Positions 1 through 64,000 of a stretch of DNA of 64,000 nucleotides are shown in pieces. The translations under genes were made by a program, and so were the position numbers. The DNA is taken from positions 24,242,001 to 24,306,000 of the forward strand of contig OX597832.1 of assembly GCA_951406725.2 (NCBI GenBank). The letters are read 5' to 3'. The first letter of the stretch is position 1, and each line of letters opens with the position of its first letter. This DNA is from Octopus vulgaris. Taxonomy: Eukaryota. The notes below the pieces were generated by a model. That model was not told the DNA's origin. It did not search any database and saw only the letters and a program-made list of their open reading frames with translations.

Positions 1-17
1 TATTAAGAATAAATATA

Positions 18-295
18 TGTCCTCCTCCTTCTTCTTCTTCTCCTCCCCCTCCTCCTTCTTCTTCTCCTCCCCCTCTTCCTCCTCCTTCTTCTTCACCTTC
101 TTCTTCACCTTCTTCACCTTCTTCTTCTCCTCCTCCTCCTTCTTCTCCTCATCCTCCTCCTTCTCCTCCTCCTTCTCCTCCTTCTCCTTCTCCTCCTTCT
201 TCTCCTCCTTCTTCTCCTCCTCCTCCTCCTTCTTCTCCACCTTCTTCTTCTGCTTATTATTATTGTTATCATTCTTCTTCCTCATCCTCTTTCAA
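18..295. repeat. (TCC/TTC)n pyrimidine low-complexity tract
   Basis: Direct reading; explains the Ser/Phe ORF. Confidence 0.9.
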
Positions 296-330
296 ATGGT
301 TGTCTGAAATGTTCCTTTCCCAATTTCCAG

Positions 331-448
331 CAAGATGAAGAAGCAACAGCTCAGGTTTACCAAGAATTTGTTGCATCATTTGAAGACAGCACCAAGCACA
401 ATAAAACTTGGATCAAAGGTGGTACAGTTCATCAAGAGAAAAAAGAAG
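331..448 (+). CDS. U2SURP: U2SURP exon (QDEEATAQVYQEFVASF...)
   Basis: ttccag acceptor, G|gtgagt donor; internal exon, so start codon is upstream of the window. Confidence 0.92.
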
Positions 449-548
449 GTGAGTGAGATCTAATCTGGAACCGTGTTTTCAAGATGCAACATCTTAGGGT
501 CACACCTGATGTTTGTTGTCTTTTTTTTTTTTATCCCTCATATTAGTC

Positions 549-873
549 TGCACCTGTGTCGGTGGCACATAAGAAAACACCGAAAACACCATCCGAGCGT
601 GGCCGTCTGCCAGCCTCGTCTGGCACCTGTGTCGGTGGCACATAAAAAACACCATCCGAGAGTGGCCGTCTGCCAGCCTCGTCTGGCACCTGTGTCGGTG
701 GCACATAAAATCACCCACTACACTCTCGGAGTGGTTGGCATTAGGAAGGGCATCCAGCTGTAGAAACACTGCCAGATCTGACTGGCCTGGTGCAGCCTTC
801 GGGCTTGCCAGACCCCAGTTGAACCGTCCAACCCATGCTAGCATGGAAAACAGACGTTAAACGATGATGATGA
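549..873 (+). mobile_element. RTE-type non-autonomous element (family C) with ~60-bp 5' tandem units and (GAT)n tail
   Basis: ggagtggttggcattaggaagggcatccagctgtagaaac core; roughly 20 related copies (e.g. 7291, 7975, 17865, 22685, 30478, 32188, 39495, 60826, 61924). RTE affinity is from recalled 5'UTR similarity. Confidence 0.75.
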
Positions 874-984
874 TTAGATTGTGCTAGAAATAACAGTTTA
901 AAACTTGCATCTTTTCATGTTTCACCACCCTGAATGTGTGTGTGGTAAGTAGCTTGCTTGCCAACCACATGGTTCTGGGTTCAA

Positions 985-1214
985 GGCGGCGAGCTGGCAG
1001 AAACGTTAGCACGCCGGGCGAAATGCTTAGCAGTATTTCGTCTGCGTTACGTTGTGAGTTCAGATTCCGGCGAGGTCGACTTTGCCTTTCATCCTTTTGG
1101 GGTCGATAAATTAAGTACCAGTTACGCACTGGGGTTGATGTAATCGACTTAATACCTATGTCTGTCCTTGTTTGTCCCCTCTGTGTTTAGCCCCTTGTGG
1201 GTAATAAAGAAATA
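985..1214 (+). mobile_element. tRNA-derived SINE with Meta-like domain (family B)
   Basis: gactttgcctttcatcc...ggggtcgataaattaagtaccag; 14-bp TSD GGTTCTGGGTTCAA (971-984, 1215-1228). Confidence 0.8.
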
Positions 1215-1874
1215 GGTTCTGGGTTCAATCCCACTGCGTGGCACCTTGGGTAAGTGTCTTCTACTATAGCCTCAGGCTAACCAAAGCCTTGTGAGTGGAT
1301 TTGGTAGACAGAAACTGAAAGAAGCCTGTTGTATGTATGTATATGTTTGTGTGTCTGTGTTTATCCCTCTCCTCTCGTCGCTTGACAACCAATGTTGGTG
1401 TGCTTATGTCCCTGTAACTTAGCGGTTCAGCAAAAGACCCAGATAGAATAAATACTAGGCTTACGAAGAATAAGTCCTGGAGAGCAGTGCACGCCATCAA
1501 AGTGACACTGGGGTACAGTTATACGAAGCCCAGTATACCCATCATGACTACCTGTCTGATAAGGGTACACCAGGCACATTCATCACAACCATATGTGCAA
1601 TACCTGGCGATCTCATATCAAGATAAACAGTGCATGACCTTGCAGAGACGAATTATTCAACCCCAAAGAATTCCTCTCAATACATGGCTGTTATGCTCCC
1701 CCACTACTTCTGCTCGTGGTCAGAGATGCACATATCGTCAGCCACTAAGGGACATGGTCAACTGGTTAAGGTCAAACAACTGAGAAGCAAATCTGAGGTA
1801 TTGAGCAGAATATTTACTGTAGCCCATCTTTTATACCAAGACAAAACAATGTACATGATAACACTTCTAATTAG

Positions 1875-2348
1875 TTAACCCTTTCGTTACTGTATTTATT
1901 TTGAGATGCTCTGTGTTTCTTTCAATTACTTTAAATATAACAAAGAATTTAGTAAAATAACTTAGTTATCATTAAGCTAGTGTTAAGAACGTAAATTGTG
2001 ACTAAGGTTTGGTGGAAGATTTTAATTCAAAACTTTTTTAAAACAAGACATTTGTACTACAGAGCCAGAGGTAGTTTCAGCCAGGTTAGTATAAAAGTGT
2101 TAAAAATATCATGGTGACTTTAACCCTTTCGTTTTCATATCTCTGTTGAGATGTTCTGTGTTTCTTTCAATTAATTTTAAATATAACAAAGAATTTAGTA
2201 AAATAACTTAGTTATCATTCAGCTAGTGTTAGGAACATAAATTGTGACTAAGGTTTAGTGGAAGATCTTTATTCAAAACTTATGAAAACAAGACATTTGT
2301 ACTCAGAGCCAGAGGCAGTTTCAGCCGGGTTGGTAACGAAAGGGTTAA
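1875..2348. mobile_element. Two adjacent piggyBac-like MITEs
   Basis: TTAA-CCCTTTCGTT...AACGAAAGGG-TTAA ends; copies 1875-2103 and 2120-2348. Confidence 0.75.
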
Positions 2349-2732
2349 GCCATGGGAGCCACTGTTTAGTATTGCATCTGGGCATTTATTATTATTTGGG
2401 GTAGAAAGGCAATCTATCTAGGGAGATAACCTTACAATAAATCACTCGGTCCGTAGCTTAGGAATACTGGGTTGACGTCCAGCGGGAACAGCTTTGCTTC
2501 ATGGAGGAGGAAAGATCTTCTTTAGTACTTGGTTGTACAATGCTTTCCAATGTGTGTAGGAGTGGCGCGCGCACACATTATTAGCCATTTGAAAAGACTA
2601 TGAAAGTCTCGACCACGGTCGAACAACAATAATGATGATGATGATTATTATTTTTATTATTATTAATACTATTTAAAAAAAAAAAAATTTTATCCTCTTT
2701 TTTTTTTTTTTTTTTTTTCTTTTCAAAAACAG

Positions 2733-3001
2733 AAAAGGAGAAAGAGTTCAAGCCAGAAAAAGCCAAGGTCTACAAGCCGACATCGAAACTAGCAGAGCTG
2801 GCATCTACATTTCCATCAGTGAAAGAAATCAAGAAAGAGAAGAAGGAAGAGGCTGCTCCGACCCCGCCGCCGCCGCCTCCACCGCCCCCTCCCCCGCCAC
2901 CCGTAACCACCTCAGCCCCTCTGCTGGCATCACCTGAACATCATCCAAAGTCTCATTTTTCAACTGATACTCCAAAATCACAGAAGGAAAGCAGCAAAAG
3001 T
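2733..3001 (+). CDS. U2SURP: U2SURP exon (KVYKPTSK..., poly-Pro)
   Basis: Poly-T tract + aacag acceptor, phase 1 in, gtaagt donor; YKP motif. Confidence 0.9.
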
Positions 3002-3097
3002 GTAAGTTGCTTGCTTGCATCGAACGTTCCGTTTTACAGTTTATGGAGTCATTGAGGGACTCCTTTTTTTTTTTTGTGGAGGGCTTGTTTATATATA

Positions 3098-3267
3098 GGC
3101 GCAGGAGTGGCTGTGTAGTAAGTAGCTTGCTAACCAACCACATGGTTGCGGGTTCAGTCCCACTGCGTGGCATCTTGGGCAAGTGTCTTCTGCTATAGCC
3201 CCGGGCCGACCAATGCCTTGTGAGTGGATTTGGTAGACGGAAACTGAAAGAAGCCTGTCGTATATAT

Positions 3268-3307
<40 letters not shown>

Positions 3308-3522
3308 GTGTGTGTGTGTTTGTGTGTCTGTGTTTGTCCCCCTAGCATTGCTTGACAGCCGATGCTGGTGTGTTTATGTCCCCGTCACTTAGCAATTCGG
3401 CAAAAGAGACCAATAGAATAAGTACTGGGCTTACAAAGAATAAGTCCCGGGGTCAATTTGCTTGACTAAAGGCGGTGCTCCAACATGGCCGCAGTCAAAT
3501 GACTGAAACAAGTAAAAAGAGT
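3098..3522 (+). mobile_element. tRNA-derived SINE family A with internal (TA)n(TG)n
   Basis: A/B-box-like head (tggctgtgtagtaag...ggttcagtccc), cttgggcaagtg motif, many near-identical copies. Confidence 0.85.
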
Positions 3523-4023
3523 ATTTATATGTGTGTGTGTGTGTATGTATATATATATATATAGTGTGTGTGTGTTGTTTTTTTTCAGTAAAAATGTTCT
3601 GATTTTGTCTGTTAGTCCAGTTAGCATTATATCAAATGTTGGAATTATTTAACCATTTTAATAATACCACCCCATTATAAGGCCAACCCTGGTTCTGTAA
3701 CATAAGCCCTTCATTCTAAAGTATTTACATTAGAATCAAAACTATCTTAATTTTTACACCCAAACCTTTTAATACCACAAATGCCATCTTAGTAATGCGA
3801 AAGTTGTTTTCCTAAACCCCACCCAAATTCTGAATTGTTTTAGAAATTAAATAAAACGCATAATGTATTTCATGAGAAAATATGGTCACAAATGGGTTAA
3901 GGGATCATTATCAGGGAAATTACTCCTAAATGGGGCCTCACATAGATTTTTTGTTACAACCCACTTTTTAAGATTCCTTTTGTGTTATCTTTCATAGGGC
4001 TTTCATAGGTTATGAAGTTTAAA

Positions 4024-4417
4024 AGGCATCTTTTCGGTTTGAACGGCAGTTTTTCTAGTGGTGTCATATGAAATTGTCACCCATAAATATGACCCTAGTA
4101 TCGATCTATTGCATTTCAATCTGGTTAGGAGTGGTGGGAAGGATTTTTTTTTCTTCAGAAATGTAAATAAACCTAATCTGTTTCTTAAACGAGGGACATA
4201 TTCGTATACGGCACAGAATGTTTTCACCTCAATAGACGTCATTGATTGGTTGAAATTGCAGAAATTGAAGAAGAAAAACAACAAATATCTTACAAACTAT
4301 AGAATTTTCTCAATAAAGCCAAGAGAAAAATATGTTTTATAAAAGTATACGAAGTTTAAAAGTGTTTCGCTACGTGGAAATTATTTTTAAAAACGCCGTT
4401 CAAACCGAAAAGATCCT
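4024..4417. mobile_element. MITE with ~28-bp terminal inverted repeats
   Basis: atcttttcggtttgaacggc / gccgttcaaaccgaaaagat ends, TTTAAAA flanks. Confidence 0.75.
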
Positions 4418-5582
4418 TTAAAAGCTCTAGGGATGAACTGTTTCAATAATTGGCTTTCAAATTTGGCTGTGTGCATGAGGGGGCACAGCCAGAATGTTCA
4501 AATTAATTCTTCGTTTTATGCAAAAACAGCTGTCTTTTATTAACTTTCATGGACTATCTATGTGCACTTGTCAAGAATCTGAAACCTGCAGATCTTCTGT
4601 GATCCCTGCTCCATGTTTGGTTGCATCCCACTGTTTAAATGTATTTGGAATGTGCTTTGCAGTTGACCTTTGTCATAGCACATTTCTCCTCGAGAATATC
4701 AGTTGCTCCTGTCTATCACTGATATGCCATTGAGTACAAAGGTTGACATTTCTGTGATGACTGTAATTCTCAGTTAGTAGACAGTTGTGAGTGCCTGGCA
4801 GTATTTTCAGACGCCAGGTACCCAGTGTGCCAAATAAAGCTCATTGATATGGGTGCCATATAAAAAGCACCCCATTGCACTCAGTAAAGTGGTTGATGTT
4901 ATAGGAAGGGCATTAATCCGTTGTCTTACTTTATTTTAAATATGGGAGATAACTCTAGACTTGTTTTAGTCTTATTCGATCTCTTCAACAAAGCATAGAC
5001 AATCCTGTGCTTACCAAAGTTGTGATAAGAGAATCTCCTAGTACTTAATTTAGCATTGGAAATTAGTGATGTTGTGTGTGAGATCCGTAGGTAAGGTGTA
5101 TAATTTTGCTTGCCTTTGTCTTGTTTTCAGTTTGCCAGGCAAATTGAACAGGGTCCATGCCAAACTTTCAGTCAAGTGTGAGTGAGTCAGTAATGGTAGG
5201 AAGAAATAAACAAACTACTAGATGTAAACGAATAAAACGAAAAGGATAGTAATAATAATATAAAGGAAGAAAAATAACAAAGAACAGAATGCTTTTCATT
5301 CATTGCATCACATTGAAGATTGAATGTGGAACCAGTAAAAGCAAGGCAAAATGCAGATAAAAAACTGTTTCATGTATATATATATATATATGTATACACA
5401 CACAACAGAATTGAGATCCTAAAACCGAGGTGCCTTGAAAAAGCATTGTTGTGGGTGTTGGTGACATGTAAAAAGCACCCTGTACACTCTGTAGAATGCT
5501 TAGTGTTAGGAAGGGCATCCAGCTTTAGAAACCAGTTGATGTCAGCATGGAAAACAGACATTAAATGTTGATGATGACGATG

Positions 5583-5620
<38 letters not shown>

Positions 5621-6395
5621 TTTATAATAGTATAAAATAAAATTATAATTAAGGGCATTGAGGGTTCTATGCCTGTTTGCTGAAAATAGATGTTAAATCA
5701 TCGAACCACTTAAAATCATCACTTTTATTAACACACGTTGAAATCAAGGGAATAGGCTGACAGAAATTCATGACAAATGCGGTTATAATTGTATTTTATA
5801 CTGTTATAAATCTCTATATATGAATTCACCTTAATAGGTCTATTTTATATGCTGGCCACTGATAAAATTTTTTAACGATTTTATCCTTTATTATTGTAAT
5901 TGTATATCTATCTACCTATATATATGGCACGTAAAAGCACCCACTCTACTCCTGGAGTGTTTGGCGTGAGGAAGGGCATCCAGCTGTAGAAACTGCCAGA
6001 TCAGATTGGAGCCTGGTGCAGCTATCTGGTTCACCAGACCTCAGTCAAATCGCTCTACTGATGCCAGCATGGAAAGCAGACATTAAACGATGATGATGAT
6101 GATTCCTGTATTTTCACATAAACCAGTGTCTTTTTTTTCTTTTTTTTTCTTCTTGCAAATAAGACCACCAGTGTTGTATCTTCGAGCCTGAAGGGTTGCT
6201 TGGAGACACAAGTCATGACATATAAATTTGTTGTGTGTTTCCACAGCCTGATACTATTAGTAGCTCATATTTAAATACTGTGGATATTAAATGATAATTA
6301 TCTCCCACTGGATGGACTTCTTGTTTTGTCGATCCTACTAATAATGGAACTCTAAACTATATATTTATTTATTCATTTATTTCTTTGTTTTGCAG

Positions 6396-6478
6396 CAGCA
6401 AAATTATTCCTCCTCAAAGAAGAGAAAAGATGACAAAAAGAAGAGCAATTTGGAACTTTTTAAAGAAGAACTGAAACA
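6396..6478 (+). CDS. U2SURP: U2SURP exon (KKKSNLELFKEELK)
   Basis: tgcagcag tandem acceptor, CA|gtaaga donor. Confidence 0.93.
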
Positions 6479-7103
6479 GTAAGATCCCTTTTTTTTTTTT
6501 TCTTTTTTTTAGACAACTTCAATCATTCCTTTATGACAATTCTATTATTTTGTGTACATCTCTTTATTTTTTGTGTTCAAATCTTGTTTGGGTCAACTTT
6601 ATTTTTACAAAGGCAAAGTTGGATGGGGGTAGGACGGGAAGGTGTAACTGAAATAAAATGAAATACTAGGGTGAGAACAAATGCATTCAAGCAGAACACA
6701 CATTAATTTGCAAATGCACGTGTGTGCAGTTTTGTATGTGGTTTACAAGATTCTTGGTGTGAACTCGCGTGTTGAAACAGATTTTGTTATATCTTGGGAG
6801 GATCATTATGCCAATAATAAACACACACACTGGTTCTGTTTCACTTCTTTTATTACTATTTGTCAATTTGCTGAAACAGGCCTGGAGTAGAACGAAAGGG
6901 CATGTCGTTTACATATGGCAACAAAGACTTTGACAAATCTAGTTGATTGATTGATTGAACAAATGATTATTCGAGCATTCAATTAGTTAATTGATTAAGT
7001 GTTAGCGAATTGACTAATAATAATAATAATAAAAGTAAAACAGAACTAGTGCATGTGCTTATTATAATTTTCATATTTCCTAATTTTTTTTTCCTTTTTC
7101 CAG

Positions 7104-7249
7104 AATCCAAGAAGAAAGACAAGAAAGACATCGATTAAAAAAGCAGTTTCGGAATAACACAGAAGAAGAACCTGATGAACAACATCCTCCACCCAGATTC
7201 GATCTCAGTTTAGAGACAAACACAAATGCCCCCAGCCCTAGAAATTCTG
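7104..7249 (+). CDS. U2SURP: U2SURP exon (IQEERQERHRLKK...)
   Basis: ttttccag acceptor, G|gtaatt donor, phase-consistent. Confidence 0.9.
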
Positions 7250-8855
7250 GTAATTATGCATCGTAATCTTGATTCTGTATGTCCGGCATTCGTGCCAGTG
7301 GCACGTAAAAAAGCACCATTCAAGCGTGATCATTACCAGTGTCACCTTACTGGCACTTGTGCCAGTGTGCAGGTGGCACTTAAAAAAAAAAACATTTGGG
7401 TGTGGCCATTGCCAGTACCGCCTGACTGGCCCCCCCCGTGCCGGTGGCACGTAAAAGCACTCACTACACTCTCGGAGTGGTTGGCGTTAGGAAGGGCATC
7501 CAGCTGTAGAAACTCTGGTTCACCAGTCCTCAGTCAAATTGTCCAACCCAAGCCAGCATGGAAAGTGGACGTTAAACGATGATGATGATGACTACTTTTC
7601 CATGCTTGCATGAGTCTGATGGAAGCCATTGAAGCCGATTTCCTGATGACCAGATGCCCTTCCTGTCATCAACCCTCACTTGTTTCTATGCAAGGTAATA
7701 TTCCCCCATATCCAAACATGTTTCCACAAAGGATTGGAAAGAGAGGGCATCACTTTTATAGCGGTGATGTTTGTTTACAACTATCATGCAATGTCCACAC
7801 ACACATATGTATAGGTGAGAAGCTTGTTTCCCAACCACATGGTTCTGGGTTCAGTCCCATTGTGGCACCTTGGGCAAGTGTCTTCTATTCTAGCCCCAGG
7901 TTGACCAAAGCCTTGTGAGTGGATTTGATAGATGGAAACTGAGAGAAGCTCATTAAAAAAAAAAAAACATTCAAGCGAGGTCGTTGCCAGTGCCGCTGAC
8001 TGGCTCCTGTGCAGGTGGCACATAAAAAGCACCATTTGAACGTGGCCGTTGCCAGTACCACCTAACTGGCCCTTGTGCTGGGGGCATGTAAAAGCACCCA
8101 CTACACTCTCGGAGTGGTTGGCATTAGGAAGGGCATCCAGCTGTAGAAATTCTGCCAGATCAGATTGGAGTCTGGTTTGCCAGACCTCAGTCGAATCGCC
8201 CAACCCATGCTAACATGGAAAGCGGACATTAAACGATGACGATGATGATATATATACACATATCTTGGGGTGGGAGGTTTGTGTCCTATGCTTGACAATG
8301 GTGTTGCTTTGTTTACATCCTTATAACTTTGTGGTTTGGCAGAAGAAACTGAATAAGTACCACACTTAAAAAAAAGTCCTGGGATCAATTTATTTGACTA
8401 AAAAAGCCCCCAAGATGGTGCCCCAGCATGGCCACAATCACCTAACTGAATCAAACCAAGTACCAGGCTCCAGTCCAGTCTAGTTTGGCTTGGTTTCTAC
8501 AGCAGGATGCCCTTCCTAATGCCAGTCCCTCTACAGAATGTGCTGGGTGCTTTTTATGTGTCACCAACACCCACTCCAAAGCATTTTACACTGTGCCTTG
8601 GTTTTAGGATCTCAATTCTGTTGTGGGTGGGTGGGTCTTCTTGAGTACAGTAATGTGCCCCACACCTCAGTCCTTTGTCATCCCCTTCATAAGGCTCAGT
8701 GTTTTGAGATCAGACTTCAGTACTTTATCCCATGTGTTTCCAGGTCTCCATTCTTTTAATTCTTTTGGGAACATCCATGTATTAAAAGTTCCTTCTTTTA
8801 AACAGCTTCGTATTCACCCCATTCATCGTGCCTTGTTTTTTTTTTTCTATTTTAG

Positions 8856-8938
8856 GGGAAAACTTCAACCGTTTGGGATCTTATGATACCGGAGACGAAT
8901 ATACAACTAACATTTACGTTGGAAACATTAGTCCAAAG
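8856..8938 (+). CDS. U2SURP: U2SURP exon, RRM start (GSYDTGDEYTTNIYVGNISPK)
   Basis: RNP2-like IYVGNI; ttttag / gtaagg. Confidence 0.94.
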
Positions 8939-9524
8939 GTAAGGTTTCCTTTTCCCACATCGGCATTTATCGTTACTGCACTGGAGAAAATGCTTGGCAC
9001 CATTTCTTTTGGCTCTTTATGTTTTGAGATCAGATGCCACTGAAATTGGCTTTGCCTTTCATCCGTCCAGGGATCAATTAAATTAAAGCACCAGTCAAGA
9101 ACTTGGGTTGATGTAACCAACTTTTTTTCCCACCAAAATTGTCAGCCCTGTGTTGAAATAAGAAAGAATTATTATTATTATTATTATTAAGGCTGCCAGC
9201 TGGTAGATTTGTTGCCATGTGGGACGAAATTTTCAGCCATATTTCTTCCAGTTCTTTATAGTTTGAGTTACCTCCATCTCCTGAAATTGCTGGCCTTCTC
9301 CCAAAATTTGAAACTATTATTATGATTATTATTGTTGGTGCCTGCCCTTCCTTATGGTCATGAGTCTTGGACAATGACTGAAAGATTATAATAATGAATA
9401 CAAGCAATTGAGATTGGGTTGTGTCAAAGAGTCTTTGGAGTCTTTGGAATGCTTTAAATGCTAAAGGTTTAAAGGGGGCAAAAAAAAAAAAACCACGTTC
9501 TTTATGATATTGGTCAATTGGTGA

Positions 9525-9767
<243 letters not shown>

Positions 9768-10779
9768 TAGAAACGACCCTTTCTTTCTTTTGAAATTTAT
9801 TTGTTTTTCATATTCAATATTATTCAGTATTTAAGTTGATTTGTGTGTACTTTGTTTAATTTTACATTGGCACCTTTTGGGTGGCAGGGATCTTACAGAG
9901 GGCACCCAACTGTAGAAATCATGTTGAAGCAGACACTGGAACATGATGCGGTCCTTGGATCCACTGGATCCTGTCAGATCATCCCTACCTCTGCCAACAT
10001 GGAACATGTGTGTTAAATGATGATAATCTCTTACAAAAATATTTAAAGAAAAAGGACAAAAACACCCTGTAACAACAAATTGGTTTCAATGAATGAAGAT
10101 CAATAGAATAAAGATATTTTTCTTCTAAAGCAGTTCAAAGTAGGCAACAAACAAGCCATCTGGCTCCAAAATACTGCCTTGGTATGTTTCATCCAATCCA
10201 TTTTGGCATGGAAAGGTGGAGATAGAAATGATGTTAATGATGATGATGATGATAATGCAAAGATACACACATATACACACGTATGTATCTAGTCTTCAGA
10301 TGTTTTGTCACAAGTGGTCCAGATAAATGTCTTGATCATTAGCATAACCTGTTGTATGAATGTGTATCTGTGTGTATTTATCACTAATGTATTTTTGTCC
10401 CAGGTTGACTCACTCATGTCTAACTCACTAGCACTTCCTGGTGTGTATGTGTGTATGCGTGTGCTCATGTATACAGTGGCTGCAGCATGGCCAAATAGTT
10501 AAGGAGGTTACTTTGCAGTCTCTAGTGCCTGTGTGGAATCTTGAGCAAGTATCTTTTTACCATTGCTTCAGTGCAGCCCATCCCTTTTGAATGAAGTTGA
10601 GTAGAAGGAAACTGTACAGGAAGCCGTACAAATTCAAATGTCTATCCTTGCCATGGAGCAGTGTTTCTGAACCATTTTTTGCCTATAGATCCCTTTGATT
10701 CCTATTTTATTCTACAGGATTTCCATAACCACTCAATGTTTAAAAAAAAAATTGTATATTTATAATTTTTTATTATTTA

Positions 10780-11075
10780 TGCACCCTTTTCAAGCCTAGC
10801 CAGGCTCATGGGCCCGGTTTCTATGGCATATGTGTTCTCCCCAGTTTGACAGGACGCCAGTCCATTGTAGCGTTACTCAAGAAACAGGAAGAAAGAGTGA
10901 GAGAAAGTTGGGGCGAAAGAGTATAACAGGGGTCACCACCACCCCCTGCTAGAGCCTCGTGGAGCTTTTAGGTGTTTTCGCTCAATAAACACACACAACG
11001 CCTGGTCTGGAAATTGAAACCACGATCCTCCGACCGCGAGTCAACTGCTTTAACGACTACACCATTGTGCCTCTG
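10780..11075 (-). mobile_element. tRNA-derived SINE family E, nested in a hAT-like MITE (10659-11374)
   Basis: Related copy at 40130-40467; outer cagtgtttctgaacc / ggttgagaaccact termini. Confidence 0.6.
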
Positions 11076-11488
11076 CAAATATTTATAATTAAATATTATT
11101 AATTAAAAATATTGTCAAAATATCTTGTGTATTGTAGAAGTATAACTGATTTGTTACACGTAACTTAGCGGTTCGGCAAAAGAGACCGATAGAATAAGTA
11201 CTAGGCTTGCAAAGAATAAGTCCTAGGGTCGATTTGCTCGACTGAAGGTGGTGCTCCAGCGTGGCTGCAGTCAAATGACTGAAACAAGTAAAAGAGTAAA
11301 GAGAGTAACTTTTAACAACAAAATCTCTTGTGAACCCCAAAGGGCCACATGGGGCCCCGGTTGAGAACCACTACCATAGACTGTGTCACACTCTAAAAGA
11401 TTTTATTATGGGTACACATGTTTATTGGATACTCAGCCACTGCTAGTCTAGTTTGTAGTTCCCTGAGCAGGCAATTCGGTTGATTTAA

Positions 11489-12296
<808 letters not shown>

Positions 12297-14555
12297 GTAT
12301 ATATACTAATATATATACACACACACACGTTTCTGTTTTGGTTTGTCTGTTTCTGTTATATGTACTTCCTACTTTTCCTGTCTTTCTGTCCCTTTGTTTC
12401 TATATTTAGTTTGCTGTCCTTAATTATAGAGACATTGTATTCTATAAATTTATATTTTCTACCTTGTGTGTTTTCTCTGGTACCTCATCTCTACCATCCT
12501 TTATCTGCTTCCCAGCTACTCACATGTACCCTTAGATGATATAATGCAGGGTAGTCACCTGTCTCCTCTATAACCCTGCAACAGATTGAAGTTCTGTTCA
12601 TTGGAGGTGTAGTTATTGCATTCACAGTTGCTTGTACATCATGGAAACCAGAATAAACTCTAGTCTAATGAATGTATACAGTTGTGACAAACCCTCTGTT
12701 AGCCCTACTAGAAGAGACTCTGTGTGTGTATATACAAATACACACACACGGAGGCACACAAACACACACATGACCCATGGCACAGATACACATGTTGATT
12801 AAGCAAATTATTAGTTTTGGCTGCTATATCTCCCTGGACCTATGAGTTTTGCTGTGGGATCAAGCTATCCTAAATTTCTACTACATAAAAAAAAAAAATA
12901 CAAACCCTATTTTTCAGACCACAGAAAATTTTCTTGGCTGAAAGTGATTCAGAGGCAATATGGAAAACAAATCAGTCACTAAACCTGTAAACATTTGAAT
13001 TTTCAGAAAAATAGAATTGACCATGACTCTACCCTTGCCCACCACTCACTGCATTGCTCTCTGTCCCTCTGCTGCTCCCTTGAATTTACTTAATCACTCA
13101 CCTTGTTCAATTCGTTGTATCACTTATATTTGCTTTCCTGTAACTTGAGGGTGTGCCCTGCCACATCATCACCATCTTCTTTCTTTTCCAACAGGGGTAA
13201 ACCCTGTGTGACCCCTACAGCAAGACCCCTGTACCTGTCCCTCTCATCACCTTTCATAAAACCACCTCTCTCAGTACATCTCCTCGGTCAAGAGGGTCTT
13301 GTGCTTGCCAGTTACTTGGTGACCTCACCAGTGCTGGTGCCATATAAAAAGCACCACCCAGTATGTTCTGTAACATGGTTGGCATTAACAAGGGCATCCA
13401 ACCATAGAAATCGTGTCAAAGGTGTAGTCCTTTGGTTCACCAGCTCCTGTTGAGCTGTCCAATCCATGCCAACATGCAAAGTGGAAGTTAAATGATGATG
13501 ATGTAAAACAATTTTTAAATCCCATGATAGAAATTTTTAAAAATATATTTTGTGTCTGTGTGATTATTAACAGGAATTTTTTCTTGTCCTTTCTTTTTTA
13601 CTTCAAGTCATTAATTTGTGAAGATAAGGTGTTTAGGGGATGGATATGAAAAATTAGGCCCTTAGTATTTAAAGTGGCCATATCTAGCCCAAATATTTTA
13701 CCTTGTTTTATATTCAAATCGACCAGATTAGGCCTCTCGTGCTTACCCTACAATATCATTCTGAAAATAAACAGGCATGTCATTGAAATCTCGAAGCTAC
13801 AAGATAATGGGTGGTTAATTTAAAACAATGTGAATAAAGAGATTAAAGAAGGTTTAATTTGGAAGGTTGGATGTCACTGTAGTAGGGGTAGGAGAGGTGA
13901 GATTGGGAGAAGAACAATGACAGCTGGACTGGACAGACGTAGAAATGTCTGAATTTGTTGGAATTTCAAAATTATTGAATTGCTGATGTTTCTTAATTGA
14001 ACACAGTTAAAGAATTTATGTGTTATGTAGATATTTGTTTTGTCTAATATTAGTTTTCTTTGAGGACGAAAACTTCGATTTTTTTTTCTTTGTAATTCCT
14101 TGAATTCAGTTTGATAAGAGAAAATTTAACTCAAAACTCAGTCTAAAAAGAATTGAAGAAAATTTTTTGTTTTAATATATAATATTGATTTTAATTTTGA
14201 TATTTTAATTTTCACGACTTAATTTTGTTTTTTATTCATTAAGCTTCCTTGAAAATTTTTGAATTGTTATAACTGGGGTGGAGGTTATGAAAATTGGGAA
14301 GGCATTAATTTAAAGAAACAGAAAATAATGAATATAATAATTTTGAAAAAAATTTTGTTAGTACAATAACAATTAAAAAATATATTTTTGTATTTTTTTT
14401 TTTTTCTTTATCAATTTTGAATCTCTCAAGTCTATTTCATATATATAAAAAAAATATCGGAAATTCGTTTTACATAAATTCAAATCAAAATTTCGATTCC
14501 TTGTTACTTAATTTCCCAGAATTCAGTCTTGGCAGGATTGACTTTGTTTTTCTCC

Positions 14556-14589
<34 letters not shown>

Positions 14590-15096
14590 ATACTGAAATG
14601 GACAAAAAATAAATAAATAAAAACTAAAGAAATCAGTTATCATAGAAAAAAAAATCTAGAATGTTTAATATAAAAATAAAATTTCACATAAACATACAAA
14701 AAACAAATATTTGTAATAACTAAGTTAAATCTACTGGGCTACACAGTTCTGTTCTTCCATCATGTTATTTATTGATTCTTCCGGAATAATTCCCAACAGA
14801 TCTGTGTGCGTGCATGCGTGTGTGTGTGTGTGTGTTTGAGAAAGAGTTGGGGGCGGATGTTTAGATGTGATAATTGAGTTTGGTGTAATGCGAGCTTCGG
14901 TTTATTGAAAATCTTTACTGATTACGTAGTGATGAGCGTGTGTGTGTGTGTGTGTGTGTAAGAGTCTGAGAGAGAGATGGAGAAATAGTTTGGAAACTGA
15001 TTTAGAAAAACGGTTAGAAATTGAGTTTTTTGTTTTCTTCTGTCAATCAATAGAAACTGAACAGAAAATTTTGTCATTCACTCAATCTTTTATTCA

Positions 15097-15130
<34 letters not shown>

Positions 15131-15544
15131 TGGAATATGTTGAGTTTTTTTTGTTTGTTTTAGTATGTTATGATTAGTAGAAGTATTGCATTTTTCTAAT
15201 GTATGCATGTGTTAAACAGCATTGATATACATATATATATATATATATATATATGTTCAGACACCACCTAGTGTAAAAGATGTGTGTGTATATACATATA
15301 TATGAAGCACATAGTTAATTTTGTATATTTGCATCTATTCATATATATATATATTACGGAGATGTACTTGCATAGCAAGTGACCTGATCTGGGATTGTGT
15401 GCTAGAACGAAAACAATAGCAGCGTGGAAGGTGTTTATAAGCCATTTAAGAAACACACAAAAAATTTAAATGTTGAAGTGAATCTAACGGTTTTTGTGTG
15501 TTTCTTAAATGGCTTATAAACACCTTCCACGCTGCAATTATTTA

Positions 15545-15587
<43 letters not shown>

Positions 15588-17220
15588 CAGTTGTACAGAG
15601 AATATGATTTGTCTTTTATCCCCCCTGAATCCAAAAATTAATTCCTTTTAGTGTGCAAGGAAAGAAACGACTGTGTACATATATACTGTAATTTATTGAG
15701 TGTACATTTATGCACACACAACAACGTGCTAATTCTAGGCTTCGTTCAGTTTCCTTGCTATTATTTATCACGCACAGCCAACATTTATAAAACTCCCTCT
15801 CTCTCTCTCTCTGTCAGTATTTTATAAGACTATATCGTAATAGCATTTAAATATGGGTTTGAAGCTTGTATTTTTTCATTTTTTAATTTCGCAATTCAAA
15901 ATTGTTTCTTAGTAAGATTTTCTTTCCGATGAATTTTTTCTTTCGTTTTATTTTTTTTGGAGCAGTGGATCTTGAAGCAAATAAAGCTATAAATTATAGC
16001 ATGTAAATACTGGCTAAAAAAATCTCTTTTTGGATAGAAAAAGTCAGAGACTGCCTGTTAGACTTGCACTCGCATCTGTAAACAAGAGAACATTGTGTTT
16101 ACAGGAGACAGGGGTTTGAATCCCTGGGGCAGCCTTTGGTTTATCGTATCCAAAGGTTTTTTTTTAACCTACTATTTAAACACTATAGTTTATAGCCTTA
16201 TCTCAGTGGTTCTTTTACCACTGGGCCCCTTTGAATGCTATTTTACTCTGGTGGACCCTCATAGCCATTTGGTACTTAAAGACTAGTCCTTAGACATCAT
16301 CATCATCATCATCATTGTTTAACGTCTGTTTTTCATGCTGGCATGCATTGGATGGTTTAACTGTGGGCTGGCAAGCCAGAAGGCCCCACCAGGCTCCAAT
16401 CTAATCTGGCAATGTTTCTACAGCTGGATACCCTTCCTAATGCCAACCACTCCGAGCGTGTAGTGGATGCTTTTTACGTGCCATTGGCACAGGAGCCAGT
16501 CAGGCAGGCCTGGCATCGATCACGTTTGGATGGTGCTTTTTATGTGCCACTGGCACGGGAGAAAAACACTTCTTTTAAAATTTCTATTTTGTTTTTCACA
16601 CATCCACTTGTATAGGTTTGCAATAACTCTTTCTGAGAGAACACACGTGTTTCAGTATCTGGGAACCTGTATAAAACATTAGGGAAAGAAACTGAGCTGT
16701 TTCTTTGCAATAAATACAAGTAAAGTAAAATTTCTTCATGAACCCTTAAAATACTACTGTGGATTCCCTATTTACTATTTTGCTTGTGTGGATCCCTAAA
16801 AATCTTATATGGCCCTCCAGGTATCTCATGAACCCTGGTTATGAAACACTGCTCTATGTGCTTCAAGATACACCGTTCCAAAAAAGAATTATTTCATGTC
16901 CTCTCAATGTTTATGAATTCCTTTTGGTAAATATTTTTTTCTGTTGATAAATTGATGAGGAGGAAATAAAGTTTTTTTTTAAAAAAAAAAAACCTAATAA
17001 TTTACTTAACGAACTAAGTAAATTGCAAAAATCACTGAAATTGTGCACATAAACTAAACCAAGACAATTTTCAGACCCTAATATATGTATGTATGTATGG
17101 ATGTCTATTTACTGTTGATGTTTGTATGATGTTTTATACATGTAAACCAAAAAGAAAAGAAATGAGCTGTTTTCTTATGACATTGTAACTAATTTGCTTT
17201 TTCCAAATGCATCTCTTCAG

Positions 17221-17264
17221 ACTTTAGCCAATGCTGTTGTGAAAGTGGTTATCCCCACAGAAAG
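17221..17264 (+). CDS. U2SURP: U2SURP 44-nt exon (TLANAVVKVVIPTER)
   Basis: cttcag / gtatac; conserved VKVVIPTER. Confidence 0.93.
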
Positions 17265-17864
17265 GTATACATTTTTTAGTCTTTTTCTAGTCGTAGTTGA
17301 AAGAAATACGGTAAATTTCCTTTTTGTTGTTTTTTTTTTAAAACTTAATATACATATATATATTTTTTCTTTTATATTTGAGCAAAAACAAAAGACGAAA
17401 AAAAAATGACAGAAAAAAATAAAAATGAAATTTAAAAAAAAATTATTATTGAAATGTTTGTCTATAACTGAATAGGTACTTGTTGAATTTTGACACAAAA
17501 TCTAAACAATGCAAGGATCTTAAGTATATATCTGAAACAATAAAATTAAACATGGAATCATATGTATAACAACAACAACAATTTATAACTTAGGTACAAG
17601 GCTTAACAATATTAACAACAAAGAGGAGAAATTTTCTTTTTCTTTTTTTTTAAATAATAAATCACTTTAATCTTTAACCTCCAGCCATCCTTTCCATACA
17701 CATTTTTAAAATCAAAAGTTTTTATAGATGACTTGAAACAAGCACACAAAGTTGTGTGTGTGTCTGTGTGTGATAACTTGTTTTGAAGTGTTTGCTCAAT
17801 GTGGCTAACTCCAATACATTAAATTGTTGTATAGCTGGCTGAGTACTCCACATTTTTAACCGGC

Positions 17865-18323
17865 TTCTGTGCCAGTGGCACTTAAAGGGCACCATTTGAG
17901 CGTGATCTTTACCAGCATCGCCTTACTGGCACTTGTGCCCGTTCTAGTAGGGTGCCAAGAGCACCATCCGAGCGTGATTGTTGCTAGAGCAGCCAACTGG
18001 CTTCTGTGCCAGTGGCATATAAAGGGCACCATTCGAGCGTGATCGTTACCAACGTTGCCTTACTGGCACCTGTGCTGGTGGCATGTGTAAAACGATTTGA
18101 GCGAGGTCGTTGCCAGTACCTCCTGACTGGCTACCGTGCCGGTGGCACATAAAAAGCATCCACTACACTCTCGGAGTGGTTGGCATTAGGAAGGGCATCC
18201 AGCTGTAGAAACTCTGCCAAATCAAGATTGGAGCCTGATGCAACCATCTGGTTTGCCAGCCCTCAGTCAAAATCGTCCAACCCATGCTAGCATGGAAAGC
18301 GGTCATTAAACGACGATGATGAT
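17865..18323 (+). mobile_element. Family C element with expanded 5' units
   Basis: Several gtgcc(a/g)gtggca units, core, (GAT)n tail. Confidence 0.75.
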
Positions 18324-19214
18324 GTAATCATCAGGTTTAACTACATGGCACAGTCAGTATGTCCTATGAATTGCAAATGCAGTTCATCATATATGTGTGC
18401 TTCACAACCACATGGTTTTAGATACAGTATGGTGCCTCGAGCAAGTGTCTTCTTCTGTAGACTCAGGCCAGCCAGAACCCTGTGGGTGGATTTGGTGGAC
18501 AGAAATTAACAGAAGCCTATTATATATACAAAAACATGTGCACATGTGAGTGCATTATTACCTGCTTCCTTTGCTTCACAGTTGTGTCACCGTGATGTAA
18601 GCAGTGTCCTTTTTTTTTTATGAAAATGCTTTTCCTGTCAACAACCCACACCTGTTTTTCAAGTAAAAGATTGTTTCTGTTCCGAAGGAATTTGAAAGCA
18701 TAGAACTAGCAGATAATTTCTTGATTGGAAATGTCGGCCGATGTCATTAGTTGCAGCACAACCACAAAAGGTGATGTTATTTGAAGCATGTCTGATCCAT
18801 GCAAACACGAAGATGTGGATGTTAAATAATGACCATAGATGTCACTCACGAATATGACTTGTTAGCATGACGTATCATACTTTTGCTATTTGTTTTAGGT
18901 ATCTGAGGTAGTTGCAAGCAGACATATGTCTCAGCCTTCCAGGTGTTCAGCTATCGTTTCTCTCTCTCTCTCTCTTTTTCCGGTTGTTCACATTCTTGAT
19001 GTTCCACCAGGTTAAGAGTAGGAGAACGAAGAGGATATCTCTGTTTGCTTGCAGGTACATAGGCATCTAAACCAAATCCCAAAAGCATGCAATATGCTAC
19101 CAGGTCGTTCTTGCTTGCGAGGGACAGTTGTGGCCTATATTCATCACATCACATCACATGTACCCCTGCATACACACACATACATCTATCTGTAGTGGTA
19201 AATTTAAAAGAGAA

Positions 19215-19600
19215 AGTGGCTGTGTGGTAAGTAGCTTGCTTACCAACCACATGGTTCCGAGTTCAGTCCCACTGCGTGGCATCTTGGGCAAGTGTCTTCT
19301 GCTATAGCCCCAGGCCGACCAATGCCTTGTGAGTGGATTTGGTAGACGGAAACTGAAAGAAGCCTGTCGTATATATGTATATATATATATATGTGTGTGT
19401 GTGTCTGTGTTTGTCCCCCTAGCATTGCTTGACAACCGATGCTGGTGTGTTTACATCCCCGTAACTTAGCGGTTTGGCAAAAAGAGACCGATAGAATAAG
19501 TACTGGGCTTGAAAAGAATAAGTCCCGGGGTTGATTTGTTCGACTAAAGGCGGTGCTCCAGCATGGCCGCAGTCAAATGACTGAAACAAGTAAAAGAGAG
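19215..19600 (+). mobile_element. SINE family A
   Basis: Near-identical to 3098-3522. Confidence 0.85.
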
Positions 19601-21112
19601 TTATCAAAGAATGAAATTGTTGTTAATTTTGTTATGCCAAATAGTTTTTTTTCTCCTCATCCTTTTGGTATAATGTCAAATTAGTTGCCTTGCATATGTT
19701 TAGGTTTGGTGTCAAAACTCTTAAGGAATCTTTTTTTATGCTTTTACGAACTGTTGCTAGGACTTTGGTGCTAGGTCCTTGCACGTATCACCAGGCATCT
19801 CAGGAAGAAGAAAAACATAGATAAGAAAGCGACTAAGTCTTTTACGTACAGCATCGACTTCAGACCAATGTGGTGTCCAGGAGAACGTCAGGAAGAATGG
19901 CAGAGACTGCAGCTAAAAGAGTGGAATATGCTCAGTACTGACCCTGCATGTCTTTGAGAGAGAAAGAGAGAGAGAGAGAGTGTGCATGAGCGTCTGTGTC
20001 TGTCTGTCTGTCTCTGTCTCTCTCTCTCTCTCTCTGGTGCTTAGGACTGTTACCGGTTCCGTTGTGGTTCTCTCCCGCAGCGGATTAGGGGCAAGAGGGA
20101 GAGAGAGGAGAGGAGGAGAAGAGGAGGCAGTAGCAATGGCTGATGAAACAAGACAAGCAGCGAATGGACCTGTTTTTTTTGGGTTTTCGGTGTCAGACAT
20201 GGTAGACGATACAATGATGATGATGATGATGTGATGGTGTTGATGATGACGATGACGACGAAGGTGTTGTTGTTATTTGTTGCTGTTGCTGGCTGTGTAA
20301 TTTAAACTACCCACCTACCTACCTACCTTTACCAACTGGTTGCCTTCTCCTGTTCAACCGATTGACATACCCACTACTACTACTACTACTACTACAACCA
20401 TCATCATTACTACTACTACTACTACTACTACTACCACAGCTTCTCACTGGTCCTGGTTGATTGCTGATCCCTTTCTACTTGCTTACTCGCTCGGCCTGTC
20501 TCTGCTATCGGTGAGTTCTCCTCTTAACAACATCCGCTTAACGTTCTGTAGGAGTACATCCCTAAAATAGCCTCTCATGAGATGTCTTATGTTCTCTTCT
20601 CTTGTCAAAAAGATTGTTTTAGAAAACATAAAAAAAAAATTGGGAAAAAAAAAACAAAGAAAAAATTATGTTGTTGTTGACGATGATGATGATGATGATG
20701 ACAATAATAGTGATAATGTCGTTGCCTTTGTTTCTAAGAATATAATTACTCACGTTGTTGTTGTTATTATTGCTGTGTTTATGATTATTTGATTTTTGTT
20801 AATTATGTAATGTAAACATGTCATGTCCTCATAAATCTATTTGCTTCCTGATTTCTTCATACACACACAAAAATACATACATGTGTGTATACACTCACAC
20901 ACAAACACACACATCCATATACATGCACACTCATTTATGCTCATACATATACTCACATCTATATGCATCGCCCATTCTCTCTCTCTGGATGTGTGTGTTT
21001 TCACACACACACAAATCCAAGGTAGAACAGAAAAATACACAACATGCAGAAAAAAGGACGATAGAATAACGGCAAACAGGAAGGACATTTGGCTTAAAAG
21101 ACAATACCCCAG

Positions 21113-21493
21113 CAATAATAATAATAATAATAATAATGAAATTATTGTATACAGTGCTCAGGTGCACCACAACTTGTCAAAAGTGCGTATAAAGCATATG
21201 CAGTAATGTACAAATGTCTGGAAAGTGAACAGTGTATGAGTCAGGTACATGCTTGCGTGTGTATGGAGGGGAGAAAATCAGGTGTAGTGTTGGCGAATCT
21301 CAGGAAGCATGGAAGTTTTGAAGGATGCAGTGCTCCGACAACTAACAACTGATGCCGGCAGTTTGTTCCATGCTTCAGCAACTCTTGGCGTGAAAAAAAT
21401 GTTTCCGGAAGTCATGGGAGCTGTGCTGTTTTCTGACTTTGTAAACATGTCCACGGGTGGAGTTAGACAGATGGAGTTTGAAAAGGTGCTCAG
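21113..21493 (-). mobile_element. CR1-like LINE 3' fragment (same family as 60035)
   Basis: Reverse complement of ~60340-60705 including (ATT)n tail. Confidence 0.85.
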
Positions 21494-23747
21494 ATTTGTA
21501 TTTGTCTAACCCATGCTAGCATGGAAAAACAGACGAAAATGCAAATGAATTTATATATATTTAATATTTTTGAACTAATGTGTATATGTCGATTAATGTG
21601 TTGAAGTGTTGAGTAGGAAACTGGCACAGTTTGGGTGACATGATGTCATTCGCAGTTGGGGTATATTTCCGTTGGATCTACTTCTGGAACTCTGCAGTGT
21701 TAGGTAAGATAATAATAATAATAATAATAATAATTTTTTTTAAGTAACCAAATGGATTTGGTATTAATCTTTATTTTGTACAACGGTCGTTTCGACCCAT
21801 CCTGCTCTGTCCCTTATGGGTGTGACTCTGTTCAACATGTTGTTTTGCATCCATTTTGCAGTCTGGGTGGCCAAAATTCAGGTTCTTTAGTGAGACCTAG
21901 ACTGCAAAATGGATGCAACGCAACATGTTGAACAGAGTTCCGCCCATAAGTGACAGTAGCAGGATGGATCAAAACGACCATTCTACAAAATATAGATATA
22001 TATACCAAATATAGATATATATACCAATTCCATCTTCTGCTTACTTAAATGGGCTGGTTATGTTGCACTGGCATAGGTCACAGTTACGGTCTCACTGGGC
22101 TTGCTCATATATATTATAATTGGCACCCAAGTAAAAAGCACCATTCAAGCATGGTTGATGCCAGTGCCGCCTGACTGGCCCCTGTGTTGGTGGGATGTAA
22201 AAAGCACCCACTTCACTCTTGGAGTGGTTGGCGTTAGGAAGGGCATCAAGCTGTAGAAACTTTGCCATCTCAGATTGGAGCCTGGTGCAGCCTTCTGGCT
22301 TGCCAGCCCTCAGTCAAACTGTCCAAAGTGGACGTAAACAACGATGACATTGATGATGTTATATATATATATATATATATATCTCAACACACACACATCT
22401 AGAGTGCATATCCAGAGTATGTTACATGTGTATTTCAGTCAGTTTCACATATTTTATCTACATTATTTATGGCCTTACTACATTGTCATTCAAAAACTTA
22501 GCATTTCTATTATATTTAACAATTAAAAGAAAAAAAAAAACAACCAAAGTCCTGGAGATACATGTGTTCTGTGTTGACAAAAAACTATTTGGAATTGTTT
22601 GTAAATTCAGGCTTGATCCCAGAATTCAGGGATTGTTTTCTGTTCAGCACAGCATACAAAATATCTATATTGTGTGTGTAAGATTCGAGTGAGGTCGTTG
22701 CCAGTACTGCCTGACTGGCCCCGTGCCGGTGGCACGTAAAAAGCACCCACTACACTCTCGGAGTGGTTGGTGTTAGGAAGGGCATCCAGCTGTTGAAACT
22801 CTGCCAGATCAAGATTGGAGCCTGGTGTGGCCGTCTGGTTTGCCAGCCCTCAGTCAAAATTGTCCAACCCATGCTAGCATGGAAAGCGGACATTTCAACG
22901 ATGATGATGATGATATATGTGTGTGCGTGTGTGTGTGTGTATAGATATATAGCAAGCATTAAGCATTGATGGGTGGGTGGATTCTTCTGAATGACTTGTG
23001 TGTTTCTATGGCTAGACTGAAAATGATGTTTGGCAAGTTTACTGCAGTCTGTTGAACAAGGGCTACGCACGCTTTTTAGGCTTTTGTACAAATAAACAAA
23101 CAAAATTTATTGCGTGATAGAGAAAGAGAAACTAGGCTGAATACACCATGGAGATTTTGTACATCTTACATTTACACACATTCTTACATTCTCAAATCAA
23201 AATTTTACCCTATTCCATCGGGTTTTAATTTTTCTCTTTTTTTTTTTTATATAAGAATTCACAATTCTACCTGAACTAATTCTATTCACACACACACACA
23301 CCTGTTGGGTTGTCAGGTTAATCTGTTTTTGCTTTTCGATTTAATTTCAATCCTTATTTTTTCATTGTTTGCGTGAAAAGAGGTAAATTTTATTCAAATT
23401 TCAAAAACAGTCAAAATTTGTAGAATGAAGAATAGAGCTACAAAAAGAAAAACAAAAAACGACCCCTATAAAACACAAGGATGCCAAAAAAAAATATATT
23501 TTCCGTTTTAATTCAAACAACATTGGAAAGAAATAAACCAATATATCTGTCAACCCAATATTCAAATCTTAATCCTGTTTTTGTCTTAACTCCTAAGGTT
23601 CACTTCAAATATTCCAATAAGTAGGATATTGTCCCTACATTCACACAAAACACACACACACATTCTCTCTCTCTCTCTTTCTCTCTCTCAAACATTTGAA
23701 ACTTCAGGCATTGTTGTCATTTCCATATGTTGTTGGAAATGTTTTAG

Positions 23748-23957
<210 letters not shown>

Positions 23958-24590
23958 TAAGTCCCGTATTCTTCATTGTTTTAGTCTCTAACCCAAATTC
24001 CTCATTTAACAGACCGCCACCACCATCACCACTGCCCTCATTACCGCCAACGCCATCATCGTTCCCACCACCACCATCACTGCCATTACCTTCAGTGTCA
24101 CCAATTTACTGTTTTACAAAAGGCAACATTCGCATTATTCCTGAATATCATATTAACGGTGGAGACTCTGTGCGAGTCATTTCCTCTGCTTGAAATAGCA
24201 ACTAGTTCTCTCCCTCGAATCCCACTCTTTGTCATCATCTCTGCATAGCCATCACAAGGGGCACCCCTTGTTGTAGTCTAATGGCTTGTCTGCCTCAAAG
24301 ACCTTCAAAGCTATACAAGCAGAGTGCAGGCTACTGGCAAGGGCCTCCCATGCTGGACAAGTCAAAGGGACTGAGGCCAAATTAATACGTACCTCTGCCA
24401 GATCAAGATTGGTGCCTGGTGCGGCCGTCTGGTTCGCCAGCCCTCAGTCAAAATCGTCCAACCCATGCTAGCATGGAAGGCGGACATTAAACGATGATGG
24501 ATGATGATGATGATGATGATGGAAAACATGTACAGTTACCCAATCGTCAAAGCCTTCACTCAAGTTTTCTTTCTTTCATTCTGTTTCCAG

Positions 24591-24657
24591 ATTTTTATTT
24601 GAAAACCAGAGTCCAGCTCACACTTACTATAGATGGAAACTTTTCACTATTCTACAG
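24591..24657 (+). CDS. U2SURP: U2SURP exon, SURP end (FLFENQSPAHTYYRWKLFTILQ)
   Basis: ttccag / gtatct. Confidence 0.95.
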
Positions 24658-24984
24658 GTATCTATCAGTTTATCGTTTCTCGTTTCTTTTGATGTGTTGA
24701 TGCTGAACGTCAACTGTTTACGACAGCCAGGCACTTGCGTACGGCCTTGTGCCAAAGTAAAATGTTAAAAAGTCTATGGAGAGGACCAAAACTTTAGGAT
24801 TTTAGCTTGTCATGTATGTTATTGTTTAGTTATTGTTCACCATCAATTTGGCTCTGATGAGACCCGCAAACAATGAAGATCGCTTATCTACAATCTGTGA
24901 AATTCTGATCCTCATGGCTTACGTACATGTTTGTCAATCTTCATTGTTGTATGTTGTGTATTTGTTTGCATTGCACTGTATGTG

Positions 24985-25026
<42 letters not shown>

Positions 25027-25904
25027 TTCGTCCAACCCATGCTAGCATGGAAAGCAGACGTTAAACGATGATATATATATATATATATATACATGCACAC
25101 ACATATACACACTCTGTAGGTTCAGTCCCAGTCTGATCAAAGCCTTGCGAGTGGATTTTGTTGGCGGGAACTAAAACAATCCTGTCGTACATATATATGT
25201 ATATCTTATCATTTAATATATATGTGTGAGTATATATACATACATGTTTGTGTGTTTATGTATATATATGTGCATACACACATTTGTGTCTATCAACTTG
25301 ATCCTTGAAGTTGTGGCCTTGTGTCTATGTTAGAAAAAAAAACAAAATATTATTTTAAACGATTTAACAAAGGCAGCAAGCTGGCAGAAACATTAGCATA
25401 CTGGGCGAAATGCTTAACAGTATTTTGCCTGTTTTTATGTTCTGAGTTCAAATTCCACTGAGGTCAATTTTGCCTTTCATTCTTTTGAGGTCAATAAATG
25501 AAGTACCAGTTGCATACTAGGGTCAATCTAATCGACTGACCCCCTCCCCAAAAATTTCAGGCCTTGTGCCTAGAGTAGAAAAGCACGCCAGACAAAATGT
25601 TGAGTTGCATTTCTTCCAACTTTATGTTCTGGGTTCAAATTCTGGCAAGGTTAACTTTGCCTTTCATCCTTTCGGGGGTTAATATAATCAACTGACCCTC
25701 TACCCAAAAATTTCAGGACTTGTACCTGCAGTAGAAAGGAATACTAATGGTTTAACTCTTTAACATTTAATCCGGCCATATCTGGCCCAAATATTCTACC
25801 TGTTTTATGTTAAAACTGACCAGATCTGGCTTCTCACACCTATCCTATAATGTCACTCAAAACCTAAAACACATCACCAAAATCTGAAAGCTACATGGTA
25901 ATGT

Positions 25905-26185
25905 AGCTTCCTGAGCATCGGCTGTGGGGTCACTCCGAAAAGTTCTATCTGCGACGATTTCATCTCAATCGAAGGAGAGGGGCTTTCTCCGCCTGGGTTG
26001 CGGATCCATGGAACAAGCTGCCGGACGAGATAGTGAAGATGCCGACGACCGCTCGGTTCAAAGTCTCACTTGACCAGAAATGGCCTGAACTCTTTGCATG
26101 AACACCCTCCCTGTACATAACTCCATGTCCCCCTACATGGCCTTGCTTTTTGCTTTTTGAGCCAAAAAATTAACTCAACTTAATT
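25905..26185 (+). mobile_element. CR1-like LINE 3' fragment (same family as 41935), inside a piggyBac-like MITE relic
   Basis: Matches ~42055-42330; encodes DPWNKLPDEIV. Confidence 0.8.
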
Positions 26186-26256
26186 TAATGCATGGTTAAT
26201 TGCTAACAATATCAATAAATAAGCAATACATTTTGATACAGTACTCTGAATGCTAA

Positions 26257-26445
<189 letters not shown>

Positions 26446-27636
26446 TAAACGTATTCTTTCATTTTCGTTTTTGTGTTATGTTTACAAGCTTCTTGTCATG
26501 GACCTGTGTAGTGAAACAGGATTTTGTTATATTTTGGGAGGGTCATCATGCCAACAGTATAATATATAATTTATTAAATAATAATTATTAGTGACAAAAG
26601 CAGTATTAATGTCTAAAGGTAATATTTATCCCCACTTAAAAGTGGATGTTGTATTAGAACACGGGATACTGCTGTACTTACCACGAGAGAACCTCTCGTG
26701 GTAATTATCATAGTATTGTGTTCTGACAGAATATCCACTCTTAAGTGGGGAGAAATATTACCTTTTTTTATATAATATATATTATTTTTTATGCTTTGGC
26801 TATTTTTACAATTGTGATTTTAATTGGGCCATTTGTTTTGCTTCAATGGAGGGGAGAAAATCTGTTCCTTGTTCAATTCAGTTACTTTGTAACAACAATT
26901 ATTAAAGTATGACTGTAGGTTCATAGTAAATCTTTCTCTTTTTTAATAAATAAAAATCAGAAAATTACATACAAAGATGTTATTGGAGCTCATACATGCT
27001 TTCAATTTTGTTGTTTTCATCTGATAAAAGTGTATTATTTGAAGTGACAAGAATCATTAGATTCCATTAAATTTATACTTGATCAACTGTTGAAGATAAG
27101 GAAGCATGTCCTTTTACAGACTTCTCTAGTCTTCTGATCTAATGCTTAAACCGTTTCTTTAGTTTTGAGTGGATAGGTTGCACAGACCTATCATGGGAAG
27201 TGTTTTGGTTATGACCATCCTGTCTTTTTTTCTCTCAAACATTGTGTATCTAGGAGTATATATTGTTGTGTGCCCTACCTTTCTTAATCCTTTTTATACC
27301 ATCCCATCTGAGACTGTTCCTGGTTCTGTGATACAAACTTTGTTTTAAAGTGATCTGACTTAAATCTTCCCCTTCAAAATTTCATGTCAATTTATATTCA
27401 AACATCAGCTTAATGAGAAAAAAAATTATTTTACCAAATTCTTTTGTTTTTCAAAGTTAATTGAAAGAAAAAAGCAATATATTTCAACAGAAACATGGTC
27501 ACAAAAGGATTACGATGCTAGGATGTAATTTGAGGGAGATTTGGCTACTGCTTAAAGCTGGTGCGGGCTACGATGTAGAAGACTCCCTCATTAGTTCATA
27601 GAGATTCAAAAGTTTTTATTTTTGTTTGTTTTCTGA

Positions 27637-27891
<255 letters not shown>

Positions 27892-29131
27892 TGAAGGGAT
27901 ATCTGGTAGAATTGTTAGCATGACAAACAAAAATGCATAGCAGCGTCTTGTCCGTCTTTCTGAGTTCAAATTCTGCTGAGGTCGACTTTGCCTTTCATTC
28001 TCAGGCTTTTCTGAGGGGGATTTGGCTCATGCAAGCAATAGCTACACGATTCTGTAAGATCCATCAACTGGCCTATTTTATTTTTACTGTCACAAATTGC
28101 TGCTTATAATTCCTCATTTTCATTTCATACCTGCTTTCCAGGCTGGAATGGCATGGACAGGTTGTCACAACCAAGTTAGCTCCCTTCAGGAACAACTACT
28201 CTTATAGAAGCTGTTGGAAAATTGTATCGTTTGTACATTTCATTTTGGCTTCTATAGGTTCTATAGTTGTAATGTTCTTCTTATTACCAACCACTTTACA
28301 GAATGTACTGGGTGGATTTTAAGATAACACTGGTACCATGGGAGTTGTCATGTCTTTGACAAAACTAGAAGGTTCCCCTTGACTCTGTGCTTTCTCCACA
28401 TGGTCACCACTACTCAGGAGTGTATACAGCATGCATTTTACTATGACAGCATCTGTAGAGAGGCTGCAGAAGACATGTCTAAGGACACCTCTCAATCCAG
28501 TGCTTTCTGTACCTGTTTGCTGTCTACTTATACTATCATTGTTTGCATTCAAAGCAGCTGATTGACAAAATACTACCCTTGGCCAGTTTAAATAAATACC
28601 TTACAGTACTCCTCTGTTTTCTGTGATCAACTTTACCATCTGTCCTTGATAAAACAAGTACCAGGTATGTCCTGGGGATTGTTCAGTCTGCTATACCAGT
28701 CTCCAATGAATTTATAGTCTTGTGTCAGTCTATGAAATCCGTATTATTATTATTATTATTTCAAAACTGTGTGGGTTGCACAGGTTTGTAATAACACACC
28801 TTTCCATTTCCATGGATTTTGGTTTGTGTCACCAAATATTTGAGGACCCAGCATTTTCAGGTCTGACATCAGCATTTGTTTTGAACTTTCTTGTGGCACA
28901 GGGCCCTTCCACAATCTGGGGATTGTTCAGTCTGCTACACCAGTCTCCAATAAATTTATAGTCTTGTGTCGGTCTATGAAATCCATATTGAAAGGCAAAG
29001 TCTTGAAACTTGAAATTCCTTCTTATTCTTTCTTTTATTTACTGTCTTCCATTTTTTCTGGGGTTATTTTTTCTGTCATCATCTTAAATATATATATATG
29101 TTTATTAATATATATATATATTTATTTTCAG

Positions 29132-29211
29132 ATTGCCAGATTATTTCTGGTGTCAGATATTCTGTTTAACAGCAGTGCAAAAGTACCCAATGCATCATTT
29201 TTTAGAAAATT
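29132..29211 (+). CDS. U2SURP: U2SURP exon, CID (IARLFLVSDILFNSSAKVPNASFFRK)
   Basis: tttcag / gtaagt. Confidence 0.95.
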
Positions 29212-30296
29212 GTAAGTATCCTTAATCCTCATTGCCATCACCACCACCACCTCCACCTCTCGCTTTTGTCACCACCACCACCTCCACCACTCGCTTTTGT
29301 CACCATCATCATCATCATCATCATCAAAGGTATCATTTGGCAGAGTCATTAGAGAGTGGATAGAATGCTTCATAGTATTTGTTCTGACCCTCTCTACTCT
29401 GGGTTCAAATCCTATTGAGGTCACCTTTGCCTTTCATCCTCTCAAGGTCAATAAAAAAGTAAAAGTCCCAGGCATTGGGTTTGCAGAGCTATTAGAACAG
29501 TGATTCTCAAGGTGGATTGTACCCCACACCGGTGGGGCTTGGGTTACCTCGGAATATCAGAAATGGGGGGTGTAAATAATTTGAGTAACAAATGAATAGG
29601 AATAAAACCTGGTACAAAGTCTTTGATTAAAATTTCTCTGGTTGTTTGTGAGAGGAGAAACAGTGTTAGCAGAATTCTTCATGACAGACAAAACAACTGT
29701 GTGGATATATTGACTGGATTGAAGCCTACGGATTGTAGGTTCAAATACATCCAGAGCTAGTGATACATTATATTTCTGCAGTCTATGTTTGCTTTGGAGT
29801 CCCCATTTATTTGCTTATGGATGCTATGGCAAGGGTCACTCTATTTGTCTTGGGAATTACCCTATATTTACCTTAGGATTATTTTGTATTTACCTTGGAG
29901 GCTCACCCTATATTATACTTTAGAGTTAACTCTATATTTGCTTGGGGCCCATTCTATATTTGCCTTGGTGGGAGGGAAGGGTCACCCTCTCTTTGCTTTG
30001 TGGGATGTCATCCCTTGGATGGCAGTCACCCATTATTTGCCTTGGAGGTTACCTTCCAGCCTTTTAATGGTACAGGAACCAGTTGTTGAATGAATACTAC
30101 CAATCTTGACCTTTGTGATTTGTGTGTGTGTGTACGTATATGATAAATGATTCGGTTTTTAAACTCTGTAATTTATAGTCTCTCTCTTGTTCCCTCCCGC
30201 TTTTTTCTTCTTTCTGTCTCTCTCACATTTTCACACACACACACACATACACACGCATTTATGCCATATTTTCATTTACATTTGGGTTTATTTCAG

Positions 30297-30384
30297 TTTC
30301 CAAGCAAAATTACCGGATATTTTCAAAGACATTCATGAAACCTACATAAAGATTGACAGTCGACTGAAGGCCGAACAATTTAAG
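30297..30384 (+). CDS. U2SURP: U2SURP exon, CID (FQAKLPDIFKDIHETY...AEQFK)
   Basis: tttcag / gtgagt. Confidence 0.94.
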
Positions 30385-30477
30385 GTGAGTTGTGAGCTGT
30401 TTTCCCTTCTTTGTTTGTGTTTGATGCCCCTGTCCAGTCTAATTCCGATTTAGCACTGTCAAATTGTAGGTGTGATA

Positions 30478-30917
30478 CCAGTGCCGATGGCACGTAAGAG
30501 AACCATCTGAATGTCGCCGTTGCCAGCCCCAACTAGCCTCCATGCCGGTGGCACGTAAAAAGCACCATCTGATCGTGGCCGTTTGCCAGCCTCGTCTGGC
30601 CTCTGTGCTGGTGGCATGTAAAAAGCACCATCTGATCGTGGCCGTTTGCCAGCCTCGTCTGGCCTCCGTGCTGGTGGCATGTAAAAAGCACCATCCGATC
30701 GTGGCCGTTGCCAGCCTCGTCTGGCACCTGTGCCGGTGGCATGTAAAAAGCACCCACTACACTCATGGAGTGGTTGGCGTTAGGAAGGTCATCCAGCCGT
30801 AGAAACACTGCCACATCAGACTGGGCCTGGCACAGCCTTCTGGCTTCCCAGACCCCAGTTGAACCGTCCAACCCATGCTAGCATGGAAAGCGGACGTTAA
30901 ACGATGATGATGATGAT
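30478..30917 (+). mobile_element. Family C element with several tandem 5' units
   Basis: Repeated ggtggca(c/t)gtaaaaagcaccatc...gccagcctcgtctggc. Confidence 0.8.
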
Positions 30918-31256
30918 GAAATGTCTTCCAGTCACAAAACACCCTGTTTACTCCCCATCCCTGCTGCTGCTGCATCCATCTCCAGATGCAATGTATCCAA
31001 GGCTCCAGATATAGCGTATTCAAGGGAGCAAGTTGACAACCACTAAGACATATTATTGCTACACAGGACTTCATCGGTCAACCAACCAACCAGTTGTGTA
31101 TCATTCGTTCCATTATTAAATTTTTGTTTAGATTCACTTTGACGGAGGTGAGTCACTCACTAATGTAAGGGGCAAAACTCTAACCTCTTCTCTCATTAAT
31201 ACTAATGACTTGTAGTTATGCGGCATTTCGTTATGCAACCATAATATACTACAGAG

Positions 31257-31474
31257 CAGTGGTTTTCAACCAGGGTTCCGCGGAACCTTAGGGTTCTGCC
31301 AGTACAGTCCAGGGGTTCCGCAAGAAGTTACAAAACTGCTAAAATCGGCAGTAATTTTTAAGTCTCCTGTGCAGATATGTGTGCATAAGACTATTAAATT
31401 ATTGCACAGGGGTTCCTTGAGCCAGTGGAATGTTTCCTTGGGGTTCCGCTCCAGCAAAAGTTTGAAAAGCACTG
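31257..31474. mobile_element. hAT-like MITE
   Basis: cagtggttttcaa / ttgaaaagcactg termini with repeated ggggttccg subterminal motifs. Confidence 0.65.
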
Positions 31475-33028
31475 CTACAGTGTGTATTAAGCGTTTTTAT
31501 AAGTCAATGCTGTGTTCTACTGTGTTAGCAGTACTCTTATATTACTTGTTAAGGTCATCTCTACTGATTTTCTGTAGAAATTATAGCCAGCACTGATTTT
31601 TGTTACAACGTTTTATATCACCCCTCTCTTTAACATAAATAGATTAATTTTTTTTTTGCTGTAACGAAACCATTAAAGGATTTCTTAGGGCAGGGCTGTC
31701 GCTAAGCCCCAGCAACCCCTGTGGTCACAGGGGGCCTCCATGGCTGAGGGCCCCCCCCATGTTAAGATCAAAGTATGTAGATGATTCATCTATTTACTTT
31801 GGTTAAGATGTTGAACAAGAATTAAACTATTTATGTTAACTGAAAATTTCAAGAAATAAAATGCTAATACATTGTAGCTGCAAAAGTTCTTGTAAAAGTA
31901 TTACATTGTGCCACGAACGTGTCCCAGAATTTTGGGATTGTCTCTGATATCTATTGGACATGAACTTAGCTCTCAGTTTGATTATTCTGAACTGATCGAT
32001 GATTTCAGGAAGTGAAAAGTGCGTCGTGTTTGTCTTTGAAAGTTGCCTGGATTATAAAAGTGCTCTTTTGTTCATATCTGGAAGTTTTAATTATTGAAAT
32101 TTGTAAGAGACCTAAGTATATTTAACAAGTACATCAACAGTCAAGTACATAAACATCAAAAAATCAAATGGAAATTGTAGTTTTGATACCTGTGCCGGTG
32201 GCACATAAAAAACACCATCCGAATGTGGCCGATGCCAGCGCCACCTTGACTGGCTTCCATGCCGGTGGCACATAAAAAGTGCCAACCGATCGTCGCTGTT
32301 TCCAGGCTCCCCTGGCACCTGTGCCGGTGGCATGTAAAAAGCACCCACTACACTCACGGAGTGGTTGGCATTAGGAAGGGCATCCAGCTGTAGTAATACT
32401 GCCAGATCAAACTGGAGCCTGGTGCAGCCTCCTGGCTTCCCAGACCCCAGTCAAACCATCCAACCCATGCTAGCATGGAAAACGATGATAATGATGATTG
32501 TTGTACTTTTAAAGATGTTCTTTAGGATAATTTGAAATATTGAACTTCAGTTAAAGTAAAATATAGCTATGAAGAAAAGGTGCATAGATTGTGAATTTTG
32601 ATTGAAGGGCTGCGGCCTCTAAAAGTCATGCGACAGAGCTGTGGTAGGGACGTAAAGTTAACAAAATTAGATGAGACATAGTTGTGTGAATCTGGAGTTT
32701 ATTTTATAACCATATGGTCTTGAGTTCAATCCTACTGCTTGGCACTTTGAGCTAACCAGTGTTTCGTGAGTTGAATTGATTGGTAGAAACTGTGTGGAAG
32801 CCCAATGTTTGTGTGTGTGTGTGTGTGAAATACTGTGTTGATAGAATCGACTGATGACCTCTCTCCCAAGTCTGTGGCTTAGTGACAATGTAAGAAACCA
32901 GATTGGCAGAATTGTTAGAGCATCACTTGCAGTATTTGTTATTGCCCCTATGTTCTGAGTTCAAATCCTACCCAGGTTACCTTTGCCTTTCATCCTTCCA
33001 GGACCATAGTACCAGCCAAGTAATATAT

Positions 33029-33262
33029 ATTTCTTTACTACCCACAAGGGGCTAAACATAGAAGGGGACAAACAAAGACAGACAAAGGAATTAAGTCGAT
33101 TACATCGATCCCAGTGCAAAACTGGTACTTTATTTATCGACCCTGAAAGGGTTGAAAGGCAAAGTCGACCTCGGCGGAATTTGAACTCAGAACGTAGCAG
33201 TAGACGAAATACCGCTAAGCATTTCGCCCGGCGTGCTAACGTTTCTGCCAGCTCTCCGCCTC
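33029..33262 (-). mobile_element. SINE family B nested in an older family B copy
   Basis: Reverse complement of 985-1214; ccagccaagta duplicated on both sides. Confidence 0.8.
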
Positions 33263-33376
33263 CCAGCCAAGTAGTATAACTGACTGTTGCCTGACCACCC
33301 CCTCTAATTTCTTGGTCCTGTGCCTGTTTGAAACTCTTTTTATTGTTATTTTTTTTCTTTCTTCTCCCCTTTATAG

Positions 33377-33887
<511 letters not shown>

Positions 33888-34283
33888 TGGTGTGGCCCCA
33901 GAAAGGGGACAACATTGAAAGAGATTAAATGCTGAATTGATGTGTTGCAGTTTTCTTTCTGTAGCACCATTCCCAAGATATTTTGATCAGACTTCGTATT
34001 TGCAACACGAGTGAATGTTTTATTTTTTTTTTCCTTTGTCAAAAACAATGCATGCTCAGAAACACACACACACACATCTACAAACACGCACACACACACA
34101 TCGACAAACACACAATTTTAAAGCATTCCTACACATTTTAACATGCACACACACATTAGCATAAACACATCCTATGTGCATGTGTGCCCAGAAACACACA
34201 CATCCACAAACACACACATACATCCTCACACAATCACACTGCTTGCTCACATCGATGCCATTTCAAGCTCCGATTAACTCTGA

Positions 34284-34511
<228 letters not shown>

Positions 34512-34587
34512 TGAATTAATTGGGAATTAATTACTTTTGGTTTCTGCTTTTTTTTACTCTTGGACTAGCTTTCTGCTAAACTCTTGC

Positions 34588-35268
<681 letters not shown>

Positions 35269-35756
35269 TTAAAGTAATTTAAAGCTCTCCTTCGAAATTC
35301 CATGTTAATTTATGTTACAGAGTCCAGCTTAATATTGACAAAATTATTTCAATAAATTCTTGATTATATTCAAAAATTAATTGAAACTATTTCAACATAT
35401 TTCAACAGAAACATGGTAATGAAAGGGTTAAGTGATGACAACGATGATGATGGTTTTGTGTGTGTGTACACCTCCTCGTTTAGACATTATGCAGTAGTCA
35501 TAAATGAGCACCATGCTTATGCAAATGAGGTTGTTCGTTTCCAATCTCCATCATTATTTAACATCTGTTTTACATGCTGGTATGGGTTGGATGGTAATAG
35601 GACAAAATCCCACCAAGGACAAAATCTCCCTCTGGACAATATCCCCTGGGATATTGTTTTTCCTTTACAATAAAAATATTTTAGAAAAGTGAAATTTTAT
35701 TAAAAAAAATTTATTTTATTATTTCTTAATTGATATTTTTGTTAAAAATTTGTTGG

Positions 35757-35918
35757 GTGGCTGTGTGGTAAGTAGCTTGCTCCCCAACCACATGGTTCCA
35801 GGTTCGGTCCCTCTGTGTGGCACCTTGGGCAAGTGTCTTCTACTGTAGCCTCGGGTCGACCGAGACCTTGTTAGTGGATTTGGTAGACGGAAACTGAAAG
35901 AAGCCCGTCATATATATG

Positions 35919-35962
<44 letters not shown>

Positions 35963-36148
35963 TCCCCCCAACATTGCTTGACAACTGATGCTGGTGTGTT
36001 TTCGTCCCCGTAACTTAGCAGTTCAGCAAAAGAGGCTGATAGAATAAGTACTAGGCTAACAAAGAATAAGTGCTGGGGTCGATTTGCTCGACTAAAAGGC
36101 GGTGCTCCAGCATGGCCGCACTTAAATGACTGAAACACGTAAAAGAGG
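35757..36148 (+). mobile_element. SINE family A
   Basis: Similar to 3098-3522. Confidence 0.85.
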
Positions 36149-36687
36149 GTGGATTTTGTCTTGATACCAGGTTGGACAGTTTTGACAGGAGCTGGCTAGC
36201 AGAAGACTGCACCATGCTTCGCTGTCTGTTTTTGGCACGGTTTTTATGGCCAGATGCCTGAAAAATATGTCCAGTCAAGAAGAAATATCACCTTACCTAG
36301 AAACAGATAGGTGTTCGTATCAGGAAGGGCATCTGTCAATCTGCCCCGACAAATTTCATCTGACTCATGGATGTTAAATGATGATGATGACAAGGAGGGG
36401 GAAGAAGAAGGACTGTAGTGAAAAAAATGAAACGCTGGTATTGAGTGCTCAGATATTGAGTGAATATGTAACTTGGTTTGGATTTCAGAAGTAGTAGTTT
36501 AATTGGTTTTTGAACCCCTTACGTGCAATTCTTTTTTGAATTTGCAATATGTTTTTTGTTTTTTCTGTTTGGAGTGGCATGGGAAGAGTGGTTTCTTCCT
36601 ATTCCTCTCTCTGTCTTGCTCTCTCCCCCTTGTTTTGTTTTTTTTTCTTTTGTTTTTTCTTTGTGAACAGAGTACTCTATATTGCAG

Positions 36688-36804
36688 ATAAAGGCGAAGA
36701 TATTGATGGGAAACCTTTAGAAGAGGATCTTCAGGCTCAAAATCAAGCCAAATTTGCTCAATCAAAGTGGGAAACGGTGGATGAAGCTGAACTGGAGGCC
36801 CAAG
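36688..36804 (+). CDS. U2SURP: U2SURP exon (KGEDIDGKPL...SKWETVDEAELEAQ); 5' boundary uncertain
   Basis: Conserved SKWE.VDE.ELEAQ; donor gttagt; acceptor could be 36670, 36672 or 36687. Confidence 0.82.
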
Positions 36805-37126
36805 GTTAGTTTCCTCCCTTGCTACCAATTCCTTCGTATTGCACCCCTCTCTCACTCTTTCGTTCTCTTTGTCATATGTACATACATATATGTAAATATA
36901 TACATATATATATATATATATATGATAAATCGTTAACCACTACGTACATTTTTTTTCTCTCCTTTCTCTCCTTGTTTCTTTCTGTGTCCCTTTCTGTAGA
37001 AGAGCGTAGGCTCGAAACATAAAAGACTTTTTCTATTCCTGAGCGTTATACTAATACATCTGTTTGTTTTGTATACCACCTGTATTCGTGTTTTGTTTTT
37101 TTCGTAAACTCTCCCTATATATACAT

Positions 37127-37159
<33 letters not shown>

Positions 37160-37163
<4 letters not shown>

Positions 37164-37554
37164 AAATATTATTAGAGACAAAACCACTATTTTGCAAAAC
37201 AAACAAGGAAAGACTTAATCAATACATAAAATTTTAATAAATAGTCAAAAAACCACTACAATCGTTTCTTGTCTTGATCGACAATCTTCAGGTGGACTTC
37301 CAATAAGTCAGTTTCAAATTATTGAAACTGACTTATTGAAGTCCACCTGAGATTGTCGATCAAGACAAAAACGATTGTAGTGGCGGTTTTTTGACTATTT
37401 ATTAAAATTTTATGTATTGATTAAGTCTTTCCTTGTTTGTTTTGCAAAATAGTGGTTTTGTCTCTAATAATATTTTATAATATTTTACTATAAAATTGGA
37501 TTTAATCCTAAATCTGATTTTTTTTCCTGTAAATTTGGATTTATTCCTAATATT

Positions 37555-37560
<6 letters not shown>
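37160..37560. mobile_element. Penelope-like inverted pseudo-LTR remnant between (TA)n tracts
   Basis: ~158-bp arms around a 4-nt loop (37318-37321); contains hammerhead motif. Confidence 0.7.
37253..37295 (-). ncRNA. Minimal type I hammerhead ribozyme
   Basis: Minus strand CCAC-CUGAAGA-UUGUC(GAUCAA)GACAA-GAAAC(GAUU)GUA-GUGG: all core residues and stems I-III present. Confidence 0.78.
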
Positions 37561-37616
<56 letters not shown>

Positions 37617-38439
37617 GTATAGGCATGCACTCATTCACACATATGTTCTAACACACAGACAGACATTTCAAAAGTAAACAATCAATCATTTTTGAAATAT
37701 TTATTTAGACACAAAATAATGTAATCTGGTGCATTTAAATATTTAATCTAGCATTTAGTGAATGTGCTTTGTGCAGGATTCATTAACATTTTTGAAGCAC
37801 CAGGTAGTGTCCGCACGGATAAAACATTATAAAGAGGGACATCTATTTACTTTTGAGATGTTTTGTGTACATACACACATATGAAGGATTTAAAAAAGAT
37901 CCATGTGTATGTCTGCTTCTCTGTCTCTTCGTCACCCTCTAACCTTTCATCCTGTGACACGAGTTCCCCTCTTCATATGTCCCTGCCCCTCTCGTAATTC
38001 CTTGTCTTGCAAGTTACATGGTTACCCTGCCAGTGCTGGTGCTACATAAAAAACATCCAGTCCACACTGTAAAGTGGTTGGCATTTGCAAGGGCATCCAG
38101 CTGTAAAAATCATGCCAAAACTAACCTCACTTGTGCTGGTGCCACGTAAAAAGCACTGAGTCCACTCTCCTGGGTGGTTGGTGTTAGGAAGGGCATCCAG
38201 CCGTAAAATCCCTTCCAAAACAGACACAGTAGCCTTGGGTAGTTTTTCCACCTGGCTGGCTCCTGTCGACCATTCTACCCATGCATGCATGGAAGATGGA
38301 CATTAAATGATGATGATCTTAAAATCCCTTCCTTTCATCAGAAATTTTTGTCCAGTTCTCTCCACTGATTTAATTTTGCTGATGACAAACATCAGAATTA
38401 ATTTTCTCTAGAAACTTAAAACAAAATAGTTACATGTCT

Positions 38440-38669
38440 TTAACCCTTTTGATACCAACCTGGCTGAAAGCACCTCTGGTTCTGTAGTACAAATGTCTTG
38501 TTTCCAAAAGTTCTGAATTAAAATCTTCCACCAAACCTTAGTTATCATTAAGCTGGTGTTAGGAACATAGACTGTGACTAAGTTCTTTTACTAAATTCTT
38601 TGTTATATTTTAAATTAATTGAAAGAAACACAGAGCATCTCAACAGAAATATGGTAACAAAAGGGTTAA
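38440..38669. mobile_element. piggyBac-like MITE
   Basis: TTAACCCTTTTG...CAAAAGGGTTAA; reverse of the 1875 family. Confidence 0.75.
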
Positions 38670-38856
38670 AGATGGTCAGTTTAAGAATTCCTTTAGTCTA
38701 TAGTTTGTCTGGTAGTAGCAGTATGGGGTGGGGGGTGAACGTGGTTCTGTATTTTATGTGGAATAGTGAATAGTATTTTATGTGGAATTGTGATTGAAAG
38801 TATGTTGTTGCATGCATTTATTTATATATATTTATTTTGTTTCGTTTGTTTTGTAG

Positions 38857-38956
38857 CCATGACTACATCTAAATGGGATCTGCTTGATCAGCAAAGTGAT
38901 GGTGGTGAAGATCAAAAGAGACAGATGGAGGAAGATCAAGATGATATTGATGGACA
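38857..38956 (+). CDS. U2SURP: U2SURP exon (AMTTSKWDLLDQ...)
   Basis: ttgtag / gtgagt. Confidence 0.93.
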
Positions 38957-39900
38957 GTGAGTTTAATTTATCTCTTTACTCTTTTTACTCTTTTACTTGT
39001 TTCAGTCATTTGACTGTGGCCATGCTGGAGCACCGCCTTTAATCGAGTGTGGCTAAGAGGCTTGCTTTGGGACCATGTGGTCTCAGGTTCAATACCACTG
39101 CACGACACCTTGCCTAGACATCATGTGGTGGTTGTAAGTGAACGCCGTCATCATACAAACAAGGTTGTTTGCTTTCAGTCTTCCATGAAAACATGTCCGG
39201 CCATGAGTAAATATTACTTTGCTAGAAAGGTTGGTGACAGGAAGGGCATCCAGCTGCAAAAAAAAAAAACCTGCCTCAAAACAAATTCTGTCTGATCCAC
39301 TCAAGCATTGAAAATGTAGCTATTAGTCAATGAGGACATGTGAGACCATAACCCGTGGCCTTTACCTGGGATGTAGCTAGTCCACTTATGCATACCTTTC
39401 CTTCTTGAGACACAAAACCCTGCTTGCGAAGACCTGCTGAGGCAAGTGAAATCGAAATCGATCAAAAAATCAATAGAAATTGTAGTTGTGATACCAGTGC
39501 CGGTGGCATGTAAAAGAACCGTCCGAACGTGGCCGTTGCCAGCGCCGCCTCGACTGGCCTCCGTGCCAGTGACATGTAAAAAGCACCAACTAATCGTGGC
39601 CGTTGCCAGCCTCGCCTGGCACATAAAAAGCACCCACTACACTCACGGAGTGGTTGGCGTTAGGAAGGGCATCCAGCTGTAGAAACACTGCCAGATCAGA
39701 CTGGGCTTGGTGCAGCCTCCTGGCTTCCCAGATCCCCCGGACGTTAAACGTTGATGATGATGATTAAAAAAAATAGAGCTCTGTACATGATTATTTATTA
39801 GATATGGTAAAACCAACTTTACAATGTTAAACTGTTAACCTTCTCGTTTTCTGATCCATATTCTTCAATGTACTGATGTTGTTGTTGTTGTTGCTTTCAG

Positions 39901-40042
39901 ACCGATGGAAGATATGGATGACATGTACCAAGATGCTGGGTCAGACAGTGAACACATGAATCAGGAAGAGAATTCCAATGTTGCAGATACATTCCACAAA
40001 CAGATGTCAGAAGAACGCAGGGCAAAGCTCCGGGAATTAGAG
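39901..40042 (+). CDS. U2SURP: U2SURP exon (...MSEERRAKLRELE), CWF21 start
   Basis: tttcag / gtcagt. Confidence 0.93.
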
Positions 40043-41693
40043 GTCAGTCCCAGAAGCCATCGTTTCATATTCGTTTATTCATTCTCTTCTTGTTGCTGCT
40101 GTTTGTTTGTTTGTTTGTTTGTTGAGTGAAGTGGTCTTCGTCCCAGAGCTCGCAAGATGGGAGAAGTTCGAAACGTGGTCCTTTGCTATTCGTAAGACCC
40201 GCAGAAGAGAAAGCAGGTCAACCCCCGACACCGAGAGCATTGACGGATGGATGAATGCGCATCCAGGCTCAGCGGTTGCGTAGGAAGTCGGGGGACAAGA
40301 AACAGGAAGAAAGAGTGAGAGAAAGTTGGGGCGAGAGAGTACAACAGGGGTCGCCACCACCCCCTGCCGGAGCCTCGTGGAGCTTTAGGTGTTTTCGCTC
40401 AATAAACACACGCGCGATCCTCCAACCGCGAGTCCGCTGCCCTAACCACTGGGCCATTGCACCTCCAGTTGTTATTGCTGCTGTTGATGGCAGCAGTGGT
40501 TGTGGTGGTGGCTGTTGTTGTTGCTGTTGTTGTTGTTAGGCCAATAGCCTCCAAGAGCTCTACTTAAGCGAATCATCATCATCATCATCGTTTAACGTCC
40601 GTTCTCCATCTGCGACATTATTCTGGTCAACGAAAACTTGTGTTTGTGTGTGTTGTTTATCTTGTATTACTTGTCCTTCAACAAGATCTTTGATATTTTA
40701 TACTGATCCAGATTGTGTTGTACTTTCAGTGGGGAATATCTAATTATCTGAAAGTTGATAAGCAAATGTGACTCTAATGAAATTGAATTACATGCGCGCA
40801 CACACACACACACACACACATAAGCACACTCATACATATGCATGTATGCATATATTACAGACACTGGTATCTTCTCTGAATCTCATCACCATCATTTAAC
40901 GTCTATTTTCTATGCTGGCATGGGTTGGATGGCTTCACAGGAGATGGCAAGACCGGGAACTGCACCAGGTTCCATGGTCTGTTTTGACTTGCTTCCTACA
41001 GCTGGGTGCCCTTCCTAATGCCAACCACTCCACAGAGTGTACTGGGTGCACTTTTATGTGGCACTAGCACCGGTCGATAAATTAAGTACCAGCTGTGTAC
41101 TGGGATCGATCAAATTGACTGGCCCCCTCCCCAAAAATTGTAGGTCGTGTGTCTATTGTAGAAATTATTATTATTATTATTTGTACTTTACTGTATTTTG
41201 TTGTTGTTGTTGTTGTTGGCAGTGGTGGAGCTTGTGTTTTTCTTTGATACTTCAAGGAAACAAAATTAATATATTTACCCCAAAAAGAATAAAAAGGAAA
41301 ATGGCATAGGTGCAGGTGTGGTTAAGAGGCTTGCCTTGGGACCACGTGGTCTCAGGTTCAGTACCACTGCACGACACCTTGGGCAGGTGTTTTCTACCAC
41401 AGCCTTGGTTTGACCAATGTTTTGTGAGTGAAGTTGTTAGATGAAAACTGTTGTGTGTTTGTGTGTGTCTTTGTGTTTGCCCCCCCCCCACCCTCCGCCA
41501 CCACTCAACAGGCAGTGTTTTTTTGTGAGTACCAGATTTAAAAAAAATATATATATATATATATATATATACTGGGGTGGATTTATTTGATTAAAATACA
41601 TCAAGGCAGTGCCCCAGCATGGTCGCAGTCCAACGACTAAAACAAATATAAGGTATGTGGCAGTTTCTGTATTGGTTTGTTCTCTTCTTCCAG

Positions 41694-41813
41694 GTAAAAG
41701 TAATCAAATACCACGATGATTTAGAACTTGGCCGGCGAACACGCAAAGAAGGAATGTCTCTTCAAGAACAAGTCCAGTATTATAGGAAAAAATTAATTCA
41801 CAAGGTGATGAAG
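41694..41813 (+). CDS. U2SURP: U2SURP exon, CWF21 (VKVIKYHDDLELG...QVQYYRKKL)
   Basis: ttccag acceptor; in-frame donors after 41804 (gtgatg) and 41813 (gtaaga). Confidence 0.9.
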
Positions 41814-41934
41814 GTAAGAGAAATGGACCATCTTTCGGTTTGGTGGGGGTTTTGCAGGGGTAGGGAGACCTTTTTTTTTTACAAATTACCTAAGATTGCA
41901 ATATCTTATACTAAGCTGTCTTGACCATGTAATA

Positions 41935-42341
41935 AAGGCTGAAGACGCTCGACCTTTATTCTCTAGAAAAACGACGACGCTGTGGTGATCTCATTCTTGC
42001 TCACAACATCATAAGCGGAAAGTGTAACCTCTCGAAAGAGCTGTTCTTCACTCCTGCTCCAGAGCGTCGGCTGCAGGGTCACTCCGAAAAGCTCTATCTA
42101 CGACAATTTCATCTCAATCGAAGGAGAGGGGCTTTCCACACCCGGGTTGCGGATCCGTGGAATAAGCTGCCAGACGAGATAGTGAAGATGCCGACGACCG
42201 CTTGGTTCAAAGTCTCCCTTGACCAGAAATGGCCTGAACTCTTTGCATGAACACCCTCCCTGTACATAACTCCATGTCCCCCTACATGGCCTTGCTTTTT
42301 GCTTTTTGAGCCAAAAAATTAACTTAACATAACTTAACTAA
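41935..42341 (+). mobile_element. CR1-like LINE ORF2 C-terminus + 3'UTR
   Basis: RLKTLDLYSLEKRRRCGDLILAHNII...RVADPWNKLPDEIV...*; (TTAAC)n-like tail. Confidence 0.85.
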
Positions 42342-42577
42342 CCTGTCCATAAGTCCATTAGACGAAGAGGGGGTCTGTGCATGATCACAGAACCTGTTAA
42401 GAATCGTAGCCAAATCTACATAAAATCTCGTCATACTATCTTTAAAAGGGACGGATACATTGGTTCATGTATTCCAAGGTACACAAAATAGGGATGCCCT
42501 TGATGATGTGTGTGCTTTGTCAGAACTGAGCTGGGGTTAATTAACAAACAGTGAATGTTGAAAGGTAGAAAACTACC

Positions 42578-42796
42578 CAGAATCGGTAGCACGCTGGGCG
42601 AAATGCGTAGCTGTATTTCGTCTGCTGCTACGTTCTGAGTTCAAATTCTGCCGAGGTCGACTTTGCCTTTCATCCTTTCAGGGTCGATAAATTAAGTACC
42701 AGTTACGCACTGGGGTCGATGTAATCGACTTAATCCCTTTGTCTGTCCTTGTTTGTCCCCCTCTATGTTTAGCCCCTTGTGGGCAATAAAGAAATA
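42578..42796 (+). mobile_element. SINE family B, 5'-clipped
   Basis: 11-bp TSD AGAAAACTACC. Confidence 0.8.
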
Positions 42797-43233
42797 AGAA
42801 AACTACCTTAGGGTCACTGTGTCTGCTTTGGCAGGCCTCTTACTGCTGGATGCTCTTCCTAACATCCTGTATGCATGTTTGTTGTGATGGTGATGCGCTT
42901 GCAGCCTGCTGGAAATCACACCCTATCATCTTAAAGAAGAAGTGGGGGAACACATCAGATAATGTACTCCTAGATACACCAAACGATGGCAGGTTCACAG
43001 ATGGAGACCATTTTGCTCATTAGTCTGATGAATCGGGGGTTAACTTGGAGTTGAGTCAACACTGATGAGGATTAAATGTAAATATACAAAATGTAGTTCT
43101 GTGAATTTGCAGGCCTGTTGAACCCACAAACTTCTGTTTGTGTAAGTGGGTGGGGGTTGGGTGGGGGGAAACGAACAAAATATATAAAGCATAATTTATT
43201 ATTACTATTATTATTCAATATTCTTTTTTGCAG

Positions 43234-43343
43234 GGAATGACAGACACAGCCAGCCCTTCTCGAAGTAAAAGCAAGCGAGCCTTCTCTCCTTCATCTCACC
43301 GATCCAGGTCATCCAGTCCAAAAAAATCCAAACGCTCAAAAAG
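43234..43343 (+). CDS. U2SURP: U2SURP exon, RS-rich (GMTDTASPSRSKSKR...)
   Basis: ttgcag / gttatt; Ser/Arg/Lys-rich, phase-consistent. Confidence 0.85.
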
Positions 43344-44778
43344 GTTATTTCACATTTTTGTTTCCTCCTCCTCCTCCTCCCCACTTCCTTTTGGGCTCTT
43401 GGGTGGGGGTGAAAGGTGAATGATGTACCCTTTTATCTTTTAGAGTCTTTTTTTTTTCTTTTCTTTAAAGCCTGGTGCTTATTCTGTTGGTTCCTTTTGC
43501 CAAACTGCTAAGTTAGGATGATGTAAATACACAAACACCAGTTGTCAAACAGTCATCAGGGACAAACATAGACACACACACACACGCACACATATATATA
43601 TATATGATGGGCTTCATTCAGTTTCCATCTACGAAATCCACTAACCAAGCTTTGGATAAAAGAAAATACAGGAGGATCAATTGATTGTGATTTTATCAAA
43701 CATATTCCTTTCTTCTGATTCACACACTTACTGCAGTGGTCCTTCAGTTTTTCTAAGCCCTGTTAAAGAACTCAGAAGGTTGGGCTTCCATCCAAGCCTT
43801 TCATGACACCCTTAATGCTAGGAACTTTTCTGTATCCCTCGTGTGTATATATATACTGGAGTAAGCACATAAATGTGAAACAAGGTTGATAAAAGAGTAC
43901 TGAAATACCAGAGGTAGAGTAATATGCTTTATTTAAAAGCAGCAGAAATATAACAAAAGCTGTTACTCAGAGTTTCACGTTCCCATTTGTTGGACAGTTT
44001 TGTTAGAATGGGACAGAAATGACGATATAATCAAACAAAAACAAAAAACTGGTTTAAAGGATACACCTTTGAAAATGGTTTTGTTTTATTGGTCCTTATG
44101 TACGTATACATGCACGCGTATAAAATCTTTTGGCATATACATGTAAGACAAATGTGTACACATATGATGCAATACAAGCACATAATACGTCTTAGTGTAT
44201 GTATACAGAGGACAGTTATTACAGATGAGAGAAATGGGAAGTTTATCTTAAGCGTAGGAAGGAGGGAGAGAGAAAGATAAAGAAACAAAGACGTAAAAAC
44301 TAGCAAACGAAAGAGAAAGAGAGAAAAAATTCTTTTAAGGGCGTGAGGGGAGAAATAGCTCACGAAATATGTGTGACGAACGTACACATAAAATAAAAAA
44401 TAAAAATTACATATATATATATATACATAAGTATACATTAGCATACAAATACACACATATATGATTACGTATATAAATATACAGAAATATGTATGTAAAT
44501 ACATATTCACACAAATATAAGTGTAGATATATATATATATGCCTATGTACTATGTACGTAAATATAAACATGTATATTTACATACATACACAGACACACA
44601 GATACAAATACATATGCATGCCTACAATACACGCATCCACATAAAAAGACAACATATATATATGTGTGTGTATATATATGTGTGTGTATATATATGTGTG
44701 TGTGTGTGTATATATATATGTGTGCGTGTGTATATATATGTGTGTGCGTGTCTATATATATGTGTGTGTGTATATATA

Positions 44779-44811
<33 letters not shown>

Positions 44812-44827
44812 TACACACACATACACA

Positions 44828-45052
44828 TACGAGGGGGTGCTGAAAAGTTCCTGGCTTTGGGTAAAAGAAAATACAAGAGAATCAATTAATTATGATTTTA
44901 TTGAACATATTCCCCTCTTCTGATTCACACCCTTATTGCAGTGGTCCTTCAGTTTTTTCTAAGCCCTGTAAAAAGAACTCAGAAGGTCAGGCCTCCAGCC
45001 AGACCTTTCGCAATAACCTTAAAGCCAAGGACTTTCCAAGCACTCCCTCATA
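44828..45052. mobile_element. mariner-type MITE
   Basis: TA-cgagggggtgctgaaaagttcc / ggactttccaagcactccctca-TA; older copy at ~43646-43843. Confidence 0.7.
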
Positions 45053-45849
45053 TGTTACGGGTTTAATGAACCACTTATTTATTCATACGCAGGCTTTGCA
45101 CAGTACCTACATATGTTTTCACAATCACACATTAAATCATAAACGTGCCTCTGTACACGTAGGTCTTTCAAGGTAACTTTTTCCATTTATTTTCCTCTGC
45201 CATCAGTTTGAAACATGTTGAATTAATTTACAATGTCAGAATGTTTGTTTTGCATTTGATATTTTTATCTTTTTTTTTTTTTTCAATTCTATGTTGTGTC
45301 CTTTTGGCAATTTAAGAAATTATCATCATTACCATCATCATTAGAATTCTAAGTCAGCCTTGGGCTAAATTTTGGCCTTTTCCACCTATGTTTCAAGATC
45401 ATATCTTGGCATGGTCAACTTGGTATTTTTAATTTTTTGCAAACCAATGAGAGACTGTCTGTGTAGTAACCTGACTTACTAAAATTAGTAGCTAAATCTT
45501 CTCAAATTACATCCAACAGTCTTATAAAGAGAATGGTTCCCCTCCTTGAATAATACAACCTTGCCGATCCATCACCTTATTGTTGCTGCTGCTGCTACTA
45601 TTACTACAGTTCTCATACACATGATGGGCTTCCCTCAGTTTCCATTTACATAATCCACTTAAAAGGTTTTGGTTGGACAGGTGTTATAGAAGAAGACAAT
45701 TGCTTAAGATACCATGCAGTGGGGTGGAATCTCTGAAGCCACATGGTTGGTAAGAGAATTTCTGAACCACTACACAGTCACACTCGTGCATATTATGTAA
45801 AAAAAACCCAAAAAACATAGGAAACAGCAACAATATGGAAAGGGAAAGA

Positions 45850-46320
45850 AACAGAATATCCCAATGGCATGACAGCCATCAGAGTCAGTCAAGGAGCCCC
45901 CAAAGGTCCAGGATTGCCCCAATAATTGTGACGGGCAAGTACCCACTCACAGCTATGTTGTCTGTCAATACAGGTACTTGCTGAGTGTGGGCCCAGTGAT
46001 GTGGACCTTACTCATTATTCTTCAGGAAATTTGCTGCAAGACGGTACCTGCCTTTCCTTCCTCGCCTTCTTCTACAAATGAAATTTGAAGAAGCCTTTGA
46101 TGGCTTTGGCTGGAAAAAAAAAAGTGTGTATTTTCAGTTCTTTGAATCTCGTCCACTTCACAGTCTCTATCACTACGGCCACCAGACAGAAGAAAGCTCC
46201 TTGCCCTTCCTGACCAAAGGAAAAGGGGTCGATTGGGGGAGAGGATGTCTTCATGATGGACTCTTCTAATAGCTGCATCTATCCTCTTGCATGTGACAAC
46301 TTTTTGACATAGGTACAAGG
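45850..46320 (-). mobile_element. Decayed L1/Tx1-like LINE 3' end
   Basis: FFCLVAVVIETVKWTR...FFKFHL*KKARKERQV resembles Tx1 ORF2 C-termini; by eye only. Confidence 0.4.
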
Positions 46321-46339
46321 TGATTGGGTGTCATTGATT

Positions 46340-46691
46340 TAGTTCTCTCAAGAAGGTGGAAAGCAGAGTTGACCTCAACGGGATTTGAACTCTGGATGTA
46401 GATAGAGAACCCTAAATGTTACAATGCCATTTTTCTAGCTCTCTACTAATTCTGCCATTCCACTGCCCTCCTCCTCCTCCTACTACTACTACTACTGCTT
46501 ATGGTAGTAACCACTTCTACTGGGGGGGAAGGGGCTAGTTGGTTGCATCAGCCCCAGTGCTTGACTAATTAACCCTGAAAGGATGAAAGTGAAAATCCAC
46601 ATTGGTGGAATTTGAACTCAGAACCTGAAGATAGACAAAATACTGCTAAGCATTTTGTTCAGTGTGCTAATGATTCTGTCAGCTCACCACC

Positions 46692-46729
<38 letters not shown>

Positions 46730-47640
46730 TATAATCCTTTCTACTAAAGGCACAAGGCCTGAAATTTTTGGAGAGAGAACTAGCCGATTACATCAACCCC
46801 AGTGTGTAACTGGTACTGAATTTATCAACCCTGAAAGGATGAAAGGCAAAGTTGACCTTGGCAGAATTTGAACTCAGAATGTAAAAGCAAACGAAATGCA
46901 GCTAATCATTTTGCCTCGCATGCTAACGTTTCTGCCAGCTCACCACTCTAATAATGATGATGATCCTTTCTACTATAGGTGCAAGGCCTGAAATTTGGGG
47001 GAGGAGATAAGTCGATTACATTGACCCCAGTACTCGACTGGTATTAAATTATTGACCTCAAAAGGATTAAAGGCATAGTCGACCTTGGCAGAATTTGAAC
47101 TCACAATGTAGTGATGAGCGAAATACTAAGCATTTTGCCCAGCATGCTAACAGTTCTGCCAGCTTGCCACCCTTAATAGTAATAGTAACAATAATAATAA
47201 TAATAATAATAATAATAATCCTTTTTACTGGATGCACAAGGCTTCAAATTTCGGGGAAGGGATTGATTATACCAACCCCAGTGCGTAACTGGTACTTATT
47301 TAATCGACCCTGAAAGGTTGAAAGGCAAAGTCAACCTCAGCGGAATTTGAACTCAGAACATAGCAGCAGATGAAGTACTGCCTAGCAGAATTGTGCTAAC
47401 AATTCTTATTTCTTTATTGCCCACAAGGGGCTAAACATAGAGGGGACAAACAAGGACAGACAAACAGATTAAGTCGATTACATCGACCCCCAGTGCGTAA
47501 CTGGTACTTAATTTATCAACCCCGAAAGGATGAAAGGCAAAGTCGACCTCGGCGGAATATGAACTCAGAATGTAATGGCAGACGAAATACGGCTACGCAT
47601 TTCGCCCGGCATGCTAACAATTCTGCCAGCACACTACCTT
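46340..47640 (-). mobile_element. Tandem cluster of about six family B SINEs separated by (TAA)n
   Basis: Repeated gaaaggatgaaaggcaaagtcgacc...gaatttgaactcagaa blocks. Confidence 0.8.
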
Positions 47641-47820
47641 TTCAATAATAATAATGATGATGATGATAATAATATATTTAAGTTGTCCATCAACTCTTTG
47701 TGAAAGAAATATTTTCTGTTTACCTTGCAAATAGAGAAATCATTGTCGTCATCGTTTTACGATAAAACTCCTAAATCAATTATTATTACCTTTTGTTAAT
47801 TCTTTTCTTGTGTTTTTCAG

Positions 47821-47941
47821 TCCAAAACGGTCAAAGCACTCCAGGTCCAGATCGAGATCAAGATCACCGAGCTCTATGTTAGATTCTCGTTCACCCAGTC
47901 GTCATCGTCATAAACACAAGAAAAATAAGCACAGGGAGTGA
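47821..47941 (+). CDS. U2SURP: U2SURP last coding exon (SRSRSRSRSP...HKHKKNKHRE*)
   Basis: tttcag acceptor; RS dipeptides and KKNKH terminus; TGA at 47939-47941. Confidence 0.92.
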
Positions 47942-47968
47942 AAGTTTGCGTGTTATCTTGTAAAATGA

Positions 47969-47974
47969 ATTAAA
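47969..47974 (+). promoter_or_regulatory. Possible polyadenylation signal ATTAAA
   Basis: Variant hexamer 28 nt after the stop, followed by U-rich sequence; unverified. Confidence 0.3.
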
Positions 47975-48107
47975 CGTTATCTTGTCTCACCTACATTAAC
48001 CATCTCGTTGTTCTTCTTCTTCTTGTTATCGATTGTCGTTCTGAAGACCCAGGGTCAGTGGTGACAGCAGCACAGACTTTATCTGGCACGTTGCTGCGTC
48101 AACTAGA

Positions 48108-48742
48108 CAACCAACCTGATTTATTGTGCCCAGACGTGTCTGGTCTCTGCTGAGGACCATACGCTGTTTTTGGGGTTACTTAAATAGGCTGGATGAGGTC
48201 AGTGTGACCATCGAGACATTCGCTTTCTTTATTGTTCCAGCTGCTGGGGGTCATAGTGGGAGCCCAACCAACCTGATTTATTGTGCCTAGACGTGTCTGG
48301 TCTCTGCTGAGAACCATACGCTGGTTTTGGGGTTACTCAAGTAGGCTGGATGAGGTCAGTGTGACCATCGAGACATTCGCTTTCTTTATTGTTCCATCTG
48401 CTGGGGGTCACAGTGGGAGCCCAGCCAACCTGATTTATTGTGCCTAGACGTGTCTAGTCTCTGCTGAGGACCATGCGCTGTTTTTGGGGGTTACTCAAAT
48501 AGGCTGGATGAGGTCAGTGTGACCATTGAGACATTCGCTTTCTTTATTGTTCCAGCTGCTGGTGGTGGTCACAGTGGGAGCCCAACCAACCTAATTTATT
48601 GTGCCTAGACGTGTCTGGTCTCTGCTGAGGACCATACGCTGTTTTTGGGGTTACTCAAATAGGCTGGATGAGGTCAGTGTGACCATCGAGACATTCTCTT
48701 TCTTTATTGTTCCATCTGCTGGTGGTGGTCACAGTGGGAGCC
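48108..48742. repeat. Four-copy 157-161-bp tandem repeat
   Basis: ccaacct(g/a)att recurs at 48111, 48268, 48425, 48586. Confidence 0.95.
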
Positions 48743-49028
48743 AGCAGGGTGGACTCAGAGCACACACTTTTGGCTTCTCTGCTCTTAGTGTTGAGTTTCA
48801 TTTCCTTTTTATATTGTTGTTACTTCTGCTTTTTCATGCTGGCATGGGTTAGAGCAGTGGTTCTCAACCATTTTTTGTGTATGAACCCCTTAGATTCCTA
48901 TTTTAACTCGAGGTATGGGACTCCCATAGCCATTTGATATCTAAAATCTCTTATGCTTTTATGATTGAATATTGTTAGGAATTGTATTAAAAATGTTTGA
49001 ATATTTTGTGTTTTGTATAAATAGACAC

Positions 49029-49640
49029 AGGAATGGCTGTGTGGTAAGTAGCTTGCTTACCAACCACATGGTTCCAGGTTCAGTCCCACTGCGTAGCACC
49101 TTGGGCAAGTGTCTTCTACTATAGCCTCGGGTCAACCAAAGCCTTATGAGTTGATTAGGTAGACAGAAACTGAAAGAAGCCCCGCGTATATATGTGTATA
49201 TATATATATATATATGTTTGTTTGTCTGTGTTTGTCCCCTTAGCATTGTTTGACAACCGATGCTGGTGTGTTTACGTCCCCGTTACTTAGTGGTTCGGCA
49301 TAACTGTGGCCATGCTGGAGCACCACCTTTAGTCGACCAAATCGGCCCCAAGACTTATTCTTTGTAACCCTAGTACTTATTCTATTGGGCTCTTGCCGAA
49401 CCGTTAAGTTACGGGGATGTAAACACACCATCGGTTGTCAAGCGATGTTGGGGGGAAAAACACTCATACACATATGCAACGGGCTTCTTTCAGTTTCCAT
49501 CTACCAAATCCACTCACAAAGCTTTGGTCTGCCCGAGGCTATAGTAGAAGACACTTGCTCAAGATGCCACACAGTGGGACTGAACCTGGAACCATGTGGT
49601 TCGTAAGCAAGCTACTTACCACACAGCCACTCATGTGCCT
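49029..49640. mobile_element. Tail-to-tail inverted pair of family A SINEs
   Basis: + copy 49029-49300, - copy 49303-49640. Confidence 0.85.
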
Positions 49641-49879
49641 ATATATGTCAAGATTTTCTGTAGTAATTATACCCAGCTCTGACTTTGTTACGACCTTTTG
49701 TATCCAAGGCATCAGATGTAAACAAACAATGAAATCGAAGATGAAAAAAGGGTAATGAGCGTATATACCACATTTTGGGAGTTTTCGTCCCTTCATCACC
49801 ACACATCTAATCCCTTAATTATCCATGAACACATCATTTAAATAGCTACTAAATACTGTGATATAACATTATTGGACAT

Positions 49880-50086
49880 ACTCTTTTACTTGTTTCAGTC
49901 ATTTGACTGCGGCCATGCTGGAGCACCGCCTTTAATCGAGCAACTCGACCCCGGGTCTTATTCTTTTTTTGTAAGCCCAGTACTTATTCTATCGGTCTCT
50001 TTGCCGAACCGCTAAGTAACTGGGACATAAACACACCAGCATCGGTTGTCAAGCGATGTTGGGAGGGGACAGACACACACACATAC

Positions 50087-50136
<50 letters not shown>

Positions 50137-50277
50137 CAGGCTTCTTTCAGTTTCCGTCTACCAAATCCACTCACAAGGCTGTGGTCGGCCCGAGGCTATA
50201 GTAGAAGACACTTGCCCAAGGTGCTACGCAGTGGGACTGAACCCGGAACCATGTGGTTGGTAAACAAGCTACTTACC
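49880..50277 (-). mobile_element. SINE family A
   Basis: Reverse complement of 3098-3522. Confidence 0.85.
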
Positions 50278-51325
50278 TATACTAATTTTACATATTGAAC
50301 ATATTCCTGGAAGCTGGTATGAAAATGTCAATGACTTGCAGGCAGATAGTATTTCATTATGCAACCATATGCTACAAAATATGTTAAATGTTTTTATAAG
50401 TTAATACTGCATTCCAGTGCATTAGCAGTGCGCTTAAATCATGAGTTAAGTTCATCTCTGCAAGAGTTTCACTAATGGTAATTACCACACACAGGTTTTT
50501 TCTAATAGATCATCCACGATTGCCTCTGTCGCTAATATCATCATCGTCATCATTTAACATTTGTTTTCCATACTGGCATGGACAGTTTGACCTGGGCTGG
50601 CAATGTGAGGGGCCTGCACAAACTCGTCTGATTTGGCGTGGTTTCTATGGCTGGATGCCCTTCCTAATGCCAACCACTCCAAGAATATAATGGATGCCAG
50701 TTGCATCACTCCTGTATCTACCACGGACCTAATTTCACTTGGCTTGATGGGGTCTTCTGCTGAAGCTTGACATATTGCCGAAGGTCTCGGCCATTTGTCA
50801 TTGCCTCCATGAGGCCCAACACTCAAATGGTGCTTTTTACATGCCGCTGGCACAGGTTTTAGTCATGCAACAGCAGCTTCAGCCACCTTGACTCTGTGAC
50901 ACCCATTTTTAAAACGGGTAGAATATTTGAGTTGGATATGGTTGGTTTTAATGTTAAAGGGTTAAAAAAAAGGGTGTTTGTATCACAGAATCAAGGGCAG
51001 TCTTGGGCAGCTTTCTTCAAGAGGATTAATCAGAAAGGGGTTTTGATAACTGATCTGGGAATGTCAGCAAAGGTCCATGGGCACTGCAATCCCTTTCCTG
51101 ATGATTTATTTTTTAAAATCCATCAACACACAAAAATTAATACATAAATATATATATTGTCATTTAACATCCGCTTTCCATGCTGGCATGGGTTGGATAC
51201 GCAGACACACACACACACACACGTGTGTGTGTGTGTGCAGGCATGGCTGTGTGGTAAGAAGTTTGCTACCCAACCACATGTTTCCAGGTTCAGTCCCACT
51301 GCGTGGCACCTTGGGCAAGTGGCTG

Positions 51326-51431
51326 TCATAACTTTTGATACACCAAACATTTCAGCTGTTTTCATTATGCTAGCACCTGCCATATGAGCACCAACAATTT
51401 GACCTCTTTGAAAGTCTGATAGATCTGTCAT
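51326..51431 (-). pseudogene. Tc1-like transposase N-terminal fragment
   Basis: MTDLSDFQRGQIVGAHMAGASIMKTAEMFGVSK paired-like HTH start. Confidence 0.75.
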
Positions 51432-52967
51432 TTTAATGAATTTTAATTACCTTTTACTGATGATATCTGAAAGGCTTACAACGAATAAGTCCTGGGGTCG
51501 ATTTGTTCGACTAAAGGCATTGCTCCAGCATGGTCGTAGTCAAATGTCTGAAACAAGTAAAAGAATAAAAGAATACACACACACATAGTTGAATTTTATG
51601 GAAAAACAAAAAAACGAAGACAGGTGTATAAACAACAAGCAGGTGTGTTTGTTTGACGGTCAGGAAAGTGAGAGAGTCTTTTATGTTTTGAGCCTATGCT
51701 CTTCAACAGAAAGGAAATATGAGAAAATAAACATAAAGAGAATGAAAAAAAAAACTTTTGGAGTTAACAGCCAATCAGGAAATAGATAGGTAGATAGATT
51801 TCTTTATCGGTAGGGCTGAACACAGAAGGGACAAAATTCAAAGTAGAGCTTTTCTTTTTGGGAAGAAGAGGAGAAAAATAGGGGGCGAATTCCAATCAAA
51901 AGGGATCGAGAAAAGATAGACAGGCAGACGGACAAATAGGTAGGGAGCCAATCAGATAGGTAGATAGATAGACAGACAGACAGACAAATAGGTAGGTAGG
52001 TAGGTAGATAGATAGACAAAGAGACAGACAAATAGGTAGGTAGGTAGATAGACAGACAGATAGATCGATCAATACACACACACAGTTTCTCATTACCAAT
52101 TCCATTCACAAGGTATTTGTTGGTTGAAAGCTAGAGCAGGAAATAACTTGCTCAAGGTGCCATGCAACTCCACAGCTACAAAACAAACTTTGGGAAACCC
52201 CACTTTACCAGAGATAAATTTTTTATTGTTTTTGTTTTAGAAGATAGGATGTGCCTCGTTAAATTTTATTTGTAAAACGAGTAAAACAACTCGTGAGACT
52301 GAATTAATTTAATAACTCGTTAAAATAATTCATAAACTGTTTCTCTTTTTCCTTCCTCCTTCCTCCTCTTCTTCTTTGCCCTCTTTCTTTCTCTCTCTCT
52401 TCCCCTCCCTATCTGCCCATCCCACCTCTTCATCTCCTCCTCTCACCTCTCTTTTTCACCCTCTCTGCCTTTCATTAGTTTTCTTATAGACATAGCATAC
52501 CTAGGAATGTGTTGCCCAATGTGACCTTTTCTTTTTTTTTTCTTTAAATGATTTGAAGGACATTTTGCTACTTTTCTAGCAAATTATATGACCATATAGG
52601 AACCACTAATTAAGGCAGCAAGCTGGCAGAAATGTTAACACACTGGGCGAAATGATTTGTGGTATTTCACCTGCTGCTGTTTTCTGAGTTCGAATTCTGC
52701 CATTGTCGACTTTTCATCCTTTCGGGGTCGATTAAATAAGTACCAGTTATACGCTGGAGTCGATATAATCGACTTAATCCATTTGTCAGTCCTTGTTTGT
52801 CTCCTGTGTTTAGCCCCTTGAGGGTTGTAAAGAAATAAGGAAACCCTAATTGGCCTCTAGTTGTAACTATAATGGAATATTACAACTAACACTGCTGCTG
52901 CTGCTGCTGTTGCTACTACTACTACTATTGCTGCTGCTGCTACTGTTACTACTACTACTACTGTAAA

Positions 52968-53260
52968 GGCATATAGCTCAGTGGTTAGAGTGCCAGGCTC
53001 ACAATCATGAGGTAGTGAGTTCGAATACTGGACCAGACTGCATGTTGTGTTCTTGAGCAAGACACTATATTTCACGTTGCTCCAGTTCACTCAGCTGTAG
53101 AAATGAGTTGCAACGTTATTGGTGCCAAACTGTATCGACCCCTTTGCCTTTCCCTTAGATAACATCGGCAGCGTGGAGAGGGGAGGTTGGTATGCATGGG
53201 TGATTGCTGGTCTTCCATAAACAACCCTTCCTTGGAGGGGAACTTTCTAGGTGCAATCAT
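52968..53260 (+). mobile_element. tRNA-headed CORE/V-like SINE
   Basis: tagctcagtggttagag...gttcgaatac head then gtgttcttgagcaagacac; no 3' acceptor stem, so not a tRNA gene. Confidence 0.65.
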
Positions 53261-53700
53261 GACCAAAGGCTGTTTTTACTAATCTGTTTCTACTTTAAGT
53301 AAAGGGATCATGTTCAAAATTCTTTTTGTATAGCTGTTGGTGATGTTGTTTGTTTCTGTTTAGCCCTAGGCCAGGTCAGCACTGATCAAGCTTGTCTTAT
53401 CTTCAGAACTGTTACAGTAGTAACCATCTCTGTGAAATAATTATTGTCAAGAATCTGTCATGCATTGCCTGAAAGGAAAAAAAAAAACAATATAAAAGGC
53501 GCAGGAGTGGCTGTGTGGTAAGTAGCTTGCTTACAAACCACATGGTTCTGGGTTCATTCCCACTGTGTGTGTGACACCTTGAGCAAGTGTCTTCTACTAT
53601 AGCCTCAGGCCGACTAAAGCCTTGTGAGTGGATTTGGTAGACGGAAACTGAAAGAGGCCCATCGTATATATGGACCCAAATCAAACTGTTTTAAATAATT

Positions 53701-53733
<33 letters not shown>

Positions 53734-54499
53734 TCATCATCATCATTTAACTTCTGTTGTCCATGCTGGCATGGGTTGAACGATTTGACCAGGGCTAGCA
53801 AGCTTGAAGGCTACACCAGCCTCTAGTCTGATTTGGCATGGTTTCTATGACTGGATGCCCTTCCTAATGCCAACTTATGTGTGTGCACGTGAGCACATGC
53901 ATGTACAGTGATCTTCTTTCAGCTTTGATCTATCAGATCCATTTACAAGGTATTCGTTGTCATAGAGCTATAATGGAAGACACTTGCCCAAGCCACCAGG
54001 CACTGGGGCTGAAATCAAAACAAAATTATTGGTAAGCCAACTTCTTAAATGAGAACATGGTGTGTCAAGCTTTATTCAAGAATACAGTTTTTCTAGCTAT
54101 AGAAAGGGTTGTGGCTTTCGCATTATTCAAGACTGCCAAAACAGTGTCACAAGAAGAACAATCTAGATTACAATACAGATAAAGGGGACAGGGCAGTTTT
54201 AATTATATTCAAAATCATGTTTATTTCATAGTTTTACGTCAACAAAAAGCAAGTATTTCTACAATGTTCGTTCAACTTAATAATTAGAATAACCCTGATT
54301 TTTCACTCTTTCTTCTGATGTATATTTATTACGCAGTGTTACTCGTAATGTGTGTCTTTTGATCACATCAAGTTTACTGACACAATTCATGCACCAGATG
54401 AGATGGATATGATTATTGTTAATTTTTTTCTGTCCCCTTCCAATTCTACATTCAGTCTCAAAAATGATAAAATAATAATAATGATAATAATAATAATAA

Positions 54500-54810
54500 T
54501 ACAAAGACCTGGAAATAGAGGTAACCAGAATGTGGAATCTAAAAACTGAAACAATTCCTATCATAGTAGGTATATTAGGTATAATAAAAAAAAATATTCA
54601 GACAAATACATAACAAAAACATCAGGACTTACAAACACATATAACATACAGAAAATTGCACTACTGGGCACTGCACACATCCTACGCAGAACACTTTCCA
54701 TACAATAACCATCAGAGTATCATCATAACAAATCACAGCACATACCCAAGGCACACAGAGCTGCGCTCGGTAGTGAAGTGAAAGCACGCTATAAAAATAA
54801 AACTACTGAA
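54500..54810 (+). mobile_element. R4/Dong-like non-LTR 3' fragment in (TAA)n
   Basis: YKDLEIEVTRMWNLKTETIPIIVG...IQKIALLGTAHILRRTLSIQ* with one frameshift in an A-run. Confidence 0.75.
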
Positions 54811-54834
54811 TAATAATAATAATAATAATAATAA

Positions 54835-55180
54835 GAGCATTCAGAGAGTACAAACCTCTGCCAAGGCAACAAATAGCTAGAGGTGATTATTAAAGTGAGA
54901 ATATCTGAAATAAACTCGACTGCTCTCACAAACGAGAATGCTAAAAATGAACCTGACCACTCTCAAAAATTAAGTAAAAAAAAAAACAAGAAAAATCATC
55001 CAGAATCCTTCTCCGGTACCAAGTCAATCCTAAAATCTAATCAGTTCGTGCCAGTCACAAGACCAAACGTCCCTGAAAATTTCATCCGAATCCATCCAGC
55101 GATTCCTGAGATATCTTGTCCATGGACAAACAAATACAACTGTAAACAATACCTCTGCTTTAGCGAAGGCAGATGTAATA
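54835..55180 (+). mobile_element. Helentron/HINE-like non-autonomous element
   Basis: acctctgcc near the 5' end, aaatttcatc...gagatatc body, 3' hairpin ctgctttagcgaaggcag. Confidence 0.4.
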
Positions 55181-55189
55181 ATAATAATA

Positions 55190-56006
55190 ATCCTTTCTAC
55201 TAGAGGCACAAGGCCTCAAATTTTGGGGAAGGGATTAAGTCGATTATATCGACCCCAGTGTGTAATCGACCCCGAAAAGATGAAAGGCAAAGTCGACCTC
55301 GGCGGAATCTGAACTCAGAATGTAACGGCAGACGAAATACCTCTAAGCATTTCGCCCGGCGTGCTAACGTTTCTGCCAGCTCGCCTTGGGGATAACATTC
55401 TACCATGTAGAAGTGTGTATGAAGGGATCAAGAAGTTTAGAAACGGCTGGACAAGAGTGGACCTCAAAAAGGAAGCAGGATACCCATCAGCCTACACCAC
55501 TGACATGAAGATTCAAAAAGCTCGGGAGGCAGGTTCTAGAGAACTGATGAATGGTCTTTGATGCGGTGGCATGTTCTCTGCAAATTAGTCATGGTTCTTA
55601 TTTCTTTACTACCCACAAGGGGCTAAACACAGAGAGGACAGACTAAGGGATTAAGTCGATTACATCGACCCAGTGCGTAACTGGTACTTAATTTATACGG
55701 CCCCTGAAAGGATGAAAGGCAAAGTCGACCTCGGCGGAATTTGGACTCAGAACGTAATGGCAGACGAAATACCTATTTCTTTACTACCCACAAGGGGCTA
55801 AACATAGAGGGGACAAACGAGGAAAGACAAAGGGATTAAGTCGATTACATCGACCCCAGTGCGTAACTGGTAATTAATTTATCGATCCCGAAAGGATGAA
55901 AGGCAAAGTCGACCTTGGTGGAATTTGAACTCAGAACGTAACAGCTGACGAAATACCGCTAAGCATTTCGCCCGGCGTGCTAACGTTTCTGCCAGCTCGC
56001 CACCTT
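55190..56006 (-). mobile_element. Cluster of family B SINEs flanking a mariner fragment
   Basis: Three to four family B copies. Confidence 0.8.
55385..55598 (+). pseudogene. mariner transposase HTH fragment
   Basis: GDNILPCRSVYEGIKKFRNGWTRVD...GYPS...LQISHGS. Confidence 0.6.
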
Positions 56007-56209
56007 AAATCTCTCCAAAATACATACCATCGACTGCCTTCTCCCCCTCGCTTTTTCCATCTTTTTCTCCTCTCAGTCGCCCTCCCATGCACACTTTACG
56101 TTACATAATCCACTTAAATGGCGGTGCCCCAGCATGGCCACAGCTCGTGAGCTGAAACTAGATGAAAATGAAATGAAAAAAAAAATCGTCTCTTTCATGA
56201 ATTTCTTAC

Positions 56210-57712
56210 TCACACCAAACAACGTAAACTCCACTCACTCCTCCACTCCATCACACCCGATGCCACTATCCAAACTCACCCCCCTGCCACTCCAACCCCC
56301 ACAGCTACCCCCTCCCAGCCTTCCACTACCCCCACCACCCTTCTCACTTCTGACCCGTCCACCCCTTCGCCACTTCAGTCTGTTGTTACCATTCCTCCAG
56401 ATCTTCCCTTCTCTGAGGCTGAGTGCTCCCTCCTCAGTAAGGGTCTGCACTTCATACCCCCTCACTCCATCCAGCAAAGAATTTCAGACTCATGCTGATA
56501 TCCACATTTTTGTGCACCGTGTTAGGCTGTGTGCACTATTCTGCGACACTCCACCTGCATCTAATAAGGAGGACTGCTTCACCGACCTGAGCTGCCGACC
56601 ATCCCAGTGGACGCTAGCTCCTGGCCAGTTCCAAGCAGTCGATCTTTTTGCGGGCATCTGTCAGCGTGCTGTGGACCGGTTTGACATTTCCAGGCGTCCC
56701 CGACATCTGAACATCTCCCCGGCCAAACTCTCAGTTCTTTGATGTCTCTGATGCCGCAAGGACATCATCATAAAACTGGCTGACAAGGGCGGCGCCGTGG
56801 TGGTGTGGAACGGAGACCTCTAGAAGTTCGAAGCTCTCCACCAACGTCAAGACACCTACTTCTACTGCCCTCTGCCCTCCAATCCCATGCCTAGCAACCA
56901 ACAGACGGTGTCCTCCAGCATCAATAACCTCATCTGCTCTTCCTGTCTCCCCCACCGCCTCCAACCTCATTGTCCGCACCCTTCGCACCCCCACAATTTA
57001 CTTCCTCCACAAAATCCATAAACCTAACAACCCTGGCCATCCCATCGTCTCCGCCTGCAACTGTCCTACAGAACTCATCTCCAAATATCTCAACCATGTC
57101 CTTGTCCCCTAGTGGCTTCTTTCTCCTCTCACATCCATGACACCAACCATGCTCTTCGTCTGTTCAACTTTTTCTCCTTCCCTCCTGGGCCCTCTAAACT
57201 TCTGTTCACTCTTGACATCAAGAGCCTATACACAGTGATCCCTCACTACGAAGGGCTTCTTGCACTCAAACACTACCTTGACCTTTGACCTAACACCCAA
57301 CCTGACACATCCCCACTTCTTCATCTGGCCAAACTTGTTCTCTCACTTAACTGCTTCTCATTCGTGGGTGAGTTTTACCAACAGACCTCAGGAGTGGCCA
57401 TGGGAACAAGAATGGGCCCCAACTATGCGAACCTGTTCATTGGCTACGTTGAGACCCAAATATTCTCAAGTTTCACTGGTCCCACTCCCGAACTATACAG
57501 TCGTTATATTGACAACTGTATCGGTACGACCTTACTCTCCCATGGACAACAAGACTCCTTCCTCTCTTTTGTCAAATCTTTCCATCCTGCCCTCCAATTC
57601 TTCTGCACTATTTCCAACACTTCCGTTGCATTTCTCAACATAATGGTCGGCATTCATCACTCCACTCTCACCACCTCCGTCCACTACAAACACACAGACT
57701 CACACTCACACC
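56210..57712 (+). pseudogene. Penelope-like element reverse transcriptase, decayed and 3'-truncated
   Basis: LLSKGLHFIP, IIIKLADKGGAVVVW, KIHKPNNPGHPIVS, LDIKSLYTVIPH, YQQTSGVAMGTRMGPNYANLF, RYIDN; frameshifts and stops; no GIY-YIG seen. Confidence 0.9.
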
Positions 57713-58986
57713 TTGGTGCGCCAATAGCAGTGGAAAGTGTGGTCTTTGCGATATGGAAAGATGGCTTATCTGGAAAAGTTCTTTAGACCCTGCTACATGT
57801 CTAAATTCCAGAACTGAACTTTTTGGGTCATGTCCACATACGACAAAACATTTGCTACGTTTTTGGACCCCTACAAGATCACAGATAGAACCTGCTTTTT
57901 ATATTATATAATGTCCACGTATAAGCCTTTTGCATGTCTTAACATCCCTTATACTTTTATATATTTTATTACTTTATATATTTTTCTGTATTTATGTAAG
58001 CCATATCTGTGTACTATATACCTAGTGTATATGTACGTGCATATATACATTGTGTACAAATGATTGCACGTATACAAGTACTTGTTGTACTTGTCTCCTT
58101 CCTTCATACACACATGAATGTATGTATATATGTTATATGTCTGCAGGTGTATATGTGTTTGTCAGACAGGGGGTGTATTTGTGTATACACATATATAACT
58201 CATTTGTATATTCAAGTTTTGCGGCGATGGTGAATGGTTTGTGGTATTTTTTCGCGTATGTGTATTTATTTGTATTTACGTCTGTTTGTGTATGCATGCA
58301 CGGGTGCATATAGACTATGCCTTGTTTATTTGAAGTGACCTAAAAAGTAGGGAAATTACTTGTAAGGTCAAAAACAGGAAGAGAGGAATAAAGAAAAGAG
58401 AAAAGGAGAGAAGAAAAAAGAAAAAGAGAGGAAGAGAGGAATAAAGTAAAGAAGGAAAAAAAGGAAAACAAAGAGAAAGTTTTACCGTTTTCTGTCTTTA
58501 CTTAATTTCTCTCTTCCTCCCTCTTTCTTTCTTTCTTTTTTTCTCTTTTTGTGTTCTTTTTTTCTTCTCTTTTTTCCTCTTTTCTTTATTCTTCTCTTCT
58601 TGTTTTCAATTTGACCTTACAGATACATTCTTTACTTTTAGGTCACTTTAAATAAAACCCTCGTTTCAATAGCACTGTGTACAAACTCTATACTTGGAAC
58701 GACCAATTTTAAATACTACTGGAATCTTATATGTATACCATTCTGCCTAAATAATGGATCTACAAATGCAATATCCCTGCATATCTCACATCTATTTTCA
58801 GTCCTCCAATTCACTCTCTATTTCGCATCTTATCTAAATTAATTATTGCTTAACCATTTTCTCACAAAATTCTTATACGCGTCTTTAGGAGCCATGTGGT
58901 TCGTAAGCAAGCTACTTACCACACATGTATAGAAAATATTTAAAAAGAATATTTTAAAATGTTTAAAAATATATAAACAATATATA

Positions 58987-59395
58987 GGCGTAGGAGTGGC
59001 TGTGTGGTAAGTAGCTTGCTTACGAACCACAATGGTTCCGGGTTCAGTCCCACTGCATGGCACCTTGGGTAAGTGTCTTCTACTATAGCCTCGGGCCGAC
59101 CAAAGCCCTGTGAGTGGATTTTGTAGACGGAAACTGAAAGAAGCCCGTCGTATATATGTATATATATATGTATGCGTGTGTGTGTTTGTGCAGTCTGTGT
59201 TTGTCTCCCTAGCGTTGCTTGACAACCGATGCTGGTGTGTTTATGTCCCCGTTACTTAGCGGTTCGGCAAAAGAGACTGATAGAATAAGTACTGGGCTTA
59301 CAAACGAATAAGTCCCGGGGTCGAGTTGCTCGATTAAAGGCGGTGCTCCAGCATGGCCACAGTCAAATGACTGAAACAAGTAAAAGAGTAAAGAG
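58987..59395 (+). mobile_element. SINE family A
   Basis: Similar to 3098-3522. Confidence 0.85.
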
Positions 59396-60034
59396 TATAG
59401 ATGAGATAAAAATATATAAACAATATATACATATATACACATTGTTGGAAGATCATTGAATACTCATGACTTCCTCTGCCCTTTGACGGCTTTTATTTTT
59501 CCTACTGCAGGGTATCAAATAACCAGCCCCCTCAACAAGGGAACTTAGTGGGGTTGCCAGTTCAGTCACTGATGACCTGACCGCGCAGCAGGTTGTACAG
59601 AGTTACGTGTACTAGTCACATTTAACAATCTGACATCTACATATACATCTATATACATATATACATATGTGTGATGGCATGTATATATGTGTATGTGGTG
59701 GTATATATATGTATATATGTGTGATGTGTATGTATGTGCATACAAACCACACTTTCACAGCTAATATTCGACTTATTTGTGCATTGATGTGGCTGTCCTA
59801 CATTCTGGTTGTTCAACCCACTTCCAAAATTTTAAATGGTTTAACAATAGGCTATGCCTGCTGTGTTTGTGAGAAAAGAGAATTATGCTTTTAGTGAGAA
59901 ACTAAACTCTCACGATATCTTATAAGATAAGCTATCAAAACATTTTCAGAGTAACAAATAAATTGTTTTACGTCCAAAGCCGGCAGTTTTTTTAGGCGAA
60001 GAACTTAGATTATGTCATTGATCTAAGTATATGA

Positions 60035-60705
60035 CTATCTTGCCCAGGATATCAATCGTCTGGAAACCGTTCAGCGACGTGCAACCAAAAGAATACTCTC
60101 CATCAGGCATTTGCCATATTCTGAACGCCTTACTTCCCTGGAATCCCTATCTTGCCCAGGATATCAATCGTCTGGAAACCGTTCAGCGACGTGCAACCAA
60201 AAGAATACCCTCCATCAGGCATTTGCCATATCCTGAACGCCTTACTTCCCTGGCCATGGACACATTGAAACTCCGACGTCTGGCAGCTGACTTGGCAGAC
60301 ACCCATAAAATTATCAACCATCTTACAAACAATAACTCTGAGCACCTTTTCGAACTCCACCCGTCTAACACCCGTGGACATGTTTACAAAGTCAGAAAAC
60401 AGCACAGCTCCCATGACTTTAGGAAACATTTTTTCACGCTGAGAGTTGCTGAAGCATGGAACAAACTGCCGGCGTCAGTTGTTAGTTGTCGGAGCACTGC
60501 ATCCTTCAAAACTTCCATGCTTCCTGTGATTCGCCAACACTACACCTGATTTTCTCCCCTCCATACACACACAAGCAGGTATCTGACTCATACACTGTTC
60601 GCTTTCCAGACATTTGTACATTACTGCATATACTTTATACGCACTTTTTGACAAGTTGTGGTGCACCTGAGCACTGGACACAATAATTTCATTATTATTA
60701 TTATT
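60035..60705 (+). mobile_element. CR1-like LINE 3' fragment with duplicated 5' end
   Basis: WNPYLAQDINRLETVQRRATK...TRGHVYK...FFTLRVAEAWNKLP; (ATT)n tail. Confidence 0.9.
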
Positions 60706-61799
60706 TAAAAGTTTCCGTACTATTTCCGAGTGTAGACACACTGGACAGTTGTCCAGGGATCCCACGGATCTAGGGGCCCAATGCTAATCTGCTTATATTG
60801 TTGCTATGTACTAGTAGGGTATTAAAAGCACCATCCGAGCGTGATCGTTGCCAAAGCGGCTATCTGGCCTCCGTGCCGGTGGCACGTAAAAGACACCATT
60901 CGAGCGTGATCGTTACCAGCATCGCCTTACTGGCACCCGCGCCGGTGGCATGTGTAAAAGATTCGAGCGAGGTCGTTGCCAGTGCCGCCTGACTGGCACA
61001 TAAAAGCACCCACTACACTCTCGGAGTGGTTGGCGTTAGGAGGGGCATCCAGCTGTAGAAACTCTGCCAGATCAAGATTGAAGCCTAGTGCAGCCATCTG
61101 GTTCGCCAGTCCTCAGTCATACATCCAATCCATGCTAGCATGGAAAGCGGACGTTAAACGATGATGATGATGATGTAAGGAACGTCAGCACATTCTTTTG
61201 CCCTGGGGCTTATCGTCAGTTACAACTGTTTTCCATGCTGGCATGGGTTGGATGGTTTGACAGAAGCTGGCAGGTCAGAAAACTGCACTAAGCAAGCATG
61301 CAAGCAAGAAAGCAAGCAAGCTCGCTCGCTCGCTCTACTGGCCTGCTTTCTGCTTGTCCTCTGATTGTCTGATTTTTCCTTACGGAATTCTAGTATTTAT
61401 AGCTATGCAGACTAGCTAGAAAGAGGGATATATTGTTGAGCACAATACGTAGTTCGATGTAGGTCGCTGTTGTCTCATTTCAACTTTTCATGGCAAGAAA
61501 AACATTAAGAGTCAAATGGAAAACGCATAAATAAACTTGGCAAAGTCATATGTTGAATGTAACTTTTATCAATTTACATTTTTCTGTGAGAAAAATGCTG
61601 TTGAAATGTTAGTGGAATTTTGCTGGTCTTCTCATGCACATACTTTCATATCTAGACATATGTATGTAAGGATGTACTCGTGTAAAAGTTGAATTTTCTC
61701 GACGATTTTTAAAGGTCAAATTTATGGGGTCGACTATTACATGGATACTACTTTCGGGGACGTAAACACACCAGCAACGGTTGTCAAGCGATGTTGGGT

Positions 61800-61912
<113 letters not shown>

Positions 61913-62267
61913 TATATATATCTTGGAGTGGTTGGCGTTAGGAAGGGCATCCAGCTGTAGAAACCCTGCCAGATCAGCCATCTGGTTTGCCAGACCTCAG
62001 TCAAATCGTCCAACCCATGCTAGCATGGAAAGCGGACGTTAAACGATGATGATGATGATATATATATATATATATACAACGGGCTCCTTTCAGTTTCCGC
62101 TTACCAAATCCATTCACAAGGCTTTGGTCGGCCTGAGGCTATAGCAGAAGACACTTGTCCAAGTTGTCACGCAGTGGGACTGAACCCGGAACCATGTGGT
62201 TGGTAAGCAAGCGACTTACTTTACAGCCACTCCTACCCCGGCAAAAAAAGTTTGGGAACCACTGATC

Positions 62268-62610
62268 TAGCGATTAACTAAATGTCTTTTAGGCTTACCG
62301 TAGTCCTGCCTCTGTACGAATTCATACAATGGTGTTTGCCGTTGGTTCGCCAGTAGTGCTGTCTGTGAAACACGTTTCTCCCCATGTAAACAGACGACCG
62401 TATGATACATGTGTTTATTGCAGTTGGAGGAAAATATAAAGGTCGCATTGGAACCATTGATCCAGCGATTAATTGAATGTTTTTTGGGCTTATCCAAGTC
62501 ATGCCTACGAATTCAGACAGTGGCGTTTGCCAGTGTTCGCCTATGGTGCTGTCTGTGAAACACGTTTCTCATCATGGAAGCAACAAGTGTGTGACGCACA
62601 TGTTTATTGT
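62268..62610. repeat. Diverged ~195-bp direct duplication, probably within a pogo-like DNA transposon relic (~61670-62976)
   Basis: gtgctgtctgtgaaacacgtttctc twice; ggggtcgact motifs at 61726 and 62878-62960. Confidence 0.5.
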
Positions 62611-62975
62611 GCTTCGAGATGTATGCAGACTTGCAGTATGTCCTGTGCATACATTTTAGTAGTAGCAATGTAGCAACCATCAATAGGTGTGTAGTGATCC
62701 CTATTAAATGGTGCTTTACTATAAGCACCGAGCATTCCATTATAAGCCCCAAATATTACACTTATAGAGCAGGCTTACAGTAAGGTAACCACACAATTTT
62801 GTAAGTATTATTTCTACGTATAGGATAATATGGTACCTTGGCCCCACAAATGTTGTCCTGTTGTTCGTGAAATACTAGGGTCGACTTTTATACGGGGTCG
62901 ATAGAAAATTCCCAATTTTTGGCCCCAAATAGGGGGTCGACTTTTACATGAGATCGACTATTATTCGAGTATATA

Positions 62976-63380
62976 GGCGCAGGAGTGGTTGTGTGCTAAG
63001 TAGCTTGCTTAGCAACCAGATGGTTCCGGGTTCATTCTCACTGCGTGGCACCTTGGGCAAGTGTCTTCTACTATAGCCTCGGACCGACCAAAGCCTTGTG
63101 AGTGGATTTGGTAGGCGGAAACTGAAAGAAGCCCGTCGTATATATGTATATATATATATATATGTATGTGTGTGCATATGTTTGTATGACTGTGTTTGTC
63201 CCCCCCAACATCGCTTGACAACCGATGCTGGTGTGTTTACGTCCCCGTAACTTAGCAGTTCGGCAAAAGAGACCGATAGAATAAGTACTAGGCTTCCTGG
63301 GGGTCGATTTGCTCGACTAAAGGCGGTGCTCCAGCATGGCCACAGTCAAATGACTGAAACAAGTAAAAGAGTAAAGAGTA
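62976..63380 (+). mobile_element. SINE family A
   Basis: Similar to 3098-3522. Confidence 0.85.
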
Positions 63381-64000
63381 TATACAGTGTGTATGTGCGT
63401 ATGTAGAGAAGAAAGAGAAGGAGAGAGAGGTGATATGTATGTATGTGTGAATGTGAGTACGTAGAGAAAGAGAGTGGGAGAGAGCGAGAGAGAGAGAGAG
63501 GGAGAGAGACAAGCAGATAGACAGAGGCAGTTAGAGAGAGAGAGAGAGGGGGAGAGGAAAGGAAAGAGAGACCTGCTGAAGACGTACACTTGTGTGTTGG
63601 TGGTGCGTGGTGGTTGACTGGTAATTGGATAACGGAGTGTCTTAAACTTTCTTTATAAAAAAGTTTTTTCTTATCTTTATAAAAATACTTTCAAAAGTTG
63701 TGTTGGAGAAAGACAAGTGACAACAACCACTTCTTCAGTGTCTAAACTAACTCTGAAACCATGAGTAAGTATACACATTTATATACGCACACATAAATAT
63801 ATACCAGCTTGTTAACTGGTGTTTTTCGTCCCTTAGGCTTTGTATCATTCATATATTATATACAACGCGCTGACATGTTTTATAATATTGCACCCGTTGA
63901 CAACCCTGGACCCTGTCTTTTTTTATATTTAATTCTCTTCTTAATGTTTGTATTATCCAAAGCGTTCGTCATTTTTCTTTCTTTTCTATGATTTGGAGGA

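What the first reader, a model, noticed from the sequence alone, without database searches (positions are those of the whole stretch)
37160..37479. Intronic inverted repeat with an intact antisense hammerhead and a core-broken sense copy
Seen: minus 37253-37295 is a complete minimal hammerhead (stem I CCAC/GUGG, CUGAAGA, 5-bp stem II, GAAA, 2-bp stem III, GUA site). The sense arm (37343-37383) has single-base losses in both core strands (CUGA-GA, -AAAC). Known: Penelope-like pseudo-LTRs carry such minimal ribozymes, often active as dimers, and form inverted ends. Inference: the copy able to cut U2SURP pre-mRNA has been inactivated, leaving a ~158-bp dsRNA stem; sequencing error in a hairpin is the main alternative.
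Basis: partly seen in the sequence, partly recalled or inferred. Interest (0 to 1): 0.7.

Follow-up and report, generated by a model that had tools for sequence, protein, structure and literature searches.

The report
Spliced Penelope retrocopy with twin hammerheads
This hairpin is one of many hundreds of copies of a jumping gene's end, lacking exactly the parent's intron and so likely copied from spliced RNA; its broken ribozyme is probably a sequencing error or chance damage rather than host defence.

Summary
The inverted repeat, the intact minus-strand hammerhead and both plus-strand core deletions are in the sequence. The element is larger (37160-37559) and not locus-specific: 944 exact intact hammerheads and 1650 3' tails occur genome-wide, inserted in (TA)n. 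Its parent is a Hydra-clade Penelope-like retrotransposon (RT plus GIY-YIG). The tail-plus-inverted-copy layout and the ribozyme are already described for such elements. Host-driven inactivation is unsupported: sister palindromes nearly always keep both cores, the sense copy would be 97% trapped in the hairpin, and the intact arm is damaged too. Hairpin arms are deletion-rich, so an assembly error (about 55%) or neutral damage (about 40%) is likelier; raw reads were unavailable. The unexpected result: both arms join the parent's splice donor precisely to its acceptor, 1.1-1.8 kb apart. 471 arms are spliced, yet 0 of 23 ORF-bearing copies are. Head-to-head copies therefore likely come from sense RNA, which bears on the open question of why these elements keep introns. 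I found no paper reporting this; key older papers were not available. Earlier scan notes did not cover this family.

The parts
36688..36804 (+). U2SURP coding exon upstream of the host intron
   Evidence: AG/GT borders and translation; match to human U2SURP 734-772, E 0.008
38857..38957 (+). next U2SURP exon (start exact, end approximate); host intron is 36805-38856
   Evidence: acceptor and in-phase TTSKW motif seen directly; no PDB hit on its own
37116..37163 (.). left (TA)n/(CA)n target microsatellite
   Evidence: (TA)n flanks the 24 distinct copies shown
37160..37317 (-). inverted short arm: element positions about 5-169, ending at the family's fixed inner start site (169), no tail
37253..37295 (-). 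intact minimal type-I hammerhead; predicted cut between 37257 and 37256
   Evidence: 944 exact copies; cleavage untested
37304..37317 (-). exon-1 leader and splice-junction scar (between 37305 and 37304) of the short arm
   Evidence: leader is followed by a GT donor in long parents, exon 2 preceded by an AG acceptor
37318..37321 (.). head-to-head joint (4-nt loop); variable among copies, spacer-free in some
37322..37335 (+). exon-1 leader and splice-junction scar (between 37334 and 37335) of the long arm
37343..37383 (+). hammerhead with one base missing from each core strand
   Evidence: the two losses occur in 4 and 2 loci genome-wide, together only here
37322..37559 (+). main arm: element positions 5-245, the spliced terminal-repeat RNA copy
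   Evidence: 97% identical to a sister copy's long arm
37480..37559 (+). unpaired 3' tail between the two fixed ends (169 and 245)
37560..37612 (.). right (TA)n target microsatellite

Best explanation
The element is a 400-bp, protein-less insertion of a Hydra-clade Penelope-like retrotransposon family, made of two head-to-head copies of the element's terminal repeat that both lack the parent's intron, likely reverse-transcribed from a spliced sense RNA, and its broken ribozyme core is probably incidental. Shown: family membership, copy numbers, two fixed outer ends, (TA)n target, exact donor-to-acceptor joins, intron kept in ORF-bearing copies. Inferred: a promoter in the terminal repeat starts RNA about 23 nt before the donor; the RNA is spliced; the parent's RT/GIY-YIG protein nicks both strands of (TA)n and starts cDNA at two internal sites (245 and 169) that lie just upstream of the ORF; the two cDNAs run to the RNA 5' end and are joined head-to-head. 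A spliced RNA would thus yield only promoterless, ORF-less palindromes, while autonomous copies come from long unspliced read-through RNA. The two core losses are a consensus error in a hard-to-sequence hairpin (about 55%) or neutral damage (about 40%).
For: 40 of 40 scored loci are near-full-length palindromes, 95-100% identical, from 1288 candidates. Long relatives share the same 3' end and inverted arm and encode RT and GIY-YIG with Hydra motifs (motifs from PMC8557442 section 11). In parents the short copies' first 13-23 nt are followed by a GT donor, and the hammerhead exon is preceded by an AG acceptor 1.1-1.8 kb away. 13 of 95 spliced arms use a second GT four bases on; none keeps more than 23 nt before the donor. 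A second subfamily's leader, predicted to be followed by GT, is so in 12 genomic copies, with the acceptor 1095-1174 nt on in 7 of 10 fetched. Genome-wide 471 spliced versus 455 unspliced junction arms (patterns not equivalent). Of 39 ORF-start loci, 23 reach the junction and all 23 keep the intron end. Arms agree at a polymorphic site in 52 of 53 palindromes and in donor use in 45 of 46. Two internal RT start sites, both-strand extension and the tail were shown in vitro for another PLE (PMC11167929).
Against: No RNA data: splicing, start site and cleavage are read from DNA copies only. Arm concordance could partly reflect polishing with short reads. Twin priming versus fold-back is not settled. 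Whether the template is the ORF mRNA or a short terminal transcript is untested. The tail (76-80 nt) and element (about 5.7-9 kb) are longer than typical for Hydra elements; no tree was built. One ORF-start locus (L243) is too diverged to classify. In one independent run three low-depth contigs (depth 6-8) carry the second deletion exactly, so that loss can occur outside this assembly.
Confidence: 0.85

Rival explanations
1. One reading: the two core deletions are real and were selected because the sense hammerhead would cut U2SURP pre-mRNA.
For: Both losses hit invariant core strands of the arm that is sense to the gene; they coincide only at this locus; U2SURP is a conserved splicing factor.
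Against: One loss would suffice; two further arm differences lie outside the core, one in the antisense arm. Sense copy predicted 0.97 paired, stem II 0.00. No dimer partner in the window. Minimal PLE hammerheads showed no monomer cleavage or needed the element's protein (PMC4209133; PMC11167929). 1 of 14 tail-selected palindromes has a broken core. Gene context of the other copies was not determined.
Confidence: 0.05
2. Sub-question, artefact: the deletions are long-read consensus errors in a near-perfect hairpin and the animal has two intact hammerheads.
For: Arms differ by 4 deletions outside the T-run and 0 substitutions. Arm-private deletions to substitutions are 28:32 in 46 tail-selected hairpins against 6:29 in 37 control arms, p 0.004; 3:18, p 0.009 without one misaligned control. 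Deletions are clumped (61 of 81 loci have none). L248 has about 21 deletions and 3 substitutions. No contig in 4 runs carries both losses.
Against: Hairpins can also delete in vivo. Run X2 holds the second deletion in three contigs. Second-arm bias was 18:10 in the unbiased set and 2:1, 3:1 in two pre-set tests, too weak to count. Contigs cannot show absence of a single-locus allele.
Confidence: 0.55
3. Sub-question, neutral damage: the deletions are real slippage or repair errors of an unstable palindrome, or RT errors at insertion, with no effect on the gene.
For: Each loss removes one base of a short run; the same losses recur at 3 and 1 other loci; centres of the palindromes vary widely; second deletion seen in X2.
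Against: No substitution accompanies four indels in an otherwise young copy; controls are substitution-dominated.
Confidence: 0.4
4. The inverted arm is made by fold-back self-priming of one cDNA rather than by two separately primed cDNAs.
For: Arms are almost always concordant; spacer-free centres exist; self-priming was proposed in PMC3846280.
Against: The short arm often extends further 5' than the main arm (L060 83 vs 142, L039 1 vs 16), which simple fold-back of the first cDNA does not give; its outer end is fixed at 165-169, like a start site; later central deletion could blur both.
Confidence: 0.3
5. The short spliced palindromes are a self-propagating SINE-like subfamily from one ancient splicing event.
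For: Hundreds of near-identical copies with similar length.
Against: Two donor positions, two subfamilies each matching its own parent, shared polymorphisms with unspliced parents, variable inner joints, and no sequence upstream of the presumed start.
Confidence: 0.12
6. A MITE or other DNA-transposon hairpin that happens to hold a hammerhead.
For: Short, high-copy, palindromic, TA-flanked.
Against: Unequal arms, variable inner truncation, precise intron loss, RT-encoding parent.
Confidence: 0.01

Closest known systems
Hydra-clade Penelope-like elements (Craig et al. 2021, PMC8557442; read: passages, sections 10-11, supplement part 2 and search hits)
   Same: C-terminal GIY-YIG, DKT, CxCX5C linker, no CCHH, CxxC and CxH, (TA)n target, 3' hammerhead of the same build; Penelope-13_HM is listed with an inverted 5'-truncated copy and a hammerhead on each strand.
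   Different: Not Hydra-1_Obim (different hammerhead and protein). Elements are longer, tail 76-80 nt rather than 30-40, a 1.1-1.8 kb intron ends 7-8 nt before the hammerhead, and about half of junction-spanning arms are spliced; the word 'spliced' does not occur in that paper's main text.
Penelope of Drosophila virilis (Schostak et al. 2008, PMC2377424, passages and Discussion; Cervera and De la Pena 2014, PMC4209133, first half of text)
   Same: Promoter in the pseudo-LTR, short first exon, intron ending at hammerhead helix I, spliced and unspliced RNAs, inverted terminal repeats.
   Different: Genomic copies are described as retaining the intron; spliced genomic copies are not mentioned in the parts read.
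PAc Poseidon element of Anolis (Frangieh et al. 2024, PMC11167929, results read)
   Same: Two internal RT start sites delimiting a tail, extension of both strands at AT-rich DNA, hammerhead dispensable for insertion in vitro.
   Different: Different clade; no spliced products or head-to-head mini-copies discussed in the part read.
Adineta vaga Penelope families (Arkhipova et al. 2013, PMC3846280, passages)
   Same: Head-to-head inverted pLTRs with palindromic joints, tail, Asn-rich ORF inserts.
   Different: That paper favours self-priming on an antisense template to explain head-to-head joints and intron retention, leaving unspliced sense RNA open; spliced head-to-head copies here need a sense template.
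Animal non-LTR retrozymes (Li et al. 2026, 10.64898/2026.07.22.740005, abstract to methods read)
   Same: Short non-coding PLE-derived units with type-I hammerheads.
   Different: Retrozymes are head-to-tail tandems; these are head-to-head pairs with a splice scar and a tail.

Membership tests
Type-I minimal (dimer) hammerhead, minus arm | CUGANGA and GAAA core strands, NUH site, three helices | tested here: met
   the variable core position changes between subfamilies while the rest is fixed
Type-I minimal (dimer) hammerhead, minus arm | self-complementary helix III region allowing a dimer | tested here: met
   8-bp self-duplex, -5.8 kcal/mol; the common variant turns G-U into A-U, -6.4
Type-I minimal (dimer) hammerhead, minus arm | G10.1-C11.1 closing pair of stem II | tested here: not met
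   U-A here, A-U in subfamily 2, U-U in some; many published Hydra-clade motifs also have U-U at this place
Type-I minimal (dimer) hammerhead, minus arm | Rfam hammerhead model match | tested here: not met
   no hit at E<=10; monomer MFE fold is also not the hammerhead fold
Type-I minimal (dimer) hammerhead, minus arm | self-cleavage | not testable with these tools
   1 of 39 ORF-start copies and 0 of 90 tail-selected copies begin at the cut site
Type-I minimal (dimer) hammerhead, plus arm | complete core strands | tested here: not met
   as assembled
Hydra-clade PLE (parent) | RT followed by C-terminal GIY-YIG | tested here: met
   YRDD and VYKC..YIG in ORF pieces of L102 and L099; Pfam gave no hit
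Hydra-clade PLE (parent) | RWK-type, DKT, CxCX5C, CxxC, CxH motifs; no CX2-5CxxC, no CCHH | tested here: met
   (RWK appears as KWK; one Cys inside the GIY-YIG core)
Hydra-clade PLE (parent) | (TA)n target and 3' hammerhead | tested here: met
Hydra-clade PLE (parent) | generally shorter than 3 kb | tested here: not met
   ORF about 2.5 kb but a further 3 kb or more to the 3' end; a tendency in the paper, not a definition
Hydra-clade PLE (parent) | phylogenetic placement with published Hydra RTs | not tested
   no tree; homologues at 30-44% identity are unnamed
PLE insertion anatomy | inverted 5'-truncated copy plus tail at one end | tested here: met
   inverted arm within the fetched flank in 55 of 90 (strict regex) to about 63 of 90 (hand count)
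PLE insertion anatomy | intron retained in genomic copies | tested here: inconclusive
   met in 23 of 23 ORF-bearing copies; not met in this copy and in 28 of 41 tail-selected copies reaching the junction
Non-LTR retrozyme | head-to-tail tandem units each with a hammerhead | tested here: not met
   head-to-head pair, one hammerhead per strand
MITE | terminal inverted repeats at both ends, DNA-transposase parent | tested here: not met
   one end carries an unpaired tail; parent encodes RT

The most novel reading that the evidence does not exclude
Penelope-like elements do reverse-transcribe their spliced sense RNA, but because cDNA starts at two internal sites just upstream of the ORF, spliced RNA yields only dead-end head-to-head mini-palindromes with twin hammerheads; only unspliced read-through RNA regenerates autonomous copies. 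This would explain the class's intron retention without an antisense template, and it seeds the genome with hundreds of long hairpins.
Probability: 0.5. Interest if true: 0.72.

Novelty: new variant of a known kind. Interest (0 to 1): 0.5.

Why it matters
As proposed (a host gene disarming a ribozyme) the finding is probably not real. The family is more useful: intron retention is a hallmark and an unexplained feature of Penelope-like elements, and an antisense-template model was proposed for it and for head-to-head joints (PMC3846280). Hundreds of precisely spliced head-to-head copies, with two donor choices and two subfamilies, are a genomic record that sense RNA is used, and they make the question testable with stranded long RNA reads and an in vitro assay. 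They also warn that single-base 'inactivations' inside long hairpins of long-read assemblies need read-level checks.

Tried and rejected
Rfam found no hammerhead; miRNA hits are below gathering score and reflect the hairpin. Pfam found nothing useful in parent ORF pieces. Run search listed no holder on record as RNA and no raw reads; contigs cannot test a single-locus allele; the lack of cover over the first deletion is not evidence. A pile-up of 5' ends at the predicted cut was tested after one suggestive copy (L102) and not found: 1 of 39 (that same copy) and 0 of 90. Assembly-strand bias of deletions: all six loci with one broken core have it in the second arm, but the all-loci test (34:15, p 0.009) is biased by four loci picked on that basis; the unbiased set is 18:10 and two pre-set tests gave 2:1 and 3:1; not counted. 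The one pair discordant for donor use could not be pulled out again (one search printed none). Sense versus antisense integrity in introns was not tested: no gene annotation. Identity with Hydra-1_Obim rejected. Literature searches for spliced or intronless PLE copies gave no report of them; subscription papers such as the 2003, 2005 and 2006 PLE papers were not in the library, and supplements of PMC4209133, PMC11167929 and the preprint were not read.

Full report
Observation. The window holds two arms, 37160-37317 and 37322-37479, around a 4-nt loop. The minus strand 37295-37253 is a complete minimal type-I hammerhead, the only descriptor hit in the window; 3 of 200 simulated windows gave one as strict. 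The plus copy lacks one base in each core strand. The arms differ at two more places, one a 3-nt loss in the minus arm, and by no substitution. The host is a + strand U2SURP gene, intron 36805-38856. The genome is octopus-like (named hits of the parent protein; not tested further).

It is a family. A genome search gave 1288 candidates; all 40 scored are near-full-length palindromes at 95-100%. Of 30 loci fetched, 6 were duplicates and 1 lacked a readable centre; the 22 other copies have both cores whole in both arms (biased to good matches). All continue on one side into a tail of about 80 nt and sit in (TA)n, so the element here is 37160-37559. Exact counts: 944 intact hammerheads, 1650 tails, 4 loci with the first loss and 2 with the second, both only here. 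Outer ends are fixed (positions 165-169 and 245 of a 245-nt unit); the inner joint varies.

Parent. Opposed hammerheads kilobases apart led to long elements with the same ends (12 regions). L102 carries an RT and GIY-YIG ORF, in two frames, with DKT, CxCX5C, CxxC, CxH and no CCHH, the signature of the Hydra clade (PMC8557442 section 11). Published Hydra hammerheads have the same build, and one family is listed with an inverted copy and a hammerhead on each strand (supplement). The inverted copy plus tail is standard PLE anatomy, and the tail was shown in vitro to lie between two internal RT start sites used on both target strands (PMC11167929). The listed octopus family Hydra-1_Obim is a different one.

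Splice scar. The first 13-23 nt of the short copies are absent next to the hammerhead in long elements. There they lie 1.1-1.8 kb upstream, followed by a GT donor, while the hammerhead exon follows an AG acceptor. Of 95 spliced arms in hand, 82 use that donor and 13 a GT four bases on; none keeps more than 23 nt before it. A second subfamily has another leader; the predicted donor form exists in 12 copies, with the acceptor in reach in 7 of 10 fetched. Genome-wide, 471 spliced and 455 unspliced junction arms match two non-equivalent patterns. In 90 of the first 100 listed tail sites, 41 reach the junction: 28 spliced, 12 unspliced, 1 cut at it. The 10 left out were 5 long unspliced elements already fetched (which would make it 28 to 17), 1 merged neighbour and 4 not fetched. 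By contrast, of 39 loci chosen by the ORF start (41 matches, 2 partial ones dropped), 23 reach the junction and all keep the intron end; 1 is too diverged to call, the rest are truncated downstream. Both arms of the window copy are spliced at the main donor.

Mechanism. Shown: the points above. Inferred: a pseudo-LTR promoter makes a sense RNA with a short first exon, as in D. virilis Penelope (PMC2377424; PMC4209133). The parent protein primes cDNA at 245 and at 169 from opposite strands of (TA)n; both cDNAs end near the RNA 5' end and join head-to-head. Because those start sites sit just upstream of the ORF, a spliced RNA gives only ORF-less palindromes. Arms agree at a polymorphic base in 52 of 53 palindromes and in donor use in 45 of 46 readable pairs, pointing to one template per insertion, though polishing could add to this. 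Fold-back priming remains possible (30%). An antisense template, proposed to explain head-to-head joints and intron retention (PMC3846280), cannot account for spliced copies.

The broken core. Selection is unlikely: in pre-mRNA the sense copy is predicted 0.97 paired to the arm made before it; it has no dimer partner; such minimal ribozymes did not cleave as monomers or needed protein; 1 of 14 tail-selected palindromes has a broken core. For artefact: of 86 palindromes found, 2 shared too little and 3 were misaligned; in the 46 tail-selected ones arm-private deletions to substitutions are 28:32 against 6:29 in 37 control arms (p 0.004; 3:18, p 0.009 without one misaligned control); deletions are clumped; L248 has about 21 deletions to 3 substitutions. 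Against: hairpins also delete in vivo (recalled; PMC10519405 passages, report only modest increases of deletion error at inverted repeats); strand-bias tests were too weak; and three contigs of depth 6-8 in run X2 carry the second loss exactly, though none carries both. In four runs most family depth has the intact bases, which says nothing about one locus. I put artefact at 55%, neutral damage 40%, selection 5%.

Is the ribozyme working? Conservation pattern and a two-sided change at the base of stem II fit a maintained fold, but copies do not start at the cut. Main-arm 5' ends cluster 7-31 nt after it (27 of 73 at risk; hazard 0.015 per nt against 0.002-0.003 on either side). That may be trimmed cleaved RNA or just AT-rich microhomology; bins were chosen after seeing the data.

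Novelty. Ribozyme, inverted end, tail and clade are known. Mass retrocopying of the spliced pseudo-LTR RNA was not found in searches of an open-access library lacking several older key papers; the retrozyme preprint (first fifth read) concerns head-to-tail tandems. Earlier scan notes had nothing on this sequence or place; those on hammerheads in this genome concern permuted motifs of other elements.

Noticed in passing
L109-L198, element positions 71-95: 5' ends of main arms cluster just after the predicted hammerhead cut, none exactly at it; cleaved-then-trimmed RNA or microhomology.
   Followed up: partly
L102:695 (G000:C1, same locus as L219): One ORF-bearing copy starts exactly at the predicted cut; 1 of 39, so not a pattern.
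   Followed up: yes
L097, L104, L105: Long elements hold two or three tandem units of about 1.74 kb, each with the leader and donor, upstream of one acceptor.
   Followed up: no
L102:2400-2730; L099: Asn-rich low-complexity stretch between RT and endonuclease, like the N-rich inserts described in Adineta Penelope ORFs.
   Followed up: no
L097, L100, L101: Inverted arms of 2.5-4 kb at 99.5-99.9% identity, so the family is very young and makes kilobase hairpins.
   Followed up: no
L248: Palindrome with about 21 short deletions and 3 substitutions, suggesting poor local consensus in hairpins of this assembly.
   Followed up: partly
L138, L154, L162, L179 and L199-L208: Second subfamily with its own leader, donor and hammerhead variant.
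   Followed up: partly
window 57289-57786 (+): 165-aa frame resembling a Penelope-type RT core (recalled resemblance); no Pfam hit and no DNA match to this family's parent.
   Followed up: partly
window 41936-42250 and 60022-60549 (+): Frames resembling C-terminal pieces of CR1/L2-type LINE RTs (recalled resemblance).
   Followed up: no
window 38033-38225, 39229-39261, 39570-39701; 36095-36147 with 38988-39040: SINE-like dispersed repeats in the same and neighbouring introns, some in inverted pairs across the exon.
   Followed up: no
window 34531-35282: Long TCTA/TCTG tetranucleotide array giving spurious open frames.
   Followed up: no
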